The notes under the pieces are model-generated. The model had not been told where the DNA came from, made no database searches, and was given only the letters and a program-made list of their open reading frames with translations. A stretch of DNA of 42,285 nt from the IMG/VR virus record IMGVR_UViG_2778261056_000004, positions 1 through 42,285 of that record; one strand, written 5' to 3'. A program made the position numbers and the translations under genes. How positions within the stretch are numbered: the first letter of the stretch is position 1; every line of letters begins with the position of its first letter. The DNA is from a virus. Taxonomy: Duplodnaviria > Heunggongvirae > Uroviricota > Caudoviricetes. Below are positions 1 through 42,285 of the stretch, in pieces.

Positions 1-321
1 CTACATTACAGGCGATTTATCGTCTTTAACTTGGTTAAGTGTATGTGTAAGAACGCCGTGTACCGTTACGTCATTCAGAGCTTCCCCTTCTATCGCTTCA
101 CCATCTTCAGTGATTAACGCCTTTCCTCTGAGCTTAGCAAACTGCGTCCGCCCGCCAATGAGGATCAGGAGAGTCTGTCCCTGCACTAAACGGGTAACTG
201 GCTCGATCAGTGCGAACCCGGATGACGTTTCCAGAATGCGGGTATCGATACCTACGCCGCAGATAAGCTCCGGGGTCATCCTCTGAGACACGTAATCAGC
301 AGCTGGAGATGGAAAGCCCAT
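1..321 (-). CDS. UmuD'-like (P1 HumD-like) S24-fold protein, 106 aa, encoded already in the processed form
   Basis: The protein begins M-GFPSPAADYV, which is the N-terminus of self-cleaved E. coli UmuD' (cleavage C24/G25). The rest aligns loosely to the UmuD beta core but is shorter, and the SGDSM nucleophile motif reads SSGFA. Its start overlaps the stop of the upstream ORF by 1 nt (TGATG). Its stop codon lies at the window edge. Confidence 0.6.
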   Translation of the reverse strand: MGFPSPAADYVSQRMTPELICGVGIDTRILETSSGFALIEPVTRLVQGQTLLILIGGRTQFAKLRGKALITEDGEAIEGEALNDVTVHGVLTHTLNQVKDDKSPVM

Positions 322-560
322 CAGTGAACCCTCCCCATGTTGCGCAGGATCCAGTAGTGATTGTCGGTTCCGTCAGTTGTCTTGTCGGTGAAGTCGGGCT
401 GGTAGCGCTCTATCCATTCGTTGGCGTCGGTCCGGCTGAAATGCCAGTGGACCTTTGCCAGCTCGCGGATAAAGTCTTCTGTGCGTAAGCACCGGTAGCC
501 CTTGGGGTTTAGCTGTATTGCGGCCACAAATGCGGCGTGAATGTCGGAACGGCGGGGCAT
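321..560 (-). CDS. hypothetical 79-aa protein, first gene of the SOS-box operon
   Basis: ATG at 560 follows AAGGAG with an 8-nt spacer. The track ORF starts 9 nt earlier at a GTG. It is translationally coupled to the UmuD'-like gene. I recognise no motif. Confidence 0.5.
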   Translation of the reverse strand: MPRRSDIHAAFVAAIQLNPKGYRCLRTEDFIRELAKVHWHFSRTDANEWIERYQPDFTDKTTDGTDNHYWILRNMGRVH

Positions 561-577
561 GATCTGCACTCCTTTAT

Positions 578-2486
578 GTCGCGGTAGGGATACCCGTTAC
601 CGGATACCCCCCGCACGGATCCCGGCGTGCGCGATTTACGCACCGGGCTCCTGCCTCGGGTGTCTGGCGGTGAACCGCTCCACAGGCCATGGATGAAGAA
701 CCCGAACCCTTGGTAGCCATGCGGCTGCCAGTTTGTTTGCTTTCGTCCAGGTCGTATCATCCTTCTGGCTCCTGCGCCTGAGCGCCCGGCGCCAGAGGTT
801 TGTTACGTGTGTCCTGAACTTCTGCATGGTGGGGAAGTTGCCCGGTACCGAGTGATAGTTCAGGTATCCCTGAACCACTCTCCTGAGCCATTTTCCCTGT
901 TCGGGGATTGAGTAATGCCAGCGCCTTCGCAGACCGTCTTTGATGGCTTTCAGAGTTGCCGTCATCCGATCCCGGCAGGTCTTTCGTATCAGCATGAACC
1001 TGCCGTTGCGATCTTTCCCGCTGATGTGCGTGAACCCGAGGAAGTTGAACGTTTCTGGTTTGCCTTTTCCCCTGATGGCACGGTTTTCGGCAGCGAAGCG
1101 GCCGAACTCCATCAGACGGGTTTTCTCCGGGTGAACCGTGAGTCCGAACTCCCTCAGTCTGCGCTGCATGGCTATACGGAAGCGCCGGGCATCGTATCGT
1201 TTGTCGAACCCGATGACGATGTCATCGGCGTATCTGACCATTACCACATTGCCTGTGGCATAGCGACGTCGCCACTGATGCGCCCACAGATCGAAGACGT
1301 AGTGGAGGTATATGTTTGCCAGCAGCGGTGAGATGACCGCACCCTGTGGGGTGCCTTCCTCCGTTGCTCGCCATTGACCCTCCTCCGACGTCCCGGCTGT
1401 GAGCCACTTACGTATGAGCCTGATTACCCTCCGGTCGCCGATCCGATGCTCTGTGAACCTGATCAGCCATTCGTGGCTCACCCTGTCGAAGAACTGACTG
1501 ATGTCGGCATCCAGTACCCAGTTTACGTTAGTGCGTACCAGCCCTGTGGCCAGTGCGTCCAGTGCATCGTGCTGGCTTCGCCCGGGTCTGAACCCGTATG
1601 AGAACCCCATAAAGTCGTTTTCATAGACTGCGTTCAGGATTTTCACCAGCGCATACTGGACGATCTTGTCCTCCAGCGAGGCGATGCCGAGCGGGCGTTG
1701 TTTTCCATCCGCTTTTGGGATGTAGTGACGCCTGCCGGGCTGCGCCCTGTAGCTGCCCTGATGTAGCCTCCGGTGCAGATCTGTTATGTTGTTCTTCATG
1801 TTTCCGGCGTAGTCCATCCACCTGATGCCATCCACTCCGGCGGCCGCTTTCCTGCTCAGGGAGAGGAATGCGGCTTCCAGTGCTTCGACTGTCAGCAGGT
1901 GGAACAATGCTGTAAACCGTTCTTTCTTCCGCTGCTTCGCAGCTTCCCGCACGCGTGACAGCCTCTGTGACATGCTTTCCCGGCTCTGTGTCCGGCGCAT
2001 GTGTGGCTGTTCCGCGTTCCCCTTGGCCCCGCTCCTTCGCTCCACTGACTCCGCTCCTTTCGGGTTGTTCGCCTGCTTCGCCGCTACTATGAGCGAGTCC
2101 GACTTCTCCTCTCCGTACATCACCGGCTATGACTCCTCGTCTTCCCGGTGCGGGCCATCTCCGACACTGGCAGATGGTCAGAGGGGAGATCTCCCGGTTC
2201 CCGCGTAGAGATCGTATTGACATGCCAGGGTCTCAGACCCCGCCGGGTCCATGTGGCACTCGCAGTATCGCACCCTATGATGTTGCCTTCCGTTAACAGT
2301 ACAACGTCGGCACCCGGTAATTTAATATACATTTCGTGGCTCAATGGCTGGCCTGTCAACACCCCTGTCAACGCTTCGCCCCATACCTCGCGGTATGCAA
2401 CGCATGACTCGGGGACCTTGTGGATTGCTGGTCCTTCAATGGTCGGGGACTTTCACCCCTTGATCTCTACCGGTCTCCCGGCGCAC
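578..2486 (-). mobile_element. complete group II intron, about 1.9 kb
   Basis: The minus strand starts GUGCGCCGGGAGACCGG at 2486. A domain V-like hairpin (GAGCCCGGUGCG...CGCACGCCGGGAUC at 618-650) has the AGC triad and an AC bulge. A domain VI helix has a bulged A 7 nt before a terminal GAC at 578. An intact RT/maturase ORF sits inside. Confidence 0.85.
636..2123 (-). CDS. group II intron-encoded reverse transcriptase/maturase (IEP), no recognisable HNH endonuclease domain
   Basis: RT blocks are present, including GVDG, RPLGIASLEDKIVQ, SYGFRPGRSQHDA, QGAVISPLLANIYL and the YADD catalytic box. The maturase/X region carries FLGF. The C-terminus ends shortly after RVLHPWP and has no Cys/His cluster. 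Confidence 0.9.
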   Translation of the reverse strand: MMYGEEKSDSLIVAAKQANNPKGAESVERRSGAKGNAEQPHMRRTQSRESMSQRLSRVREAAKQRKKERFTALFHLLTVEALEAAFLSLSRKAAAGVDGIRWMDYAGNMKNNITDLHRRLHQGSYRAQPGRRHYIPKADGKQRPLGIASLEDKIVQYALVKILNAVYENDFMGFSYGFRPGRSQHDALDALATGLVRTNVNWVLDADISQFFDRVSHEWLIRFTEHRIGDRRVIRLIRKWLTAGTSEEGQWRATEEGTPQGAVISPLLANIYLHYVFDLWAHQWRRRYATGNVVMVRYADDIVIGFDKRYDARRFRIAMQRRLREFGLTVHPEKTRLMEFGRFAAENRAIRGKGKPETFNFLGFTHISGKDRNGRFMLIRKTCRDRMTATLKAIKDGLRRRWHYSIPEQGKWLRRVVQGYLNYHSVPGNFPTMQKFRTHVTNLWRRALRRRSQKDDTTWTKANKLAAAWLPRVRVLHPWPVERFTARHPRQEPGA

Positions 2487-2505
2487 ACTGTTTTTATATA
2501 CAGTA
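2487..2505 (-). promoter_or_regulatory. LexA (SOS) box overlapping a candidate promoter
   Basis: The minus strand reads TACTGTATATAAAAACAGT, which fits CTG-N10-CAG with an AT-rich core. TTGATC lies 17 nt upstream of the TACTGT hexamer. The site is directly upstream of the operon at 1-560 once the intron is removed. Confidence 0.7.
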
Positions 2506-2562
2506 GTTTTAAAGGCGGTGCAGATCAATGAGGTGACGCCTATCAATTCGCGCCGCTGGAGG

Positions 2563-4926
2563 TTATTTGAATTTACGTATCAGCAACTGAGTGATCCGCA
2601 CTGTTCTGGCAATGTTCCTCGTTGCGTAAACTCCGCCGATAATCCCACCGCCGCAGAACTTACCCTGCGTCCAGTCCCCCGTATAGTTCAGTACGGGGGT
2701 GTCTATGGTCTCCCACCCATCGTAGACCTTAACGGTCTGAGTCGTAGGCGAGGTTTTTTCGCAGCGGATGAGGAACTTTCTTGCCCTATCGGTGGGACTG
2801 TAAACATCGTCTATCCCGGTCTGGATCTGAGGATAGGGAGCGGAACCCTGGTATGGATAACGAAGCTGGAGCAGGTTGAATGTTTTCGACGTGGCATACA
2901 AAAGCAGGCAATTATCCTCCTGATAATTATCTGCAGCTCCAGAGTTTCGGTTGAGGGACTTCCCGCCAAAGAAAAGAAAACCCGTATCCGTGTCGAAGAA
3001 GCCCTCAACCAGAATTTCAACTTTGTCACCTACCTGTCCGATATCAGCACAGTTTGTGCCGTCAAACATCTCAGGATTCATGAACGCCACGCGGTTATTT
3101 GTGGCATCCGCTTCGAAACGGAAATCGAGAGGCCCGGTTTTCTCCAGCGCATTCACCTGAATATAATTTGGCGCGCCGTAGTTGTTCACGTAACCAAAGG
3201 TGTCCCTGGCTTTCCAGAATGGATTGAACTCAAACCAGCCTCCCCAGAATGCTCCAACTCCGCTCGTTGCTGGCGCGATCACCTGGATACGGTTAAGCCC
3301 GTATTTCAACTTGGTAAGGTAGAACGGACGGTCTGTCGCGTTGATGGCTGCTTCGTTCTCACCAGTGTCCGGAAGCTCTTTATCGTAATAGGCGGAAGAG
3401 TTACCAAGTGAAAAGACCTTCACGCGCGGCAGCTGGTCGGCTGCATATGCAGATCCAATATTGCTGTTGCCAAAATTGCGGTATATCAGGGAATCCTGAT
3501 TACCCTCGCTCCACACGAAGAAGTCAAAGATAACCTCGCTCGCCACATAGTCTGCGGCCTGGATGTACCAGATCCGCGGGAACCGCGAGTATTTATATCC
3601 CTCTGACCCCGTATCAGGAACCCAGCTGGAATTGTAGTCCTTCGAATATCGCATCCGGCTGTCCATCCAGCAGATACGCTCAATATCCGTACCGTAGCAG
3701 CGAAGAATGTCAGGCATAAACGACTGAGCGATAAAGGACGCTTTCATCGCATGACCAACGTCCCCCCAGTGCAGACCGTCAGGCTGGAGTTCATACTGGT
3801 TGGAGTAATCGCTGTTTTTGGACATCCATGTTTTTTGCATGAAGTCCTGATCGATAATGGACACCCCCAGCACCTCCGCCATGTATTTTTTCGCGGCATC
3901 GATCTGGGCTGCCGCTTCTTCATTGTCACGCCCGGAAGTACCTGAGTTCCAGCCGTTGTAGGAGCGCCAGTTTGCATCGCAGGTCGTGAGTACGGGTGTG
4001 GCGCCGGCTGCGATAACCTTCTTCATGACCTCGATTGTTTGCGCGATATGCTCGGTGATTTTATTTCCTGCATCTGTAATATCATTCAGCCCGAAGCTGA
4101 TGAGCACGATATCCGGGTTAGAAGGAATGTAGGGGTTTTGCAGGACGATTTTATCAAAGTAATAATTTACCCAGCCGTTCTGCATTTGCTGGCCGGAATA
4201 CCCGGCGTTATAAACGCTGATGTTGTTGTTGCGATGGTATTGCCGAAGAATTGTTTGCAGTCTGGCACACCATGCATTGGGCGCTTCTGCGTTATGGTCA
4301 CTGTTGGCCAGAGGTGCAGTGGCCCACGGGAAGCCAGTTACAGGCGTGGTGGGGTTTGCCGTCCACCCCGTGGAGCCAGTACCATCCCCGGTCGAATCGG
4401 CAATACTGGTAATAATAACCGTCTCTCCGGCATGCATTTTTGCGGCCCAGTAATCCAGGGTTTTAATATGTCCCTGAAATAATGGTGCCGCGGCGCTGAG
4501 AATTAACTGCCGAAGAGAGGCATCTCCTACGGAAACAAAATGGGAAGAGTCAGTTGCATCCCACGAGGATTTTGTTGTCCCGGCTGTTTTATAAGGTGGT
4601 TTGGTACCAGCAGATAACTTATAGAATTCACCGTCATAACGAATCAGTTCGTTGTATTCAGAAACAGTAATAAGACCGTCTTCATAATCTCCAATTACGT
4701 CATAGCCCGCATTTTCAATAAAGGTGCGAAATCGCGTCTCCTGATCAGCAATCTGATTATTGAAGTCATATTCCATTCCACTCCACGATTTACGTATCCG
4801 ACCCAGCCTGTCGGTCCATGTTTTGTTGGTAATTCCATTTACCGCCTGGTCCAGGTTCTGAGCGTTATCACGTAAATCGCGTGGGTCAGTTGAATCCAGC
4901 GGGTTAAGAGTGTTGTATGGTGCCAT
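2563..4926 (-). CDS. tail fiber/tailspike with central SGNH (GDSL-type) esterase domain, 787 aa
   Basis: ATG at 4926 follows GGAG. The N-terminus MAPYNTLNPLDSTDPRDLRDNAQNLDQAVNG resembles a conserved tail-fiber anchor. SGNH blocks are present: IADSTGDG (I), YNAGYSGQQ (II), FGLNDI (III) and DGLHW (V). Confidence 0.75.
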   Translation of the reverse strand: MAPYNTLNPLDSTDPRDLRDNAQNLDQAVNGITNKTWTDRLGRIRKSWSGMEYDFNNQIADQETRFRTFIENAGYDVIGDYEDGLITVSEYNELIRYDGEFYKLSAGTKPPYKTAGTTKSSWDATDSSHFVSVGDASLRQLILSAAAPLFQGHIKTLDYWAAKMHAGETVIITSIADSTGDGTGSTGWTANPTTPVTGFPWATAPLANSDHNAEAPNAWCARLQTILRQYHRNNNISVYNAGYSGQQMQNGWVNYYFDKIVLQNPYIPSNPDIVLISFGLNDITDAGNKITEHIAQTIEVMKKVIAAGATPVLTTCDANWRSYNGWNSGTSGRDNEEAAAQIDAAKKYMAEVLGVSIIDQDFMQKTWMSKNSDYSNQYELQPDGLHWGDVGHAMKASFIAQSFMPDILRCYGTDIERICWMDSRMRYSKDYNSSWVPDTGSEGYKYSRFPRIWYIQAADYVASEVIFDFFVWSEGNQDSLIYRNFGNSNIGSAYAADQLPRVKVFSLGNSSAYYDKELPDTGENEAAINATDRPFYLTKLKYGLNRIQVIAPATSGVGAFWGGWFEFNPFWKARDTFGYVNNYGAPNYIQVNALEKTGPLDFRFEADATNNRVAFMNPEMFDGTNCADIGQVGDKVEILVEGFFDTDTGFLFFGGKSLNRNSGAADNYQEDNCLLLYATSKTFNLLQLRYPYQGSAPYPQIQTGIDDVYSPTDRARKFLIRCEKTSPTTQTVKVYDGWETIDTPVLNYTGDWTQGKFCGGGIIGGVYATRNIARTVRITQLLIRKFK

Positions 4927-4942
4927 TGTATTTCTCCAGCAT

Positions 4943-4965
4943 AAAAAAACCCGCCGGAGCGGGTT
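4943..4965 (-). terminator. intrinsic terminator between the J-like gene and the tail fiber gene
   Basis: The minus strand reads AACCCGC-UCCG-GCGGG followed by U7. Confidence 0.7.
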
Positions 4966-4983
4966 ATGCAATTAAGTGTGTTT

Positions 4984-7900
4984 TCAGGAGACATCGCCGG
5001 GATAGCTGGCGTCATCGTACTTATATTTATCGGAATGGTACTGAATGGCTGAAATACTGCTGGTCCCATCACCTCCGGGAGAAATCTCGCTAACCAGCGC
5101 GTCATAGCCAATACGGGATGACGAACAGAACAGCAACCGTGGCGGTTCAATGCAGGGGTTGTCCATCTCCCATTGATCCGGGGCCAGCGCCGCGCTGTAA
5201 GGGATGCTCAGGGTGTAATCATCAATACGGGTTGGAACCTGTAGCGCCGAAGCTCTGCCGTCCTGGTACCGGATCACAACGCGTGGATTTGGAAAGGTCC
5301 AGTCTGGCGACTCACTGAGCACCAGGGTGATTGCATTACTGTTCCATGTCATGTCGGTGATGAGGCAACTCAACGTCTGGCTGCCCGGGATGTCATCGGT
5401 CAGGATGATGCGATCCATAAACTGGTAGCAGAGTGCGTCCAGCTCTGTGCTGGTCGTGTGCTGCAGACGCTGCAGACCGTAACCCAGCAGTCGGCGCATG
5501 CCGATCCGGTATGCCCGATTCTTATCCACCACTCCCTCAAGCTTGTAATCCTCCACCTTTACTGGTGTAGGGTTCCCGGACAACCGGCACTGCACCGTTT
5601 CTTCCGCCCACGTCGTTCCGTTGATATAGGTGACATCGACCCCGTCGAAATCATCCTGACTCGGTGCCTTAAACGCAGTCTGCAGTTCTTCGGTTGTCTC
5701 CTGCGGCGTGATCATCCCTGTCCAGTTCTTTACGCCTTCGCGACCGGCGGAGACCAGACCATCTGACAGCAGAAAATAACCCATGCCTGCCCCGGTGATG
5801 ATCTTCAGCACCTCCAGTGCTGATTTACTGTCGCCGGTTGCCCAGTCGAATGTCTCGCCCCGTGGTGTCCAGTAGTTCTGCTCCAGCGCATCAATCGCGG
5901 CGCGGTCAATCTGTTCTGGCCGAAAGCCGAGGGATTCCAGGACGAGGTAAAGCGCCCCGCTGATGCTGCGTGAAACGTGGCCGTTATAAAGCCGTGTGGG
6001 CGTAACGTTAATGCGGCGATCGGACTGCGCAGCCAGTCGGTTGCCGGTTCGCACGGTCAGCGCCATAGTTGTTACGCCATTATATCGCCGCGGGCGAGCA
6101 GGTAACCGGGAGCGGAGTGCCTGCCAGAATACCTGGTCTCGAGTGCTGCCACCTGCCACTGGCTCTTTTCTCCTCATTCTGACCTCATACTGACCAGCCG
6201 GAACGGAGAAAGCCCGGGTAAACCCTATCTGATTTTCTGTTTTTCTTTTCCAGCTCAGCACCTGTTCAGTCCATTCCCCCGCTGTCGCTGCATTTCGATA
6301 CTGGATAATGATCTCAACCGTCTGATTCTTTTTGTTCCCTTTATTGCTGTACTTAACCAGGCCGTTCTGAAAATTAAGGTTCACTTCAAACCGGGTTGTG
6401 GTTTCACCATCCGGGCACACCAGAAACGGGCCCACCCAGTCGAAATCATCGTTAACACCGGTAATACTTGCATCCAGCAGGGTGCGATCAGTAAATCCTG
6501 GCCATCCACTGTCAACCGTCACCACATCCACTGTTGCAGGCGGATTGCCTTGCTGCGCCTGGGTGATCAATACGCGTTCAATCGTAATGGTCTGACTGTC
6601 AATGTCAGTGATGCGGTATTTATTGTCGGCGTAGCCAATCGAGATGCGCTGCGTGCCTGCCGGGATACCTGTAAACGGTTTGCCGGTGGCGCTGTTATAT
6701 GCCAGCGTAATATGGGCACGCACCTCCGGAGTGCCGCCGGATGACTTAACACCCGGCGTGCTGACGGGTGCATCACCAAATACCGATTGCGGCAGTGTGC
6801 TGTGGGTGATCGCCCCACCTGAAAAGGGGCTGTTTGATTCGGCGATCTCAATACGCCCTGCGTTATCGCGTGCGATTAAGCCGGAACCCGTTAACTGGGA
6901 GCTGATGGTTGAAATCAGTCCGCTCATGGTAACGTAACTGGTCAGCAACGAAACGGGCCATGATGTGCCCTGCCACGTAACAGTGAACGTCACTGGCGAG
7001 GCGGTGAAATCATAGGTTGAAGGCGCGGCGCTGGCGATGACGCTTGCAGCCGACCCGCCAACGCCCGGAACTGCGGGAACCCAGGGAGTATAACTGGCAA
7101 TGAAGAGTTCATAATCTGAGTTGTTAAAACCCAGATTTACAGGCATGCCCACCACCGGCGAAAGTTCGTCCATCTCCCCATAAATGACGCTGTATCCGCC
7201 AGAATTAGACACGGTCCATGACGCAGGAGCCTCGATGGTGATGATGGTGCCCGCAACCCATGATGCCGGCACGTCTGCATCTTCATCGCTGCTGCCTGTT
7301 GATATGAGGGTAACTGTATTGCCGCTGACCAGCACCGCGTCGGCGCTGACGCTGACGGTTTGCGGGCCGCTTGAACCGAGATCCAGACCCGCGGTGCCCG
7401 AGTTCGTGTTTCCCACTTCGCCTGAGTTGTACCAGTTCTCTGTTCTGCTGTCGGAAGAAACGTCCGCGCCAGGAGGGTAGATGGTGTAACTGACATCATC
7501 ACCGAATGCAGAAATTGGCGTGTTGCCTATTCTGATATCGGATTTAGGCAAAGAAACATTTCCAACGCCAACAGCGACGAACATGCTGGTAACGAAGCTG
7601 GTCTCGCCAACGAAGCGGCTGACCGGCTGCATGACATAGTCAGGCCAGACACGGTAGCGGCCAAAGATTTCCCGTACCGGGTCGCCAAGCTTCGCCATGT
7701 TGGCTTTGGCCGGGTTGAGATCGAGCTGGTCACCGCTGCCTGGCTGGCTGGCGGCCCCCGTCTGCATCGTGCTCATCATGTAAAGGGAGTACGCCGCTGA
7801 CGCGACGGCCACGCTGACGGCAACCCACAGCGCAATTTCCGCTCCGGTACCATATGGTACCGGATACATACGCACATCACTGTCAGGCCGAATGGTGCAC

Positions 7901-8079
7901 AGTGACCAATCGGCTGGCGGAACCGGAACACCGGCAATTTCCACCGCGATTGGGTGCTGTTGTTCTGGCGTCCATCCCTCAACGTTCTGTGCAAACCAGG
8001 CGATGAGGGTCATCGTTTCGTGTTCGTGCTTTTCCAGCGGTTCGCCGGGTAACCGGGAGGGGTAGATGCGGATCGTCAC
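4984..8079 (-). CDS. tail tip / host-specificity protein (J-like) with gpI-like N-terminal domain, 1031 aa
   Basis: Large ORF located after the NlpC/P60 gene. The N-terminal ~110 aa end in a hydrophobic helix (AEIALWVAVSVAVASAAYSLYMM), as in lambda tail assembly protein I. Size and position match a central tail fiber protein. Confidence 0.65.
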   Translation of the reverse strand: MTIRIYPSRLPGEPLEKHEHETMTLIAWFAQNVEGWTPEQQHPIAVEIAGVPVPPADWSLCTIRPDSDVRMYPVPYGTGAEIALWVAVSVAVASAAYSLYMMSTMQTGAASQPGSGDQLDLNPAKANMAKLGDPVREIFGRYRVWPDYVMQPVSRFVGETSFVTSMFVAVGVGNVSLPKSDIRIGNTPISAFGDDVSYTIYPPGADVSSDSRTENWYNSGEVGNTNSGTAGLDLGSSGPQTVSVSADAVLVSGNTVTLISTGSSDEDADVPASWVAGTIITIEAPASWTVSNSGGYSVIYGEMDELSPVVGMPVNLGFNNSDYELFIASYTPWVPAVPGVGGSAASVIASAAPSTYDFTASPVTFTVTWQGTSWPVSLLTSYVTMSGLISTISSQLTGSGLIARDNAGRIEIAESNSPFSGGAITHSTLPQSVFGDAPVSTPGVKSSGGTPEVRAHITLAYNSATGKPFTGIPAGTQRISIGYADNKYRITDIDSQTITIERVLITQAQQGNPPATVDVVTVDSGWPGFTDRTLLDASITGVNDDFDWVGPFLVCPDGETTTRFEVNLNFQNGLVKYSNKGNKKNQTVEIIIQYRNAATAGEWTEQVLSWKRKTENQIGFTRAFSVPAGQYEVRMRRKEPVAGGSTRDQVFWQALRSRLPARPRRYNGVTTMALTVRTGNRLAAQSDRRINVTPTRLYNGHVSRSISGALYLVLESLGFRPEQIDRAAIDALEQNYWTPRGETFDWATGDSKSALEVLKIITGAGMGYFLLSDGLVSAGREGVKNWTGMITPQETTEELQTAFKAPSQDDFDGVDVTYINGTTWAEETVQCRLSGNPTPVKVEDYKLEGVVDKNRAYRIGMRRLLGYGLQRLQHTTSTELDALCYQFMDRIILTDDIPGSQTLSCLITDMTWNSNAITLVLSESPDWTFPNPRVVIRYQDGRASALQVPTRIDDYTLSIPYSAALAPDQWEMDNPCIEPPRLLFCSSSRIGYDALVSEISPGGDGTSSISAIQYHSDKYKYDDASYPGDVS

Positions 8080-8456
8080 TGGTAATACTCCACGCGGACA
8101 AAGCGGCGCGCAAATCGCGCCAGCGGCAGGAAGGTCACATTAGTGCGCGGATTGCACTCAGCTGCATGCAGCGCGCCGTCAATCTCCACAACGATCGCGA
8201 CATGCGTCACCACAGATCCTGAATAGCAGGCAATGCCCGCGCCCGGCACAGGCTCGCAACGCTGCAGGGCGGTCATCAGCCCGCGCGCCTCCCGGTCAAG
8301 GCCGTTATCGTCCCTGGTGACCCCGGCGAATTCAGGCCACGGAGCCAGGGCCAGATCGCGCCGGATTTCGTTAACGATGCCAAAGCAGTCGAGGGCGGGG
8401 AAAACGCGGCCGCCCTTCCGCCACTCGACAGAACGGTATTTATCGGGATTGAACAT
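8076..8456 (-). CDS. NlpC/P60-family tail protein (lambda K C-terminal analogue)
   Basis: Carries a DCFG cysteine motif and a downstream His (VVTHVAIV). Lies between the DUF1833-like protein and the tip protein, with a 4-nt overlap to the downstream gene. Confidence 0.65.
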   Translation of the reverse strand: MFNPDKYRSVEWRKGGRVFPALDCFGIVNEIRRDLALAPWPEFAGVTRDDNGLDREARGLMTALQRCEPVPGAGIACYSGSVVTHVAIVVEIDGALHAAECNPRTNVTFLPLARFARRFVRVEYYQ

Positions 8457-8465
8457 GATGATTTC

Positions 8466-8954
8466 CTACTGCAGGTAACGTAATCCGGGGAACAGTGGCA
8501 ACGTATAGCGAAATCTCGGCCACGAGGTATCGAGGATATTCATATAGCCAGCAGTGATCTGCACTTCTGTGGCCGTCCAGTAACCTTCCTTTATCGTCAG
8601 GGTGAATGGCGGGGCTGCAGGTGCAGACAGGTCAGAAGAAACATACCGGCGGAACGTCAGGGAAGCACTGGAAAGGTTATCAAGAGCGTTGCGGATTGCA
8701 GTCGAAACCACGCCGTCGATATTGCTGATGGCAAATTTAAGATCCTGCGTACCATCTGAGTTGCGCGCCGGCAGCGACACGTCGATTGCAGAGCCGGTAA
8801 AAGTAGCCTGCGCACCGCTCTCAAGGGTAACGGTGATATCTTCCCAGCCGCGGGTTAGCCAGTAACTCTGGCCACCAACGGTAATCTGAAGCGTGTCCAG
8901 GATTACCTCATCGCCGCCGGATGCGTACAGCCGGTTGAGAACTGCACTGGTCAT
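8466..8954 (-). CDS. minor tail protein, DUF1833-like
   Basis: Pattern and size (162 aa) fit, and the gene sits after the tape measure. The ATG at 8954 forms an ATGA overlap with the upstream stop. The track start at 8966 is a GTG. Confidence 0.55.
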   Translation of the reverse strand: MTSAVLNRLYASGGDEVILDTLQITVGGQSYWLTRGWEDITVTLESGAQATFTGSAIDVSLPARNSDGTQDLKFAISNIDGVVSTAIRNALDNLSSASLTFRRYVSSDLSAPAAPPFTLTIKEGYWTATEVQITAGYMNILDTSWPRFRYTLPLFPGLRYLQ

Positions 8955-9412
8955 GCTTCGGGCCACTCCTTATTCAGCGCCAAATCGATAATGTCCGAAC
9001 CCGCCACCAGCTCTGGGAACAATCCCCATCCCGGCGGTAACAGTGGCCGCTCCCACAACTCCAGCGTTGCGGTAAACTGCCAAAATTTACCGCTAGCCAA
9101 AATTGGACCCTGATAAATATCCACAAAACGGCACTTATAAGGCTGTATCCCCAAAGGGGTTTTAAGGCGCATATAAAACCAGGCAACACCATCTGTCAGT
9201 GCGTCCCGAAACCACGCCTCAAAAAGCTGAGCTTCATTATCTTTTTTAAACGACCATTTCACGCTCGCTTGAGTTGGGACGGAAGAATAAATTCGGCGTT
9301 GTCTGGAACGGCCTGAGGTTAATTTGGTACGAAGAAAAGGACTCACTGGCTCACAACCAAATCCATCTTTTAACGGAATTGGTAATTCCTTAGGGTAGAA
9401 AATATCAGCCAT
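8951..9412 (-). CDS. minor/distal tail protein, 153 aa
   Basis: The ORF starts on the tape measure stop (TAATG overlap). Assignment rests on position only. Confidence 0.5.
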   Translation of the reverse strand: MADIFYPKELPIPLKDGFGCEPVSPFLRTKLTSGRSRQRRIYSSVPTQASVKWSFKKDNEAQLFEAWFRDALTDGVAWFYMRLKTPLGIQPYKCRFVDIYQGPILASGKFWQFTATLELWERPLLPPGWGLFPELVAGSDIIDLALNKEWPEA

Positions 9413-12105
9413 TATCGTGCCTTCCTTTTTGCGTACATGACATTAACCGCGTCATGAACTTTCCCCTGCCCTTTCGACAAGCTATTTACGACCATATTAA
9501 ATCCCTGGGTCGCCCCGCGTTTCACAGCCGCTTCCATCATCGCAATTGTCCGTGCATCAGGATCCCCATTAACCTGGATAGTTGGCGAATAGCTAAACTG
9601 GCCCTGAATGGCGTTATTTTCGCGTTGTTTCTGAATATCGGTGAGAGTCGCATCCAGTTTTGCTGAGGTATTAGACTTCACGACTCGCTCACCTTGCTGA
9701 AGCAACCAAGTCCCCGTCGCGGGAACCTTATCGAGACCATCGTGAGCCATACCCATTAGAGAGGCCGCTGATATTGCCGCAACCATTGGTGATGTTACTG
9801 CCGCAGCAGCAGCCATGGCGCCAGGAGCCAGCGCGGGTCCAACAATAGGGATCGCCGCAGTAGAAGCGTAGGCGTTTAATTGGGCCATTAATGCACTGGC
9901 CGTGGCATTGCTGGTCATGGCTGCCGCAGCGGATGCCTGCGTGCCTTTTCCTACCATCAGTTGAACGGCTTGATAAACCAACCATTGGGCTGCCATTTGC
10001 GTTAGGGTCTGAATTACCGCCTCACCCATGCCAACAAACATGTTGCTGAAGGCATCCCCAACGGATTGGGCCTGGGTAATAATGCCCGTGAAAGCATCAG
10101 CCATGGAATTTGTGGTTTGGTTCAGCAGGGTCGATGCTGAATTCGCTGCCGTTTGATTATAGTTTGAAGCCTCATCGGCGAAATTCGCCATGGATGTTAA
10201 TGCACCAGCTTGCCAGTTCTGCCTGATTGCGTCCTGCTGGCCATAATAATTTCTGAGTGCCGTTAGTTCATTCTGGTAGCCTTTATCGCTTTCATTGCCG
10301 CCCGCGTTTTTCCATCCCTGTAGGAGTTGAGCCTCCTCAAGACGGCGTTGCGCCTGGCGGCTGCTCATGCCAGCACTATCGGCAAGCGCGCTGGTTTTCT
10401 CACCCATCTGAGTCACATATTTCTGCGATGTGTCCTGCAGGCGATTGAGACGTTCCTGTATGACGATCTGATCACCCAATCTGGCATTAATTTCTGCCTG
10501 CGCGAGGACTTTATCTTTGCTGGCGAGTACAGATTTTTCATCATCAGTTAGGGTTCGCGTTTTCGCAGCTTGCTCGAGAACCGTAAATCTGGCCTGATCT
10601 TTCCACAATTGCTTGCGCTGCTGACTGATCTTGTCGTTGATTCCGGAGTGCTGCCGCAATACCTCCAGCTGAGCTTGCAACTCCAGAGACTGGGCACTGG
10701 TACTGTCGGTAAGTTTTGCGCCGACCGGCGTCGTGATTTTCGCTGGCTTCTTAAGCGAGTCCTCATATTCCTTTTTCGCTGCGGCCAAATTGATGTTGTA
10801 ATCAGCCTGGAGGATCCGGCCCTCTTTCAACGCTTTGTTCAGTTCGCTCTGACGAGCGGTGTACTTCTCCAGAGCCGTCTGCGTTTTACCGTAATTCGCC
10901 TGGGCCTGTTGCGCGTATTTGAGGCGATCGGCTTCTAATCCTGCTTCACGGGAAGCGTTTTCCTGGGCGAGTTGAGAATTTCTGGCCTGTTGCTGCGCCA
11001 TATCCAGCGCCTGGCGAGCGGTCTCACGGTCGTTCCAGAAACGTGCGCGCGCGTCATCGTTGACATAACGATCACCCTTTCGCAAATTCCAGATGTCATC
11101 CGCCCGCTTGAAAGCCGCCTCGGCCTTACTCAGCATTTCCTGAGAAGTATCAGGCCTGCCAATATCCAGTGCCGCATCCCACATGGATTTGAACGCATTT
11201 TTAAGGGAGTCTGCGGCCGATTCAATCGTCCCCATGTTGTCGCGGATGCTGGCAGTCTGCTTATTGAACCCGGCGGTTGCTGCTTCGTTTGCCGCCTGCA
11301 GTGCCCCTGCTTCATTTCCTGAGCGCTGCAGAGCGGCAACATATTCAACCTGCTCAGCCGTGACATTGTGAAACTGCTGCGCCATCGCCAGCAGCCCTGA
11401 CGCCGGGTCGTTGACCATGCGTCCAAATGCTTCAGCCACCTTATCGACCGGCAGACCGGATGCATCCGTAAATTTCGCGACCGAGATCGCAAGCTCTTCG
11501 AAGTTAGCACCCGCGCGAACGCCGGCATTAACAAGCGCAGTCAGTGCCTGGCTGGTCTGGTTGAAGGTAAGGCCCGCTTTCTCTCCGGCAGCTGCTATGG
11601 TCTGCATGCGAACAGCTGTGAGGCCAGCAGTATTGCCGGTCAATGTCAGCGTTTTATTAAATTCAGAGAGTGTGCTCGAGCCCTGATAATACGAATACAT
11701 CAGCGCCGCGGTGCCAGCAGATAACACGCCTACTCCGAGCATTACAGGGGAGATCGTTCCCAACAAAGCGCTGAACATAGGCCGCAGACCACCAAACTGG
11801 TCTTTAATTTGCCCGCCCTGCTGGAGCATGATCAGCCAGGGACTCTGCCCGCCGGCCAGCTGCGTCGCGATATCAGTGAACTGCGCCGGCAGGGTACGCA
11901 TCGCGGAAGAATACTGACCGACAGAAATCCCGGCTCGCTTTGCAGCCAGTTCCTGCTTCGAAAATGCTTGCTGAACCTGCAAGGCTGCATCATTTGCCGC
12001 TTTGCCTGTTCCCTTCAGCTGCTTATTTACATAGGTAACCTGCTCAGTAAATTTAGCCGAATCAACATCAAGGTTAACGATCAGATCACCCACTGACTGG
12101 GCCAT
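9412..12105 (-). CDS. tail tape measure protein, 897 aa
   Basis: Long, Ala/Gln-rich, coiled-coil-like sequence with hydrophobic glycine-rich stretches. Lies directly after the G/T chaperone pair. Confidence 0.85.
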   Translation of the reverse strand: MAQSVGDLIVNLDVDSAKFTEQVTYVNKQLKGTGKAANDAALQVQQAFSKQELAAKRAGISVGQYSSAMRTLPAQFTDIATQLAGGQSPWLIMLQQGGQIKDQFGGLRPMFSALLGTISPVMLGVGVLSAGTAALMYSYYQGSSTLSEFNKTLTLTGNTAGLTAVRMQTIAAAGEKAGLTFNQTSQALTALVNAGVRAGANFEELAISVAKFTDASGLPVDKVAEAFGRMVNDPASGLLAMAQQFHNVTAEQVEYVAALQRSGNEAGALQAANEAATAGFNKQTASIRDNMGTIESAADSLKNAFKSMWDAALDIGRPDTSQEMLSKAEAAFKRADDIWNLRKGDRYVNDDARARFWNDRETARQALDMAQQQARNSQLAQENASREAGLEADRLKYAQQAQANYGKTQTALEKYTARQSELNKALKEGRILQADYNINLAAAKKEYEDSLKKPAKITTPVGAKLTDSTSAQSLELQAQLEVLRQHSGINDKISQQRKQLWKDQARFTVLEQAAKTRTLTDDEKSVLASKDKVLAQAEINARLGDQIVIQERLNRLQDTSQKYVTQMGEKTSALADSAGMSSRQAQRRLEEAQLLQGWKNAGGNESDKGYQNELTALRNYYGQQDAIRQNWQAGALTSMANFADEASNYNQTAANSASTLLNQTTNSMADAFTGIITQAQSVGDAFSNMFVGMGEAVIQTLTQMAAQWLVYQAVQLMVGKGTQASAAAAMTSNATASALMAQLNAYASTAAIPIVGPALAPGAMAAAAAVTSPMVAAISAASLMGMAHDGLDKVPATGTWLLQQGERVVKSNTSAKLDATLTDIQKQRENNAIQGQFSYSPTIQVNGDPDARTIAMMEAAVKRGATQGFNMVVNSLSKGQGKVHDAVNVMYAKRKAR

Positions 12106-12427
12106 AGCGCACTCCTCCCAGGCTTTCCGCCACAGACATCATTACATCATCATCCATCGGCAAATCTTCCTGCTCTGGTGGGTTAAGCAGGCTGAAGTCA
12201 CGTGGGGTTAATTCGGTTTCTGTACACAGCATTGAGACAATAAGATGGCTGAGGCGGGAGAAATGGGTATCCAGAAGATCACCTTCAAAATACTGCTTTT
12301 GATAGTAGCGCCCCCATTCCGCCAGCTCACTTGATGACATGCCGGCAAGCATGACGCGCCAGTCCGGTCGCCGGAACTCCCGCGCCAGCTTCATTACAAA
12401 GCTCAGCTCACCGGCTAACGCTTTTCC
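12086..12427 (-). CDS. gpT-like segment of the tail assembly chaperone, expressed as a G-T fusion by -1 frameshift
   Basis: Contains REFRRPDWRVMLAGMSSSELAEW and DFSLLN plus GGVRYG, matching lambda gpT. This frame is open across the last ~15 codons of the G gene and is -1 relative to it. Confidence 0.7.
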   Translation of the reverse strand, partial: GKALAGELSFVMKLAREFRRPDWRVMLAGMSSSELAEWGRYYQKQYFEGDLLDTHFSRLSHLIVSMLCTETELTPRDFSLLNPPEQEDLPMDDDVMMSVAESLGGVRYGPVSG

Positions 12428-12837
12428 GCGCTGATGGGCTCGTCTTCCACCACTACGTCTGTACTTTTATCCTCGTCTGCCGGTGCCGGTGCCGGTTTAG
12501 GTTCCGTTACAGGGATCATGTCAGACAGCGTTTTTACAAAGAGTTCGCCAGCGCCAATCATTCCCGGCGGCCAGCCGGAAAGCACCTCATGATGCAGTGA
12601 ATCAATATCTTTTGAGGTATCACCCTGCCAGAGCGACATTGCGATCAGTCGCGCCCCAACCCGGAGATTGCTGCTTACCCGGATCGTAAGATAATCCTCA
12701 TCACCTTCATCTTTCGGGAGCGATTTATCTTCCTTCGCCAGGTACTGCAGATGCTCAATACGTTGCAGGCCTGACAACTCAAATAACTGGATGGTGTTGC
12801 CGTTATAGGTGAACGGCTCAGATTTCAGAAAGCTCAT
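12415..12837 (-). CDS. tail assembly chaperone gpG-like, 140 aa
   Basis: ATG at 12837; the track ORF extends further upstream. Has an acidic C-terminus and lies between the major tail and T/tape-measure genes. Confidence 0.7.
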   Translation of the reverse strand: MSFLKSEPFTYNGNTIQLFELSGLQRIEHLQYLAKEDKSLPKDEGDEDYLTIRVSSNLRVGARLIAMSLWQGDTSKDIDSLHHEVLSGWPPGMIGAGELFVKTLSDMIPVTEPKPAPAPADEDKSTDVVVEDEPISAEKR

Positions 12838-12877
12838 GGAGTACCCCAGGAAAATGACGGGGCCAGCGCCCCGCCGG

Positions 12878-13615
12878 TCAGGAAACGGTGACTTTGCAGA
12901 TGGCGACTTTAAGACCATCGTTGGACATCACGATAATTTCAGCAGAGCCTGTGGCTACGCCGGTAATGGTCAGGACATCGCCGTTGGCGGTAACTGTCGC
13001 TTTCGCCGGATCAGAGGAGGCAACGCGGAAAGATTTGTCTGTAGCGCCAGCAGGGTTGACAGTGACGTTAACGGTGTCAGACGCACCGGCGGCAACAGTC
13101 AGGGTTGCTTTATCGAGCGATACCCCGGTAACCGGAACGACAGCAGCGCGGGTTTCCTCCGCCAGCGATGGCTTGCCGTTGTTGCTGATCTTCACGCTAC
13201 GGGTGATGACCTCCTTCGCCGGGATGGTTTTACCGAGGCTGCTGACCCAGCCCTTAAAGACGTCGATCGTCCCGTTCGGGTATTTAATTTTGTAGGCGCG
13301 CACATCGCCGCTGTAGAACCAGTCCACCAGAGATTGCTGCCCTGATTCCCCAGGTTTCCACGCCAGGGTGAAACTGGCTTCACCGGCTGACTTCTCGCCC
13401 TGTGCTGTATTTGCCCAGTCCGCGTTCGGATCGTCAAGGTAGGTGTCGTCATAGGACTCTGCTGTCAGTTCACCTGGCGTCAGGTCTTTGATTTTGGCCG
13501 TGCGGGTCCAGTCAGTATCGCTGGCCGGATTGGCATAGGGATCGCCAGTGCCGTTATAAAGCCAGAACGTTGTGCCTGCCCCTTTTACGGGTTCAAGCGG
13601 GCTTGGTGTTGGCAT
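12878..13615 (-). CDS. major tail protein (lambda V-like) with C-terminal Ig-like (Big_2-type) domain
   Basis: GAGG RBS precedes the start. The C-terminal part (VTGVSLDKATLTVAAGASDTVNVTVNPAGATDKSFRVASSDPAKATV) is typical of Big_2 domains. Confidence 0.8.
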   Translation of the reverse strand: MPTPSPLEPVKGAGTTFWLYNGTGDPYANPASDTDWTRTAKIKDLTPGELTAESYDDTYLDDPNADWANTAQGEKSAGEASFTLAWKPGESGQQSLVDWFYSGDVRAYKIKYPNGTIDVFKGWVSSLGKTIPAKEVITRSVKISNNGKPSLAEETRAAVVPVTGVSLDKATLTVAAGASDTVNVTVNPAGATDKSFRVASSDPAKATVTANGDVLTITGVATGSAEIIVMSNDGLKVAICKVTVS

Positions 13616-13622
13616 GATTACC

Positions 13623-14021
13623 TCACATTACGTATGAAATTGAATATTTAAGATCGGCCGATCCCCACGTCGCCATTTCGTCATCGCGCTGATAGTCATA
13701 GCCCTGAGCAGACATGGTTTCGATTAAGGGGGTAAGGCCGGGGAGTGCATTGAGCTGGGGATAGATTTTGCTTTCCATCCAGGTATCGAGCGCGGTATCC
13801 GTTTCGCTCGCTTTCAGGAACACTTCAATGTGAAGCGTGGCGCGCCAGATATCTTCGTCGATGGATTCCTCCGTGGACTGCGCGTCAGTGATATAGACGG
13901 CGACAGCCGGGAGATCTTCGGACTCAAGTACAGCGGGACGGCCATCAGACCACGTTACAGGGTCAGTAATGCCCGCTTTCAGGGCAGCCAGCACCGCCTG
14001 GCGGATCAGGGGATGTTTCAT
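13623..14021 (-). CDS. tail terminator protein (lambda U-like)
   Basis: Collinear with lambda gpU: MKH..RAAVL, DGRPAV...PAVAVY, LHIEVFL, WMES+IYP, GYDY.RDD and SADL.Y.I.Y.M. Confidence 0.8.
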   Translation of the reverse strand: MKHPLIRQAVLAALKAGITDPVTWSDGRPAVLESEDLPAVAVYITDAQSTEESIDEDIWRATLHIEVFLKASETDTALDTWMESKIYPQLNALPGLTPLIETMSAQGYDYQRDDEMATWGSADLKYSISYVM

Positions 14022-14572
14022 TTGGTCAGAATTATCCTCAGTTGATTGCGTAAAGCCGCAGAGAGTTCTTTTGGAAGATCGGTAGCAGTCAGGCGGGTGC
14101 TTTCCTGCTTAAAGGCCTCAGTCAGTGGCGCTGCCAGAGGAATGCTCACTACCTCGAGCGGGTAGCGGCTTTTGGTGGTTCTCCGCAGGACATGCCAGCG
14201 CCCGTTTTTGAGCTGCTGAATGAATCCGCCCGGGAAGCGAAACCGCCCGATGACCAGAACGCTTCGGACACCGGCCTTGTCACGTTTTCGCCGGGAGAGC
14301 CGCACGCTGGCCACGCCCAGCTTGATCGCCGGGAGGTTGCCCCGGTTGACCCGAATAGTGGCCTGCGGTTTGCGTACCGTGGCTTTCTTCAGGCGTGCAC
14401 GCTGATTGACGAGTTTCCGCTGCACCCGGGTGTCCTTCGCAACCTGGCGGGTGCTGCGGGAGATCGCCCGGGTGGCCACGCGGTTCACCGCCTGAGAGGA
14501 TGCCCGAGGCACGGCGGTTTTGCTGATGCTTTCCAGGTTAGCGATCGCCTGTTCGAGCCCTTTGATGGACAT
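14018..14572 (-). CDS. tail completion protein (lambda Z-like), 184 aa
   Basis: ATG at 14572 follows GGAGG. The track ORF is over-extended. Basic protein positioned directly before U. Confidence 0.6.
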   Translation of the reverse strand: MSIKGLEQAIANLESISKTAVPRASSQAVNRVATRAISRSTRQVAKDTRVQRKLVNQRARLKKATVRKPQATIRVNRGNLPAIKLGVASVRLSRRKRDKAGVRSVLVIGRFRFPGGFIQQLKNGRWHVLRRTTKSRYPLEVVSIPLAAPLTEAFKQESTRLTATDLPKELSAALRNQLRIILTK

Positions 14573-14582
14573 AGAGCCTCCA

Positions 14583-14858
14583 TTACTCAATCCAGATCTG
14601 TGGCTTACCGTTGAACAGCTGTTTGCGGGTAACGATGTAGTCCTGGCCCTTCCAGTGAATAGCATCGCCTTTACGCGGCGACACTGCCAGGGAGAACACC
14701 ACCAGTGACAGGCCATCTCCCACCAGCGGCCCCATTTCTGCGACAAACTGGCTTTCTACAGCATCAAAAATGACCCCGTTGATCGTGACCTTATCTGACA
14801 TCAGATTGACGGTGGCCGCGTCCATACGGGCAACCATCGCGTCGAAGAGGTTAGCCAT
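14583..14858 (-). CDS. head-tail joining protein (lambda FII-like), 91 aa
   Basis: The N-terminus MANLFDAMVARMDAA resembles lambda FII (NLFDAAIARADE). Its start overlaps the stop of the DUF2190 gene. Confidence 0.55.
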   Translation of the reverse strand: MANLFDAMVARMDAATVNLMSDKVTINGVIFDAVESQFVAEMGPLVGDGLSLVVFSLAVSPRKGDAIHWKGQDYIVTRKQLFNGKPQIWIE

Positions 14859-15174
14859 TGAGCTTAACCAGTACGGTGGTGGCGTTCGCAGCTGCAGCCT
14901 GCCAGGCTTTCCCTGCGGGTGTCGCGCCGGTGGCCTCCAGTTGCACTTTCCCGCTTTTGAAGTACAGGGTTTTGCCCTGGGCGATATCATCCGCCGCCAG
15001 CTTCGGCAACTGAACGACGCCACTGGTGAGGCCTGTACCGGTATCGCCGACGGCAATATCAGCGATAGCGATCGCCAGAACATCACCCACGGCAACCGGC
15101 GTGCCACTGGTGATCACCGCCGAACCCGAGTTGGTCAAATCAATAGTGTGACCATCCTGTACGAAATTCTTCAT
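14851..15174 (-). CDS. DUF2190-family head protein (decoration/cement-like), 107 aa
   Basis: ATG at 15174. A Gly/Ala/Thr-rich beta protein immediately after the capsid gene, and a paralogue of the ORF at 21745-22086. Confidence 0.55.
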   Translation of the reverse strand: MKNFVQDGHTIDLTNSGSAVITSGTPVAVGDVLAIAIADIAVGDTGTGLTSGVVQLPKLAADDIAQGKTLYFKSGKVQLEATGATPAGKAWQAAAANATTVLVKLNG

Positions 15175-15210
15175 GAGCTCTCCGTATGGCCCCTGCCGGG
15201 GCCATGTTGC

Positions 15211-15236
15211 AGATATAAAAAAAGCCCTTACGGGCC
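15211..15236 (-). terminator. weak intrinsic terminator/attenuator after the capsid gene
   Basis: The minus strand reads GCCC-GUAA-GGGC followed by U7. The stem is short. A second 8-bp hairpin (AUGGCCCC-GGCA-GGGGCCAU, 15187-15206) follows and has no U-run. Confidence 0.45.
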
Positions 15237-15254
15237 GGTTCAATGTCGGGGTGA

Positions 15255-17267
15255 TTACTTACCGGATGATTTCGCCAGACCGCGATAATCCAGCGGCGCC
15301 ACACCAGCATCGATGCGGACTTTCGTCGCAACACCATCAGTGGTGAAACCTTCCTGCTGGTCGATGTACGGGGCATCAATGCCATTGAGGTACGCCACTT
15401 CGATGGTATCGGTGCCCTGTGCGGCAGCCAGATACCAGGCCGCCGGATCGGCGTCATCCAGACGCGCTTCTGCGATCACTTCGGCAAAGTTCTGCAGCGG
15501 GTTAACCACGCCGGCATTGATATCAGCCCCTTTCACGCTTGCTGACTTAATGGTCTGGCTGGCTAATGTTTCCAGACCCACCGGAACCAGCATGTAGGCC
15601 GGACGAATGTTCAGGGCGCGCTCGCCCTCTTTCTGCTTGCGCATGTTCTGGCGGGCCTTATCCAGGCTGTCAACGCTGATGGCGCCAGCTGAAAGGTTGG
15701 CATGGTCAGCATGGAAGAGCGCCTTACCATCCGACAGTTTCCCGTTACCGGTCAGCACGGCATAGACCAGGTCACCGATTGTCGCTTTTGCAGCGCGCCC
15801 CATCTTCATCGGAACGTCTGTCAGCTGGTTCAGGTCATCGTTGATAATGGCCTGGCGGGTGATGGAGAAGATCTCACCGTAAGTAGCCAGCGCGATGGTT
15901 TCACCCTTATCCTGCGTGGTGATGTACTTATACTCCGCGCCCTCTCGCACCTGACGCAGGGAAGGGAAGCCGCCCATGCCGACGCGATGCGCCGTTTTGA
16001 AGTCAGACAGCTGGCCTTTTTTGGTCCAGAGTTCAAAGGTCTCTGCCGCTTCATCCCAGCCCTGCAACAGCGCTTTATTGGCGACATCGAGCAGGATATT
16101 GCCAAAATCGGAGGTGCTGTGCGTCAGCGCAAAACCAACCATCTGCATCGGGTTGTAACTGGAGACCCCGATGCCGCGCTCGGTCAGGGACATGCGGGCG
16201 TATTCGCGCAGCGTCATACCGTTATAGACGTTGTCGCGCTCAACATTTTCATAACCGGAACGCGCCATCAGCGCCTGGCGGATCCCGTCGCCAACAAAGT
16301 TACCGTTGCCGGCATACACATGGGCCTGACCCTGCGTAGTGGTGTTGGACGGCGTGGCATTTTTACCGAGCTCTGCCAGAAGAACATCTTTCGCCTGGCT
16401 GACCGAGCACTCTGGATCGGCAATACATTTAGCCTGCAGCTCCTGATGCTTTCCGCCGAACATGGCGAAGAGGTCCTGAATACCGTTCACGCGTGCCTTT
16501 TGCTCCGCAATAACCTGCGCACGGATATCTGTTTCGCTGGCACCTGCCGCCGGAGCTGGCTGGGTGGCAGTTGGCTGCTGTGTTTCGCGCGTAGCGGTAT
16601 TGCGCGGCGGGGTGACCATGTTGCGAATGCTGTTTGGCATCTTTTCAAATTCCTCAATACGTTTCGAATGGATGCAGGCCATTGCCTGCAAGGATGGTGT
16701 GACCTGGTCAGCGAAGCCCAGCTCCAGACATTCAGTGCCGGAGAGCCAGGTCTCTTCCTCCAGCATTGCCGCAATTTCTTCGGTGCTTTTTCCCGTCTTC
16801 TGCGCGTATGCCGGGATCAACACCGACTCCACTTTGTCGAGCAGGTCGGCGTAGTCGCGCATGTCATCAGCATCACCACCCGCAAAACCCCACGGCTTGT
16901 GGATCATCATCATGGTGTTTTCCGGCATGATGACCGGATTTCCTACCATGGCGATGACTGATGCCATTGAGGCAGCCAGACCGTCGATAAAAACGGTGAT
17001 CGCGGCGCCGTGGAATTTCAGGGCATTAAAAATGGCGATACCGTCAAAGACATCGCCACCAGGGGAGTTGATATGCAGTTTGATGTGAGTTACGTCGCCC
17101 AGCGCCTTAAGGTTTGCGACGAACTGCTTCGCCGTTACCCCCCAGTAGCCGATCTCGTCGTAGATGTAGATTTCGGCTTCGTTTTCCGAACTGGCCTGCA
17201 TACGGAACCAGCTATTTTTTGCCTGGGCTTTCGGGCGGTTCTTTACCCGGTTTTGCTTCCTGGACAC
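15255..17267 (-). CDS. prohead protease (ClpP/S14-like) fused to major capsid protein
   Basis: The N-terminal part has AEIYIYDEIG, INSPGGDV, GLAASMAS (Ser) and MMIHKPWG (His). A Pro/Thr/Gln linker follows, then about 400 aa of capsid-like sequence. A GTG at 17267 follows AAGGAG with a 6-nt spacer. ATG 17285 is an alternative start. Confidence 0.8.
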   Translation of the reverse strand: MSRKQNRVKNRPKAQAKNSWFRMQASSENEAEIYIYDEIGYWGVTAKQFVANLKALGDVTHIKLHINSPGGDVFDGIAIFNALKFHGAAITVFIDGLAASMASVIAMVGNPVIMPENTMMMIHKPWGFAGGDADDMRDYADLLDKVESVLIPAYAQKTGKSTEEIAAMLEEETWLSGTECLELGFADQVTPSLQAMACIHSKRIEEFEKMPNSIRNMVTPPRNTATRETQQPTATQPAPAAGASETDIRAQVIAEQKARVNGIQDLFAMFGGKHQELQAKCIADPECSVSQAKDVLLAELGKNATPSNTTTQGQAHVYAGNGNFVGDGIRQALMARSGYENVERDNVYNGMTLREYARMSLTERGIGVSSYNPMQMVGFALTHSTSDFGNILLDVANKALLQGWDEAAETFELWTKKGQLSDFKTAHRVGMGGFPSLRQVREGAEYKYITTQDKGETIALATYGEIFSITRQAIINDDLNQLTDVPMKMGRAAKATIGDLVYAVLTGNGKLSDGKALFHADHANLSAGAISVDSLDKARQNMRKQKEGERALNIRPAYMLVPVGLETLASQTIKSASVKGADINAGVVNPLQNFAEVIAEARLDDADPAAWYLAAAQGTDTIEVAYLNGIDAPYIDQQEGFTTDGVATKVRIDAGVAPLDYRGLAKSSGK

Positions 17268-18714
17268 GAGTGTCTCCTTTGTCATTTGCCGGGTCGGTAT
17301 CAAACACCAGCCCCTGTTTACGGTTCTCGTCAACCTCCGCCTTACGGCGGCGCTTAACATCATCAGGATTTGCGCCGCGGGCGCGCACCCATTCACTCTC
17401 TGTCGCAGCACCGCCACGCAGCAGAATTTTCCAGGCGTTCGCCTCTTTGACCGGGTCAATCCATGGCATAACGGGCCCGGAGAACACGGCGCTAAAGAGC
17501 GTGGCTTTATCGACATTTTTCGGGACCGTGATCTCGCCTGAAGCAATCGCCATCCTGAGCCACGCCCGGTACATAGGTCGGGTGATCGCCGCGATGAATG
17601 CGTCCTGAAGAATGAAATAGCCTTCGGTTGACTCCACCAGCTCCTGGCGCTGCGCGCTGTATGTTCCGTCGTAGTTACGGGCGATACTTGAAAAGCTACC
17701 GCGCGAACCAGCGGCCACAGCACGTAGCTGGCCATTACGGAAAGTTTCGAGGTTAGGGTTGGGTCGGTCTGACTTGATCATGCCGATGTCTTCACCCGGG
17801 CGGAGATCGTCAAACAGCATGCCTGGCTCGATGTTTAGCTCCCTTTGACCGCTGCTGCCTTCGTCATAAGTCTGGCCATCACCTTTTTTAATGAACATGC
17901 CCAGTGCCGCAGCAATGCGGGCAGCGGTCAGCTCAGCGTCCTCGTACTCCTTCAGCGCCGAAAGACGCATCAGCACCCCGGCAAGCAGTGAGTTACCCCG
18001 GATTTGATGCAGGCGGCGCATAAACTTCAGGTGAAGCATGTTCTCCGCCTGAATATCCTTGGTATCTCCCTGGCGCATACCTTCTGCCGGCAGGTTTTTG
18101 TAGACCATGTATCGGGTCGGGCGGCCCCAGTCATTCAGGTAAATGCCCTGGCACAACTTCTGACCCGGCTCTGTCCGCTCCATCGGCACAAAATCCGGTT
18201 CCAGCGCCTCAATCCAGAAAGGAATGTCTGCCACAGGCGACAGACCGTTCCCGGTGCCACTGACCAGCTGCGCGAACACCTCGCCGTCACGTAACCAGGT
18301 CCGGCACATCAGGCGCTCAAGCACTGGTCGGGTGAACTGCCCGGTAACATCGGGAGAAACGGACCACTCCGCCCATTTGGCGCGGATCTGTGTAGCAAGG
18401 TCAGTAGCGATGCCCCCGTTACTCATCAGGGGCTGCGGCTCCACGATGATGCCTTTTGCCCCCACAATGCGCTCTTCGAGTTTATCAAGGATGCCGATCA
18501 CCAGATCGTGGTTACAGTCGAGCCACCGGGCTTGTTCGCGCAGCGATCGCCCGCCGAATTGCGTCAGCTGATTCGCGGAGCGGTTTTCGCGTTTTGCCCG
18601 GTGCGTCCGGGTAGGAATGACAGCCTCATATGCCTGGATCATCAGGCGCGACTTCAGGCGCTCCGCTTTCCAGCCCGGGGAAAACATGCCTATCAGATTA
18701 TCCAGGGCGCTCAT
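17212..18714 (-). CDS. portal protein (lambda B family), 500 aa
   Basis: Size and position between W and the protease fit. ATGA overlap with W. I judge the sequence similar to the lambda-type portal family. Confidence 0.8.
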   Translation of the reverse strand: MSALDNLIGMFSPGWKAERLKSRLMIQAYEAVIPTRTHRAKRENRSANQLTQFGGRSLREQARWLDCNHDLVIGILDKLEERIVGAKGIIVEPQPLMSNGGIATDLATQIRAKWAEWSVSPDVTGQFTRPVLERLMCRTWLRDGEVFAQLVSGTGNGLSPVADIPFWIEALEPDFVPMERTEPGQKLCQGIYLNDWGRPTRYMVYKNLPAEGMRQGDTKDIQAENMLHLKFMRRLHQIRGNSLLAGVLMRLSALKEYEDAELTAARIAAALGMFIKKGDGQTYDEGSSGQRELNIEPGMLFDDLRPGEDIGMIKSDRPNPNLETFRNGQLRAVAAGSRGSFSSIARNYDGTYSAQRQELVESTEGYFILQDAFIAAITRPMYRAWLRMAIASGEITVPKNVDKATLFSAVFSGPVMPWIDPVKEANAWKILLRGGAATESEWVRARGANPDDVKRRRKAEVDENRKQGLVFDTDPANDKGDTRVQEAKPGKEPPESPGKK

Positions 18715-18932
18715 CGCGGGAACCTCGCCAGTTTAAAGGAGCCACCCCTGCCCGTTGCGGCAGCCACGGCAGCAGCCTCTTTTCGCTCCCACTCCTGGCG
18801 GCCCTTCCGGATTTCACTCAGGTTCTCCATGGTCATCTGCTGACCATTAAACGTGATGGACTTGCCCTGCAGGACCGCCATTTCCGCTTCGGTATAACGG
18901 CGGACCATGTCCTGAATATCATTGAGATTCAC
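18711..18932 (-). CDS. head-tail joining protein (lambda W-like)
   Basis: Small protein between terminase and portal. A GTG at 18932 follows AGGAGG with a 6-nt spacer and overlaps the terminase stop. ATG 18908 is an alternative start. Confidence 0.55.
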   Translation of the reverse strand: MNLNDIQDMVRRYTEAEMAVLQGKSITFNGQQMTMENLSEIRKGRQEWERKEAAAVAAATGRGGSFKLARFPR

Positions 18933-21014
18933 ACCCAGCCTCCTGATGATGATGACCATGCCGATTCACGGGCTGGCTTCGTAGCCTTTGGCTCTGATAC
19001 TGGCGGTTTTGCAACCGGCGGCGGTGCCACTGGAGGCGCGTCTGGCGATGGCTCAACCACCAGATAACTCTCCCGGCGCGCCCACTCAGGCGCATCAGGC
19101 CACTTAATTTTTTCGTAACCATGAAGAATGACCAGGGCATGCGCGTAAACCATAAGGTCAAATGCTTCGTTAGCCCCCTTACCAGGCTTCGTCCATTTCC
19201 CATCAGCTGATCGCTCCTCATAGGTCAGTTCGTCGTAAAACCACCCTCCCAGCCAGTCAGGGAAATGCACGTAGTTCGGCCCCGGCACATCGCGCCACAG
19301 CGCGTTATTGATCCGGTCTTTCAGTGCGTTGGTCTGGAGAAGGTAGAGAGGGACATCACCGGCCGCCTTCGCGCGCCGGGCAGAACGCCCGGTGTTATCC
19401 GGGTAGGTTTTGGTAATCAGCTTCGCCCGGGTCTGGCTGTCACCCTTGAAAAGCCAGACTTTGCGCTGCAGACCGTCACGGCGACAGCGCCGCCAGAACT
19501 CATAGGCATTGTCGGTAACGCCATCTTCACCACCGGAGTCGACGGCCATGGCCAGGAGGCTCATTCGCTTGCCCGGTTCGCCATCAAGCGCCCAGGTTTT
19601 CTCCAGCACATCGGTGCGCAGCAGATCCCAGTCCTCCGGGTAGCTGGCAGGATCGATGTGGTAGCTTTCACCATCTGGCGTGGTGCGCATCGACTGCATG
19701 ATGTTGTACCGGTCAACCACCCACCGCTCGCCGTGGGCGCCGTAGCCAACAACCTGCACCACAAATCGCCGGTTTTTACCGCCCTGAACATCGACGGTCG
19801 CCAGCAGGCACGCGCCGCCGTTCAACCGGTTCGGCGCGCTGCAGCAGTTCGTCACCTTTGCGTTGCTCAATACTTGAGCGCGGGAGATACGGGAGTCCCC
19901 AGTCGGTGTTAATGACCGTCTTCAGCGTTTCTTCGCTGCCGGTCGCTTCGTACTCCTGTTCAGCGGTCAGCAGTTTGTAAACCAGTTGGGCCCAGGTCTG
20001 ATATGCAGCTGCCGGGCCTTCCATCCAGAACGATGCGATACGCGACCGCCGCCCGGCGCCCGTTATTGTTCCGCTGCTGTCGATCTGCTGATCCTCACGC
20101 AGCCAGACACCTTTCATATTCAAAGCGCGTTTCTGACCGGCGGTGATCACCCCGGAGCAGGAAGGGCAATGGATGCAGGCCGCTTCGCTGGCCTTTACCG
20201 GATCGCTGATTTCCCGGTAACCGGTCATCGCCGTCATCTCAGGCTGGAAAAACTCACCACAATGCGGACATGGCCAGTACCAGCGCCTGCGGTCGCCGCG
20301 GTTGTACAGTGACAGAATGCCGGTTGTTGGCGGGGCTTCATGCGCCGAGCTCCGGCGCCACTTCGTATCGCGGATGTCCCGGCCTGGGGAACTCTCCACC
20401 AGCGTCATGCCGGACGACATAAACGTGGTGGTACGCTTGGAGGCCAGGGAAAATGCATCACCTTCCCCGTCGATATCCTCCGGGAAGCGGTCATAATCGG
20501 TCAGGGCGACGCACTTGTAATCCGACGAGGACATGATATTGACCGACGGCCAGCCTATCTTGAGATAGTTACCCGCCCTGAATGTCCTGTCGTAAACGTT
20601 ATTATCGTTCCTGCGGGGACTCAGGCGGGTTGCCACTTCCGGACTGCAACGGAACGTGCGATCCAGTCGTTTCTTCGAGTGCTCGCGGGCCTTTTCCTCT
20701 GTCATCTGAATGATCAGCATGTCAGACGGGTCGCAGACCACGTTATAAACCACCCACCCATCAATCAGGCCAATCGTCTTCCCGGTTCGCGCCGGGCCGA
20801 CAAACACCACTGCGTCATACTCGCGCGACGCCAGGCAGTTCATTGGCTCGAGTACATACGGAGCCAGGTTCGGATCCCAGGGAACGGAGTTACCGGCACC
20901 CATTGGCACGCGCATAAATTTACTGACTGCATCGGCCACCAGCATGCGGCGTGGGGCACGAAGTATTCCAGGGACATCCTTTCGGATCCCCCGGGCAGAT
21001 GCCCGCTTCGCCAT
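18929..21014 (-). pseudogene. terminase large subunit (lambda A-like) split into two overlapping ORFs by a +1 frame change
   Basis: The N-terminal ORF (19776-21014) has Walker A VGPARTGKT and a CPHCG...CPSC zinc motif. The C-terminal ORF (18929-19870) has the nuclease part (LLATVDVQGG...). The two frames overlap over 19776-19870. Conserved sequence switches frame around the GC repeat GAACGGCGGCGCGTGCC. Confidence 0.75.
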
Positions 21015-21502
21015 CAGTCCTCCTCTGGCTCATCCTCCTCCGGTTCTGCGTCCAGCACGCGCTGCGCAATCTGGTCGCGAAGATCGTCAATCACACTCTG
21101 TACGCGGCTGACAGCTGCGGGGTTCAGCGCGCAGTCACGCTCCAGAATGTCCGGTAACGTTTCCAGCACCTGCACCACAGCTTTCGCCATGACAGAAAAT
21201 TCACGGGCCACCTCATCAGCCGGGATTAACTGGCCGGTGTCCTGCTCGAATTTGAGCCGCTCGTTTTCCGCTTTCCAGTGGGCGAGCCTGTCCGAAGGCG
21301 TCATATCGTCGGCGCTGGACGCGACGACGGGTGCCATCAGCTCGGTAAGCACATCGGTGATGAGATAGAGTTTGAGTTTGTTGTTGCTGCCCGGTGCAGG
21401 CTCGACTTGCTTAAGCCTGGCGGCAACGGTCTGGCGATGAACGCCGGTGATCCCTGCCAGCTGATTGATGTTCAGCTTCAGGGTGGAGAGCTCCTGGTCC
21501 AT
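21014..21502 (-). CDS. terminase small subunit (Nu1-like, N-terminal HTH)
   Basis: LNINQLAGITGVHRQTVAARLK forms an HTH and the C-terminus is acidic. The stop overlaps the terL start (TGATG) with a GAGGAGGA RBS. The start codon is uncertain (ATG 21502 or GTG 21514). Confidence 0.7.
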   Translation of the reverse strand: MDQELSTLKLNINQLAGITGVHRQTVAARLKQVEPAPGSNNKLKLYLITDVLTELMAPVVASSADDMTPSDRLAHWKAENERLKFEQDTGQLIPADEVAREFSVMAKAVVQVLETLPDILERDCALNPAAVSRVQSVIDDLRDQIAQRVLDAEPEEDEPEED

Positions 21503-21514
21503 GATGGTGAACAC

Positions 21515-21744
21515 TTTTTGAACGATTCGACATCATTGCAAAATGGCATTGATAAAAATCATACAGTTATGCACATGATGATGATGACCCTGGATCACGA
21601 AAACTAGCCGTTTTCCGCGTGCCCGCCGCCTCGTGGTAGGCCGCCCCTCCGGGAGGACCCGCTCAATCGAGAATGATTGTCATTTGCATGATATTCAGGA
21701 GGGGTTGGCCGCCTTGAGAGCCTGCATGAGGCCAGTGGTACGGG
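21515..21744. other. candidate cos / terminase recognition region
   Basis: Non-coding stretch directly upstream of the small terminase gene. It contains a GC-rich block (GCCCGCCGCCTCGTGGTAGGCCGCCCCTCCGGGAGGACCCGC) flanked by AT-rich sequence. Position is the only real argument. Confidence 0.3.
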
Positions 21745-22086
21745 TCAGAAGCCGAGGCGGACACGTCCCTCTGGTTCGTTGGCATTGGTCGTGATCCATG
21801 CAGTACCAGCCACAGCGTTATCATCCGTACCATCCTTAGCGTTGGCGCTCAGCTTGCCGTCTTTCGTCAGCCAGAGGCGAGCACCGCGCTGCCAGGTTTC
21901 GGCTGCAACCTTCGGCAGCACAAACACCCCGGTCATCATCAGCACACCATCACTGCCGGCGGGGATATCATGCTGAGCGATACCAGAAATCGCACCAACG
22001 ATCACCGGCTGGCCAGATGACACATCTTTTGTGGTCCCGTTGTGCCAGTCCATGGTATTGCCGTCCTGGTAGTAGTTTTTAGCCAT
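21745..22086 (-). CDS. second DUF2190-family protein, 113 aa, outside the head module
   Basis: Its pattern resembles the ORF at 14851-15174 (N.Y.DG.T.D, G.PV.VG...GIA..DI..G..G....GVF.LPK). AGAGG RBS precedes the start. Confidence 0.5.
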   Translation of the reverse strand: MAKNYYQDGNTMDWHNGTTKDVSSGQPVIVGAISGIAQHDIPAGSDGVLMMTGVFVLPKVAAETWQRGARLWLTKDGKLSANAKDGTDDNAVAGTAWITTNANEPEGRVRLGF

Positions 22087-22240
22087 ATTTAGCCTCTGGT
22101 TATGCCTGCAAGGCAGATCAAATGAATGAGTCTTACGTTAGGTGCGCTGGGTGCGCAGAGGGGATAATTGACATGAGCATGTGCCTTCACATGATGATGT
22201 TAATTAAAGGCCCCGCTGTAGCGAGGCCTGGTGATACATT

Positions 22241-22540
22241 CTACGGCTTTGTGGTGCTCACGATATACGAGTCCACCACGCCATCCTTGTTTACTTTGAC
22301 CACCAGCGATTTACCCTGCCCTACGCTGAATGCAGTTGCGTGAGCGTAGGTCCAGCCATAGATTTTATTCCCTTCGGAATCGGCGGTTATTGAGGTTGGC
22401 TTACCAAACTTCTGCAGAACAGTTTGCTCTGTCGTGACCCCTTTTTGGATTGAGGCGACATCTGCCTCCGAAAAATCTTTACCAACTGTCGCGCAACCTA
22501 CAAGGCCTAAAGCAATGATGCCTAGAATTGTCTTTCTCAT
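22241..22540 (-). CDS. small lipoprotein, SmpA/OmlA (BamE)-like, 99 aa
   Basis: Signal peptide with lipobox (IALGLVGC). The mature part (QKGVTTEQTVLQKFGKPTS...) resembles the BamE fold family. A hairpin lies downstream. Confidence 0.6.
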   Translation of the reverse strand: MRKTILGIIALGLVGCATVGKDFSEADVASIQKGVTTEQTVLQKFGKPTSITADSEGNKIYGWTYAHATAFSVGQGKSLVVKVNKDGVVDSYIVSTTKP

Positions 22541-22769
22541 TGATATATCCCTTATTTCAAAAAGGACAATCCTACCACCGAGCTATCTGAAGCGCGAAAA
22601 TTACATGGCCTGCGATAAAACCTTTGTGATCAGTGCAGAGCGTAAAGTGTCTGTGGTTGCCGCACAGCAGCCGCGAACACGAGAAGTCTTTGGTGTGCGT
22701 GGCGGCATATCTACCCCAAAAACACAGGCGAATACACGTGTGCCAAGTTTTCATTAGCAACATAAATGT

Positions 22770-23258
22770 TTAATTAGGTTTAAATTTATACGCACCAGAA
22801 ATGAATGGCTTAGAAATAAATGGGATGAGCAATTCGGCTATCTTTTCTCGATGCACTTGCCCTTGCATGTATTCGCCATGCCTGTTGTAAAGCGCATGAA
22901 ATTGCTGCCCTATTTCGTTCGTGTCAAACGTAACCTCCATTAATGTTACATAGAGATAAATTTGATTCATCGCGTCTTGAAGTAGCAAGGCGGGCTGACG
23001 GCAGTTTGGGTCTGATGGTTCAAGAGTTTCTGGCATCATAATAAGCAAATTACGATAATTAATCAGGGCAGCCTTTAACGCTTTTTTTTCGTTGTGCTTC
23101 TCTTGCTGCTTCCACGTATGCAGGGCTCGAAAAGCTACGCAGGCAGCTACCAACGTAATAATCCCTGAAAACCATGTTCCCAACACGGACCATAGCGCCC
23201 AATCAGCAGCCTCTCTACTGGCGACAAGCGCCTCATACGCAATATAATTGGCGTCCAT
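22770..23258 (-). CDS. hypothetical single-pass membrane protein, 162 aa
   Basis: ATG at 23258 follows GAGGTGG. One N-terminal TM helix (WALWSVLGTWFSGIITLVAACVAF) precedes a helical soluble part. Coding sequence is AT-rich. I recognise no motif. Confidence 0.5.
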   Translation of the reverse strand: MDANYIAYEALVASREAADWALWSVLGTWFSGIITLVAACVAFRALHTWKQQEKHNEKKALKAALINYRNLLIMMPETLEPSDPNCRQPALLLQDAMNQIYLYVTLMEVTFDTNEIGQQFHALYNRHGEYMQGQVHREKIAELLIPFISKPFISGAYKFKPN

Positions 23259-23283
23259 TACCACCTCGCAATATTCATTGCGG

Positions 23284-23307
23284 TGATTGTAGCCAAAAAT
23301 ACAATCA
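23284..23307 (-). promoter_or_regulatory. perfect 8-bp inverted repeat (TGATTGTA-N8-TACAATCA) overlapping a TACAAT -10 element
   Basis: Read directly from the sequence. It lies 26-49 nt upstream of the 162-aa ORF start. Confidence 0.45.
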
Positions 23308-23354
23308 CAGGCACTCGATGAATACCTGCTCTACTGCCGCACCATGATGGCAAT

Positions 23355-23377
23355 AAAAAACCGCCCGGAGGCGGTTT
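23355..23377 (-). terminator. intrinsic terminator hairpin in the divergent intergenic region
   Basis: The minus strand reads CCGCC-UCCG-GGCGG followed by U6. On the plus strand the U-run is only 3 nt. Confidence 0.55.
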
Positions 23378-23465
23378 GAGATACATGAAAATATTTCATG
23401 TTGAATTAAGAATTTTCGCACCAATATCAGATTTGCCCAATCCTAGATAACCTCTGGAAAATCCT

Positions 23466-24017
23466 ATGATTCATACTGTTCATTTTTTATGCCCAGTTTC
23501 TCCAAGTACAGTGAGCTTGCTTCAAAACAATATTTTGTCAGCAATATCTCAAGGGGCAACCCGAATCAACCTGCACATTTCGAGTTCTGGCGGCGACGTA
23601 ACATCCGGCTTTACCGCTTATAATTTTATTAAAACCCTACCCATTCCCGTTCATTGCTTCAACATCAGCAATATCGATTCAATTGCTAATGCAATTTTTC
23701 TCGCCGGAACTAAGCGGTTTGCAAATCACGGAGCAAGATTTTTGTTGCATCCTTTCCAGTGGAACTTCGGGGGAATGCAAAGCGTCGATCACGAACGAAT
23801 GCGCGAATGGGTATCTAGCTTAGATCACGATCTTGACCGTCTCGTTTCTATCTTTAACGAGGAAACTGTTTCCGCTGGAGAACTCACTGACTGGCGTGAG
23901 TTGATCAGAACCTCTTCCATTTTGAACCCTGAAAGAGCTGCCACTCTCGGCCTTATTGAAGGTATTCAGGAGGCTAGCATCGTTGAACCCAATGCTACCT
24001 GGTGGATAAATTGTTGA
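23466..24017 (+). CDS. stand-alone ClpP/S14-like serine protease homologue, 183 aa
   Basis: Aligns by eye to the prohead protease part of 15255-17267: INLHISSSGGDV vs IKLHINSPGGDV, NIDSIANAIFLAG vs GLAASMASVIAMVG (Ser) and FLLHPFQW vs MMIHKPWG (His). It is on the opposite strand to the late operon and is AT-rich. Confidence 0.65.
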   Translation: MIHTVHFLCPVSPSTVSLLQNNILSAISQGATRINLHISSSGGDVTSGFTAYNFIKTLPIPVHCFNISNIDSIANAIFLAGTKRFANHGARFLLHPFQWNFGGMQSVDHERMREWVSSLDHDLDRLVSIFNEETVSAGELTDWRELIRTSSILNPERAATLGLIEGIQEASIVEPNATWWINC

Positions 24018-24150
24018 CATGAAGTAACCTCTTTGCCCGATTATTTTTAAGATTATAGTCGGGCTTAATCATTCCGATTGTCAAATCAATGTTTAATTAA
24101 GAATCTATTTCTTGCAATTGATATCCCACGCCTTGTGATGTGCCAAGATG

Positions 24151-24390
24151 TCATTTCACAGCGTTGTACCAGGCTTGCCAACGATATTTATCGAGGCGCA
24201 GCTGCTGAAGGCATTGCGCAGTTTCGATATCAGCCTGCAGATCATCATCGCTATTGGTGCCAGCGTTACTTCCCCTGCACGGCTCCTGCATCAAATCCGC
24301 TGATGGAGTTGGCAGCGTCGATTGCACGCTGGCGCAGCTGCACAGCAGCATCGTCAAACTGGCACACAGTACGATCCGGAGACTGAACAT
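24151..24390 (-). CDS. o-spanin (Rz1-like lipoprotein), overlapping the i-spanin gene
   Basis: Signal sequence with lipobox (LLCSC) and a Pro-containing short mature part. The gene starts inside the 3' end of 24266-24616 in another frame. Confidence 0.6.
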   Translation of the reverse strand: MFSLRIVLCASLTMLLCSCASVQSTLPTPSADLMQEPCRGSNAGTNSDDDLQADIETAQCLQQLRLDKYRWQAWYNAVK

Positions 24391-24616
24391 ATTTCACCAC
24401 GTCGCGGGTAATGGTTCGGTAAATCACTTTGCCCTCGATGGTCGCTGCAGCGGCTTTTACTTCAACCGGCTGGATGACCTTCTCGGCGTTCTCTTTCTTC
24501 TTTGCTGCCAGCGCGTTGATATGGTCAGCGTGCGCGCTCCAGCCAGAACGCCAGGCGATTGCACCAGTGACAGAGATGGCGACCACCAGCGCCAGCAGAA
24601 CGTAACGCAGCCTCAT
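24266..24616 (-). CDS. i-spanin (Rz-like)
   Basis: N-terminal TM helix (YVLLALVVAISVTGAIAW) followed by a coiled-coil-like periplasmic part. ATGA overlap with the endolysin stop. Confidence 0.65.
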   Translation of the reverse strand: MRLRYVLLALVVAISVTGAIAWRSGWSAHADHINALAAKKKENAEKVIQPVEVKAAAATIEGKVIYRTITRDVVKYVQSPDRTVCQFDDAAVQLRQRAIDAANSISGFDAGAVQGK

Positions 24617-25227
24617 GACAGCGCCGCCTGCGCCCGGCTGTAACGCACCTTACGGTCAGCCAGCCCATTCTGCCCACCGTTGATGATCTGGGTGACACGC
24701 ACTATATCGCCGGAATACAGCAGGCAACCGCGTAATGCGAAGAACCAGGCAGCCGACCGGGCAGCGTGTAGCTCCTGCTCCAGCAACTCGGGCGTGCTCA
24801 CCAGATCCAGCTTCAGCGCTGCACCGCATTTGGTGTAGTTCTCACGCCCGGTGATCTGCAGCAGGCCACGGCCACGATATTTCCAGCCGTCGCCCTCGGC
24901 GATGTTGCCCATGCGGCTGCCGTATACCAGGTTGGCGATCTGCGGCTGGTGGGCGGTCTGCTTATTGTCGACACGGCCCAGCATCTCGCACTGGTACGGC
25001 GTCAGGCGCTTACCGAAAGTTTTCTTCAGGCCGTCTACCGAATAGTTGAAGTTCTCCACCAGCGAGGTAAAGCCTGCCGACTCGTGGCCCACCTGCGCGA
25101 TGAACATGGCCTGATCGTTAACTGCGGTGATGCCGAACTCTTTCATTGCTGCGTCGATATGCGGATACCAGCGCGCAGCTAATTCGGCGCTTACCACAGC
25201 CGCCTTCTGAAATTGTGCCTGATTCAT
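24613..25227 (-). CDS. endolysin, glycoside hydrolase family 19 (chitinase-like), 204 aa
   Basis: ATG at 25227; the track ORF is over-extended. Motifs FIAQVGHESAGF, YRGRGLLQITGRENY and INGGQNGLADR are present. Confidence 0.8.
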   Translation of the reverse strand: MNQAQFQKAAVVSAELAARWYPHIDAAMKEFGITAVNDQAMFIAQVGHESAGFTSLVENFNYSVDGLKKTFGKRLTPYQCEMLGRVDNKQTAHQPQIANLVYGSRMGNIAEGDGWKYRGRGLLQITGRENYTKCGAALKLDLVSTPELLEQELHAARSAAWFFALRGCLLYSGDIVRVTQIINGGQNGLADRKVRYSRAQAALS

Positions 25228-25235
25228 AGAGTTCC

Positions 25236-25571
25236 TTACTTGGTGTCGCCACCAAAGCGGACGTTGATAACTCGGTTTGCTACAGAACGGACCTGTTCGA
25301 CGCCGACAAAGCCCAGCGCCCCGCCGATTGCAATGGAGAGGGATTGAGGAAGGTTGACGTAATCCAGGGCGGATACAGCTGTTAACGTCATGGCGCCGCA
25401 CATCAGGCCTTCCAGCAACATCTTTCGCCAGCCACCGCCGACGTAGGCTATCCGCAATACCGCCATCGCTACGGAAAGCAGAACAGCGCCAATAGGCGTA
25501 TCACCGCGCCACCAGCCGTGGAGCAGATCAAGGAACTCCGTCCAGGAGTGCGGGTCATTGTTCATTTTCAT
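25236..25571 (-). CDS. class I holin (lambda S-like) with MKM dual-start motif
   Basis: Three predicted TM helices and a charged C-terminus. The N-terminus MKMNN mirrors the lambda S107/S105 dual start. Confidence 0.7.
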   Translation of the reverse strand: MKMNNDPHSWTEFLDLLHGWWRGDTPIGAVLLSVAMAVLRIAYVGGGWRKMLLEGLMCGAMTLTAVSALDYVNLPQSLSIAIGGALGFVGVEQVRSVANRVINVRFGGDTK

Positions 25572-25639
25572 GGTCTCTCACCTCGCTCTGTGCGGGTGTT
25601 ATTGAGGTAATAAAAAAGGCCGCTATCGCGACCTCACGT

Positions 25640-26692
25640 TTATTCCCCTGCCAACGCCCGTATTTCCCCCAACGTCTGATTAAACCTTTCCTCTTCGAGT
25701 TCAACGCCAATAGCCTGGCGGCCAAGTTCCAGCGCGACTTTCACGGTCGAACCGGACCCCATAAAGAAATCAGCCACCACATCACCAGGCTTACTGCTGG
25801 CGTTGATGATCTGCCGCAACATGTCAGCGGGTTTTTCGCATGGGTGTTTACCTGGATAAAACTGAACGGGTTTATGTGTCCAGACGTCGGTATAAGGAAC
25901 GGATACGGAAACAGAGAAATGTCGCCGAAGTGATTTGTACTCTTCGAGCAGCTCTGAATACTTGCGATTCAACGAATGCCACATAGCCACCAGCTGGTGG
26001 TGTGGTGTTGCCAGTTCGCCGTTCTGGTTCTTTTCGTTGGCTACCTGCGTGAAAAGGGACTGAAGCTTCCGGTAGTCTGATTCATTCGGTAATTGCCACT
26101 GGCTACCGCTGAACCAGTGAGACACCATGTTCTTCTTTCCAGTCGCATCGGCTATTTGTTTTGAGGATATGCCAAGCGCTTCACGTGCATCCCGGAAATA
26201 AGAAATTAGGGGAGTCATTACATGCTGCTTCAGCTCGCTTCCCTTCTCAGCGTACCCATCGCTCTTTGGTTTATACGGCCCTTGGTAATGCTCAGCGAAA
26301 AGGATGCGCTCTGTTGCAGGGAAGTAAGAACGCAGGCTCTCTTTATTACAGCCATTCCAGCGGCCCGACGGTTTAGCCCAGATGATATGGTTCAGGACGT
26401 TGAACCGCTCACGCATCATGATCTCAATGTCTGCTGCCAGACGGTGACCGGAGAAAAGATAAAGACTGCCGGCAGGTTTAAGCACTCGCCAGAATTGTGC
26501 GAGGCACATATCAAGCCAGCGAAGATAATCCTCATCCCCTTTCCACTGATTGTCCCAGCCGTTGGGTTTCACTTTGAAGTACGGCGGATCCGTGACTATC
26601 AGGTCAATGGAGTTATCAGGGAGAGTGGCGATGTATTGCAGGCTATCAGCGTTGACTAACTCAACACTGTTTATATTTACAGTATTTTTCAT
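25640..26692 (-). CDS. orphan DNA methyltransferase (N6A/N4C, beta-class), 350 aa
   Basis: DPPY (IVTDPPYF) lies near the N-terminus and the AdoMet motif FFMGSGST near the C-terminus. No nuclease gene is adjacent. Confidence 0.8.
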   Translation of the reverse strand: MKNTVNINSVELVNADSLQYIATLPDNSIDLIVTDPPYFKVKPNGWDNQWKGDEDYLRWLDMCLAQFWRVLKPAGSLYLFSGHRLAADIEIMMRERFNVLNHIIWAKPSGRWNGCNKESLRSYFPATERILFAEHYQGPYKPKSDGYAEKGSELKQHVMTPLISYFRDAREALGISSKQIADATGKKNMVSHWFSGSQWQLPNESDYRKLQSLFTQVANEKNQNGELATPHHQLVAMWHSLNRKYSELLEEYKSLRRHFSVSVSVPYTDVWTHKPVQFYPGKHPCEKPADMLRQIINASSKPGDVVADFFMGSGSTVKVALELGRQAIGVELEEERFNQTLGEIRALAGE

Positions 26693-26829
26693 AGATCAAT
26701 AAGCGTAACTCTGATAGGCTCTCTTTGCTTTTGCGCTAAAGCAATGGGCCTTGGTTAGCTTGTGACCTGAAAGCATGAGCTGATGGCTGGTGGGTGCTCC
26801 AACATCCACCAGCCGCCCATTTTCACAGC

Positions 26830-26886
26830 AAAATACCTCCGAAATGGAGGTGCGAAGGCATAAAAAAACCCCGCTTAAGCGAGGTT
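26830..26886 (-). terminator. two tandem intrinsic terminators after the HEPN-like cassette
   Basis: The minus strand has CCUCGC-UUAA-GCGGGG followed by U7, then CCUCC-AUUUC-GGAGG followed by UAUUUU. A further 9-bp hairpin without a U-run lies at 26785-26814. Confidence 0.65.
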
Positions 26887-26901
26887 ATTTCGAATAGATA
26901 A

Positions 26902-27306
26902 TCAAGCAGCAGGTTCGGATGGATAAACCTGCTCATACATCTGCTGAAGGGTGTCAATAGCTTTGTTAGCCATTATCAATATAGCTTCCGCATCAGCCTT
27001 ACTTAAAGTTCTATCAAGCTCGTAATCTGCCCATTTACGTCGGGTATGCAAATGTCTCAGCATTGTTCCCATAGAAATGAGTTTCATTTTTTCAAACGGC
27101 TCATTTCCTTTTAACCATGCATCATTTGTAAGATAGTCGCGAACAGCTTGGTGTGACGACTTGTTTGGGCATTTCTCAAGCTTATCAAGCGTTTCATGAT
27201 AAACTCCATAATACGCTCGACCAATGGCGTTTCTGTAACCGATTTCATCGTTGTGAGAAATGCATTTACCAGCAAAAACAATAAAATCTTTCCCCGATAC
27301 GCTCAT
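26902..27306 (-). CDS. HEPN-like (UPF0332/COG1895-type) protein, 134 aa
   Basis: Signatures are YRNAIGRAYYGVYHETL (the sRaYYa.fH pattern) and LRHLHTRRKWADYE (the R..aDY pattern), followed by a C-terminal helix (ADAEAILIMANKAIDTL). The start overlaps the upstream stop by 1 nt. Confidence 0.55.
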   Translation of the reverse strand: MSVSGKDFIVFAGKCISHNDEIGYRNAIGRAYYGVYHETLDKLEKCPNKSSHQAVRDYLTNDAWLKGNEPFEKMKLISMGTMLRHLHTRRKWADYELDRTLSKADAEAILIMANKAIDTLQQMYEQVYPSEPAA

Positions 27307-28061
27307 CAGTAAATCCCTCTTTTTTCATCGCTTTGAAACCAGGATGTAAAAGGGCTGTTCCGATAACTATCATCTGAGAGCAAAACCAACAGTTCCATGT
27401 TCATTTCAGCTAAAACCTGCGGATCAGCAGTTTGGGCTCTAACGATGAATGCATTGTCATCATCTCCACCAAGATAATAGCTAACACTTGAACAGTTAAT
27501 ACCGCGCTTGTTCGCAATCTCTTCAGCTTGATCGCAAAGGGCTTCTAGTTCTCGAGAAGAAAGACGGGTAGCGTTTTTGAAATCAACAATCTGTTCAGCC
27601 ATATAATTTCCCTGATTGATTATATCCTCTCGCTCTTGGCCATCATAAAGAGCAGCCATTTTGAGGGAGAACTTTTTAACCAACTTGTCGTTGCCGATAC
27701 AAAATGCAGCGTTTCTTGCTACAAGCCTCAGTTCATGTGAAGGGAAAAGCTCAACTATTCTAAACAACTCAACGCGATGCTCATAGTTATGAGCCGAACG
27801 AGAAAGATACGCCAAGTAGTTTTGTGCGATCGTTGGACTCCCAGAGCTCATCGCGTCTTTGAATAAACGTACTGCATCAGAGTGACGCCCGAGAGTTCCA
27901 TTAAGCCATGCATACGCATGTGCGCGCTCACTTATTGGAAGTTTAGCAATGTCGCGCTCAATTTCCGCAATAGTGTCTGTATCCGGGACTTCTCCCTTCT
28001 GGAAGTAATCGAGGATTGTTGCAAGCAGTTCTTGTTCTTTTGACTCAGGCTGTCCTGACAT
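27306..28061 (-). CDS. hypothetical 251-aa protein, helical repeat-like N-terminal half, unknown C-terminal domain
   Basis: ATG at 28061. AT-rich codon usage. Translationally coupled to the HEPN-like gene. I see no nucleotidyltransferase or other catalytic motif. Confidence 0.5.
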   Translation of the reverse strand: MSGQPESKEQELLATILDYFQKGEVPDTDTIAEIERDIAKLPISERAHAYAWLNGTLGRHSDAVRLFKDAMSSGSPTIAQNYLAYLSRSAHNYEHRVELFRIVELFPSHELRLVARNAAFCIGNDKLVKKFSLKMAALYDGQEREDIINQGNYMAEQIVDFKNATRLSSRELEALCDQAEEIANKRGINCSSVSYYLGGDDDNAFIVRAQTADPQVLAEMNMELLVLLSDDSYRNSPFTSWFQSDEKRGIY

Positions 28062-28212
28062 AATTTTCCCGAAGAAAACCAAATTCTGTATGTTTTCAAT
28101 AGCTTCACTGGATAGATTTTTATATTGCTGTCATCAGTATTGAAGCTTTTACGGGATTGTACAGGACCATCAGCGTTCTACTTGTGCATAAGAATTTAAT
28201 AAACCTACAGAC

Positions 28213-28286
28213 TTATCCACAGAAAAAAGAGTTATCAACAAAAAAAGTTATTCACAACTTAACTAATAGCAAAATATTGTTGATAA
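28213..28286. promoter_or_regulatory. cluster of four DnaA-box 9-mers
   Basis: Plus strand: TTATCCACA (28213-28221, perfect consensus), TTATCAACA (28232-28240) and TTATTCACA (28248-28256). Minus strand: TTATCAACA (28278-28286). All lie in the AT-rich spacer upstream of the cassette. Confidence 0.5.
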
Positions 28287-28413
28287 GCTGTGCGTAATTA
28301 TCATATCCATCAAACTTACGCACATTAGAGCCTTGTGTTGCCTATCCATCGTTTTTTCCTATCAAAACGAAACGACATGCTTTTCTGCGATTAAAAAAGT
28401 ATTCCGCAAAATT

Positions 28414-28438
28414 AAAAAACCCGCTCACTGGCGGGTTT
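28414..28438 (-). terminator. tR'-like intrinsic terminator downstream of the late promoter
   Basis: The minus strand reads CCCGC-CAGUGA-GCGGG followed by U6, roughly 40 nt downstream of the candidate PR' start site. Confidence 0.7.
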
Positions 28439-28471
28439 ATATACTGTTGGCAACATATCAAATTAGCTTCA

Positions 28472-28500
28472 AATATCGCTTATTTTGTTGCATTTTGCAA
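28472..28500 (-). promoter_or_regulatory. candidate late promoter PR'
   Basis: TTGCAA-17 nt-GATATT on the minus strand, directly downstream of Q and upstream of the terminator. Confidence 0.4.
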
Positions 28501-28530
28501 GCCTGATTGAAGACGTTAGTGAAATTTACT

Positions 28531-29223
28531 TCACATTTCTACCACTTTCACTTCTTCATACTCTTCGTACCGCGCCAGGCTTTCACGTAACGCCAGGCTG
28601 TCCATTTCCACGAAAGCTGCTTTAAATGCTGCCCAGTGAGCAGCGTATACCCTGAGCCAGGTTGAACGCTCCACGCTCACCATGCGGGCCAGTGCCGCCC
28701 CCGCATATTCCTGGTACGTATCGTTATTGCGTGATGCTGCAACTTCCTGGGCCGCGAGCCAGACAAGCCCCACTAATTTTTTTGTGACTCTGTCCTGGAG
28801 CTTCTTACGGCCCTGCTGATGCTGAAACTGTGCCCAAACGTACTGGCACATCAACGTCTGGTACCGGAAAGACAGATCATATCCATAGCAATACCTGACC
28901 CACGCCTGCAGATGCTCTCCAAGGCCATTTACCGAGCGGCGCCACGCAGAACTCGCAAACTCGGCATCCTTCATAGGGGGTAATGGGCGTCGACGGCTTC
29001 TTGTCTCCAGAACATAAAGCGGAGTGGCCAGAGTTTTTACAACCTTCGATCCACAACCTTCCCCACCCTCCATGACGATTTCAGGATGGTGCCGAGGGTA
29101 TTTATTCTTATCTGCTGGTGGATGCTCACTGAACGCCTGCAGCTGTCCTTTTGTCGATCCTGATAAATCCGCCAGCGCGCGGCGCAGTTCAATCCGCGTA
29201 TATTCCAGTTCTTGTAAATTCAT
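28531..29223 (-). CDS. late antiterminator Q (Phage_antitermQ-type), about 230 aa
   Basis: Positioned directly before the PR'/tR' pair. The N-terminal ELRRALADLSGSTKGQL and the overall pattern recall the Q family found in enterobacterial prophages. The start is uncertain (ATG 29223 or TTG 29244). Confidence 0.65.
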   Translation of the reverse strand: MNLQELEYTRIELRRALADLSGSTKGQLQAFSEHPPADKNKYPRHHPEIVMEGGEGCGSKVVKTLATPLYVLETRSRRRPLPPMKDAEFASSAWRRSVNGLGEHLQAWVRYCYGYDLSFRYQTLMCQYVWAQFQHQQGRKKLQDRVTKKLVGLVWLAAQEVAASRNNDTYQEYAGAALARMVSVERSTWLRVYAAHWAAFKAAFVEMDSLALRESLARYEEYEEVKVVEM

Positions 29224-29244
29224 TATGCTCAGCGCTCCATACAA

Positions 29245-30306
29245 TTACGCTTTTGTTATTACGCCGATCGCCAGCGCTCGATTCATAAACCGGAATAGCA
29301 GCTCCAGCTGGGTACCGTGTTTTTTCTCGAACGCTGCAACATCAGCATGTAATTTGTCGTGACACTCTCTGCACAGAGGGATCACAAACAAATCGTGGGC
29401 TTTAGTGGCGGTACCGCCCATGCCGTGACCAATGACATGGTGTGGATCATCCGCTGGCCGCCGGCAACCTTCACAGGGCTGGGTTTTAACCCACCGGGTA
29501 TAGTCCTCATTCACCCACCTGCGGTGTTTTGGGCGCAACATGAAGGATTCAGGGGATTCAGGATCCGCATGCAGAGCCAAAACCTGTGGCTGGTCATAGG
29601 CCACTTCCTGATTTGTTCCATGCTTTAATTGCGCAGCCGTGACCGCAGGGGTGACCTTCTTCTGCAAAATGCTTTTTGCCGGGGGCATCGGCACAATGTC
29701 ACTTTCGCGATAAACGGATAAAAACGGCTCATCCGGTAAGCGAAGCGCATGCTGGGCCATCCTTTCCGTGATTGCATCAGCAATGCCTGAGTAAACGGCC
29801 CACCAGCACAATTCACCGAGGGATAGTTCACGCTCGTTGTTGTAGCCAAGCGAAGACAGGATGGAACTGATCAGCCAGCTAATGAGATTACGGCGGGCCA
29901 GTTCTGCCAGCGCCGCGGTGGTTTGCTCGCGCAGCTGGTTATCGCAATGCCAACAGAGCAACATTGATCCGGGGGGATGTCGCATTGTTACCAGCTCAGG
30001 ATGGTGATAATCAGTGTGCGGGTACTGGCATTCCTTCACGTTACGCTCTAACCAGGATTCCAACCCGGACAAACCGCCTGCTGCACGAATAACTCTCTCG
30101 TCGGTGAAGAATTCCTCGAGGGACTTATCTTCTGCCAGCGGCTGCCTGGCATCAGGGACGAGCCCTGACGGAAGCCCAGCCATGCTTTTTGGCTGAGGCT
30201 CCACCAGCACACGCCCCTGTTGAAACAGAGACATCAGTTCGCTACCCGGCTTTAACACCACAAGCCCCAGGCGCGGAACAGTCTCAGCTGTAAACAGTCC
30301 TCTCAC
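29245..30306 (-). CDS. DUF968-family protein (E. coli YdfU-like) with C-terminal HNH-like zinc motif
   Basis: The C-terminus carries CEGC...HHVIGHG...CRECH..LH. Typical Nin-region location. The GTG start overlaps the upstream stop (GTGA). Confidence 0.6.
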   Translation of the reverse strand: MRGLFTAETVPRLGLVVLKPGSELMSLFQQGRVLVEPQPKSMAGLPSGLVPDARQPLAEDKSLEEFFTDERVIRAAGGLSGLESWLERNVKECQYPHTDYHHPELVTMRHPPGSMLLCWHCDNQLREQTTAALAELARRNLISWLISSILSSLGYNNERELSLGELCWWAVYSGIADAITERMAQHALRLPDEPFLSVYRESDIVPMPPAKSILQKKVTPAVTAAQLKHGTNQEVAYDQPQVLALHADPESPESFMLRPKHRRWVNEDYTRWVKTQPCEGCRRPADDPHHVIGHGMGGTATKAHDLFVIPLCRECHDKLHADVAAFEKKHGTQLELLFRFMNRALAIGVITKA

Positions 30307-30995
30307 GCGGCATGCCCCTTAGCGATGTGTGCCGTCCAAAGGCCGCCGATCCACTCGATGCCTTTGGGTGTAAAACGTGCCTGGCTAAAGGCGTAGTTTG
30401 TTTCGCTCGTGGTGCCAGTTTTCACTTCAAACCGCCCGGCAGCTATGTGCTGGTGCCGCGGTGTCAGCACTCCACTGAGCCGGTATAAAATGCCGCTCTC
30501 AATGAGGAACAAGCGGAAATCCGTCTCTTTGGCCTGCAACAGCTTTGCCACCTGGCGAAAAGACATTGAGCCTTTAGCAGTACAATACCGATCGACAAAC
30601 TCAACTTTCGGCGCGGCAGCGGCTAACTGCTGGGCCAGTTGTTCTTTCTGCTCGGCCAGATCCGCGGCTAGACGTAATGCCTCCGGCAATGTTTGCGGGA
30701 CACTTACGGCCTGACTGTTCTCCAGCTCTTGCCAGCGATCGACAACAGCGGCGGTAAATTCTGGCGACAGCCTGGCGACGATCACCAGAGAATCACGTTT
30801 GTTGAACCAATACTCCTCGTAGGTTTGCCCGTTTTGAGGGTGTGTGTAGGGGGTGTGCGCCAACGGCGCGGTTAAAATACCAGCAGATGCAAGGCGCTCA
30901 GCTGAGCGCTTCACATCACCATGTTTGCTCTGCACCAGCCTGGCAATTTCACGGCTGGACATTGTCACAACACCCTTTGCGGTTAACTGATTCAT
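30303..30995 (-). CDS. antirepressor, Rha N-terminal domain plus KilAC/ANT C-terminal domain
   Basis: MSSREIARLVQSKHGDVKRSAERL fits the Rha pattern. The C-terminal part (FRQVAKLL...PRHQHIAAGRFEVK...FTPKGIEWI) fits the ANT/KilAC pattern. Confidence 0.7.
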   Translation of the reverse strand: MNQLTAKGVVTMSSREIARLVQSKHGDVKRSAERLASAGILTAPLAHTPYTHPQNGQTYEEYWFNKRDSLVIVARLSPEFTAAVVDRWQELENSQAVSVPQTLPEALRLAADLAEQKEQLAQQLAAAAPKVEFVDRYCTAKGSMSFRQVAKLLQAKETDFRLFLIESGILYRLSGVLTPRHQHIAAGRFEVKTGTTSETNYAFSQARFTPKGIEWIGGLWTAHIAKGHAA

Positions 30996-31098
30996 GCTAT
31001 TTCTCCATATCAGGCGGCTGCACCCGCCTTTTGATTTGCACATAATTCAGAAAGATTTGCCTCTACCAGCGCCACCAGCATAGTTATCAACGATAATT

Positions 31099-32433
31099 TC
31101 ACGCATTGACGGCCCCCAGCATGCTGTTGAAGAGACCACCAGCGGTCGTGATAATTTCACTCGTCGGCATACGTTCGAGCCACAGCTGGTTGATATTGGC
31201 TTTCAGCTTGTTCTGTTGTGAAACAGGTAGAGCGTCAGCCCCTTCAATCTGGTTAAACACCAGGCCAACCTCAAGAGGCCAAACGCGCGATTCGTTTAAC
31301 GCCTTGTCCTTTGATTCCTGCGTCTCACGGACATGGGCGCGGATCCCCCGAATATTTGACCATTTGGCTTTATCCAGGCTTTCCATGGTCGCGATGAATT
31401 CACTGTGGTTAATGCCGTATTCTTTCGCAGACTCAACGGCAACCGTGCGTAACCGCTCTGACATGTCTTGTTTCACGTCATCGCTATCAAAGGGCAATGT
31501 TTCCAGCCATGCATTAACACCCACCAGGATGCTCTCGCTGATCAGCTTTTTCGCTCTGTCGATCGTCAGCGGTGAAACATTGGTAAATTCAGGGTTCTCC
31601 AAAGAGTCGGCAGCCCAGGTATGACCAAACTTTGACTCGCTGAAGGTGTACTCATCTTTCTCGCCGAACGCCGCGACAACACAGGCCCAAGCCTCTACAC
31701 CACTGGTATCCAGAATGGCTTTTTGGGTTAATGGCAGTTCTGCCTCTGATTTCTCCGGCACTACCTCAGCGTCCAGCTCCGGCGCCGCATCAGTTTGCTT
31801 TCTTCCCACTGCAAACTGGGCCAGCGACATCGAAGCACGGCCTTTGGCCTCCAGGTCGGTGCGGTTGATGTAACTGAAACGTTCACCCCGCCATGTTTTG
31901 TCGAAGACCACGATAGCGCCAGCAAAAAATGCGCTGGTGGGTTGCTGCTTTTCGTCTTTCGGCACGAACCATGTAGGAAGATCGAAACCAATTCGGCCAC
32001 GGATGAATGTGACGTGATCTGCTTCTTCCGGCCACCACGTCTCACTCGTCGCAGACTTAATGAGAAAAACGTACCGACCACCCTTTTCTCGCATTGCCAT
32101 AGCGTGGTTAATGATGTGGGTCATTCCGGTAACGGCCTGCTTGTCGTGGTACTGAGAGCGGCTGTAAGGCGGGTTGCCAAACCCGGCACCACCGAGCTCT
32201 GCCAGACGCTCTGACCAATCCTGCGTCAGGGCATTATCTTCAGCCGTGTACCATGCTGGGCACTTCGCGTTACTGTCGTCGGCAAAAAGGTCCAACACCA
32301 GAGGGCCGAACATCGCATTGATACCCCAAAACAACAGATCCGGAGTACGCCATTGATCGCCGACCTCTTTCAACTCGTGGGCTGGTCTTGAACGCAGTTC
32401 AGCCAACGCCCGGCAGTATTTATTTTCATTCAT
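31099..32433 (-). CDS. phage Dam-type N6-adenine DNA methyltransferase fused to a ~230-aa C-terminal region of unknown function
   Basis: The N-terminal part has WRTPDLLF, LDLFA and GNPPYS. Residues from about 215 to 444 carry no motif I recognise. ATGA overlap with the O-like gene. Confidence 0.7.
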   Translation of the reverse strand: MNENKYCRALAELRSRPAHELKEVGDQWRTPDLLFWGINAMFGPLVLDLFADDSNAKCPAWYTAEDNALTQDWSERLAELGGAGFGNPPYSRSQYHDKQAVTGMTHIINHAMAMREKGGRYVFLIKSATSETWWPEEADHVTFIRGRIGFDLPTWFVPKDEKQQPTSAFFAGAIVVFDKTWRGERFSYINRTDLEAKGRASMSLAQFAVGRKQTDAAPELDAEVVPEKSEAELPLTQKAILDTSGVEAWACVVAAFGEKDEYTFSESKFGHTWAADSLENPEFTNVSPLTIDRAKKLISESILVGVNAWLETLPFDSDDVKQDMSERLRTVAVESAKEYGINHSEFIATMESLDKAKWSNIRGIRAHVRETQESKDKALNESRVWPLEVGLVFNQIEGADALPVSQQNKLKANINQLWLERMPTSEIITTAGGLFNSMLGAVNA

Positions 32434-33284
32434 CCTCTGAACCCCTCTGGAATCTTGGTATCAACCGGACCGAACTTCATCGGATCGTGTTTCTTTTCAC
32501 CCCAGCTTTCACGCGGTGGACGCCCCTTCTTGTCCCAACGGATCCCGCTTTGCAGATAACCCTCAAACTTTTTCGGGCCAAATAGCGTTTCAGGGCGCAT
32601 GTACTGGTACTGCACGTCATTGCCGTTCCAGTGCTCATGCTTAAGGTCAATCACCAGCTGTAACTCGCCAACGGTGTAACCTTCACGCAAACGAGCACGG
32701 ATGTTTTCCAGAGAAGTTTTTGATTTTTGGTATCGTGAGCCGCTAACCAGGTTCAGATGATTCAGAACCAGGATGGCGTTATCGGTGATCGTCACTTCAA
32801 GGTCTGGTTGCTGCGCAACCGGACAAGAAGGTTTTTTAACTGATGGATCAGTAGTTGTATTTACTGACGGATCCCCCCCAGATTCTGACGGGTGAAAACT
32901 GCCTTTCTCATCGTTTTTTGATGCCTCAGATTTTGACGCGTCGGTTTTTGAGGCATCAGATTTTGATGCGTCAGAATCTGACAGGTGAGAAAAGGCAGCA
33001 GCCTGCAATTTCGCAACATTGAGCTGGTAAACGTTCGATGCATTTCGGTTGCCTTTACGGCGCTGCTGGCGGGTTAACCAACCATCTTTTTCCAGCTGAG
33101 ATATGGCTGTGCGAACCGTGCTCTCACCAGCACCAATCTGGCGCGCGATGGTAGCGATGGAAGGCCAGCTAACCCCTTCATCACTGCTGAAGTCTGCCAG
33201 ACGCGCCATGATGGCAACGCTGGATAGCTTCATGCCAGAAGCGGCACAAGCATCCCAAACGTAACCCGTTAATTTAGTGCTCAT
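32430..33284 (-). CDS. replication initiator (O-like): N-terminal winged HTH, Ser/Asp repeat linker, C-terminal phage replication domain
   Basis: WPSIATIARQIGAGESTVRTAISQLEKDGWL forms a wHTH. The C-terminal part (VLNHLN...RYQ...NIRARL.EGYT..EL..VI..K...W) resembles the conserved phage replication-protein C-terminal domain. Confidence 0.65.
   Translation of the reverse strand: MSTKLTGYVWDACAASGMKLSSVAIMARLADFSSDEGVSWPSIATIARQIGAGESTVRTAISQLEKDGWLTRQQRRKGNRNASNVYQLNVAKLQAAAFSHLSDSDASKSDASKTDASKSEASKNDEKGSFHPSESGGDPSVNTTTDPSVKKPSCPVAQQPDLEVTITDNAILVLNHLNLVSGSRYQKSKTSLENIRARLREGYTVGELQLVIDLKHEHWNGNDVQYQYMRPETLFGPKKFEGYLQSGIRWDKKGRPPRESWGEKKHDPMKFGPVDTKIPEGFRG
32911..32985. repeat. five tandem 15-bp units inside the O-like gene (candidate ori iterons)
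   Basis: The units are tcgttttttgatgcc, tcagattttgacgcg, tcggtttttgaggca, tcagattttgatgcg and tcagaatctgacagg. The array is flanked by an inverted repeat, ctgcctttctca (32899-32910) and tgagaaaaggcag (32986-32998). Confidence 0.6.
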
Positions 33285-33453
33285 GGTCGTCCTTTAACTC
33301 TGTAAACTTGCGCTTGAATTGTTCGAGCGGGCTGAAACATTCGTGGTCATATCCATCCCGCAGGTAGATAACTCGTTGAGTCTCTGGTTCCCACCTGATA
33401 ACCCGAACGGGGATCCCTCTGTGGTCTTTGAACCTTCGGTTAACTTCGCGCAT
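33274..33453 (-). CDS. DUF4222-like small protein, 59 aa (below the ORF-track cutoff)
   Basis: My own translation gives MREVNRRFKDHRGIPVRVIRWEPETQRVIYLRDGYDHECFSPLEQFKRKFTELKDDHEH. This fits the DUF4222 pattern (F+D.RG..V.V......V.Y.RDGY...C.P...F). It overlaps the O-like start by 11 nt. Confidence 0.55.
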   Translation of the reverse strand: MREVNRRFKDHRGIPVRVIRWEPETQRVIYLRDGYDHECFSPLEQFKRKFTELKDDHEH

Positions 33454-33625
33454 AAGCGTTTCGCCTTCCTGTAGTAAACCCCCACAATTGCGACCGCCCG
33501 ACTGTGGTTACATGGCACCCAGCGGTTTGCTATTCTGCGTTCATACCGAAACAACGGAGCGCCCGGTACCGGGATCATCCTGAGTTGCGGTAAACGGTTA
33601 AAAGCCGTTAAACTGGTCATGCGGA

Positions 33626-34174
33626 TTACTTCTCCATACAAGATTTGTCTGCCACGACGCCCGGAGCTGCACACTCGCGGGCGTCACCTTTTTCCGGCGC
33701 ACAAAACACACGGAAAAGCAGCGTCAAATGTTCCTGCCACTTAGCCATCACCTGATAGCTGTTCTCTTCGATCTGGGCGCGTTCCTGAGCATCAATAACG
33801 CCGTCAGCGGTAGCTTTACGAACGTATTGCGAATGCCTGCCGATCCACTCAACTGACTCCATGAGACGCTGGTTGATATCGCCGTTCTCAATATCTTCAA
33901 CATCAGCCAATGGCACAAACACACCGTTCGAGTGACGTGCAATAGCATTCGCTATGTGGTTTGAACCACCAGCACGCTGAAGCACCATCGCCCAACCGAG
34001 CGGGAAGATCTGATCACCATCGGTACGCAGCCGGTTAAACAGCGCGTTCTCGGTCACACCCAACCACTCAGCAGCTTCGGAATACCCGCCAGGAAGCTCG
34101 GTGATCGTTTTTTTGATTGCGGCCACCAGCCAGGCTGGCTGCTTATCTACTTTCCATTCAGGTTCTATACCCAC
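33626..34174 (-). CDS. YmfL-like / CII-position regulatory protein, 182 aa
   Basis: A GTG at 34174 follows GGGAGG with a 7-nt spacer. EPEWKVDKQPAWLV, FPLGWAMVLQRAGG and ECAAPGVV recall e14 YmfL. It lies directly downstream of cro. Confidence 0.5.
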   Translation of the reverse strand: MGIEPEWKVDKQPAWLVAAIKKTITELPGGYSEAAEWLGVTENALFNRLRTDGDQIFPLGWAMVLQRAGGSNHIANAIARHSNGVFVPLADVEDIENGDINQRLMESVEWIGRHSQYVRKATADGVIDAQERAQIEENSYQVMAKWQEHLTLLFRVFCAPEKGDARECAAPGVVADKSCMEK

Positions 34175-34196
34175 GGCTAGGTCCTCCCTTCTGTGG

Positions 34197-34412
34197 TTAT
34201 TTCTGATCGTTAGGCGCTGTATTCTTGCCATAACGTTCTGGGTTGAATTCCAGTTCACCAGCAGTTCGATACGCAGCTTCAGCAGCTCGTCCTTTAGGGA
34301 TTAAGCGTCCGGGGCGATTACGCCACTGGTAAACGGCCTCACTGGTGATGCCAAAAAATTCGGCAACTTTCTCAGTGCTGCCGAAATGTTGTTCAATCTC
34401 GTCGGTTGTCAT
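34197..34412 (-). CDS. cro: Cro-like HTH repressor (YdaS/Cro family), 71 aa
   Basis: FGSTEKVAEFFGITSEAVYQW forms an HTH. It is divergent from cI, with an AAGGAGG RBS, and is transcribed from the PR candidate. Confidence 0.75.
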   Translation of the reverse strand: MTTDEIEQHFGSTEKVAEFFGITSEAVYQWRNRPGRLIPKGRAAEAAYRTAGELEFNPERYGKNTAPNDQK

Positions 34413-34422
34413 GAAGCCTCCT

Positions 34423-34500
34423 TAGCTAAGTTTGGTTAGATATTAATAACCAATCTAACTTTGGTCAATAAAAACTAAGATTACTTAGTCTTTTTTAAAT
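34423..34500. promoter_or_regulatory. OR operator/promoter region (PR and PRM)
   Basis: PR on the minus strand is TTGACC (34467-34462)-17 nt-TAATAT (34444-34439). Three operator-like sites carry CTAAG/CTTAG half sites: AGCTAAGTTTGGTTAGAT, ACCAATCTAACTTTGGT and ACTAAGATTACTTAGT. cI has almost no leader or SD. Confidence 0.65.
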
Positions 34501-34511
34501 TTGGTGCTTTC

Positions 34512-35138
34512 ATGGAAACAGTTGGTCAGCGCATTAAAGCCCTACGCAGGGTTACAAAAACCTCTCAAAAAGAACTGGGTAAGTTCTGCGGAGTGAGTGA
34601 CGTAGCGGTGGGTTATTGGGAAAAGGATGTGAATATCCCAAACGGAGAATCGCTGGTTAAGCTGGCTAAATTCTTCAATACATCAATAGATTACATTCTT
34701 TACGGCACTGAATTTGAAGGGACCCTCATAACTAAAATGAGGCGTGTGCCCGTGATTTCTTGGGTTCAAGCTGGGCAGTTTACGGAATGTAAGGCCGCTG
34801 ATTTATTCAGTGATGTCGATAAATGGGTTGAAACCTCACTACGTATTGGGGATAGCTCGTTCGCTTTAGAGGTCAAAGGGGATTCAATGACCAATCCAAA
34901 TGGCCTCCCAACAATTCCTGAAGGGGCAACCGTTATTGTCGATCCAGATGCCGAACCCCTTCATGGCAAGATTGTTGTTGCGCGTATTGATGGCACTAAC
35001 GAAGCGACTGTTAAAAAACTGGTCATTGATGGCCCACAAAAATTTTTAGTCCCACTAAATCCTCGCTACCCCAACATCCCGATCAATGGTAACTGCCTCA
35101 TTATTGGAGTAGTTAAAGGCGTTCAATACGAACTCTAA
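34512..35138 (+). CDS. cI: CI-type prophage repressor, HTH_XRE plus S24 autopeptidase domain
   Basis: The N-terminal HTH is QKELGKFCGVSDVAVGYWE. The C-terminal part has GDSM (Ser) and ATVKKL (Lys), as in LexA and lambda CI. Confidence 0.85.
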   Translation: METVGQRIKALRRVTKTSQKELGKFCGVSDVAVGYWEKDVNIPNGESLVKLAKFFNTSIDYILYGTEFEGTLITKMRRVPVISWVQAGQFTECKAADLFSDVDKWVETSLRIGDSSFALEVKGDSMTNPNGLPTIPEGATVIVDPDAEPLHGKIVVARIDGTNEATVKKLVIDGPQKFLVPLNPRYPNIPINGNCLIIGVVKGVQYEL

Positions 35139-35167
35139 TCCCTTTCCGCTCTTCCTCTAAGCATCAA

Positions 35168-35220
35168 GCTAAGTTTAGTTTGATGTTTCGCTTGACCAAC
35201 AAACTAAGTTAAGTTAGATT
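35168..35220 (+). promoter_or_regulatory. OL operators and PL promoter
   Basis: TTGACC (35192-35197)-17 nt-TAGATT (35215-35220). Operator-like AGCTAAGTTTAGTTTGAT lies upstream and AAACTAAGTTAAGTTAGAT lies between the -35 and -10. Both share the motif seen at OR. Confidence 0.6.
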
Positions 35221-35294
35221 TTTTCTGTCGACACCAAACCACCGCGCCTGATGTGGTTAAAAGCAGGCCAAAGCAATAAGAAGTGATCCCTGTT

Positions 35295-35336
35295 CTGGCT
35301 GCTCACTTTCCCCTGAGGGTGACAGCCAGCTTTTTA
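35295..35336 (+). terminator. intrinsic terminator 1 in the PL leader
   Basis: CTGGCTG(c)TCAC...GTGACAGCCAG followed by CTTTTT. Confidence 0.6.
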
Positions 35337-35571
35337 AGGGCACAACGTGAAAGCGCACTCCTTCTCTCTTTCACTGCGGGGGCAGGTTTGTTACCGAAGT
35401 AGTGCGCTTCCAGTTGTGGTAATGCGGCTCTGCGCACGTGACGAGGCCAACAAGTTTTTATTTCAACATTTGAAATGAATACGTTTCTTGAGGTGTAGCG
35501 TCGCCGGTTCTGGCCGGTCCGGCAGGTGGAGGCACCACCGCCACAACAAAATCATTGCTGTGTGTAGTCTT

Positions 35572-35600
35572 TGCCCATCACATCGATGGGCACCTTTTTT
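35572..35600 (+). terminator. intrinsic terminator 2 in the PL leader
   Basis: TGCCCATC-ACATC-GATGGGCA followed by CCTTTTTT. Confidence 0.7.
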
Positions 35601-35763
35601 ACACAAGAGACAAGGGCATCACCGGGCGACGGGCTCATTCCCCAATCCACCCGGGCGCTATGGAAATGGACCTCCTACCCATAGCCGAAGCGCAGGTGCC
35701 CTTTTCTGTTGTGTATGGAGAAGTTCCACTGGCGGTGGCAGCCGCCTCACAGAGGGTTAAACC

Positions 35764-36135
35764 ATGAGTAATGACCGCATGACCGTAGTGCCCGATTTCC
35801 TGGGCGAACTGGATGCCGGCGTGTTCATGAACAAGATCGCGGCAGCTTTAAACACTACCGCGCTTGGCGTTCTGAACAACGGTACCAAAGGCAAAGTAGT
35901 CCTCACCTTTGATATTGAGCGTATGGGTAACTCCGTCGAAGAGAAGCGCGTCAAGATCAAGCACAAGCTGAACTACGTCACCCCAACCCCGCGCGGTAAA
36001 GCCTCCGAAGAAGACACCACCGAAACACCAATGTGGGTTAACAAAGGAGGCAAGCTGACCATACTGCAGGAAGATCAGGGGCAGCTGTTCGGGATCAACG
36101 GCGGCGTTGACGGAAAGCTTAAAGCGGCACAGTGA
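35764..36135 (+). CDS. hypothetical early protein, 123 aa (YfdP-like by position)
   Basis: AGAGGG RBS precedes the start. First ORF of the PL operon, directly upstream of the DUF2303 gene as in CPS-53. Confidence 0.5.
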   Translation: MSNDRMTVVPDFLGELDAGVFMNKIAAALNTTALGVLNNGTKGKVVLTFDIERMGNSVEEKRVKIKHKLNYVTPTPRGKASEEDTTETPMWVNKGGKLTILQEDQGQLFGINGGVDGKLKAAQ

Positions 36136-36188
36136 TCCGCAGCAGACAAATCACTGACACCCATTTGATCACTTATTAAGGAAATTTT

Positions 36189-37019
36189 ATGTCCCAGATT
36201 TTAGACGGCAACGCCCTGCAGCAGGTGAAAGACCTGGTTCTTTCCGGTTATCACCTTACTGCAGTTAAAGAAACAGCATGCCCTACAGCCCTACTCCCTG
36301 ATGGCGTAAACGTAGAGAGCCTTGAGCGTTTCGATCTGGAGCGTTTTCGTTTCCGCGGTGCCATGACCACAACCAGCATTCCTGACTTTGTGCGTTATGC
36401 AGCTGGCTATGCCAACGAAGTTGAACCAGCGCGATGCTTTATCGATGCTGACAACATGACCGCACGCTCCGTGTTCAATATCGGTACGCTGGCTAACCCT
36501 GGCCATGCTGATAATGTCGCCTCAATCACCCTCAAAAAGACAGCGCCATTCCGAGCCCTACTTCAGGTAAATGGCGATCGACTGGGCCAGAAGGAAATTG
36601 CTGAATGGCTGGAGGACTGGGCCGACTTCCTGAGCGCATTTGATGCCGACGGGAATGTGTTGTCCATCGCGCAGGCAGCTGGTGCCGTTCGTCGCGTCAA
36701 TATCAAACAAGTCTCGGAAGCAGCTCATGAAGACGAAGATTTTGGCGGCAGAAAGTCCCTGATGCAGAGCGTTGAAGCCAGCAGTAAAGACGTGATGCCT
36801 GTCGCCTTCGAGTTCAAATGCGTGCCATATGAAGGCCTGGGCGAACGCCGCTTTAGCCTGCGTAACGGCCTGCTTAAAAGCGGGGAACCGGTGTTTGTAC
36901 TCCGCATCGTTCAACTGGAAGCCCAGGAAGAAGCTATCGCCAACGAGTTCCGGGACCTGCTGATCGAGAAGTTCACCGACAAGCCGGTTGAAACCTTTAT
37001 CGGTAACTTTAAAGCGTAA
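36189..37019 (+). CDS. yfdQ: DUF2303-family protein (YfdQ-like), 276 aa
   Basis: Size, position next to an HD-domain gene, and my overall impression of the sequence all fit E. coli CPS-53 YfdQ. Confidence 0.55.
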   Translation: MSQILDGNALQQVKDLVLSGYHLTAVKETACPTALLPDGVNVESLERFDLERFRFRGAMTTTSIPDFVRYAAGYANEVEPARCFIDADNMTARSVFNIGTLANPGHADNVASITLKKTAPFRALLQVNGDRLGQKEIAEWLEDWADFLSAFDADGNVLSIAQAAGAVRRVNIKQVSEAAHEDEDFGGRKSLMQSVEASSKDVMPVAFEFKCVPYEGLGERRFSLRNGLLKSGEPVFVLRIVQLEAQEEAIANEFRDLLIEKFTDKPVETFIGNFKA

Positions 37020-37032
37020 TTTCTCTGCATTA

Positions 37033-37058
37033 AATCCCCGGCGCCGCGGGGATTTATT
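37033..37058 (+). terminator. hairpin/weak terminator after the DUF2303 gene
   Basis: AATCCCCG-GCGCCG-CGGGGATT followed by TATT. Confidence 0.4.
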
Positions 37059-37154
37059 GAAGCGTAATTCCCTTTATTAATCGCCAATGGCGAGGGATTC
37101 GTACAACCCAAAACTGGCGCAGGTGCAGCTGCCAAATATGGAGAAGAAAATACG

Positions 37155-37694
37155 ATGAGTTATATCCAGACACTTTCAGGTAAGAAATTCGATTACCTCA
37201 ATTCAACCACTGACGACGTAGAGATCGAGGATATTGCGACCGCACTTTCCCACATCTGCCGCTTCAGTGGTCATCTGCCGGAATTTTACAGCGTGGCCCA
37301 GCACTCGGTACTGTGCAGCCAAATTGTGCCGCCAGAGTTTGCCTTTGAAGCCCTGATGCATGACGCAGCTGAAGCCTATTGCCAGGACATCCCTGCCCCC
37401 CTGAAAGCATTGCTTCCAGATTACCGTCGCATTGAAGATCGGGTAGAACAGCTGATCCGGGCCAAATTCAGCATCACCCCTGATATGTCAGCGGTAGTGA
37501 AATACGCCGATCTGGTGATGCTTGCCACGGAACGCCGCGATCTGGACATCGACGACGGCTCACTCTGGCCTTGCCTCGAAGGTATTCCGGCCAGCGACAT
37601 GATCCAGATCGTTCCTCTTCGCCCAGGCCAGGCATATGGCTTGTTCATTAACCGTTTCAATGAGCTTACGGAATCACGCGCATGCCTCGCATGA
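37155..37694 (+). CDS. yfdR: HD-domain phosphohydrolase (YfdR-like 5'-deoxynucleotidase), 179 aa
   Basis: CRFSGH...SVAQHS (His) and ALMHDAAEAY (HD) motifs are present. Size matches YfdR. Confidence 0.7.
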   Translation: MSYIQTLSGKKFDYLNSTTDDVEIEDIATALSHICRFSGHLPEFYSVAQHSVLCSQIVPPEFAFEALMHDAAEAYCQDIPAPLKALLPDYRRIEDRVEQLIRAKFSITPDMSAVVKYADLVMLATERRDLDIDDGSLWPCLEGIPASDMIQIVPLRPGQAYGLFINRFNELTESRACLA

Positions 37695-37879
37695 AGATAA
37701 AAGAACTGGTAGCCGCAGCCCATGCTGCGGCGGGGAAACTGCCACCAGCAGAAGCCTCTCTGATGCGTGAGGTAGCCACTCGCCTGGACGTTACATTTGC
37801 CGCCTTGACGGAATCGATGGACCAGCGAATGAGCCTTGACGCCGAAATTAACCATCTTCGTCAGGAGTCCGTCCAATGA
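37691..37879 (+). CDS. hypothetical small protein, 62 aa
   Basis: ATGA overlap with the yfdR-like stop. Predicted helical. Confidence 0.4.
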   Translation: MKIKELVAAAHAAAGKLPPAEASLMREVATRLDVTFAALTESMDQRMSLDAEINHLRQESVQ

Positions 37880-38481
37880 CCACTAACAAATACGCGACTC
37901 TGCGCGGCACAATCGCCAGAGCTAAACGCAACGACTGCCAGAAGGTAGTGATGCGTGTGACGTTAGTTGAAGAACGCCTCCTTCGACTGTCAAACGCTGA
38001 GAAGCAGGTAGCTGCGCTGGCTGCGGAGAATGGTCAAATACTGCGCCTTCTGACAGACATTAGTGATAACCACGAAGAATACGTTAACCAGGACGAGTAC
38101 CTGTACGCCGGGGTGCCGATGGATTATGTATCTGAAATTAACGCATACGTTTCACGCGATGTAGAAGCAGAAAACCCATTCAAAGAGACAGACGCTTTCC
38201 TAGCTGAAGTGCGGGCCAGTGCTATTCCCGAAGGTTACGTGCTTGTTCCGCAGGAAATGCACCTGTCGTCAGAAGCTATGGAAGGGATTTGTTTCCACTG
38301 CGGGGACGGCGGTTTTGCCTTCGGTGAGTTTACAGACGGACTGCTGTTTGTTGGCGCTATTGACGATAGTGATGGGCAGAAAATTCACGGGCTCCACATC
38401 GCCACCGCTGATTATCCCGAAGAGGGCTGTGCAAACATCTGCGCATTTCTGCCAGCGCCAACTGAAGGAGCCGCCCAATGA
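37876..38481 (+). CDS. hypothetical protein, Ea22-like architecture, 201 aa
   Basis: N-terminal coiled coil, then IPEGYVLVPQEMHLSSEAM, a motif that recurs in 38952-39851. 4-nt overlaps on both sides. Confidence 0.5.
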   Translation: MTTNKYATLRGTIARAKRNDCQKVVMRVTLVEERLLRLSNAEKQVAALAAENGQILRLLTDISDNHEEYVNQDEYLYAGVPMDYVSEINAYVSRDVEAENPFKETDAFLAEVRASAIPEGYVLVPQEMHLSSEAMEGICFHCGDGGFAFGEFTDGLLFVGAIDDSDGQKIHGLHIATADYPEEGCANICAFLPAPTEGAAQ

Positions 38482-38762
38482 GCAACATCAACAAACAGGC
38501 TTACCGCGCTGACGGCGGTGATATCGGTACCGGTCGCCTGAGAGAGATAGCTGACAACCCGTACGGCGACGAGGAAAAGTGCTGGCTGGCGAAGCGCGTG
38601 CTGGCGCTGCTGGATGAGCTGGAGGCCGCAGAGAATAAGACTGTCGAAATGCCAACCTTCGACGGATATGTGCCAAACGTTGCGCGAGAACTTCAAGCGG
38701 CATTCCGCATTGCATGTGATAACGCTGGCATCAACATTGCCGCAGCCGGTAAAGGAGAGTGA
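38478..38762 (+). CDS. hypothetical protein, 94 aa
   Basis: ORF coupled to its neighbours by 4-nt overlaps. Confidence 0.45.
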   Translation: MSNINKQAYRADGGDIGTGRLREIADNPYGDEEKCWLAKRVLALLDELEAAENKTVEMPTFDGYVPNVARELQAAFRIACDNAGINIAAAGKGE

Positions 38763-38764
38763 GC

Positions 38765-38941
38765 ATGAAATACGAAATACCGGAATCAGAAGATATTGAA
38801 TGGCAGCAGGATATGCTCCGTGAAATAGACTGCGCCCTTGACGTCTTGCGTGATGAGCATGAGCACGCAGTGGTGGTGCAGGAAATCATCAATGATATCA
38901 CCGCGAGAATAGCATCACTCCGCGCGTACTCTGGATATTGA
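38765..38941 (+). CDS. hypothetical small acidic protein, 58 aa
   Basis: ATG follows AAAGGAGAG with a 5-nt spacer. Confidence 0.4.
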   Translation: MKYEIPESEDIEWQQDMLREIDCALDVLRDEHEHAVVVQEIINDITARIASLRAYSGY

Positions 38942-38951
38942 GGACTAACCC

Positions 38952-39851
38952 ATGAGCACTATTACCAAAGAATGGCTGCAGCAGAAAATTGCCGACATGG
39001 AAGCCATCCGCGATGATATCCCGTTCGGACTTGGCGAAGATGGAACCAATACACTGGCGGCGCTGCGTATCGCGCTGGCATCGCTCGAAGCGCAGGAGCC
39101 TGGGCGAAATCCCGTACTGGCCTATGCAGACAATTACCGCGATATGGCTAAGCATGGTGTTGAATCTATTCCGGTATGGAGCGTAATTACCGACCTGGAA
39201 AGAAATATAGCCCCGCTATACATCGCCCATCCAGCGCCGGTATCTGTGCCTGATATAGCGACAGTAGAAACGACATACCCAGACGTGCAGACAAACTGGC
39301 AGGACGCAAAGATGTACGCAGAAGGCTGGAACGCCTGCCGCTCCGTCATGCTTCAGGGTTCTGATGGTACCCTCACCAATGAATGTACCATACCAGCCAC
39401 GCAGTTTAAGCCGGTAGCAGACCTGTACGGCTTAACCTCACCAACTGGTGGTGAAACATCGTTCACTTTCGACGCTGTTGCAGCTCGTGATTTCATTGAT
39501 GGTGGTTGGTCATGCCAGGAGTACGTGGAGCTTGAACGCTTTCAGGAAGCGATAACCAACCATACCGAGGATAAGCTCGCTATGGTTGACCATTCCGGTG
39601 ACTCCAACAATATGGTTGAACCTGTAACGACGGCTTACAAGTTGCCAGAGGGGTGGGTGGCGGTGCCGGTTGAGCCGACAGAAGACATGATCGTCAATGG
39701 GTTCGAATCAGAGCCTGATGAGAGCTTTAGCGACGAGAGGGAATGGGAAGCGTACGACGCTATGAGTGGGTGTCAGCAGGCAGCGCACCGGGCAAAGCTA
39801 TGTTGGGCGGCGATGATTGCCGCGGCACCGCAGCAGGAGGTGAAGCTGTGA
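38952..39851 (+). CDS. hypothetical protein, Ea22-like, 299 aa
   Basis: N-terminal coiled coil and a C-terminal LPEGWVAVPVEPTEDMIVNG motif. Confidence 0.5.
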   Translation: MSTITKEWLQQKIADMEAIRDDIPFGLGEDGTNTLAALRIALASLEAQEPGRNPVLAYADNYRDMAKHGVESIPVWSVITDLERNIAPLYIAHPAPVSVPDIATVETTYPDVQTNWQDAKMYAEGWNACRSVMLQGSDGTLTNECTIPATQFKPVADLYGLTSPTGGETSFTFDAVAARDFIDGGWSCQEYVELERFQEAITNHTEDKLAMVDHSGDSNNMVEPVTTAYKLPEGWVAVPVEPTEDMIVNGFESEPDESFSDEREWEAYDAMSGCQQAAHRAKLCWAAMIAAAPQQEVKL

Positions 39852-40087
39852 CTAAATCAGAATTCCTCCAGAAGGTAGCGGTGCTGGCCGGTGAATGCCA
39901 TAAGTTGGCCTGTGAGCTTGACATAGGCGATGAGCGAATAGAGATGTTCGAGATTTATGAAGTGCTTCGCCGAATCCAGCGGAGTGGTGCAGCCGGTGAA
40001 ATGCTGGCTGCAACAAACCCTTTACTATCCCCTGGAATACCTGAGGACACTGAATGGGTAAATTTCCATAAAGAGGATGATGCCTGA
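39848..40087 (+). CDS. hypothetical protein, 79 aa
   Basis: GTG follows GGAGGTGA and forms a GTGA overlap with the upstream stop. Confidence 0.4.
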   Translation: MTKSEFLQKVAVLAGECHKLACELDIGDERIEMFEIYEVLRRIQRSGAAGEMLAATNPLLSPGIPEDTEWVNFHKEDDA

Positions 40088-40266
40088 TGCCTAAGACAAT
40101 CATCATAACCATCGAAATTATTGATGTTCCGGATCACGCTACCGATAGCGACATATCAGATTGGGTAGACGTCGAGTACGGGCAGTGTGGTGGACAAAAA
40201 TTAGATAACCCCTGCCGTGGCGATGCCACTGAAGTAATAAACCATTCATGGAAATTTGAGAGCTAA
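40087..40266 (+). CDS. hypothetical small protein, 59 aa (not in the ORF track)
   Basis: My own translation gives MPKTIIITIEIIDVPDHATDSDISDWVDVEYGQCGGQKLDNPCRGDATEVINHSWKFES. TGATG overlap with the upstream gene. It ends 2 nt before the next start. Confidence 0.45.
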   Translation: MPKTIIITIEIIDVPDHATDSDISDWVDVEYGQCGGQKLDNPCRGDATEVINHSWKFES

Positions 40267-40268
40267 CG

Positions 40269-40841
40269 ATGAACGATTTAATGATTGACCTCGAATCAAT
40301 GGGCAAAAAGCCAAACGCGCCGATCGTTTCAATTGGTGCCGTCTTTTTTAACCCTCAAACAGGTGAACTTGGCCAAGAATTTTACACGGCCGTGTCGCTT
40401 GAAAGCGCAATGGCTCAAGGCGCGGTACCGGATGGAGATACAATTCTTTGGTGGCTAAAACAAAGCCCTGAAGCGCGCTCAGCTATTTGTGTTGATGATG
40501 CGATGCCTATCACTGATGCACTGTCGGAACTTAGCCATTTCATTCACCGGCATGCATATAATCTCAAATACATGAAGGTCTGGGGTAACGGGGCCACCTT
40601 TGACAATGTGATTCTGCGCGGAGCTTACGAACGCGCCGTGCGCATTTGCCCGTGGGAATTTTGGAACGATCATGATGTACGCACGATTGTTACCCTCGGT
40701 CGCAGTGTTGGTTTCGATCCGAAGCGTGACATGCCTTTCATTGGCGATGTTCACAACGCCCTGGCTGATGCGCGCCATCAGGCAAAATATGTGTCAGCAA
40801 TTTGGCAGAAACTTATCCCTGCCACCAGCACCAACGAGTAA
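40269..40841 (+). CDS. DEDDh 3'-5' exonuclease (DnaQ-like fold), 190 aa
   Basis: MIDLES (D, E), WGNGATFDNVIL (D) and HNALADARH (H...D) motifs are present. Confidence 0.65.
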   Translation: MNDLMIDLESMGKKPNAPIVSIGAVFFNPQTGELGQEFYTAVSLESAMAQGAVPDGDTILWWLKQSPEARSAICVDDAMPITDALSELSHFIHRHAYNLKYMKVWGNGATFDNVILRGAYERAVRICPWEFWNDHDVRTIVTLGRSVGFDPKRDMPFIGDVHNALADARHQAKYVSAIWQKLIPATSTNE

Positions 40842-40885
40842 ACCACTCAGCCCGGGTGCAGCCGGGATTTATGGAGAAGGAAACC

Positions 40886-41095
40886 ATGGCAAAGCTAATG
40901 AAAGCGAGTCTCTGGAGTAAGCGCGAATTTACCAAAGACTCCATTCCTGACAACCGTACAATTAAACGTTGGGTCGAAAACGGATTACTCATGGGAAGGA
41001 TTGTAGATGGTTCAGTTTTTGTCTATGAAACCGAAAAGTGGGGAGTTGACTCAATTGTTAATCAGGCGGTACGTCAGTTAATAATTGAGGGTTGA
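40886..41095 (+). CDS. xis: excisionase, 69 aa
   Basis: GGAGAAGG RBS precedes the start. Small basic protein with RTIKRWVENGLL and GRIVDGSVFV, the lambda Xis-like pattern. Immediately upstream of and overlapping int. Confidence 0.65.
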   Translation: MAKLMKASLWSKREFTKDSIPDNRTIKRWVENGLLMGRIVDGSVFVYETEKWGVDSIVNQAVRQLIIEG

Positions 41096-41097
41096 CC

Positions 41098-42285
41098 ATG
41101 GCAGCAAGGCCACGAAAAAAAGAATACCGCCACCTTCCTGATTATCTTTTTTTTGATAAAGATCGTGGCGTGTATAAGTTCACGCTTATAACTGGCAAAA
41201 AGAAAACTCTCGGTTCGGATCGAGTAATGGCTATCGCCATCGCCCGAGAATATAACCTGAGGATGCGCCCAGAAAATACACCATCGATAGATTCATTAAT
41301 TCGGGAATCGGGAGGGATGAATGGTGAAGCCCACCCGTTTTCTGAACATGTTGATCGCATTATGGAGAGAGCGATCAAAGATGAGCAGCCGTCTAAAAGC
41401 ACACTTGACGATTGGAATAATGATGCCATCAGGGTTAAAGAATTTTTTAATAACATACCCGCATGCGACATTGAGCTTGAGCACGTAAATGCCTACATAC
41501 GAAATTACCATTCTGAATCGTCGGCCAATGTTCAGAACCGAAAAGTTAGCTTCCTGAAAAAGCTATTCTCTTATGCTGTGGATGAATCGCTAATGATGGA
41601 TAACCCTGCAACACGGAAAAAAATGCGGCGTGTCGATAAAAAGGTCCGCCGGCGACTTACTTTGGAACAGTTCCTGGCCATACATTCAGCTGCTGAACCT
41701 TGGCTGAAGACTGCAATGGACCTTGCAATACAAACTACACAAGCGCGCCTGGAAGTTTCCCGGATCCGGTACTCAATCAAGGAACCTAAAGAAGGGGTTT
41801 GCGGCTGTGTATGGTTCGATCAGGAAGAGGCTGGCATATTCGGAACGCTTTACATTCATCGGCAAAAAGTGCAGCACAAAGAGGCCTCACACGTTGCAAT
41901 TCCGATCGGCAGGGCCCTGAAAGAGATCATCGACAACAGCAGAGACAATGTGGCCAGTCCTTATGTTGTTCACCGACTTCTGGAAAAGAGAAGCAATCCG
42001 ATAAGCAAGGAAGTTAACCACCCAACACAGGTGGCCCCTGATTATTTGAGTAGGGCATTTTCAGAGCTGCGGGACCGGATAGGTGTAGCGGCAGAATTAC
42101 CTATCAAAGAAAGGCCAACTTTCCACGAGATTAGAGCGCTGGCGGCTCATATTTTCGAAAGACAGGGTATCGATCCGCAGGCAAGGATGGCCCATAGTGA
42201 TGCAAAATCGACAAAAATTTATACCCAGAACCATGTTGAATGGGTAGAAGTTCCTCATGCTGAAATTGTCCTTAAAGCCGGGTGA
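41098..42285 (+). CDS. int: tyrosine integrase (lambda Int family), 395 aa
   Basis: The N-terminal arm-binding-like part is followed by a C-terminal catalytic region with HEIRALAA (H-x-x-R), AHSD and KIYTQ (Tyr). The stop codon lies at the window edge. No att site is in the window. Confidence 0.85.
   Translation: MAARPRKKEYRHLPDYLFFDKDRGVYKFTLITGKKKTLGSDRVMAIAIAREYNLRMRPENTPSIDSLIRESGGMNGEAHPFSEHVDRIMERAIKDEQPSKSTLDDWNNDAIRVKEFFNNIPACDIELEHVNAYIRNYHSESSANVQNRKVSFLKKLFSYAVDESLMMDNPATRKKMRRVDKKVRRRLTLEQFLAIHSAAEPWLKTAMDLAIQTTQARLEVSRIRYSIKEPKEGVCGCVWFDQEEAGIFGTLYIHRQKVQHKEASHVAIPIGRALKEIIDNSRDNVASPYVVHRLLEKRSNPISKEVNHPTQVAPDYLSRAFSELRDRIGVAAELPIKERPTFHEIRALAAHIFERQGIDPQARMAHSDAKSTKIYTQNHVEWVEVPHAEIVLKAG

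Follow-up and report, generated by a model that had tools for sequence, protein, structure and literature searches.

Group II introns that specialise in insertion sequences, intrinsic terminators or attC sites are known. The locus described here raises the question of whether a transcription-factor operator can be such a target. In a tailed-virus contig (IMG/VR record IMGVR_UViG_2778261056_000004), of which the whole 42,285-nt stretch was analysed and is called the window below, a complete group II intron stands exactly between a LexA (SOS) box and the ribosome-binding site (RBS) of the gene behind it. This position may be an accident of one prophage, or it may be what the intron looks for. 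Here we report the anatomy of the intron, a survey of the sites occupied by its lineage, and a comparison of the explanations that could account for them.

The element itself is already known. The first copy was reportedly described from R471a, where it lies in the promoter region of a mucAB-like operon (Kulaeva et al., Mutat Res 1998). The window intron is the same element as Kl.pn.I5 / Se.ma.I1 (S.ma.I1), an entry of the bacterial group II intron database that comes from plasmids of Klebsiella and Serratia. It shows 99.84% nucleotide identity over 1909/1910 nt to NC_009649:119263-121172 of plasmid pKPN3, and the intron-encoded proteins (IEPs) of the two copies are one residue apart (R to C). 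The pKPN3 copy has been named Kl.pn.I5-1 (PMC3522654), and Kl.pn.I5 has been equated with Se.ma.I1 (PMC6764390). Matches to Kl.pn.I5 were present in 4293 of 72,556 PLSDB plasmids (at 4929 places), mostly from Klebsiella, and in 219 of 5426 complete E. coli genomes; two new insertions, an indirect sign of activity, were recorded in an outbreak study (PMC8269217), and 11 copies in a single K. pneumoniae genome (PMC6965571). The new point is the specificity for the LexA operator: as far as we searched, the literature on group II introns and on Kl.pn.I5/Se.ma.I1 nowhere describes homing to LexA boxes, and one paper treating the element mentions neither 'LexA' nor 'SOS'.

Boundaries, ribozyme and encoded protein of the intron

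The intron comprises 1909 nt (positions 578..2486) and, like all other features described below, lies on the minus strand, where it runs from 2486 to 578, starting with GUGCGCC and ending in ..CCGCGAC. These ends agree with the GUGYG / AY boundary rule (GUGCG at 2486..2482, ..GAC at 580..578), and homologous intron-less sites confirm them. The LexA box TACTGTATATAAAAACAGT flanks the intron on the 5' side and AUAAAGGAG-N7-AUG on the 3' side; the sequence that follows the intron, ATAAAGGAGTGCAGATCATG, contains the RBS AAGGAG at 574..569, and the start codon ATG is at 560..558. The placement of a complete group II intron between SOS box and RBS, as proposed in the first-pass annotation, thus holds base for base. 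The 5' part of the ribozyme (domains I to IV, 2228..2453) matches Rfam family RF02005 (group-II-D1D4-6) over model positions 1-225 of 225, with 186.6 bits (gathering score 49) and an E value of 7.5e-55. The window intron belongs to this Rfam subclass, D1D4-6, and is without an endonuclease domain.

The IEP, an LtrA-type reverse transcriptase (RT)/maturase of 495 aa with a YADD motif, is encoded at 636..2123 and was identified by Pfam and NCBIfam matches. The only Pfam match is RVT_1 (E 4.6e-47), and the NCBIfam group II RT/maturase model TIGR04416 scores 375.9 bits (cut-off 300). Past the region that TIGR04416 matches, the protein continues for about 45 aa, and neither Pfam nor NCBIfam gives any HNH or endonuclease match in it, in agreement with the earlier observation that such a domain is missing. 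Annotators have labelled the protein a 'retron-type RT'. The solved RTs of classes IIA, IIB and IIC are similarly far from it (E 1e-36 to 1e-43), a comparison that does not discriminate its class. In a neighbour-joining tree of IEPs, the introns found at LexA boxes are not cleanly monophyletic, and two introns with other targets, L046 and L089, nest near the Burkholderiales group; monophyly was therefore dropped, and a single origin of the LexA-box introns is not claimed.

Domain V (618..650) has the AGC triad, a G.A pair at 3/31, a two-nucleotide AC bulge and the pentaloop AAAUC. The last four codons of the IEP (E-P-G-A) and its stop fall within this domain, the UAA codon (638..636) standing inside the terminal loop where the first-pass annotation had located it. 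The mismatch that it had pointed out in the lower helix is equally real, G.A replacing the usual G.U. Neither trait is particular to the window copy, since both the invariant G.A pair and the overlap of reading frame and domain V are common to 11 of 11 relatives compared. Domain VI (580..615) contains a two-nucleotide UA bulge and a bulged candidate branch-point A585, 8 nt from the 3' splice site. The pairings of both domains are supported by compensatory changes in 10 of their 28 pairs in an RNAalifold analysis of 11 sequences: five in domain V (31/53, 32/52, 33/51, 37/45 and 38/44) and five in domain VI. Over the whole alignment, 11 of 32 pairs show such changes, including these 10. The Rfam domain V/VI model RF00029 (Intron_gpII) gave zero matches in the intron even at E<=10, which we attribute to the pentaloop and the G.A pair common to all relatives compared; judged from the alignment, this miss does not outweigh the covariation. 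In practical terms, the Rfam domain V/VI model overlooks introns of this class.

LexA boxes as insertion sites of the intron lineage

The 19 bases before the intron (2487..2505) form the LexA box TACTGTATATAAAAACAGT, which is both the 5' exon and the proposed homing site; A577, base 20 of the box, lies in the 3' exon. The complete box, TACTGTATATAAAAACAGT(A), fits the CTGT-N8-ACAG palindrome and is close to TACTGTATATATATACAGTA, the consensus of the LexA operator in Gamma- and Betaproteobacteria. The same 19-mer is the chromosomal umuDC operator of E. coli in L222 and L223, and this native operator is occupied by the intron in two strains. Among 93 distinct 5' flanks of the intron lineage, 89 have CTG-N9-CAGN| exactly in register, and the chance probability of CTG-N9-CAG in this register is about 2e-4 per site; the adjacency to SOS boxes is therefore far beyond chance. 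The occupied boxes comprise 36 different sequences, summarised by the logo TACTGTATATAWAWACAGT|AT, in a sample of sites in which one prophage promoter family is over-represented (one box is common to 24 flanks).

Four phages have the intron after a LexA box within diverged flanks. When species-representative genomes were scanned, a LexA-type box preceded every locus of the lineage, with two partial exceptions, one with a degenerate left arm (L014) and one with one base fewer between the arms (L072). The hosts of LexA-box introns are Enterobacterales and Burkholderiales, and the genes behind the boxes are unrelated to each other, encoding Peptidase_S24/UmuD proteins (umuD, humD-like), DinI, a DinI fusion, GyrI-like proteins and ImuA; most of the occupied operators precede translesion or RecA-modulating genes. 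Five outgroup introns that share the first 18 nt occupy other sites. The empty site that had been anticipated in related prophages exists, as shown by L218, L220 and L219. It had also been argued that relatives inserted at unrelated sites would make the SOS-box adjacency coincidental; the relatives indeed stand before unrelated genes, yet always at a LexA box, so coincidence does not explain the pattern. Insertion at the edge of a LexA operator across about 90 other sites means that the SOS-box position is the target and not a chance location. From this comparison of sequences we conclude that the mobile intron Kl.pn.I5 very probably retrohomed into the LexA operator of an SOS operon in a prophage and that the LexA box is the homing site of its lineage.

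Target recognition and alternative explanations

The insertion point follows the T that ends the right arm (..ACAGT|A). We propose that the target is recognised at least partly by base pairing via EBS1. The candidate EBS1 is a loop with the core U-ACUGUU (2295..2301), found by complementarity and by covariation with outgroups: its ACUGUU and the AACAGU in the 5' exon pair as expected of EBS1 and IBS1, and the assignment was made because the same loop in five outgroup introns (L046, L056, L089, L091 and L095) is complementary to their own, different 5' exons. The EBS1 loop (UACUGUU) repeats the left half-site, TACTGT(AT), as RNA and therefore pairs with the right half-site; other sublineages have the variant UACUGUAU. 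The U before ACUGUU may pair with the A at +1, and fits an A or G at +1 at 34 of 35 sites, with no covariation in the outgroups. An AU-rich internal loop, AAAUGUAUAUUAAAUUA (2318..2334), is the probable EBS2, since its homologues in L046, L095 and L091 are complementary to exon positions -7..-14. ATATA at -13..-9 is a possible partner for its UAUAU, in a register that is ambiguous within the lineage, where several choices give 4-5 A-U pairs each; a loop of this kind would be able to base-pair across the AT-rich box centre. The IEP is probably what reads the invariant TG in the left arm.

Copies of the intron occur in both orientations, as expected for a palindromic target, which the intron would be able to enter from either end. 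We counted 29 sense and 7 antisense copies, a ratio of about 4:1, as well as 4 copies between divergent genes; the pKPN3 copy is antisense to umuDC. Sense insertion, as in the window, would keep 19 of the 20 operator bases, position 20 changing from A to G, and place the intron directly after the predicted transcription start. Antisense insertion would split the -35 from the -10 element, and the gene should fall silent.

The observed distribution could also have arisen by one entry into an ancestral umuD-type promoter, after which the promoter-intron module was inherited vertically or recombined. Many viral-contig copies do share the same box within a similar promoter (GATC..AAAAC TACTGTATATAAAAACAGT), this one 19-mer accounting for the 24 flanks mentioned above. 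Such descent is already contradicted, and extremely improbable, given 36 distinct boxes around which conservation ends upstream of -20 (<0.6 bit) and downstream of +4, the unrelated downstream genes, the two orientations, and the occupation of the native E. coli umuDC locus in few strains only. In addition, more than 35 different boxes hold introns whose EBS loops do not differ and whose mutual identity is 99.7-100%; introns of at least 99.7% identity lie in flanks of 65-90% identity, and intron-less homologues exist. A different way to obtain the pattern would be insertion at any short IBS1 (ACAGT), with only those copies that landed behind LexA promoters being expressed, spread and sampled. 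The IBS1 of 5-7 nt, the weak EBS2 pairing and the excess of sense copies would suit such survivorship; we judge it very improbable, because antisense copies, which the SOS promoter cannot transcribe, are still at LexA boxes in exact register, dead copies, with an internal stop and a mutation in the 5' splice site, are found at boxes too, and no full-length copy of the lineage at a site lacking the TG..CAG frame was found among the 93 distinct flanks.

Two further explanations concern the mechanism and the persistence of the insertions. The ribonucleoprotein could read the DNA hairpin of the palindromic box in single-stranded DNA, in the style of class C introns, rather than its sequence. The target is an inverted repeat, its arms are fixed while the centres vary, and an intron without endonuclease probably uses single-stranded DNA; the first-pass annotation had likewise compared the palindromic 5' exon with introns that recognise stem-loops. 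The analogy proved weak: the predicted DNA hairpins reach only -2.6 to -4.3 kcal/mol, two of four being indistinguishable from shuffled sequence, and the 3' arm contains both IBS1 and the insertion point, so that hairpin formation would mask IBS1. The EBS2-type loop, the covariation of the EBS1 loop with the exon in outgroups, and the asymmetric conservation at positions -12 to -9 among the 36 boxes, which fits pairing and not a loop, also speak for sequence recognition. We consider hairpin reading improbable and rejected it as the main mechanism. Finally, the intron might be kept because it benefits the host by delaying or throttling mutagenic translesion genes (umuDC, imuA, humD) after SOS induction. 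The predominance of translesion and RecA-modulating genes behind the occupied operators agrees with this, and a 1.9-kb structured leader that needs splicing would add delay; on the other side, antisense and dead copies act like plain insertions, and occupation is patchy among close relatives, as a selfish element predicts. Such a benefit is unlikely, and it is compatible with homing to the LexA box, the two not being exclusive.

Predicted expression from the operator and relation to known introns

The left arm of the box, TACTGT (2505..2500), is probably the -10 element of the promoter, with a putative -35 element TTGATC (2523..2528) 17 nt upstream, a TTGATC-17-TACTGT layout like that of E. 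coli umuDC. Of 98 distinct flanks, 69 show a -35-like hexamer at a spacing of 16-18 nt. A consensus promoter scanner left TTGATC-17-TACTGT below its threshold and did not call it, so our statements on the promoter rest on the umuDC comparison; the same scanner detected zero outward-facing promoters within the intron. If the -10 element is the left arm, the 5' exon transcribed ahead of the intron would be about 6-8 nt long. The first downstream gene (321..560, RBS AAGGAG as above) encodes a 79-aa protein of PHROG 3893 (unknown function); in many prophages its homologues stand behind this box too, whether or not the intron is present. The second (1..321) encodes a UmuD/HumD-like protein of 106 aa (PHROG 3469 'UmuD-like', E 4.8e-45).

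With this arrangement, the intron and its RT would be produced from a putative LexA-controlled promoter only upon LexA cleavage, and splicing, with about 6-8 nt of 5' exon, would give the downstream genes back their short leader; SOS-inducible expression and splicing are thus predictions from the layout. The target would likewise be unmasked upon LexA cleavage, and by analogy with other introns that lack an endonuclease domain, the intron would move into single-stranded DNA at replication forks. Taken further, these predictions describe an intron clade specialised on the LexA operator in which both halves of the life cycle are SOS-gated. LexA cleavage would derepress the intron and RT directly behind the operator and, at the same time, bare every other operator in the cell, in incoming plasmids and in prophages, while single-stranded DNA is abundant. 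We put forward this gating tentatively, at somewhat less than even probability.

The class C (IIC) introns at terminators and the IIC-attC introns resemble the window intron in lacking an endonuclease, in using a generic, repeated palindromic regulatory target, and in leaving coding sequence untouched. They differ in their target and domain I: IIC introns insert downstream of a stable stem-loop, with an IBS1 of 3-4 nt outside the stem, and have a reduced domain I without EBS2, whereas the window intron has a weak hairpin, an IBS1 within the palindrome, a loop homologous to the EBS2 of outgroups and a match to Rfam D1D4-6. RmInt1 of Sinorhizobium meliloti (IIB-like) shares with it the missing endonuclease domain and the EBS1/EBS2 arrangement, and is expected to prime from single-stranded DNA at replication forks; its target is the insertion sequence ISRm2011-2, while that of the window intron is a transcription-factor operator. 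Mobility or induction under LexA control is seen in integron integrases with LexA boxes and in the tum antirepressor of coliphage 186. These carry their own LexA box, whereas the window intron borrows a host operator that is also its DNA target.

An operator-homing lineage would represent a new kind of safe harbour for group II introns, one that also supplies the intron with a stress-inducible promoter. Since the intron usually lies beside umuDC-type genes, it may change SOS mutagenesis in strains of clinical importance: behind sense copies, expression of these genes would become tied to splicing, and antisense copies should cut them off from their promoter. If the SOS-gated cycle is true, DNA damage would trigger the spreading of a retroelement among SOS operators, and the element would also rewire how error-prone polymerases (umuDC, imuA-imuB-dnaE2) are expressed; these are under LexA control and occur on resistance plasmids.

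Structure and identity of the intron

On the minus strand, the 5' exon is a LexA box (TACTGTATATAAAAACAGT, 2505..2487, read from the sequence); the intron starts at 2486 with GUGCGCCGGGAG and runs up to 578 (..CCUACCGCGAC), after which the 3' exon reads AUAAAGGAGUGCAGAUCAUG. The segment 2453..2228 is an end-to-end match of the Rfam model group-II-D1D4-6 (RF02005, 186.6 bits). The intron-encoded protein (IEP; 495 aa, ORF 2123..636, minus strand) contains an RVT_1 reverse-transcriptase domain (E 4.6e-47) and a YADD motif, and scores above the NCBIfam equivalog threshold for group II RT/maturases (TIGR04416, 375.9 bits vs a cut-off of 300). Domain searches of the 495-aa protein found no endonuclease domain, in agreement with the first-pass annotation.

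The Rfam domain V/VI model (RF00029) gave zero matches in the window intron, and it misses these domains in the relatives of alignment A1 just as it does at window 618-650. The structure was therefore taken from RNAalifold on the last 98 nt of 11 relatives, which yielded a standard domain V fold at 650..618 (minus) with an AGC triad, an AC bulge and compensatory changes in five pairs, and a domain VI with a bulged A at 585 (minus), 8 nt from the 3' end, also with compensatory changes in five pairs. Two oddities pointed out earlier were borne out, namely a UAA stop inside the domain V terminal loop, placed at 638..636, and a G.A mismatch in domain V, at positions 3/31 and invariant in 11 of 11 sequences; both the stop overlap and the G.A pair are common to all 11 relatives. 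Introns of this class have an IEP reading frame overlapping the catalytic domain V, with UAA or UGA in the pentaloop and other stops by sublineage (alignment A1). The other enterobacterial subfamily (~92% identical) has UGA at the same place, some outgroup introns have UAG just ahead of domain V, and in the Burkholderia subfamily the ORF continues through domain V to a UAA in the domain VI loop.

The element itself is already known and catalogued. The window intron is 99.84% identical over its full length to positions 119263-121172 of pKPN3 (NC_009649), and a single R-to-C change at about residue 383 (..RKTCRDR..) separates its IEP from the pKPN3 Kl.pn.I5 protein. This pKPN3 segment is Kl.pn.I5-1 in the supplement of Leclercq and Cordaux 2012 (PMC3522654), and Kl.pn.I5 is the same as Se.ma.I1 according to a review (PMC6764390). 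Intron matches occur in 4293 PLSDB plasmid records (3778 from Klebsiella), in 219 of 5426 complete E. coli genomes and in four deposited phages. A 1998 study reportedly described the first copy (S.ma.I1), which lay in the promoter region of the mucAB-like operon of plasmid R471a. Since 11 copies are reported in a single K. pneumoniae genome (PMC6965571) and two fresh insertions are reported from the course of a hospital outbreak (PMC8269217), the element is probably active.

In phages MK448228, ON470622 and ON470608 (L002, L003, L004) the IEP is annotated as a 'retron-type reverse transcriptase' and the intron itself is unannotated. A dead variant, antisense to a plasmid-type umuD in E. coli CUWW06 (L225, 1496-3404), has its 5' splice site changed from GTGCG to GTTCA and an internal stop in ltrA; it is widespread, with many search matches covering query 6-1909. 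Seven assemblies labelled Nocardiopsis, Leucobacter, Brevibacterium, Arthrobacter, Streptomyces, Actinomadura and Prevotella (L023, L033, L044, L055, L058, L064, L070) contain pieces that match the enterobacterial intron at 99-100% identity and are flanked by LexA boxes; these pieces lie mostly on contigs of 0.7-3 kb (12 kb for L055) and most likely represent contaminating enterobacterial DNA.

LexA boxes as the insertion target

All four phage copies lie directly behind a LexA box despite diverged flanks. A scan with the first 18 nt of the intron, using one genome per bacterial species, returned 120 loci. A LexA-type box with a variable centre precedes every scan locus that continues with the lineage sequence (identity to the window ranging from 100% down to ~72%); two are partial exceptions, one with a degenerate left arm (GTGT, L014) and one with arms one base closer together (L072). 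The hosts include Klebsiella, Kluyvera, Pluralibacter, Burkholderia, Paraburkholderia, Trinickia, Herbaspirillum and Pelomonas. The 18-mer is also shared by five more distant introns, which are located at unrelated sequences.

The scan loci and 93 viral contigs together provided 93 distinct 40-nt 5' flanks. The first-pass annotation had considered that relatives might insert at unrelated sites, making the adjacency coincidental; we found the lineage copies at LexA boxes, with CTG-N9-CAGN| (the bar marking the insertion point) in exact register in 89 of the 93 flanks. Three others contain a degenerate box (left arm in L014 and L158, spacing in L072), and the remaining flank is the 3' end of a further intron copy. 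In a site sample skewed to prophages and a single promoter family, the enterobacterial subfamilies occupy 36 different 19-mers with the logo TACTGTATATAWAWACAGT|AT, in which T-16, G-15, C-4, A-3 and G-2 are invariant and positions beyond -20 upstream or +4 downstream carry no information. Adjacency to an SOS box is the rule for this lineage. A neighbour-joining tree did not recover a single origin.

Introns with identical EBS loops and 99.7-100% mutual identity are found in more than 35 different boxes, as products of independent insertions. Empty versions of the window locus exist: an E. coli prophage 90% identical to it reads uninterrupted through ..TTGATCTGCACTGCCTTTAAAACTACTGTATATAAAAACAGTAAAAGGAGTGCAG.., and the same holds for another E. 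coli prophage and for phage Eeyore. Genes behind occupied boxes are mutually unrelated, yet typical SOS regulon members, encoding the 79-aa PHROG 3893 protein, UmuD (Peptidase_S24), HumD-like proteins, DinI, a 146-aa DinI fusion, a GyrI-like protein and, at three Burkholderiales loci, ImuA. At these last loci (L011, L093, L018; ~73%-identical sublineages) the LexA box of an imuA-imuB-dnaE2-type mutagenesis cassette is occupied, twice in sense and once in antisense. In E. coli ECONIH5 and AR_0128 (L222, L223, locus positions 1431-3450), the intron occupies the native umuDC operator of the chromosome, within the hlyE-umuD interval, in sense and 20 nt ahead of the umuD start codon.

Recognition of the box

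The palindromic LexA box presents its motif on either strand. Of 45 distinct complete sites classified by crude criteria, 29 are sense, with the downstream gene starting at 14-24 nt, seven are antisense to a gene starting 33-51 nt beyond the box on the other side, four lie between divergent genes and five were not assignable; the pKPN3 reference copy is antisense to the plasmid umuDC. Box-adjacent copies might be mere survivors of selection for expression, but antisense copies, which cannot be transcribed from the SOS promoter, are also found at boxes, and the box is thus recognised at the DNA level. As to how, the likeness to stem-loop-recognising introns suggested earlier is weak: predicted single-stranded DNA hairpins of the box have little stability (-2.6 to -4.3 kcal/mol) and would hide IBS1, making class C-type recognition unlikely.

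Base pairing contributes at least part of the recognition. The terminal loop at window 2304..2291 is identified as EBS1 because its homologues in five outgroup introns are complementary to the final 5-6 nt of 5' exons that differ among those introns. The window loop is GUUGUACUGUUAAC, whose ACUGUU pairs with AACAGU. The other sublineages have (G/C)UACUGUAU, which repeats the whole left half-site TACTGTAT as RNA and so complements the right half-site. The counterpart of outgroup EBS2, the internal loop 2334..2318, is AU-rich in the window, and its UAUAU can pair with ATATA at -13..-9; sublineages with ..TATAAA.. boxes have UUUAU or UUAU in this loop. The EBS2 pairing comprises only 4-5 A-U pairs, with several registers possible. 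Positions -12 to -9, left of centre, are more conserved than the mirror positions -8 and -6, an asymmetry that fits a constraint imposed by the intron. Analogy with other group II introns suggests that the invariant TG of the left arm may be read by the IEP.

A purine occupies the first 3'-exon position in 34 of 35 sites, and G is tolerated, which explains head-to-tail stacks that repeat exactly every 1909 nt after one LexA box, seen in L147 (6088-11865), where there are at least three copies, and in L184 (1103-4237). An occupied box thus seems to remain a target. The first L147 copy differs from the next two at six positions, so this stack is not a simple assembly repeat. The window holds a second near-consensus LexA box without an intron (TACTGTAAATATAAACAGTG, 26665-26684, minus), lying in codons 3-9 of a DNA methyltransferase-like ORF (25640-26692, minus). 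Its 19-mer is an occupied site in L179, L188 and L212, which makes this box a potential free homing site within a coding region.

Predicted expression and relation to known introns

The window, E. coli umuDC and the majority of prophage copies have TTGATC 17 nt 5' of TACTGT, and a -35-like hexamer at 16-18 nt occurs in 69 of 98 distinct flanks. With the left arm as the -10 element, transcription would start within the box and leave a 5' exon of ~6-8 nt, essentially IBS1 alone. The operator with the intron keeps 19 of 20 bases, the last position changing from A to G, so LexA control should persist, and the intron with its RT would be SOS-inducible. As a promoter scan found no outward promoter in the intron, expression of the downstream genes for the 79-aa and UmuD-like proteins would require splicing.

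From three copies, the 2012 study derived a consensus homing site and described the insertion sites as intergenic, with conserved IBS; the words 'LexA' and 'SOS' are absent from it (PMC3522654). Full-text searching found no literature link between group II introns and LexA operators. Operator-specific homing across Gamma- and Betaproteobacteria is apparently a so far undescribed form of target specialisation among group II introns, next to that of the terminator and attC specialists.

Follow-up and report, generated by a model that had tools for sequence, protein, structure and literature searches.

PpClpP1 of Pseudomonas plecoglossicida, an N-terminally truncated ClpP paralogue whose structure from 2026 (9UXT) was the first for its family, forms a homotetradecamer with a 42.7 Å axial pore (PMC12900304). 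In its 'triad', Ser73-His96-Pro151, the serine and the histidine are essential and the third residue is dispensable (PMC12900304). The peptidase activity of PpClpP1 is 13-fold under that of the canonical paralogue, and PpClpP1 alone neither binds ClpX nor degrades casein or GFP-ssrA (PMC12900304). Mixed with canonical ClpP, it enters a stable heterotetradecamer with ClpX binding and a slightly higher activity, and a PpClpP1 deletion mutant shows growth and motility defects (PMC12900304). Phage is not mentioned in that paper (PMC12900304).

A second ClpP isoform is also the concept behind the accessory ClpPs, such as ClpP2 of P. aeruginosa and the ClpP1/P2 pairs of Listeria, Mycobacterium, and Chlamydia. 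Accessory ClpP paralogues are weak or inactive alone and pair with the housekeeping ring; they mostly keep fuller N-termini, and most carry a Ser-His-Asp or Ser-His-Asn triad. To our knowledge, none of those from these genera has been reported as phage-borne.

Among phage proteins, the S14 head-maturation proteases have the same fold. Their genes lie in the late operon, between portal and capsid genes or fused to capsid or scaffold, and the proteins carry a targeting extension. A ClpP-clan serine protease also occurs in what we take to be a defence system of phage-inducible chromosomal islands, HP + SDH_sah (PF01972; 'FS_HP_SDH_sah' in DefenseFinder). The P22 repressor Mnt serves to maintain lysogeny, and sieA, orf59a, and mnt stand adjacent and in this order in that phage. 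These three P22 genes are named, and prophage-expressed exclusion systems are listed, in published work (PMC10883804). Morons, for example bor and lom of lambda and those of HK97, are independent transcription units of deviant GC content inserted between conserved modules, running counter to lytic transcription or uncoupled from it (PMC3594210).

The window, that is, the whole 42,285-nucleotide stretch of DNA analyzed here, contains an ORF of 183 codons with an ATG start on the + strand (23466..24017). An earlier note had described it as a free-standing ClpP-like gene and had left ClpP, SppA, and SDH as candidate subfamilies; the profile and structure searches both point to ClpP. The protein matches Pfam CLP_protease (PF00574) with an E-value of 1.1e-12 and 48.6 bits, above the gathering cutoff of 20.2. 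This was the only Pfam family reported, and neither SppA (S49, PF01343) nor the SDH proteinase (PF01972) matched at E ≤ 1. The best PHROG match was PHROG 94, 'head maturation protease' (7e-20). However, the protein fell far under the cutoffs of all NCBIfam models for ClpP and head proteases: it scored 18 bits against 308.6 for TIGR00493 and 31.6 against 249 for PRK00277 (both canonical ClpP), 49 against 120 for NF045542 (Clp_rel_HeadMat), and 48.3 against 475 for NF045540 (head maturation).

Modeling the protein with AlphaFold2, we obtained a confident fold (pLDDT 91.7, pTM 0.87) with a beta-strand from residue 2. The top Foldseek match to this model was 9uxt_A (TM 0.92, rmsd 1.4 Å, 38% identity), while canonical ClpPs reached TM 0.7-0.8 at about 20% identity. 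By phmmer, the protein aligned to 9UXT over residues 3-179 (E 4.3e-36). A profile of the family found 9UXT ('Clp protease', 183 aa) at 2.5e-50 but canonical ClpPs only at 2e-12 or worse, and the accessory ClpPs were likewise far more distant (E about 1e-9 to 1e-12). No BFVD predicted viral structure exceeded 23% identity to the protein.

The likeness to PpClpP1 (38-40% identity) extends to the architecture. Both proteins are 183 aa long, both are truncated at the N-terminus and begin at the first beta-strand, and Ser72 and His95 of the window protein correspond to Ser73 and His96, with no Asp as the third residue in either. In an alignment of 17 family members, Ser72 and His95 were invariant, as was the GG pair (42-43) inside a mostly conserved SSSGG loop. 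The triad-Asp position is occupied by Ser150 in the window protein and by Ser or Ala across the phage clade, whereas PpClpP1 has Pro151. When the protein was aligned with the precursor of E. coli ClpP, the first 39 or so precursor residues, comprising the propeptide, axial loop, and helix A, had no counterpart in it. All the testable family features were thus found, and, judged by its sequence and predicted fold, the protein is a PpClpP1-type ClpP-fold serine protease subunit. It is not a canonical ClpP as far as scores and alignments tell: it stays under the TIGR00493 and PRK00277 cutoffs, and it lacks the triad Asp and the N-terminal gating loops. A C-terminal WW[IV][TN]C motif was conserved in the 17-member alignment. 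It belongs to the phage clade and is absent from PpClpP1, so a different partner or mode of action is possible. The two also differ in setting, as the gene is chromosomal in Pseudomonas and part of a mobile prophage moron in the Enterobacterales clade.

We checked how far the gene forms a unit of its own by performing blastn with window positions 22000-25000 as the query and loci encoding 85-97% identical proteins as the targets. In 14 IMG/VR contigs with differing flanks, the homology (82-91% nucleotide identity) begins sharply at 23345-23350 and stops at 24155; a more diverged tier (78-80%) runs from 23380/23385 to 24025/24034. Since 23345/23350-24155 is all that the window shares with the differently flanked contigs, the unit is a cassette of about 810 bp (23345..24155). 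The GC content is 0.43-0.46 over approximately 22300-24100 and 0.56-0.61 on both sides; for the cassette itself it is 0.43, against about 0.58 around it. The AT-richness together with the unrelated flanks bears out the view that this is a horizontally acquired insert. Neither the phage collection nor the complete E. coli genomes contained DNA nearly identical to the cassette. The window belongs to a lambdoid prophage of E. coli, in which the cassette sits between the lysis and terminase genes. The coordinates confirm that the gene is antisense to the late operon and convergent with the lysis genes Rz/Rz1 (24151-24616, - strand). On its other side, it is divergent from the gene of a 162/164-aa single-TM protein (22770-23264, - strand), and the two have a 200-bp intergenic region in common.

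The cassette carries candidate signals at both ends. At the upstream edge, the scanner called a terminator-like hairpin on the - strand (23358..23377; AAACCGCCTCCGGGCGGTTT then TTTATTGCCA), which the cassette copies L052-L064 retain, while L068 and L069 have another G+C hairpin in its place; its predicted role would be that of an insulator. It is followed by a 19-bp palindrome, ACATGAAA-ATA-TTTCATGT, which lies exactly where the earlier note had placed it (23383..23401), abuts the -35 element, and may be an operator or an A/T-rich UP-like element. We rejected it as statistically exceptional, because perfect palindromes with 8-bp arms are not rare in the window (about 10, against 4.9 ± 2.1 in shuffles), and only conservation argues for a function. 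Of 11 diverged upstream regions, 9 retained the inner palindrome ATGAAA-N3-TTTCAT, and TTTCATGTTGAA was nearly invariant across the set. The candidate promoter on the + strand (23401..23430) consists of TTGAAT (23401-23406), an 18-nt spacer, and TATCAG (23425-23430). Its proposed position and its -35, the TTGAA core of which is conserved across the cassette copies, hold up; the -10 is weak and variable, and since it ends without the final T, the promoter was missed by the consensus scanner. The conservation of the palindrome core and the -35 among diverged copies makes it probable that both have a function within the cassette.

Downstream of the gene, we read from the letters a hairpin on the + strand, GCCCGA-N18-TCGGGC then TTAATCATT (24035..24064), which the scanner missed owing to a loop of more than 8 nt and which may terminate the moron transcript. 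The Rahnella copy (L023) has ACCCGA...TCGGGT at this site, so that both arms of the stem differ from those in the window. No known RNA family matched 21500-24700 at E ≤ 1. Being a discrete insert of deviant GC content with candidate signals of its own, the cassette is, by its layout, a phage moron. An antisense ORF at 23820-24020 is not treated as a gene: comparing the window with L023 by eye, its protein is about 55% identical against about 82% for the ClpP-like protein, its ends vary, and the dS drop in the overlap is inconsistent. In 7 of the 10 contexts compared, an antisense SD with an ATG directly adjoins the stop codon of the ClpP-like gene.

The exact protein was found in draft E. coli assemblies and metagenomes only, and in the E. 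coli drafts it always occupied the same prophage context. Members at least 90% identical occur in Enterobacter, Rahnella, Kosakonia, and Atlantibacter, and the phage-borne branch also extends through Enterobacter, Klebsiella, Rahnella, Proteus, Pectobacterium, and Pantoea. Distant relatives (48-75% identity) occupy other accessory sites of temperate phages. The lysis/terminase junction is used in the window and in the Rahnella copy L023. In Klebsiella michiganensis (L011-L014), and in L022 beside an nSTAND1/AAA gene, the gene stands between Q and the holin gene. In Pectobacterium (L015) and in Escherichia phage phiv205-1, it directly follows mnt in a P22-like immI region. The Proteus copies (L017, L024) lie beside cI, antisense in the early-left region. 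Another relative (L127) belongs to a Mu-like phage, in which it adjoins the genes for the tail fibre, its assembly, and the invertase; the one in Pantoea (L025) stands among large ORFs without Pfam matches. In related prophages, the lysis/terminase junction holds an Abi_alpha gene. This junction looks like a general hotspot for morons and defence genes.

The mnt-linked arrangement accounts for about 45 of the 80 IMG/VR loci, and in the P22-like relatives the stop codon of mnt and the start of the ClpP-like gene overlap by one base. The pair was present in 78 of the 5426 complete E. coli genomes at a coverage of at least 80% (about 1.4%) and in six sequenced coliphages; the phiv205-1 copy is mis-annotated as a 'head maturation protease'. 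At every site the ClpP-like gene is solo, and it runs either opposite to the surrounding lytic genes or co-oriented with mnt. Clustering the neighbors of about 105 prophage-clade loci, we found no conserved partner gene except mnt, and this only in the P22-like loci. The neighbors were unrelated in the 25 distant loci that we inspected, and none recurred beside still more distant relatives from diverse phyla. The absence of a capsid or scaffold partner, noted before for the window, is borne out. A search of the representative library at E ≤ 1e-30 gave 220 cluster representatives, mostly stand-alone proteins of 180-200 aa. The Pseudomonas and Azotobacter orthologues (65-89% identical to PpClpP1) are chromosomal and lie beside genes of KGG stress proteins and DUF6555.

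Comparing the window gene with its diverged copies by pairwise Nei-Gojobori estimates, we obtained dN/dS values of 0.02-0.065 in the 15 of 18 distinct copies for which dS could be estimated. The 183-codon ORF was intact in 37 of the 38 checked copies (at least 70% identity), and the more diverged relatives have ORFs of about 178-183 aa. Such constraint indicates that the ORF is a functional gene under strong purifying selection.

We favor, at slightly better than even chances, the reading that the gene is a moron made in the lysogen, where it supplies the Clp proteolysis of the host with an accessory ClpP isoform. Its position suggests that it is probably expressed from the prophage during lysogeny, given that it runs opposite to the lytic operons and that its start overlaps the stop of mnt by a single nucleotide in the P22-like relatives; expression at that stage would imply a lysogenic-conversion function. 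By analogy with PpClpP1, the protein would assemble into heptameric rings, or into tetradecamers, around a wide open pore and, alone, would be a weak peptidase that does not dock ClpX or ClpA. Most likely, again by analogy, it would pair with the canonical ClpP ring of the host, yielding mixed ClpP complexes in the lysogen and an altered proteolytic output. We infer this mechanism from a relative of 38% identity, which is a chromosomal gene of another genus. Many regulators of phages and hosts are under the control of ClpXP and ClpAP, among them lambda O, fragments of LexA and cI, antitoxins, and RpoS.

Several other readings account for parts of these data. One is that the ORF is what is left, in decay, of a second head-morphogenesis module; nothing speaks for this beyond the family-level likeness to head proteases, and the dN/dS values rule it out. 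The intact copies and the lack of head-gene fragments on the flanks agree, and we leave this reading next to no probability. The head-protease connection returns in the idea of a capsid-maturation decoy, in which a prohead-protease paralogue would act on superinfecting HK97-fold phages by mis-processing their capsid or scaffold. The protein does resemble the protease/capsid fusion ORF that follows the portal gene in the window (15258-17735, - strand; BLASTP 28% identity over 108 aa, E 7e-9). As the earlier note had observed, the serine and histidine positions are kept, the Ser of NIDSIAN aligning to AASMAS and the His of LLHPF to MMIHK; fold and lack of axial loops are likewise shared with the S14 head proteases, and the best PHROG match belongs to this group. 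Yet by sequence and by fold the nearest protein is the cellular-type PpClpP1, closer than any phage protease, and the assignment as a prohead-protease paralogue finds no support. The Clp_rel_HeadMat cutoff is missed, all 183 aa are taken up by the protease fold in the model, leaving no scaffold- or capsid-targeting extension, and the orthologues in Pseudomonas chromosomes have no phage context. Unlike the genes of head proteases, this one also stands by itself, occupying accessory sites and running on the opposite strand; in the window, it lies between Rz/Rz1 and other morons. We thus regard the decoy as very unlikely. Less credible still is a two-gene system with the adjacent 162-aa membrane protein, with which joint action had been proposed. 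The divergent arrangement around a common intergenic region in the window would suit it, but the distribution refutes the pairing, as the two do not co-occur beyond the window's lineage. The 162-aa gene falls outside the cassette shared by blastn, and it lies beside the ClpP-like gene in only 11 loci, all from the lineage of the window. Either gene is found without the other: ClpP-like copies that are 96-97% identical have other neighbors, and 162-aa homologues of 72-75% identity occupy the same junction of other prophages in late-operon orientation, beside Abi_alpha, with no free-standing ClpP-like gene. The context of other 162-aa homologues is not phage-like.

A single-gene superinfection-exclusion or anti-phage effector, a gate-less protease that destroys a protein of the incoming phage alone or via host ClpP/ClpX, is unlikely but deserves more weight than these. 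The gene occurs in classic prophage defence and moron hotspots. Its P22-like copies directly follow mnt, in the stretch that presumably holds sieA-orf59a-mnt in P22, and candidate defence genes are found as neighbors, namely the nSTAND1/AAA gene of L022, a DUF4411 + Peptidase_M78 pair in L024, and Abi_alpha at the window's junction in related prophages. FS_HP_SDH_sah offers a further lead only, being likewise an accessory ClpP-clan serine protease on a mobile element, but the window protein has no PF01972 match at E ≤ 1 and no conserved partner gene. Against a defence role, no PADLOC-DB v2 family matched the ClpP-like protein or either neighbor at E ≤ 1, in line with the earlier note, which did not recognize it as part of any named defence system, and our literature search found no paper tying a ClpP-like gene to defence. 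PpClpP1 alone spared both casein and GFP-ssrA (PMC12900304), and the Pseudomonas orthologues sit in chromosomes beside stress proteins, not in defence islands. Quite improbable, in our view, is a housekeeping protease of the prophage, which would trim or remove a phage regulator (for example leaky antirepressor Ant or repressor fragments) and so stabilize lysogeny or tune induction. In its favor, the gene is translationally coupled to mnt in about 45 P22-like loci, and Mnt represses ant. pRha/ANT-domain genes occur in the window prophage and in L022, a weak association because such genes are common in lambdoid phages. However, the gene is also present at sites unrelated to immunity, such as the tail-fibre/invertase end of the Mu-like phage and the lysis/terminase junction.

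If the gene supplies an accessory ClpP isoform in the lysogen, as we favor, its benefit may lie in one of several directions. Fitness of the host under stress or in virulence is possible, though on the doubtful side; it is suggested by the growth and motility defects of the PpClpP1 deletion mutant (PMC12900304) and by the KGG stress-protein genes beside the Pseudomonas orthologues. Defence or superinfection exclusion appears somewhat unlikely as the benefit, and control of the prophage's own regulators rather more so. A specific form, which we hold to be unlikely, is that the temperate phages of Enterobacterales share a widespread and so far unremarked kind of prophage cargo, a gate-less isoform that co-opts host ClpP/ClpX in the lysogen. 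With this single gene, superinfection immunity or the control of induction would come about because Clp proteolysis is turned against a protein of the incoming or resident phage. If true, no defence or lysogeny function before it would have worked by re-subuniting a host AAA+ protease. Should the gene give no phenotype, it would be one more moron of unknown benefit.

Our literature searches found no description of a phage-borne clade of the PpClpP1 type. A ClpP isoform as the cargo of a moron was not found in them or in PADLOC, and it is not among the moron functions that we found described. If our reading is true, the PpClpP1-type family, known up to now solely from its description as a drug target in Pseudomonas, gains a mobile, phage-borne branch. 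The gene is widespread and strongly constrained, it touches a central host protease, and the system is genetically tractable. If temperate phages routinely bring a ClpP isoform into the lysogen, lysogenic conversion would gain a new route, in which a central host protease is altered in its subunit make-up instead of a toxin, a receptor modifier, or a nuclease being added.

The upstream edge of the cassette (window 23345-24155) that carries the ClpP-like gene holds a strong intrinsic-terminator-like hairpin on the minus strand (23358-23377). It lies just upstream of the candidate ClpP-like promoter, and would terminate unmodified leftward transcripts that read antisense through the ClpP-like gene. 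At L068 and L069, two other loci with relatives of this gene, a different hairpin takes its position.

At the other end of the gene, we noticed an antisense ORF of 66 aa (23820-24020, minus strand) that runs over the 3′ end of the ClpP-like gene. The stop codon of the ClpP-like gene and the ATG of the antisense ORF directly adjoin (TGACAT), and a Shine-Dalgarno-like AGAGG lies 7 nt upstream of that ATG. This arrangement of Shine-Dalgarno motif and ATG is present in 7 of 10 diverged contexts. However, the antisense-ORF protein is poorly conserved, showing about 55% identity compared to about 82% for ClpP (both estimated by eye), and the drop in synonymous rate across the overlap was inconsistent. 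In the IMG/VR contig L060, a copy of the Rz1 3′ end (6707-6826), 93% identical to window 24151-24270, was observed upstream of the cassette, suggesting a recombination or duplication scar at the insertion junction.

The window also holds other small genes. The minus-strand gene at 22770-23264 (phrog_6169) encodes a single-TM protein of 162/164 aa, for which we found no Pfam family. Its homologues, 72-75% identical, are likewise found at the lysis/terminase junction, in other prophages and beside an Abi_alpha (PF14337) gene, and the gene is a moron in its own right. A 99-aa predicted lipoprotein gene (22241-22540, minus strand; phrog_3135), whose product weakly resembles BamE and the Cor superinfection-exclusion protein, is probably a further moron of the low-GC island that also holds the ClpP-like gene. 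A 113-aa Phage_cement_2 (decoration-protein family) gene (21745-22086, minus strand) is positioned upstream of the small terminase gene, not within the head module.

Possible defence genes were also seen near the ClpP-like relatives of other prophages. In the L022 prophage, a 463-aa nSTAND1/AAA-type NTPase gene (6722-8113, minus strand) adjoins the ClpP-like gene, both sitting between Q and the lysis genes; it plausibly serves in defence and occupies the same hotspot. The L024 prophage, from Proteus mirabilis ATCC 29906, has a minus-strand pair of DUF4411 (PIN-like) and Peptidase_M78 (ImmA/IrrE) genes (8421-10051) that separates the ClpP-like gene from the repressor gene.

The ClpP-like gene downstream of mnt in Escherichia phage phiv205-1 (MN340231; L132, 5001-5537) is labelled 'head maturation protease' in GenBank. 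Elsewhere in phage records, it appears as 'hypothetical protein' in several and carries no annotation in one. These labels are likely mis-annotations.

On Pseudomonas chromosomes (L018-L021), small genes for KGG-repeat stress proteins flank the PpClpP1 orthologues, together with a DUF6555 gene. These neighbours hint that the chromosomal branch of the PpClpP1-type family is under stress or stationary-phase regulation.

Follow-up and report, generated by a model that had tools for sequence, protein, structure and literature searches.

A two-gene cassette of temperate phages couples an AF0298-type HEPN protein to a TPR-like partner: probably a toxin-antitoxin-like or anti-phage module without a name

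We analysed a stretch of DNA of 42,285 nt, hereafter the window (IMG/VR record IMGVR_UViG_2778261056_000004, positions 1 to 42,285; Caudoviricetes), and found in it a two-gene cassette that is most likely a mobile, self-contained accessory insert (moron) of temperate phages. Its downstream gene, B, encodes a HEPN domain protein of the AF0298/UPF0332 (PF05168, 'HEPN-T') clade. The protein encoded by the upstream gene, A, combines TPR-like repeats with a small KH-II/RimP-N-like alpha/beta domain and is not an enzyme by the tests run. The pairing of A and B is obligate, and the pair moves between accessory slots of temperate phages. Taken together, the pair is probably an unnamed toxin-antitoxin-like or anti-phage module. 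If this is true, MNT-associated HEPN toxins, which are very common, have a new class of partner, and the antitoxin or regulator position can be filled by a non-enzymatic repeat protein. The AF0298/UPF0332 clade with its alternative active site, biochemically uncharacterised so far, would also gain a tractable model in E. coli, Klebsiella and Enterobacter, and the Q-to-lysis slot of lambdoid prophages, more familiar as the site of Shiga toxin genes, a further type of cargo.

Insert boundaries and gene order

All genes of the cassette and its flanks are located on the minus strand (Table 1). In BLASTN comparisons with phage Flotzy (L003) and E. coli ECONIH5 (L002), the alignment breaks at 26853/26854 and 28410/28411; the insertion site is empty in Flotzy and is occupied by other cargo in ECONIH5. 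The insert is bordered by late genes on one side and by Q with its terminator on the other. This terminator, a tR'-like hairpin followed by a T-run (28438-28417), is kept in cassette-free Flotzy, and the cassette begins directly past the T-run; we presume the label tR' for it from position and analogy only. An earlier note on this DNA, made by eye, had placed the genes between tR' and the late genes. The position stands, with the refinement that a DNA methyltransferase gene comes next and is followed by the holin and lysozyme genes.

The same note had described two translationally coupled, AT-rich genes, and both properties were found again: A and B overlap by 1 nt (TGATG), with a Shine-Dalgarno sequence (AGAGGGA) ahead of B, and the GC content is 0.39-0.47 in the genes versus 0.52-0.60 in the flanks. 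The leader upstream of gene A is even lower in GC (0.33), in agreement with the AT-rich upstream region that had been noticed, but it measures 349 bp instead of ~330 bp. Two tandem terminators had been ascribed to the cassette. Both hairpins exist, but only the first (26886-26867), which falls within the insert boundaries, belongs to the cassette, whereas the second (26851-26835) is part of the phage backbone. Overall, the terminator scan returned eight terminator-like sites in the 2.2 kb scanned, with 1.8 expected. The cassette is regarded as a discrete insert based on its own leader and terminator, its deviating GC content and a site that is empty in Flotzy or differently filled in ECONIH5. 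Of the features that characterise a moron, we found the insert boundaries, the empty site, the drop in GC content and the cassette's own terminator; as a promoter, there is the candidate TACAAT element only.

Table 1. Positions of the cassette, its parts and its neighbours in the window
Feature	Position	Strand	Description
N6/N4 DNA methyltransferase gene, backbone, downstream neighbour	25640-26692	-	PF01555 E 6e-44; PADLOC MTase_II E 3e-146
Second terminator-like hairpin, backbone	26835-26851	-	terminator scan; also in cassette-free Flotzy and ECONIH5
Whole inserted cassette	26854-28410	-	1,557 bp; leader, gene A, gene B and terminator
Intrinsic terminator of the cassette	26867-26886	-	8-bp stem, T7 run; 15 nt past the B stop codon
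Gene B	26902-27306	-	134 aa
Gene A	27306-28061	-	251 aa; ATG at 28061
AT-rich leader	28062-28410	-	349 bp, 33% GC
Candidate -10 element TACAAT	28156-28161	-	putative, from leader alignment and sequence
Cluster of seven DnaA-box-like 9-mers (TTATNCACA, at most 1 mismatch)	28183-28324	both	3 perfect
DnaA-box-like 9-mers 1-4	28183-91, 28213-21, 28232-40, 28248-56	-, +, +, +	
DnaA-box-like 9-mers 5-7	28278-86, 28289-97, 28316-24	-, -, +	
tR'-like intrinsic terminator after Q, backbone	28408-28438	-	8-bp GC-rich stem and T-run; terminator scan
Q antiterminator gene, backbone, upstream neighbour	28531-29244	-	PF06323 E 3e-40; phrog_304 E 4e-70

The two proteins and their pairing

The B protein of the window on its own gave no Pfam match. 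The profile of its family matched the solved HEPN proteins 9xbd and 9xbc at E-values of 3e-5 and 1e-4 (and 2hsb weakly, E 1.7), while a text search of the literature on these two structures yielded no relevant paper. PF05168 was matched by 8 of the 24 members of the B family (best E 1.5e-5) and PADLOC PDC-M05B likewise by 8 of 24 (best E 8.7e-5), and B homologues carry the JGI name 'UPF0332 family'. An AF2 model of B (pLDDT 93.6) consists of five helices that form an all-alpha bundle. Its best Foldseek matches were 2hsb, 2q00, 1ufb, the HEPN domain of sacsin, 1wol, 4nqf and 7ae8, with a TM score of ~0.5 and weak E-values (≥0.06), as is usual for small helical bundles. The assignment of the small protein to the UPF0332/COG1895-type HEPN domains, made in the earlier note from short signatures, was thus supported by family profiles, names and fold.

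Twelve residues of B are conserved in at least 95% of 41 diverse copies (E21, R25, N26, R30, Y32, Y33, H37, H52, Y58, R90, D94 and Y95), and in a set of 13 sequences that includes more distant copies all of them are invariant except N26, R30 and Y58. At the end of helix 3, where the Rx4-6H motif is expected, B reads R90-K-W-A-D94-Y95, and no His is found 4-6 residues past R90 in any of the 24 close members. The earlier reader was therefore right in seeing no obvious canonical motif, but the one stretch that had seemed to fit it, RAYYGVYH, was ruled out because it sits in helix 2 and represents a UPF0332 family signature. In AF0298-like HEPN-T domains, the Arg of the motif is kept, Asp stands in place of His, an alternative conserved His is contributed by an insert between helices 2 and 3, and helix 2 bears a conserved acidic residue; the alternative active site of these domains is itself a prediction (PMC3710099). 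Judged by its sequence, B agrees with this definition, with R90, D94, the alternative His52 and the acidic E21 in helix 2. H52 opens an inserted helix (52-62), and E21 opens helix 21-42. The puzzle of the missing His is thereby resolved, since exchange of H for D together with an alternative His is a known variant of the AF0298 type. Twelve conserved polar residues in a protein of 134 aa argue for catalysis over mere scaffolding, and B is probably an RNase effector or toxin. Our literature search found no report of RNase activity for the AF0298-type clade.

For A, no family match was obtained in Pfam, NCBIfam or PADLOC. A fold search revealed a TPR-like helical repeat (residues ~8-165), followed by an alpha-beta-beta-alpha-beta domain (~169-244) that resembles the N-terminal domain of RimP and the KH-like domain of ribosomal protein S3. 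This corresponds well to the helical repeat-like N-terminal half and the unassigned C-terminal domain recognised before. The earlier failure to see a nucleotidyltransferase motif also holds up: neither a Pol-beta fold nor a GS...DxD motif is present in A, and profile searches placed the protein in no known antitoxin or nucleotidyltransferase family. Pfam, NCBIfam and the fold search likewise returned no DNA-binding domain of the HTH, RHH or AbrB type, and no obvious lability signal was seen. Therefore, A is not a textbook type II antitoxin. In an alignment of 62 sequences (16-48% identity), solely TPR-type structural residues are conserved; an enzymatic function of A is unsupported, as the broad family keeps no polar catalytic set. 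We propose that A may be a non-enzymatic partner that inhibits, senses or adapts. A profile search of the genome contigs with the A alignment gave no match.

The two genes are strictly linked. At all 50 loci that were reached via B, a homologue of A is located directly upstream on the same strand, mostly with an overlap of 1-4 nt, and distant A homologues are followed by the same HEPN family in 5 of 5 cases. An MNT adjoins the pair at none of the ~60 loci. The two most distant HEPN loci (L060 and L061) have upstream partners without demonstrable homology to A. The two proteins co-diverge (r = 0.93 for pairwise distances), and both genes are under purifying selection (dN/dS 0.02-0.09 against diverged copies). 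Since, in addition, homologues could be traced down to 16-30% identity, we consider A and B real coding genes.

The cassette is carried by 12 of 5,426 complete E. coli genomes, and a B-type HEPN protein occurs on at least 1,000 contigs. The homologues fall into roughly 70 clusters for A and 106 for B. The pair was found in the Q-to-lysis slot, in the nin region, in gaps of the tail module and at prophage ends, where it adjoins either tail-fibre genes, in convergent orientation to the late genes, or the integrase gene. In Gilliamella it occupies a bare chromosomal site with no phage genes within ~5 kb. Among the loci examined, none was seen inside a classical defence island. Such varied accessory positions suit conflict genes expressed in the lysogen rather than a fixed step of the lytic cycle.

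Related systems and possible functions

The earlier note had allowed for the pair being an already named system. PADLOC-DB v2.0.0, NCBIfam, Pfam and PHROGs contain no named defence system that matches it: in PADLOC, A has no match and B has only weak ones (PDC-M05B and HEPN_IX). The accessions of the pair were not found in a literature search. The missing PADLOC-DB v2 model means that the pair is unnamed and says nothing on defence. UniProt assigns automatic, domain-level labels ('HEPN domain-containing protein' and 'Tetratricopeptide repeat protein'); elsewhere the proteins are listed as hypothetical (RefSeq) or of 'unknown function' (PHROGs). DefensePredictor DS-28, which combines a HEPN protein of 163 aa with a protein of 252 aa, was rejected as a possible identity (hhalign probability 0.1% for both proteins), and neither HEPN nor TPR appears in a domain-centric discovery paper (PMC13069673).

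B is most closely related to the toxins of MNT-HEPN modules. As in those modules, two genes form a tightly coupled operon in which the second encodes a small HEPN protein of the nucleotidyltransferase-associated clades, but the upstream gene of the cassette encodes a TPR-like protein of 251 aa without nucleotidyltransferase fold or motif. PDC-M05 consists of a nucleotidyltransferase and a HEPN protein (PMC12988326). Membership of the pair in the MNT-HEPN group (type VII HepT/MntA; PDC-M05) was rejected because no nucleotidyltransferase was detected by sequence, fold or neighbourhood. Y95 of B is invariant and adjoins the motif, and no modifying enzyme is encoded. MNT-HEPN toxins are reportedly AMPylated at the Tyr next to the motif; as the pair comes without a nucleotidyltransferase, neutralisation of B by AMPylation is not expected. 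With the AF0298/UPF0332/COG1895 proteins (2hsb), B shares the fold, the retained Arg, the exchange of H for D, the alternative His and the 'RaYY' of helix 2. This clade is described as standalone or MNT-linked, whereas the B sub-family goes with one specific non-MNT partner and with temperate phages.

Two prophage systems offer functional parallels. Tha of Staphylococcus aureus prophages is a HEPN RNase that aborts infection and is restrained by the phage-encoded inhibitor Ith (PMC11087260). The combination of a prophage HEPN protein with a protein inhibitor is the same, as is the problem to be solved, namely to avoid self-activation during induction. However, Tha has ~300 aa and a canonical motif (R265/H270), sequence kinship with B is not expected, and Ith is a small Xis-like protein transcribed in antisense, whereas A is a co-transcribed TPR protein. 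HepS of the Salmonella prophage Gifsy-1 is an anticodon nuclease that causes abortive infection once a phage structural protein has activated it (PMC13043305). Like B, this HEPN effector occupies an accessory slot of a lambdoid prophage, but it acts as a single protein with no partner gene and has a canonical Rx4-6H motif (R100-H105). Both are precedents for prophage HEPN effectors that can abort infection. Repeat proteins have been described as HEPN partners before: AbiU2 occurs with Sel1 repeats, and LA2681 with TPRs, fused or in an operon (Anantharaman et al. 2013). The likeness to our cassette is one of design, a HEPN nuclease coupled to an alpha-helical repeat protein; these are other HEPN families with canonical motifs, and their pairings are predictions.

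The position of the cassette also has a well-known counterpart. The lambdoid slot downstream of Q and tR' is the site of the Stx toxin cargo. Like this cargo and other lambdoid morons, the cassette is foreign in composition, brings a terminator of its own, lies between Q/tR' and the lysis genes and is absent from sister phages. It differs in that its cargo is not a virulence factor and is also found in other slots and outside of phages. The adjacent, co-oriented genes, their translational coupling and their joint inheritance resemble type II toxin-antitoxin loci; what A lacks is the DNA-binding, autoregulating domain of such antitoxins.

We give about an even chance to the reading that the cassette is a toxin-antitoxin-like abortive-infection or defence module, for which we infer RNase activity, toxicity, neutralisation by A, a trigger, a promoter and a defence phenotype. 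B would be the effector, most likely a dimeric RNase, with an active site built from R90 and the alternative His52 (plus E21, D94 and Y95) in place of Rx4-6H. A would take the place that the MNT antitoxin has in classical MNT-HEPN pairs. Translational coupling would ensure that both proteins are made in fixed proportion, and A would bind the HEPN protein and keep it inactive. Release or activation of B could follow once the TPR surface of A meets a trigger, for example a protein of an infecting phage, or once A is lost. Given its location between Q with its terminator and the late genes, the cassette would use its own leader for expression in the lysogen and be transcribed by read-through of Q-modified polymerase after induction.

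Other explanations have to be weighed against this defence module. The pair could be a plain addiction-type toxin-antitoxin system that stabilises the prophage or island without any role in phage defence: B would be toxic, A would neutralise it by binding, and loss of the element would kill or arrest the cell. The layout, in which a larger upstream gene is translationally coupled to a small HEPN gene, fits this explanation, as do the kinship of B with the toxins of MNT-HEPN toxin-antitoxin pairs and the presence on integrated elements, including island ends next to integrases and, once, alone in the Gilliamella chromosome. But A is large (251 aa), well folded and of the TPR type, with neither an autoregulatory DNA-binding domain nor a sign of lability. 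TPR domains are typical ligand- or protein-binding sensors. We therefore regard pure addiction as unlikely, although the line between toxin-antitoxin systems and abortive infection is blurred, and the two explanations overlap accordingly.

Since the cassette is co-oriented with the late operon in the window, a role in lytic growth has to be considered as well, with the pair made from the Q-dependent late transcript and not acting in the lysogen. It might then process or degrade RNA for host takeover or counter a host defence. In the window and in many relatives, the pair lies co-oriented between Q and the lysis genes, in a slot shared with the Stx toxin genes. Q-modified polymerase reads through terminators in lambda and would pass that of the cassette. 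This explanation is made quite improbable by pairs that run convergently to the late genes, adjoin integrases, or lie in the nin region or in a phage-free chromosomal context, by the cassette's own leader and terminator, and by the close relatives Flotzy and ECONIH5, which manage without it. A further possibility is that the HEPN domain has lost its nuclease activity and, in a non-catalytic pair with the KH-II/RimP-like domain of A, binds RNA or ribosomes and thereby modulates translation. The absence of the canonical Rx4-6H motif from B, the resemblance of the C-terminal domain of A to those of RimP and S3, and the fact that certain HEPN domains may be non-catalytic (PMC3710099) point in this direction, and the conserved polar residues of B in the opposite one; we consider it very unlikely.

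In its widest form, the defence module would be an unnamed but widespread immune module of temperate phages in Enterobacterales and other Gammaproteobacteria. Regulation of an AF0298-type HEPN protein could have passed from the nucleotidyltransferase to a TPR/KH-like protein, this TPR protein could be the direct sensor of an invading phage protein, and the HEPN protein could cut RNA via a non-canonical Arg/His/Asp/Tyr active site. An array of seven boxes over the promoter would further link transcription to DnaA in the E. coli lineage, so that the amount of the system would follow the replication-initiation state of the cell. That all four parts hold together is doubtful.

The leader

Blocks of the leader are conserved even in comparison with the leader of locus L022, to which it is 74% identical in the alignment, and it presumably holds the promoter and control sites of the cassette. 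A simple consensus promoter scan called no sigma-70 promoter on the gene strand of the leader; both the cassette's own promoter and its expression in the lysogen are therefore putative. A variable spacer separates the candidate -10 element TACAAT, part of a conserved block, from the DnaA box TTATGCACA (28191-28183), which lies 21 nt further upstream. The element has no recognisable -35 partner and was not called by the scan; transcription from the leader promoter is predicted to start near 28149. In the leader and at the 3' end, all Rfam matches to a structured RNA or type III antitoxin were below threshold (GcvB, for example, scored 25.6 bits versus a gathering score of 42), and no tandem repeats were found besides DnaA-box-like 17-mers.

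The DnaA-box-like sites in the E. coli-type leader form a cluster of putative boxes defined by sequence match. Should the array be functional, it would give a conflict module an unusual kind of regulatory input. Of the perfect TTATNCACA matches in the whole window, three out of four fall in this cluster, as do 7 of the 33 matches with at most one mismatch. The seven sites in the leader compare with 0.58 expected, and none of 5,000 dinucleotide shuffles of the leader reached this number. A copy of another chromosomal or plasmid DnaA-box region was rejected as the source of the leader, which among E. coli genomes is found solely together with the cassette. The cluster is not a trait of the whole family but limited to the E. 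coli-type leader; Pseudocitrobacter may have three boxes. Among related leaders, those of L019 and L021 contain seven DnaA-box-like sites each and that of L022 eight.

Boundaries and anatomy of the inserted gene pair

The earlier note had described a low-GC two-gene cassette between Q and the late genes, and gene calls, GC content and hairpins agree with this description. The two genes, here called A (upstream) and B (downstream, encoding the HEPN protein), and their surroundings are listed in the table. GC content drops from 0.52-0.60 in the flanking phage genes (backbone) to 0.39-0.47 in A and B and 0.33 in the leader upstream of A. The ATG of B is preceded by a good Shine-Dalgarno sequence and overlaps the stop codon of A by one base (TGATG). 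The hairpin after Q may be named tR' from its position and by analogy with lambda. Past the methyltransferase gene, holin and lysozyme genes follow.

Features of the A-B cassette and its flanks
Feature	Position	Strand	Remark
Q antiterminator gene	end at 28531	(-)	PF06323, E 3e-40
GC-rich hairpin and T-run after Q	28438-28417	(-)	terminator-like; backbone
Leader, 349 bp, 33% GC	28410-28062	(-)	
A, 251-aa ORF	ATG 28061 to 27306	(-)	
B, 134-aa ORF	27306 to 26902	(-)	
First terminator-like hairpin 3' of B	26886-26867	(-)	part of the cassette, from breakpoints
Second terminator-like hairpin 3' of B	26851-26835	(-)	part of the backbone, from breakpoints
N6/N4 DNA methyltransferase, 350 aa	25640-26692	(-)	first backbone gene past the cassette

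The 1.8-kb region was found in 12 of 5,426 complete E. coli genomes, always within a prophage and annotated as two hypothetical proteins; no E. coli genome had the leader but lacked the cassette. Phage Flotzy, with Q and methyltransferase genes 95-96% identical, has just 51 bp at the cassette site (L003 4162-4214), and E. coli ECONIH5 holds a different 159-aa gene there on the opposite strand (L002 4327-4806). This other gene and the near-empty site indicate that the Q-to-methyltransferase site is a cargo hotspot. Breakpoints relative to these two loci place the insert at 26854-28410; its 5' edge directly adjoins the T-run of the backbone terminator, and its 3' edge falls between the two downstream hairpins. 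Of the two tandem terminators proposed in the earlier note, only the first is the cassette's own.

Some minor observations concern the neighborhood. The 159-aa protein of ECONIH5 gave only a weak DUF1542 match. The methyltransferase is an orphan enzyme within the late operon and has a sub-threshold HTH_3 (helix-turn-helix) match at residues 167-197. Directly upstream of Q lies a gene for a DUF968 protein (29245-30306, minus strand) whose C-terminal part gave weak HNH-type matches below threshold; relatives from Morganella and Enterobacter show the same arrangement. In Rfam, GcvB was matched below threshold (25.6 bits, the gathering score being 42) at 26860-27028 on the minus strand, a stretch that includes the cassette terminator and the 3' end of B. 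This match is in all likelihood due to chance and owed to the terminator.

The HEPN protein and its partner

Searched as a single sequence, B had no match in Pfam or NCBIfam. The profile built from 24 homologues matched the solved structures 9xbd and 9xbc, both designated 'HEPN domain-containing protein' (E 3e-5 and 1e-4), and weakly the UPF0332 protein AF0298 (2hsb). PF05168 was matched by 8/24 family members, as was PADLOC PDC-M05B (8/24); PDC-M05 consists of a nucleotidyltransferase and a HEPN protein (PMC12988326). Several homologues carry the JGI label 'UPF0332 family', and the automatic UniProt name of B is 'HEPN domain-containing protein'. Its AlphaFold model (pLDDT 93.6) has five helices, and the closest structural matches are HEPN proteins, albeit with weak statistics. 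Family profile, PF05168 matches, labels and fold thus uphold the UPF0332-type assignment made from the sequence.

The canonical Rx4-6H motif is absent from B, and the end of helix 3 reads R90-K-W-A-D94-Y95. In AF0298-like HEPN-T proteins, the motif His is typically lost, with Asp instead in several cases; a second strongly conserved His, contributed by a segment inserted between helices 2 and 3, may restore an active site jointly with the motif Arg, and the conserved acidic residue, where present, is located in helix 2 (PMC3710099). B has exactly the motif variant described by Anantharaman et al. (PMC3710099), with H52 at the start of the inserted helix and E21 at the start of helix 2. Twelve residues are at least 95% conserved in 41 diverse copies (E21, R25, N26, R30, Y32, Y33, H37, H52, Y58, R90, D94, Y95), most of them invariant among the 13 most diverse sequences. 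RAYYGVYH, previously regarded as the only fit to Rx4-6H, was rejected as a catalytic motif, being the helix-2 signature of the AF0298-like clade. In the HEPN chains of 9xbd and 9xbc, the best solved relatives of B, the position aligned with Y95 is Tyr in one chain and Phe in the other (RSDYDL vs RSDFDL), which suggests that the depositors regard this Tyr as functionally important; no paper on either entry was found.

Protein A had no significant match in Pfam, NCBIfam or PADLOC and belongs to phrog_17809, annotated as of unknown function. AlphaFold predicts ten helices and, at residues 169-244, a domain of alpha-beta-beta-alpha-beta order (pLDDT 86.7), in agreement with the helical N-terminal half and the C-terminal domain anticipated before. 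A fold search in BFVD returned ribosomal protein S3, which we take to indicate a KH-II-like fold class. The structural matches included no nucleotidyltransferase, so the absence of such a domain, suspected from missing motifs, is borne out at both the fold and the family level. At 50% identity, the homologues from an exhaustive profile search form 71 clusters, with a length of 250-260 aa in nearly all cases. Across 62 of them (16-48% identity), only TPR-type structural positions remain conserved (A63, F67, N81, Y82, L86), with no conserved polar constellation left. From this conservation pattern, an enzymatic function of A is therefore very unlikely.

Conservation and genomic positions of the pair

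In all 50 loci found through B, including the most diverged (L015, L051/52, L053), the gene immediately before B is a co-oriented A homologue, and the two usually overlap by 1-4 nt. Downstream of distant A homologues, a member of the same HEPN family was found in 5/5 cases (E 1e-29 to 1e-46), so that the co-occurrence check suggested earlier found the partner kept from either side. Four still more distant HEPN matches each have a 243-292-aa gene directly upstream, recognizably A-like in two; for the upstream genes of the other two, L060 and L061, homology to A was not detected. These two loci, from Acinetobacter (L060 2621-3902) and a metagenome (L061 2731-3899), encode HEPN relatives at 26-29% identity, the most distant ones, and keep a 257-292-aa gene directly upstream, which reflects either extreme divergence or a partner that was replaced a second time. 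A gene for a minimal nucleotidyltransferase (MNT) was present at none of the examined A-B loci. The pairwise distances for A track those for B (r = 0.93, 820 comparisons), and dN/dS is 0.02-0.09 for both.

The pair lies between Q and lysis genes in E. coli, Morganella and Enterobacter; at prophage ends, beside and convergent to tail-fibre genes, in Erwinia and many IMG/VR viral contigs; and next to integrases in Pseudocitrobacter and a mutS-adjacent island. Other loci carry it upstream of ninG/Q, within tail modules or in an Arc/Mnt/Bro-N region. In Gilliamella spp. (L011-L013 7216-8402), it is located between frr and a putative transporter gene, and no phage genes were recognized within about 5 kb, indicating that the pair also exists outside prophages. 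Its upstream neighbors there are rpsB, tsf, pyrH and frr, as named from N-terminal sequences.

Proposed function and the DnaA-box-like array

Obligate synteny with translational coupling, foreign base composition, an own terminator and hopping between accessory slots fit a toxin-antitoxin-like conflict module of temperate phages. B is most closely related to the toxins of MNT-HEPN modules, in which an MNT serves as antitoxin; here an apparently non-enzymatic TPR protein takes that position. B could be a dimeric RNase with R90 and H52 in its active site. A would bind B and keep it silent, possibly doubling as a sensor that is released by a phage protein or lost upon shut-off of host gene expression. 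RNase activity, toxicity, A-B interaction, trigger and promoter are what we infer; HepS (PMC13043305) and Tha with its inhibitor Ith (PMC11087260) are documented prophage HEPN effectors and provide precedents. In rival readings, the pair would serve purely for addiction, act as a lytic accessory that is expressed late, or bind RNA without being catalytic.

UniProt already gives domain-level labels for these proteins. A match to a named system, which would have spoken against novelty, was sought in PADLOC-DB v2, NCBIfam, Pfam and PHROGs without success, and an accession-based literature search did not find the pair. The superficially similar validated system DS-28 proved unrelated. We class A-B as a HEPN toxin module whose partner belongs to a new class distinct from MNT. 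This is not conceptually surprising, since repeat-protein partners have already been predicted for other HEPN families. The pair is widespread in prophages of clinically relevant Enterobacterales, easy to test and informative on an uncharacterized HEPN clade.

The leader contains seven DnaA-box-like 9-mers (TTATNCACA, at most one mismatch) within 142 bp (28183-28324). The 42-kb window contains four perfect TTATNCACA matches, three of them in this stretch. When the leader was shuffled with its dinucleotide composition preserved, the expected count was 0.58, and seven boxes were reached in 0/5,000 shuffles. Related leaders contain seven (L019, L021) or eight (L022) such sites, the array being kept in L022 at 74% identity. 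Such clusters are confined to the E. coli-type leader; most other family members lack one upstream. Between the box at 28191-28183 and a conserved TACAAT 21 nt further downstream (28161-28156), the spacer is variable; judged from the sequence, this layout would fit a candidate DnaA-controlled promoter. One DnaA-box-like site covers the -35 region of the candidate TACAAT promoter.

Follow-up and report, generated by a model that had tools for sequence, protein, structure and literature searches.

An array of about nine DnaA-box-like sites, weak partners included, spans 142 bp (28183-28324) of the window, that is, of the whole 42,285-nucleotide stretch of phage DNA analysed here (IMG/VR record IMGVR_UViG_2778261056_000004), and lies upstream of a two-gene cassette that is prophage cargo (a 'moron') in a lambda-like prophage. 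Going by the sequence, we lean, at slightly better than an even chance, toward reading this stretch as a DnaA-responsive array at the cassette's private sigma-70 promoter, comparable to that of nrdAB. Comparisons among homologous loci support the view that the boxes form a cis element under selection, which is linked to the cassette, not to the phage origin, and likewise that the sites resemble those of DnaA in sequence, in the substitutions that they tolerate and in their tandem pairing at 2-3 bp. Because the array is positioned directly upstream of the cassette's private promoter, cassette expression is probably tied to DnaA. From these patterns we infer DnaA binding, the start site and regulation of the cassette; that the ATP-bound form of DnaA would be required is pure conjecture.

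On the minus strand, the Q gene (28531..29244; PF06323, E = 3e-40) is followed on its 3' side by an intrinsic terminator of the tR' type (28417..28438, from a terminator scan), in a region that resembles the late-promoter/terminator regions of other lambdoid phages. Homology with E. coli genomes breaks at 28435-28572, and past the variable tR' region conservation of the cassette module starts with an invariant block (TTTGATAGGAAAAAACGATG, 28347..28366, minus strand; pairwise identity 0.94-1.00). The cassette is ordered promoter, ORF-A (27306..28061, minus strand, 251 amino acids), ORF-B (26902..27306, minus strand, 134 amino acids) and terminator, the last being a terminator-like hairpin (26867..26886, minus strand) that closes the transcription unit. 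Its place is between tR', the late terminator, and the lysis genes, in homologues sometimes elsewhere. An earlier note had placed four boxes 150-225 bp upstream of the cassette and just downstream of tR'; they indeed lie 152-225 bp from the ATG at 28061 and, in the direction of minus-strand transcription, beyond the terminator hairpin (28438..28417) that follows the Q gene. A conserved -10 and the terminator-like hairpin, insertion between conserved phage genes and a mosaic distribution mark the cassette as a moron. A 46-amino-acid plus-strand ORF across the boxes was rejected as coding since indels break it in homologues, as was a short ORF opened by the block TTTGATAGGAAAAAACGATG, after an invariant AGGAAAAAACGATG, which is 3-33 amino acids long and not conserved. 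An Rfam E-value scan of 27900-28700 returned sub-threshold matches only, centred on the tR' hairpin, and the window holds no tRNA or tmRNA.

ORF-B is a HEPN-family protein, in agreement with the description of the cassette as HEPN-like: its family profile matches the PDB HEPN chains 9xbd and 9xbc (E = 3e-5 and 1e-4), and 8 of 24 ORF-B homologues match PF05168, while the ORF-B query alone has no Pfam match. ORF-B is adjacent to ORF-A in every case. ORF-A is predicted to form a TPR-like helical array with a small alpha/beta C-terminal domain; the structural neighbours of the model are all TPR proteins, and neither a DNA-binding fold nor a helix-turn-helix was found in it. Many enterobacterial prophages carry the TPR and HEPN pair in their Q-to-lysis cargo slot.

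The four 9-mers first described are present as reported, three direct and one inverted, with start-to-start distances of 19 and 16 bp. Box 1 (TTATCCACA, 28213-28221, plus strand) is a perfect box; box 2 (TTATCAACA, 28232..28240, plus strand, at about -91..-83 from a putative transcription start near 28149) has one mismatch, at C6; box 3 (TTATTCACA, 28248..28256, plus strand, about -107..-99) fits TTWTNCACA; and box 4 (TTATCAACA, 28278-28286, minus strand), inverted relative to boxes 1-3, has one mismatch. The count of four was too low, as three further boxes extend the cluster to 28183-28324: box 5 (TTATGCACA, 28183-28191, minus strand, one mismatch), box 6 (TTACGCACA, 28289-28297, minus strand, two mismatches) and box 7 (TTACGCACA, 28316..28324, plus strand, 7/9 matches, about -175..-167). 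Three tandem pairs with gaps of 2-3 bp organize the array. The distal double box (TTACGCACA-gc-TTATCAACA, 28278..28297, minus strand, about -148..-129) joins boxes 6 and 4 across 2 bp; the middle one (AAACCTACA-gac-TTATCCACA, 28201..28221, plus strand, about -72..-52) joins a weak partner and box 1 across 3 bp; and the proximal one (TTATTAAAT-tc-TTATGCACA, 28183..28202, minus strand, about -53..-34) joins a weak AT-rich partner and box 5 across 2 bp. Opposed boxes are separated by 21 bp (boxes 5 and 1, and boxes 3 and 4) or 18 bp (boxes 6/7); a 2-bp overlap occurs between the weak partners 1' and 5', which are opposed as well. Measured against the high-affinity DnaA consensus TTWTNCACA (Roth and Messer, as cited in PMC12371093), only boxes 1, 3 and 5 are strict matches; boxes 2 and 4 and boxes 6 and 7 are each one position off. 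The deviations count against DnaA, with TTATCAACA breaking C6 and TTACGCACA breaking T4, positions that the broader DnaA motif HHMTHCWVH, quoted in PMC12371093, also fixes.

This density is far above chance. The intergenic region that carries the boxes (334 bp, 33% GC, with phased A/T runs) contains five boxes with at most one mismatch, compared to 0.10 expected (0/5000 dinucleotide shuffles), and seven with at least 7/9 matches, compared to 1.3 expected (0/3000 shuffles). Across the window, 19 boxes have one mismatch or none, where 7.1 ± 2.7 are expected, and five of the 19 fall inside 104 bp; shuffles of the whole window never placed more than two in 110 bp. E. coli DnaA binds in vivo almost exclusively at tandem boxes 2-3 bp apart (PMC11317965). 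We scored pairs with a double-box weight matrix built from 26 in vivo-bound boxes (the E. coli sites in PMC11317965), for which bound sites range from 14.8 to 27.5 bits. At 22.8 bits and 15/18 matches, the distal pair is the best double box of the 42-kb window, and its score is not equalled anywhere in 176 kb of background; in 7/7 lineages the pair scores 16.0-22.8 bits, always inside the bound range. The middle and proximal pairs of the window (13.4 and 13.8 bits) fall slightly under the weakest bound site (rpoH, 14.8 bits), and background DNA yields about 3-4 sites of similar score per 100 kb, which counts against DnaA. Across lineages, the middle pair reaches 19.6 bits in L002 (AAATCCACA-gag-TTATCCACA) and 17.5 bits in L015 and is lost in L014 (8.6 bits), and the proximal pair ranges from 13.8 to 17.8 bits. 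Box 2 alone scores 12.4 bits, and box 7 scores 10.0-12.8 bits across lineages. A further point against DnaA comes from E. coli K-12, where DnaA occupies just 13 of 32 perfect boxes in vivo (PMC11317965).

The positions of boxes 1, 2 and 5 and of the distal pair are fixed in seven lineages whose four-fold synonymous sites are near saturation (identity about 0.40 between the E. coli-type lineage and the others; mean of all pairs 0.49). Box 5 and the -10 hexamer are invariant in all seven, boxes 1 and 2 show identities of 0.90-0.92, and in the lineage alignment no indel occurs between 28246 and 28086, an interval that spans box 2 to the -10. Box 2 is the same in 6/7 lineages, with TTACACACA in L014, and box 7 is kept as TTAYNCACA in 7/7, reading TTATGCACA in L014. 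Box 1 takes the form TTATCCACA, TTATACACA or TTACCCACA; the first is the R1/R4 form of oriC and the second its R2 form. Conservation of the original four boxes thus holds for boxes 1, 2 and 4 (the last as half of a pair) and fails for box 3, which only the E. coli-type lineage has (the window, L026 and L027) and which is degenerate or missing in L002, L014, L015 and L020. Most substitutions within the boxes affect position 5 (the N of TTWTNCACA), followed by positions 4 and 6; those at positions 1 and 3 are limited to one box, and positions 2 and 7-9 are unchanged throughout. The inverted partners (boxes 6/7 and boxes 1/5) change independently and without compensation, and this lack of co-variation argues that no dyad constraint acts on them. 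Hairpins of RNA or DNA formed by the inverted boxes were rejected for the same reason. The leader contains an invariant block (AAGCTTCAATACT, 28136..28148, minus strand), conserved across lineages and predicted to pair with GAAGCT at 28107..28102; we looked for covariation in the consensus fold of the 5'-UTR and saw none.

The putative -10 hexamer of the cassette's promoter, TACAAT (28156..28161, minus strand), is invariant in 7/7 lineages and begins 21 bp downstream of the end of box 5. No -35 match occurs 16-18 bp upstream of it, and a consensus promoter scan found no promoter on the minus strand; that the conserved -10 is all that defines the putative promoter counts against our reading. 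A plus-strand candidate (TTCACA-16-AATATT) was rejected, as it relies on the non-conserved box 3. From its position at about -53..-34, the proximal pair would overlap the UP-element and -35 zone. By contrast, distant homologues of the cassette (43-62% identity) carry a canonical promoter, GTGACA-N16-TGnTA(C/G)AAT (for example GTGACA/TGnTAGAAT), in 16 of 24 loci; most of the others have a close -10 variant, and two loci lack such a promoter. TACAAT aligns by position with the TA(C/G)AAT of these promoters. Boxes are absent from the distant homologues, including their AT-rich upstream regions, apart from one locus with a single box, whereas the close clade combines the array with a retained -10 and no -35. 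As the aligned loci show, the array replaces the canonical promoter in the close clade. Whether the 9-mers are conserved wherever the cassette is, a check proposed by the earlier note, therefore has a divided answer: they occur in every lineage with an ORF-A at least 73% identical and are absent from roughly 24 more distant cassettes. Cassettes with an ORF-A of at most 62% identity function without boxes, which counts against DnaA, as does the location of the best pair about 130-150 bp upstream of the putative start, far for direct contact with RNA polymerase. The note's suggestion that cassette transcription is coupled to DnaA would fit an array that adjoins the conserved -10.

The array occurs only with the ORF-A/ORF-B cassette, in 12 of 5426 E. 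coli genomes and seven IMG/VR contigs, and array-bearing cassettes sit behind three unrelated Q families (PF06323, PF03589 and PF06530). In E. coli genomes, plasmids and phage records, we found no instance of the regulatory block beside other cargo; within IMG/VR it is confined to contigs that also carry ORF-A, it has no match in species-representative genomes, and a protein-based scan of GTDB representatives found no relative. The array moves with the cassette across phage backbones that differ in their replication modules. Such joint travel at a fixed distance to the -10 points to a promoter function.

Several other explanations compete with a DnaA-responsive promoter. The least improbable of them, which we still regard as unlikely, is that the boxes are operators of another TTA-N3-ACA-binding protein (of the host, of the prophage or an autoregulating cassette product) and resemble DnaA boxes by coincidence. 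A conserved TTA...ACA core with variable positions 4-6 is looser than the strict DnaA consensus, and inverted arrangements (boxes 1/5, 21 bp apart, and boxes 6/7) would suit such a protein. Autoregulation is common among toxin-antitoxin-like modules, and distant homologues with divergent proteins and no boxes are what co-evolution of protein and operator would produce. ORF-B is a HEPN domain and the modelled ORF-A lacks a helix-turn-helix, which led us to discard a cassette protein as the DNA binder. The sites of the phage replication initiator were likewise discarded, as its iterons (TCRGWTTTTGAYGCR) are unrelated to the boxes. The inverted partners do not co-vary, and the tandem pairing at 2-3 bp, the perfect R1/R4-type box, the R2-type variant and the purH-like TTACGCACA match in vivo-bound DnaA sites. 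It is very unlikely that no sequence-specific protein is involved and the 9-mers are by-products of AT-rich, curved upstream DNA (UP element and A-tracts). The low GC content and phased A/T runs, and the location of box 5's weak partner TTATTAAAT at the position of an UP element, are compatible with this, but dinucleotide-preserving shuffles of the region yield 0.10 boxes against five observed, conservation extends beyond mere A/T content to the G/C-containing CACA ends, and the AT-rich upstream regions of distant homologues are boxless.

DnaA might also bind here without controlling the promoter, as a sink or nucleotide-state modulator (datA/DARS-like) upon amplification of phage DNA after induction, or as a roadblock against read-through from the late promoter; we consider this improbable. 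The number of sites is comparable to that of datA or half of oriC, the array stands between tR' and the cassette, DnaA within transcribed DNA can block elongation (cited in PMC11317965), and a non-replicative role has been proposed for eight paired DnaA boxes far from the origins of T5-like phages (bioRxiv 10.1101/866236). DARS1, DARS2 and datA are, like the array, mixed-orientation clusters of DnaA boxes outside an origin. However, the DARS core consists of three boxes, of which I and II are opposed and 5 bp apart (PMC6868365), and we rejected a DARS-like core as opposed boxes here are 18-21 bp apart, bar the overlapping 1'/5', with no counterpart of boxes I/II plus box III. datA and DARS2 need IHF sites, and the IHF consensus WATCAANNNNTTR has no match in the window, in a consensus search to which degenerate sites are invisible; GATC is absent from 27828 to 28875, and a link through IHF or GATC/SeqA was dropped accordingly. 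These chromosomal loci are cell-cycle elements, in contrast to a promoter-proximal element on a mobile cassette. One prophage copy would moreover add little to the hundreds of chromosomal boxes (PMC12371093), and the array travels with the cassette, not with the replication or Q modules, at a fixed distance to the -10. Titration of DnaA, the other function proposed in the earlier note, is weakly disfavoured on the same grounds, as it is the cassette that the array follows, rather than the replication module. That the cluster is a second origin of replication, dependent on DnaA, is scarcely credible. Several DnaA boxes in AT-rich DNA would be expected of one, yet the region lacks both an unwinding element of the 13-mer type and clustered GATC sites, the array accompanies a cargo cassette from phage to phage across different replication modules, and the phage origin is marked elsewhere, as previously supposed, by the iterons at 32911-32985 inside a replication gene.

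Under the preferred reading of a DnaA-responsive promoter, host DnaA would occupy the stronger sites (the distal pair 28278-28297, the perfect box 1, and boxes 2, 5 and 7) and recruit more protomers to the weak partner sites 2-3 bp away. Since the proximal pair abuts a -10 without a -35 hexamer, bound DnaA would determine how active the promoter is, in the manner of nrdAB. RNA polymerase could be aided when the proximal pair is occupied, and shut out by a longer ATP-DnaA oligomer over the roughly 140-bp array; in a lysogen, cassette expression would then track the amount or nucleotide state of free DnaA. More speculatively, and in our estimate with a low probability, the toxin-like TPR/HEPN pair may be a candidate abortive-infection or addiction module wired to DnaA as a guarded sensor of the state of the cell or of infection. 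With free DnaA available, the cassette promoter would stay in one state, and a collapse or titration of free DnaA would flip it; degradation of host DNA, runaway replication of a superinfecting phage's box-bearing DNA, or initiation arrest could serve as triggers.

Among known arrangements, that of nrdAB is close to the present one. The nrdA pair (TTATCCACA-aag-TTATGCACT) is located at about -55..-35, and the proximal pair lies on the same strand at about -53..-34; in both cases the pair occupies the non-template strand and either adjoins the -35 zone on its upstream side or overlaps it. nrdA differs in having a -35 (TTGCAA-17-TATCTT, with TTGCAA as the -35) and a strong pair (23.4 bits), whereas here the -35 is missing, the proximal pair is weak (13.8 bits) and the strong pair is situated about 100 bp further upstream in a longer, mixed-orientation array of about nine sites. 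nrdAB is also a replication-related host gene, unlike a mobile prophage cassette. There, DnaA activates or represses according to its level and nucleotide, via further boxes (PMC8203912). The double boxes bound in vivo in E. coli (purH, polA, nrdD, datA, mioC and rne; Stringer, Fitzgerald and Wade 2024, PMC11317965) consist of tandem 9-mers with a gap of 2-3 bp, of which as a rule one is strong and the other degenerate, and the distal pair scores within their range. TTACGCACA, shared by boxes 6 and 7, is identical to the upstream box at purH, a required part of this in vivo-bound site (PMC11317965 Table 1), and the sequence around box 1, 'gag/gac-TTATCCACA-g', is also seen in oriC, datA and purH. 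The chromosomal sites usually have one pair, in contrast to the three pairs and three single boxes here, at which binding is predicted.

Phages provide further parallels. The first-step-transfer region of T5-like phages holds about eight conserved DnaA and variant boxes (TTATCAACA and TTATGCACA among them), paired at a distance of 3 bp and off the origin (bioRxiv 10.1101/866236). That array is embedded in inverted repeats of a large untranslated region, where arrest of DNA injection has been proposed without proof; by contrast, the present one belongs to a temperate prophage and lies directly upstream of a cassette -10. Lambda, a lambdoid phage too, uses host DnaA as a transcription factor (PMC8203912). 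Its weak boxes near pR activate transcription needed for the lambda origin, whereas the boxes described here are in the late region, upstream of cargo unrelated to replication. The literature on DnaA boxes in connection with prophage antitermination, anti-phage defence or toxin-antitoxin systems yielded nothing on such an element or on this locus, and DnaA-tied expression of prophage cargo genes, if borne out, has not been described previously.

As experimentally defined, the DnaA regulon of E. coli is small. If our reading is correct, DnaA control would extend to accessory genes, possibly for defence or toxins, on a mobile cassette, and mobile elements could exchange a constitutive promoter for one that reads the replication-initiation status of the host. 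How DnaA oligomers control transcription is still poorly understood, and the array, with graded boxes and three tandem pairs in about 140 bp, offers a compact natural test case for activation and repression by such oligomers.

The window is a lambdoid prophage with its late genes on the minus strand. On that strand the Q antiterminator gene (28531..29244; PF06323, E = 3e-40) and a short leader are followed by an intrinsic terminator (28438..28417), and sequence matching this leader/terminator region is found around the late promoter and terminator in other lambdoid phages. An AT-rich spacer of 334 bp (28083-28416, 33% GC) separates the terminator from a two-gene cassette, also on the minus strand, which consists of ORF-A (251 aa, ATG at 28061, end at 27306) and the overlapping ORF-B (134 aa, 27306..26902). 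A terminator-like hairpin (26886..26867, minus) lies 3' of ORF-B, and past it come genes for an N6/N4 methyltransferase, a holin and an endolysin.

Within the spacer, all four DnaA-box-like 9-mers of the earlier note are present with exactly the coordinates, spacings and orientation it gave: box 1 at 28213-28221 (+), box 2 at 28232-28240 (+), box 3 at 28248-28256 (+) and box 4 at 28278-28286 (-). The cluster is larger than that, as we found three more boxes: box 5 (TTATGCACA, 28183-28191, -) with one mismatch, and boxes 6 and 7 (TTACGCACA, 28289-28297 (-) and 28316-28324 (+)) with two mismatches each. Counting boxes with one mismatch or none gives five, compared with 0.10 expected (0 of 5000 dinucleotide-preserving shuffles), and seven with at least 7/9 matches compare with 1.3 expected (0 of 3000 shuffles); shuffles of the whole window never placed more than two boxes in 110 bp. 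The earlier note rightly put the replication origin elsewhere: four to five copies of a 15-bp iteron (TCRGWTTTTGAYGCR, 32911-32985), with no sequence relationship to the DnaA boxes, lie inside a replication-protein gene (32430..33284; HTH_36 and Phg_2220_C domains) and likely mark the phage origin.

In vivo, E. coli DnaA sites are almost exclusively 'double boxes', that is tandem 9-mers with a 2-3 bp gap; widening the gap by a single base pair is enough to lose binding, and of 32 perfect single boxes DnaA occupies only 13 (Stringer, Fitzgerald and Wade, PMC11317965). We therefore scored tandem pairs with a weight matrix derived from the 26 boxes listed in Table 1 of that study, on which bound sites reach 14.8-27.5 bits. 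The top pair of the entire 42-kb window is the distal pair (TTACGCACA-gc-TTATCAACA, 28297..28278, -; 22.8 bits), in which the inverted box 4 joins box 6, a partner missed previously; no site in 176 kb of background reaches its score. The middle pair (AAACCTACA-gac-TTATCCACA, 28201-28221, +) and the proximal pair (TTATTAAAT-tc-TTATGCACA, 28202..28183, -) score 13.4 and 13.8 bits in the window, which is marginal because the background gives about 3-4 such sites per 100 kb. At purH, a site that DnaA binds, the upstream box is TTACGCACA, and the context of box 1, gac/gag-TTATCCACA-g, recurs at oriC, datA and purH (PMC11317965). Two lone tandem box-like pairs lie elsewhere in the prophage, ATGTCAACA-at-TTATCCACC (24001-24020, -) and TGACCCACA-tca-TTAACCACG (32103-32123, -), both at a chance-level score of ~13.5 bits (a few per 100 kb).

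The spacer is alignable across seven distinct lineages, all with ORF-A identities of 73% or more. In ORF-A, four-fold degenerate sites show an identity of ~0.40 when the E. coli-type lineage is set against the rest, and 0.49 on average over all pairs, so neutral sites are nearly saturated. Box 5 and a TACAAT hexamer are invariant across the seven lineages, boxes 1 and 2 have pairwise identities of 0.92 and 0.90, and box 2 to box 5 form one continuous conserved block, with no indels between 28246 and 28086 in the alignment. Only the E. coli-type lineage has box 3. Taken alone, box 4 is variable, and in every one of the seven lineages the distal pair it belongs to scores between 16.0 and 22.8 bits. 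For the middle pair the score rises to 19.6 bits in locus L002 (AAATCCACA-gag-TTATCCACA) and 17.5 in L015, and the pair has been lost from L014; the proximal pair ranges from 13.8 to 17.8 bits. Extra residue types within the six conserved boxes fall at positions 5 (seven), 4 (five) and 6 (three), positions 1 and 3 vary in one box each, and positions 2 and 7-9 never vary; the N of TTWTNCACA corresponds to position 5, the most variable. Among lineages, box 1 switches between TTATCCACA and TTATACACA, the R1/R4 and R2 forms of oriC, respectively. Inverted partners do not co-vary, which speaks against hairpins and against an operator of strict dyad type.

Other parts of the spacer are invariant as well. 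The block TTTGATAGGAAAAAACGATG (28347-28366, -), the first conserved element past the variable tR' region, resembles a Shine-Dalgarno sequence plus ATG, and the ORF opened there (3-33 aa) is not conserved between lineages; a translated leader, a protein site and a module boundary are candidate roles. The 5'-UTR block AAGCTTCAATACT (28136-28148, -) can pair with GAAGCT downstream (28102-28107, -); the consensus fold of the 5'-UTR is weak (-3.9 kcal/mol) and has no compensatory changes.

More distant cassettes reveal a different promoter. In some 24 of them, with ORF-A 43-62% identical, the 300-400 nt upstream are free of boxes, except for a single box at one locus, and the best tandem pairs there match at only 10-13 of 18 positions. 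GTGACA-N16-TGnTA(C/G)AAT, a canonical -35 with an extended -10, stands in 16 of the 24 distant loci printed, 69-114 nt 5' of the ATG (69-89 in all but one); the others mostly have a close -10 variant, and L019 and L052 have no such promoter. In L006, L007, L011, L012, L018 and L029-L051 this promoter, lying within 60-140 nt 5' of the ORF-A homologue, follows a T-rich stretch. Its strong conservation shows the cassette to be, as a rule, a moron with autonomous and probably constitutive expression. The close clade retains the -10 TACAAT (28161..28156, -), 94-96 nt from the ATG, with the TG shifted by one base and with CAAGTA or unrelated sequence at -35. Box 5 takes the place of the -35, ending 21 bp upstream of the -10. 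Relative to an inferred start near 28149, the proximal pair occupies -53..-34, box 1 -72..-64, box 2 -91..-83, box 3 -107..-99, the distal pair -148..-129 and box 7 -175..-167.

The ORF-A family is small (13 clusters at 90% identity; PHROG 17809), and an ORF-B homologue always comes next. ORF-A combines a TPR array with a small alpha/beta domain at its C-terminus, and ORF-B belongs to the HEPN proteins; the module (26902-28061 (-); loci L002-L052) has no PADLOC model and ORF-A no named Pfam family. The two genes are candidates for a defence or toxin-type module that has not been described before. The usual slot is just 3' of a late antiterminator, from one of three unrelated families (PF06323, PF03589 and PF06530), and its terminator, and 5' of the lysis genes; in some contigs the cassette adjoins tail-fibre genes. 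In L007-L011, which are of this latter kind and not behind Q, the region ~200-260 nt upstream of the ORF-A homologues opens with a tRNA-like fragment (CCTCTTAGTTAAATGGATATGA) and has direct repeats ATGTAC(A/C) ~12-13 bp apart. The cassette occurs in 12 of 5426 complete E. coli genomes, where homology to the window stops at 28435-28572 according to Q type; the spacer therefore travels with the cassette. The spacer has no match in plasmids, and in phage records the match is limited to the terminator end. Likewise, the box 2-box 1-box 5 pattern is found in IMG/VR only on contigs that also carry ORF-A and is absent from 185,579 species-representative genomes.

E. coli ECCWS199 (L001) carries the same cassette and spacer behind a different antiterminator, with a tRNA-Thr gene (L001 7691-7765) between. 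Because homology to L001 ends inside the terminator hairpin (window ~28435), the sequence suggests that this hairpin may serve as a recombination joint. The prophage has two DNA methyltransferases (31099-32433 and 25640-26692, both -), one a Dam-type domain with a fused C-terminal extension of ~240 aa, the other of N6/N4 type with an internal HTH_3-like stretch; the N6/N4 gene is directly 3' of the cassette in the window, L002 and L014 and absent from L006 and L015. The distant cassette-bearing phage contig L019 encodes, just past its lysis genes (3201-3482), a protein of the Acb2/Tad1-hairpin family of anti-CBASS/anti-Thoeris sponges.

What might read these repeats, if not DnaA at a promoter? 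A different protein recognising TTA-N3-ACA is possible, in that two recurrent box variants break T4 and C6, positions fixed in functional boxes. Against it, ORF-A is a TPR protein without a detected DNA-binding fold, ORF-B is a HEPN protein, and the boxes are paired in a way specific to DnaA. A titration site, DARS-like element or roadblock is disfavoured: DARS core geometry is absent from the array, an IHF consensus was not found anywhere in the window nor GATC between 27828 and 28875, and the array holds a constant distance to the -10 and moves with the cassette. A second origin is excluded to good approximation by the iterons at 32911-32985 and the lack of GATC in the region, as is a compositional artefact by the shuffle counts.

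On balance, we lean towards the array being a DnaA-responsive control region that belongs to the cassette's own promoter. Direct sequence and comparative evidence supports the sites, their pairing and fixed spacing, the selection acting on them and the promoter replacement; DnaA binding, the start site and regulation we infer from it. Host DnaA would read the array at the cassette promoter, nucleating on strong sites; weak partner sites would then fill cooperatively, and bound DnaA would tune how readily RNA polymerase gains access to a promoter whose -35 has been lost. A positive role of the proximal pair is suggested by this lack of a -35 and by the analogy to nrdA, and repression by ATP-DnaA oligomers is suggested by the length of the array. 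The DnaA-linked regulation proposed earlier thus draws strength from the sites, pairing, selection and fixed spacing to the -10, and is weakened by the absence of boxes from distant cassettes; conservation in homologous cassettes holds for boxes 1 and 2 and the distal pair including box 4, but not for box 3 or among the distant cassettes.

In its working, the predicted element would most resemble the nrdAB promoter, which DnaA activates via high-affinity boxes and high ATP-DnaA represses (PMC8203912). At nrdA (MG1655), TTATCCACA-aag-TTATGCACT lies directly 5' of TTGCAA-17-TATCTT, matching the proximal pair here in strand and almost in position, and double boxes of the type known from the in vivo DnaA regulon build the array. 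Unlike these systems, the array has ~9 sites (three pairs plus singles) in mixed orientation and no -35, and is carried by a prophage cargo cassette. In lambda, DnaA at pR serves origin activation (PMC8203912). The only other conserved non-origin phage DnaA-box array that we found described, in T5-like phages, has a hypothetical role, and full-text literature searches gave no account of prophage morons, defence genes or toxin-antitoxin-like genes under DnaA-box control. DnaA-box-regulated promoters are known; a prophage cargo cassette is an unusual and potentially interesting context for one.

Follow-up and report, generated by a model that had tools for sequence, protein, structure and literature searches.

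A modular non-coding RNA leader with an RprA-like 3' end downstream of PL in lambdoid phages

The leader of the early-left operon in the temperate-phage DNA analysed here (42,285 nt; hereinafter, the window) is a non-coding region of approximately 540 nt (35223-35763) in which there is no credible open reading frame, as an earlier note on this DNA had maintained, in which no ORF matches a Pfam or PHROG family, and which includes a near-copy of the processed form of the enterobacterial small RNA RprA. The leader is a mosaic of RNA modules that are shuffled among, and common to, many lambdoid phages; the modules follow one another in the order A, T1, H2, STnc100-like domain, RprA-like 47-nt copy and module C (Table 1), and are conserved as RNA structures, with compensatory changes. 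On balance, we lean towards the view that this leader is a modular non-coding RNA cassette from which PL yields an RprA-mimicking, probably Hfq-type, small RNA, and whose terminators throttle the early-left operon. Of the options that the earlier note had listed, the best match is a stable non-coding RNA that originates at PL, given the small-RNA-type 3' end that resembles RprA and the conservation of the modules at the level of structure.

Genomic setting and anatomy of the leader

The order of the elements in this part of the genome is cI - PL - leader - yfdP. The gene for the S24/HTH repressor (cI) stops at 35138 and is followed by a sigma-70-like promoter (35192-35220) that was detected in a promoter scan and is embedded in operator-like repeats, namely, AGCTAAGTTTAGTTTGAT and AACTAAGTTAAGTTAGAT. 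Because these repeats recur in the cro-side operator region (34424-34495), the promoter is a genuine, repressor-controlled PL, for which the transcription start is predicted near 35227. As the same scan detected no further promoter-like site within the leader, its transcription must depend on PL or on read-through from cI. The first ATG gene with family support after the leader (35764-36135) is yfdP-like and belongs to PHROG 204, a family of unknown function; it opens the early-left operon (yfdP, yfdQ ... xis, int), with xis and int located at the far end in phage LLS.

Table 1. Features of the PL leader and its borders (window coordinates)
Feature	Coordinates	Strand	Composition
OL/PL	35162..35224	+	TTGACC (35192-35197), 17-nt spacer, TAGATT (35215-35220) among operator-like repeats
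Element A, H-type pseudoknot	35237..35268	+	stem 1, AACCAC (35237-42) with GUGGUU (35253-58); stem 2, GCCUG (35246-50) with CAGGC (35264-68); loop 3, A-rich AAAAG
Linker and T1	35269..35335	+	single-stranded 35269-35294, then intrinsic terminator with stem CUGGCUG..CAGCCAG (35295-35329) and CUUUUU; dG -21.5 kcal/mol, z -4.3
Hairpin H2	35341..35418	+	closed by CACAAC/GUUGUG; dG -29.4 kcal/mol, z -3.2
Domain related to the 5' part of STnc100	35413..35553	+	by alignment with the SfV-type element; AT-rich hairpin like the first hairpin of RprA, then GC hairpins
Copy of processed RprA, 47 nt	35554..35600	+	core 35556-35569, T2 stem 35572-35592, U6 35595-35600; T2 dG -13.7 kcal/mol, z -5.3 (terminator scan)
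Module C, conserved three-way structured RNA	35601..35714	+	RNAalifold, 12 variants; z -4.8; P1, 18 bp, 35601-18 with 35697-35714; P2, CCGGG..CCCGG with an inner GGG/CCC hairpin; P3, variable hairpin
Leader 3' edge	35715..35766	+	conserved GGAGAA motif, hairpin GGCGG-UGGCAG-CCGCC (35731-46), RBS AGAGGG (35751-56), yfdP-like ATG (35764)

The leader as a whole is highly structured, with a fold z score of -4.7 compared to shuffled sequences. It had also been described as GC-rich, which is accurate only in comparison with the neighbouring cI gene (44.7%), given that the 53.8% of the leader is close to the 52.9% of the window. Two of the two to three terminators that were claimed for this region, T1 and T2, do have the look of strong intrinsic terminators, each comprising a GC-rich hairpin directly before a U-run, whereas the third (35650-35712) is not a terminator because its U-rich stretch is the 3' arm of helix P1 (35697-35714) of module C. 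The T1 sequence is identical in phages LLS (which plates on E. coli K-12 and whose leader has 95% identity to this one), Flotzy and Eeyore, and in the variant L145, both strands of the stem are changed (CUGGCGG..CCGCCAG); a transcript from PL to T1 would measure approximately 110 nt. The stem of T2 is that of the working RprA terminator, and its efficiency is uncertain due to the 2-nt CC spacer ahead of the U-run.

Pseudoknot A is separated from the inferred PL start by approximately 10 nt and from T1 by 27 nt, with no other element upstream of T1; it is conserved at the 5' limit of the cassette, beside at least six different immunity regions. Its stem 2 is changed on both strands, to (G)CCCGG/CCGGG(C), in one variant family, which is the basis of the covariation of this stem; the variants listed were perfectly paired candidates only, so that the listing is biased towards pairing, and in a MAFFT alignment of A, the variant with the extra base pair fell out of register. 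Element A is located upstream, on the same strand, in 74 of the 129 loci that contain the 14-nt core described below, and on the opposite strand in none of the 129; it is also found at the head of other leaders that lack this 14-mer, some of which run directly into genes. In Flotzy, Eeyore, SfV and phiNP, a 70-nt element (CCCACGAAGUAGCCGCC..GGAUGAUUCG) lies between PL and A; this element is absent from the window and does not match the covariance model of put RNAs that is discussed below.

The closing helix of H2 is retained in all 15 distinct variants, which range from 76 to 134 nt in length, and the inner stem covaries, with the pairs AAGCGCAC/GUGCGCUU, GAGAGCA/UGCUCUC and AAGGCGCA/UGCGCCUC. 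In the window, this stem includes two of the three GCGCAC/GTGCGC hexamers that had been noticed previously; all three exist, with copies 2 and 3 at 35402-35407 and 35432-35437 as reported and copy 1 at 35353-35358, one base away from the original assignment. It had been proposed that the middle copy can pair with either neighbour, as in an attenuator. Copy 1 is paired with copy 2 in H2 and these two covary, whereas copy 3 does not take part in the covariation: in phage Eeyore, copies 1 and 2 are changed together (GAGAGCA/UGCUCUC) and copy 3 is still GCGCAC. The constancy of copy 3 in the face of the change in copy 2 leads us to reject the alternative-pairing attenuator.

Copy 3 is instead a part of GUUGUGGUAAUGCGGCUCUGCGCACG, a segment of the STnc100-like domain. 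This domain contains a hairpin with an AGGCA loop, GGUGG-AGGCA-CCACC (35525-39), the stem of which is replaced by the compensating CCGGG/CCCGG in the SfV-type element, and the adjacent strand (G)CCACAAC (35540-47) can pair with GUUGUGG(U) (35413-20), forming a long-range helix that RNAalifold selects in 12 of 12 sequences and that is invariant among them. The alignment shows the motifs of the STnc100 5' domain, namely, GUGGUGAAU.., the AGGCA-loop hairpin and the closing CACCAC strand, to be present in the window. The sister element of the SfV type scores 39.5 bits against the Rfam STnc100 model (gathering score 47 bits), and the window element itself falls short of the gathering score, with no match to STnc100 (RF02076) at E values up to 10.

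For module C, RNAalifold predicts 31 pairs in 12 variants, 9 of these with compensatory double changes, and P1 is intact in every one of the 12. A 62-nt core of this module (35596-35657) is present in 2498 of the 5426 complete E. coli genomes (46%). A search of Rfam with module C gave no match; module C, pseudoknot A and hairpin H2 are three structured RNA motifs that are not in Rfam 15.

The RprA-like 3' end and the proposed small RNA

The 47-nt element that ends at T2 carries AUUGCUGUGUGUAGUCUUUGCCCAUC, a run of 26 consecutive nucleotides identical to E. coli K-12 RprA in the alignment with the K-12 rprA gene, and this run opens on the very nucleotide with which the 47-nt processed RprA begins. 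The terminator stem GCCCAUC/GAUGGGC, followed by a U-tail, is common to the two RNAs as well, and the RprA 3' module, consisting of AUUGCUGUGUGUAGUCUUUGCC, the terminator hairpin and the U-tail (U6), is present in the window. The similarity extends beyond this module: the Rfam RprA model (RF00034) matches 35465-35601 across its full length (model positions 1-108) with 46.5 bits (E 1.5e-4), a score below the gathering score of 70 bits, and the AT-rich first hairpin of the STnc100-like domain aligns to the first hairpin of RprA. The central region of RprA that pairs with rpoS and narP, AAAUCCCCUGAGUGAAACAACGAAUU, is replaced in the window by GC hairpins (about 50 nt, 35490-35547); a part of this region, AUCCCCUGAGU, is kept ahead of the core in other phages, namely, the putL-carrying L042 and L117. 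Processed RprA comprises the final 47 nt of RprA and by itself acts on narP, and no convincing pairing was found for it (PMC9262595). Among the E. coli genomes, the 3' 50 nt match the annotated rprA in 5420 of 5426, and the full window-type element is rare (5 of 5426); RprA-like matches in the same slot were detected in Eeyore, and likewise in a prophage of E. coli strain 44 that is unrelated.

Within this 3' end lies a 14-nt core, UGCUGUGUGUAGUC, which occurs with a variable terminator in more than 100 viral contigs, in most cases with a cI-like gene upstream; where this could be assessed, such a gene was found on the same strand, no more than 1.5 kb upstream of the core, in 57 of 90 loci. 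At least 111 of 120 IMG/VR instances of the core continue into a hairpin and a U-run, and these instances comprise 66 distinct segments from the 14-mer to the U-run, with many distinct terminators. In a sample chosen via element A, the core is exact in 50 of 54 cases and the terminators differ. This combination of exact cores and differing terminators is the pattern expected of a conserved seed on a replaceable terminator. The 3' region of RprA is a second seed of that RNA, for ricI. Across the more than 100 viral contigs, the RprA-like end is associated with put-type, nut-type and other leaders. The minimal versions, which are about 100-160 nt in length, consist of a linker, the core and a terminator preceded by either A or H2; this is the size of a small RNA. 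A search of the phage genome for a site complementary to the 14-nt core yielded nothing better than chance, and in the literature that we searched, there was no paper with an RprA-like phage RNA or with the core outside RprA itself. Identity with the small RNA PasB of EPEC was ruled out, the published PasB probe sequence being unrelated.

The computational analysis establishes the anatomy of the leader, its conservation at the level of RNA structure, its homology to RprA and its recurrent placement behind cI/PL. The expression, processing, Hfq binding and targets of the leader RNA, as well as the efficiencies of its terminators, we infer from these features, and the following scheme seems plausible. 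Once the repressor is lifted, transcription from PL would make pseudoknot A first, and most polymerases would stop at T1, producing the RNA of approximately 110 nt. Those polymerases that pass T1 would make H2 and the STnc100-like domain and then stop at T2, so that the 3' end of the transcript would be a 47-nt near-copy of processed RprA, a host fragment that is active on its own; this end might be released directly or, perhaps, via an RNase E cut in the AU-rich linker. The resulting RNA would present the usual Hfq-binding 3' module, in which a conserved core without pairing precedes a GC hairpin and its U-tail, and would be expected to act in trans on the targets of the RprA 3' fragment, for which narP in E. 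coli is the published case. The phage would thereby impose a part of the RprA response independently of Rcs/Cpx. Meanwhile, T1 and T2 would hold the accessory early-left operon (yfdP, yfdQ ... xis, int) at a low level, and module C would appear only on read-through transcripts, as a separately conserved, structured 5' UTR. If this scheme is correct, the cassette is a phage switch for part of the RprA (envelope-stress) output that is thrown at induction, without Rcs or Cpx signalling, and it provides a natural experiment on the role of the poorly understood processed RprA.

Alternative readings of the cassette

A different view of the same anatomy is that the cassette is mainly a cis-acting antitermination device, in which A, alone or together with H2, would fold as the PL transcript emerges, remain attached to RNA polymerase in the manner of HK022 put RNA and allow the enzyme to pass T1 and T2 as well as terminators further downstream. 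Unmodified polymerases would then make the RprA-like 3' end as a by-product. We consider this view unlikely, although much in the position and shape of A speaks for it. A is the only element from the PL start to T1, at the 5' edge of a cassette that adjoins at least six different immunity regions; like put, it is located directly after PL and before the terminators, and it also heads leaders that run straight into genes. Moreover, the a-b-a'-b' strand order of A, with two 5-bp stems and an A-rich third strand, resembles that of the putL 5' domain, which on RNA polymerase consists of the stem A3-G7/C15-U19, the triplex strand U21-C25 and the lower stem C10-G14/C30-G34 (PMC9378689). Related leaders fill the same PL-proximal slot, upstream of the same RprA-like terminator, with a true HK022-type putL (L042, L045 and L117) or with a boxA, CGCUCUUUAACAA (L061 and L090). 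In addition, the location of xis and int at the far end of the operon in phage LLS implies that some read-through is needed for excision.

The sequence searches and the comparison with put weigh against antitermination as the main function. The specific suggestion of a mechanism like that of HK022 put is not borne out: a put covariance model (R1) that was built from 6 put RNAs, and that recovers the HK022 putL and putR controls with 96 and 56 bits, respectively, finds nothing in the leader or in the leaders of LLS, Eeyore, Flotzy, SfV and phiNP, and its best match in the window (E 0.79 at 1393-1474) lies outside the early region. Likewise, a blastn search with putL retrieved the known put phages and none of these phages. 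A lacks an equivalent of stem II as well as the CGAACGGC and GGAUGA motifs, and the covariation of its stem 2 comes from one variant family only. Furthermore, put is present in each early operon (putL and putR), whereas A has no copy on the PR side: no second A-like pseudoknot was found in the window or on the opposite strand in the 129 loci. In many phages, a terminator follows A after 15-30 nt, creating a unit of small-RNA size, an arrangement more in keeping with the 5' scaffold of a small RNA than with antitermination. The observation of the earlier note that there is no N, Nun or boxA in this region was confirmed for the leader and the flanking early genes tested, there being no boxA-like match with up to 3 mismatches in 35223-35763 and no N-like or Nun-like family match among 13 leader and flanking early ORFs. 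Because A shares the topology of the put 5' domain, RNA-based antitermination is still to be kept in view, as a lead and not as a demonstration. It is a doubtful, if attractive, extension of this lead that A would found a further class of factor-independent antiterminator RNAs next to put, of a minimal triplex-type pseudoknot design that travels on RNA polymerase, which in N-less lambdoid phages is combined with a copy of processed RprA, so that one 375-nt leader would reprogram the polymerase and also release a small RNA that mimics that of the host. How xis and int come to be expressed in lambdoid phages without N, given the terminators close to the promoter, becomes a testable question.

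There is a simpler possibility, namely, that the terminators are plain insulators or attenuators, which might, for instance, end the cI transcript in the lysogen and damp PL, and that the rest of the leader is mosaic filler, carried along where recombination is frequent and devoid of any RNA function in trans. The interval from the cI stop (35138) to PL indeed contains no terminator, so that the cI message, too, would end at T1, and the mosaic nature of the leader is plain to see, the modules being shuffled from phage to phage. However, filler would not be expected to preserve pairing through compensatory changes in four separate modules, nor to keep a 14-nt single-stranded core invariant while the adjacent terminator was swapped many times, and we deem this explanation improbable.

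Given the 26 identical bases and the terminator stem that are shared with E. coli RprA, a recent capture could also be envisaged, such that the RprA-like end is a non-functional relic of host rprA DNA or a part of an attachment site that duplicates the rprA 3' end. The latter role was ruled out: in LLS, a phage with 95% identity, attP is annotated at a tmRNA-like site approximately 5 kb downstream, beside int. In most phage copies, the resemblance to RprA is limited to the core and the terminators are unrelated, which suggests selection on the core rather than a single recent capture, and the position of the element after cI/PL is fixed; a relic of this kind is, in our estimate, very unlikely.

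Finally, the leader hardly seems to encode a small protein, such as a novel antiterminator, even though it contains ORFs of 90 and 70 aa (35488-35760 and 35555-35767), the automatic annotation of Flotzy and Eeyore includes short CDSs in the leader, and a possible upstream ORF, AUG-GAG-AAG, starts at about 35715 and stops 4 nt past the yfdP start codon: these 90-aa and 70-aa ORFs have TTG starts without a ribosome-binding site and read through T2; neither they nor the ORFs at 35283-35402 and 35347-35478 match any Pfam or PHROG family; the start codon of the upstream ORF is ACG in L008; and the length differences among homologues of H2 (76-134 nt) and of module C (97-124 nt) are not multiples of three, so that, together with the lack of Pfam and PHROG families, these frame-breaking differences lead us to reject small proteins in the leader.

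Relationships with known phage and host RNAs

The leader occupies the same genomic slot as the nutL/N system of lambda, that is, a PL leader with terminators that precede the early-left genes, but has neither boxA nor an N-like protein, and the first gene is yfdP-like. Compared to RprA itself, the window element lacks a promoter of its own, with no control of the Rcs/Cpx type evident, and differs in location: rprA is a host gene between ydiK and ydiL, whereas the phage copy is at the end of a 375-nt PL leader. Conceivably, the core gene rprA descended from such a phage leader RNA, or the reverse.

The other close parallel is with STnc100/PasD, which are prophage small RNAs (Rfam RF02076; Zhu, Shabalina and Storz preprint, 2026). 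The resemblance includes the 5' motif GUGGUGAAUGCGGCUC, the AGGCA-loop hairpin with a compensating stem and the CACCAC closing strand, after which come the seed region and the terminator, and both families are modular prophage RNAs of unknown function. However, STnc100/PasD RNAs are encoded in the vicinity of Q and the late genes, or else after stx, whereas the window element follows PL, and their 3' seed is unlike the RprA core.

More generally, the proposed RNA resembles DicF, the anti-sRNAs AgvB/AsxR, StxS and lambda PreS, all of which are phage-borne, terminator-ended, Hfq-type RNAs from early or late leaders. StxS, in particular, arises when a transcript from a phage promoter terminates early. 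These RNAs are target mimics (anti-sRNAs) or have unrelated seeds, in contrast to the case described here, where what is copied is the 3' fragment of the core small RNA itself. Phage small RNAs that act on host networks are known but, to our knowledge, there is no earlier description of a phage with its own copy of the active 3' fragment from a core enterobacterial small RNA.

The PL leader as a chain of RNA modules

The phage is a lambdoid temperate phage, with a cII-like gene also present in its immunity region. The promoter-like site downstream of the repressor gene is PL and sits among operator-like repeats also present in the operator region on the cro side. The yfdP-like gene is followed by a DUF2303/yfdQ-like gene. 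In phage LLS, with 95% identity across this stretch and the same layout, xis, int and an attP annotated as tmRNA-type lie approximately 4-5 kb further along the same strand, and the late genes are served by a Q-type antiterminator. Elsewhere in the window, the group II intron contains a 495-aa ORF (636-2123) with a reverse-transcriptase domain and adjoins an 802-aa protein with a GDSL lipase domain (2563-4971, - strand).

Features of the leader, the immunity region and the group II intron
Feature	Position	Strand	Remarks
Group II intron	636-2453	-	Rfam D1-D4 match at 2228-2453 (186.6 bits)
cro-like gene	34197-34412	-	opposite repressor gene
S24/HTH repressor gene (cI)	34512-35138	+	faces cro-like gene
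PL	35192-35220		TTGACC-17-TAGATT, from promoter scan; just 3' of repressor gene
Element A, H-type pseudoknot	35237-35268		stem 1 AACCAC/GUGGUU; stem 2 GCCUG/CAGGC; loop 3 A-rich
26-nt linker, then T1			between element A and H2
Hairpin H2	35341-35418		closed by CACAAC/GUUGUG
STnc100-like domain	35413-35553		start GUUGUGGUAAUGCGGCUC.., AGGCA-loop hairpin, closing CCACAAC strand
RprA-like end	35554-35600		contains core and T2
Module C	35601-35714		then small hairpin and yfdP ribosome-binding site
yfdP-like gene	starts 35764		next supported gene past PL; PHROG 204

Sequence comparison with LLS, Flotzy, Eeyore, SfV, phiNP, Klebsiella phages, E. coli prophages and about 200 IMG/VR loci shows the leader to be a chain of portable RNA modules. 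The entire leader folds far better than its shuffled versions (z -4.7), in agreement with an earlier note that called it highly structured. The note was also right about the first two terminators, T1 (stem 35295-35329 followed by CUUUUU, dG -21.5 kcal/mol, z -4.3) and T2 (stem 35572-35592 followed by U6, dG -13.7 kcal/mol, z -5.3), and in dismissing the ORFs listed in the leader, which have no Pfam or PHROG family. The description "GC-rich" holds only relative to cI (44.7% G+C), the leader having 53.8% versus 52.9% for the window. The U-rich run that had been taken for the tail of a third terminator instead forms the 3' strand of an 18-bp helix (35601-35618 with 35697-35714) that closes the three-way domain of module C; all 12 variants keep this helix, and among them nine pairs of the domain show compensatory double changes. 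The three copies of the GCGCAC/GTGCGC element all exist (the first at 35353-35358, one base away from where it had been placed), but the attenuator that they were proposed to form finds no support in Eeyore, where copies 1 and 2 co-vary (GAGAGCA/UGCUCUC), preserving H2, and copy 3 is unaltered. The finding is real and of more interest than a bare leader with terminators; the specific mechanisms offered for it are mostly not borne out.

At its 5' edge, the conserved cassette joins at least six different immunity regions, and the join falls exactly at element A; one variant family has (G)CCCGG/CCGGG(C) as stem 2 of A, with both strands altered, and both arms of T1 are changed in one comparison locus, L145. 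Among 15 distinct versions of H2, which range over 76-134 nt, the closing stem is constant and the inner stems covary. The long versions (insertions in phiNP, L004 2180-2260, and in loci L008, L127 and L044) contain tRNA T-arm-like hairpins, e.g. CUGGUUCGAUUCCAG and GUCCGUUCGAUUCGGAC, which hints at putative tertiary-structure modules. The STnc100-like domain shares its start, AGGCA-loop hairpin and closing strand with an SfV-type element that scores 39.5 bits against Rfam STnc100, the hairpin stem being GGUGG/CCACC in the window versus CCGGG/CCCGG in SfV. GUUGUGG can pair backwards, closing H2, or forwards with CCACAAC; as neither partner varies, covariation does not choose between them. A piece homologous to 35401-35549 is present in Klebsiella phage SopranoGao (L009 2501-2629) and other Lastavirus genomes, 61-kb Klebsiella phages in which it lies near the genome end, past the lysis genes, so this module is not confined to PL leaders. 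Of 5426 complete E. coli genomes, 2498 contain the core of module C (35596-35657), mostly unannotated or under "hypothetical protein" calls; it has no Rfam family. Beyond module C lies a possible 18-codon upstream ORF (AUG GAG AAG ..., 35715-35772), its UAA 4 nt past the yfdP start codon; it starts with GUG GAG AAA at the same place in SfV and with ACG in L008, and so lacks a conserved start codon.

The RprA-like 3' end and its spread

Positions 35465-35601 match the whole of the Rfam RprA model at 46.5 bits (E 1.5e-4), short of its gathering score of 70; in Eeyore and an unrelated prophage of E. coli strain 44, the corresponding position gives similar sub-threshold matches. The window shares with K-12 rprA 26 consecutive identical bases (AUUGCUGUGUGUAGUCUUUGCCCAUC) and the terminator stem, with the U-run present, and in 5420 of the 5426 complete E. 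coli genomes the 3' 50 nt of the element match the gene annotated as rprA. The identical stretch opens with the first base of processed RprA, the final 47 nt of the molecule as defined by Brosse et al.; this form is found alongside the full-length one and alone suffices to repress narP, probably indirectly, via the first 50 nt of the narP mRNA (PMC9262595). RNase E processing of RprA to a shorter form has also been described (PMC6202311). The central rpoS/narP-pairing region of RprA is absent from the window in the alignment with K-12 rprA, and AUCCCCUGAGU of RprA is retained ahead of the core in some other phages, unlike the window. A literature search found no paper describing an RprA-like phage RNA family; the EPEC small RNA PasB was rejected as its identity.

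When the 14-nt core, UGCUGUGUGUAGUC, was scanned in IMG/VR, it was followed by a T-run in at least 111 of 120 instances among the matches listed, and the segments from the 14-mer to the T-run comprised, among the same matches, at least 66 different sequences, among which many of the hairpin stems are unrelated. In a second sample of 115 copies, drawn independently through element A, 54 had the core within 1.3 kb downstream (50 exact, four with 1-2 mismatches). A cI-like gene lay within 1.5 kb upstream on the same strand in 57 of 90 testable loci, and in 28 of 101 a yfdP-like gene started no more than 300 nt downstream. The 5' parts swap freely, being A alone, H2 alone, the STnc100-like domain, GAAAGAC-loop hairpins or a small ORF. 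An invariant single-stranded core combined with a replaceable terminator and replaceable structured 5' domains looks like a family of trans-acting Hfq-type small RNAs.

The GAAAGAC-loop hairpins (for example CCGG-GAAAGA-CCGG and GCGG-GAAAGA-CCGC), up to six or more per leader, occur both before and after the RprA-like terminator in the strain 44 prophage (L005 1600-2330) and loci L044, L063, L065, L069 and L085; they resemble boxB sites for an RNA-binding protein.

Element A and antitermination

The HK022 put-like RNA that had been suggested was sought with a model built from six put RNAs, which recovers putL at 96 bits and putR at 56 bits; it gave no match in this leader or in the relatives' leaders. 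The leader also lacks any boxA-like match, as the earlier note had stated. Sister phages have, between PL and this same RprA-like terminator, either a genuine putL (L042, L045, L117) or a boxA, CGCUCUUUAACAA (L061, L090), and in the window the PL-proximal slot contains element A alone. This context is suggestive of a possible antitermination role for A, the main alternative, and A resembles the 5' domain of putL, as observed on RNA polymerase (PMC9378689), in the order of its strands, the size of its stems and an A-rich third strand. However, A has no equivalent of put stem II and no PR-side copy, and in many phages a terminator follows 15-30 nt past A, delimiting a unit the size of a small RNA; therefore, we rank above it the reading of A as the 5' scaffold of PL-proximal small RNAs.

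Flotzy (L011 1420-1500), SfV (L003 1650-1745) and phiNP (L004 1795-1870) contain between PL and A a conserved element of approximately 70 nt, in which ACAGGCAGGAcGCCCACGAAGUAGCCGCC is followed by a covarying hairpin stem (CCUGG/CCAGG, CCGG/CCGG, CCCGG/CCGGG) and GAUGAUUCG. Absent from the window and undetected by the put model, it is a candidate antitermination element of these sister phages. On the PR side, the gap of about 170 nt between the cII-like and DUF4222 genes (33454-33625, -) contains UUUAACGGC...CUCAGGAUGAUCCCGG, folds no better than shuffles (z -0.7) and has no put-model match; over it, LLS annotates a 108-aa ORF (PHROG 1170, unknown function) that overlaps the DUF4222 gene in another frame.

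A proposed mechanism and known systems

Upon derepression, PL would transcribe element A, and most polymerases would stop at T1 or T2, given the canonical terminator features of both; T2 has the stem of the functional RprA terminator. The terminators would restrict expression of the accessory early-left operon, and read-through transcripts would bear module C, computed to be structured, as a conserved 5' UTR. In the lysogen, T1 may also end the cI message because the stretch from the cI stop codon to PL (35139-35191) is free of terminators in the window, unlike in Flotzy, SfV and phiNP, which have one there. This interval contains a boxA-like CCGCUCUUCCUCUAA, which lies upstream of the PL -35 hexamer and hence inside the cI transcript.

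An RNA ended at T2 carries a near-copy of processed RprA and would act in trans like it, probably with Hfq. By their own thresholds, the element belongs to none of the RprA, STnc100 and put families; the leader RNA is best filed as a putative small RNA, encoded by the phage within a modular structured leader, that reproduces the active 3' fragment of one of the host's own small RNAs.
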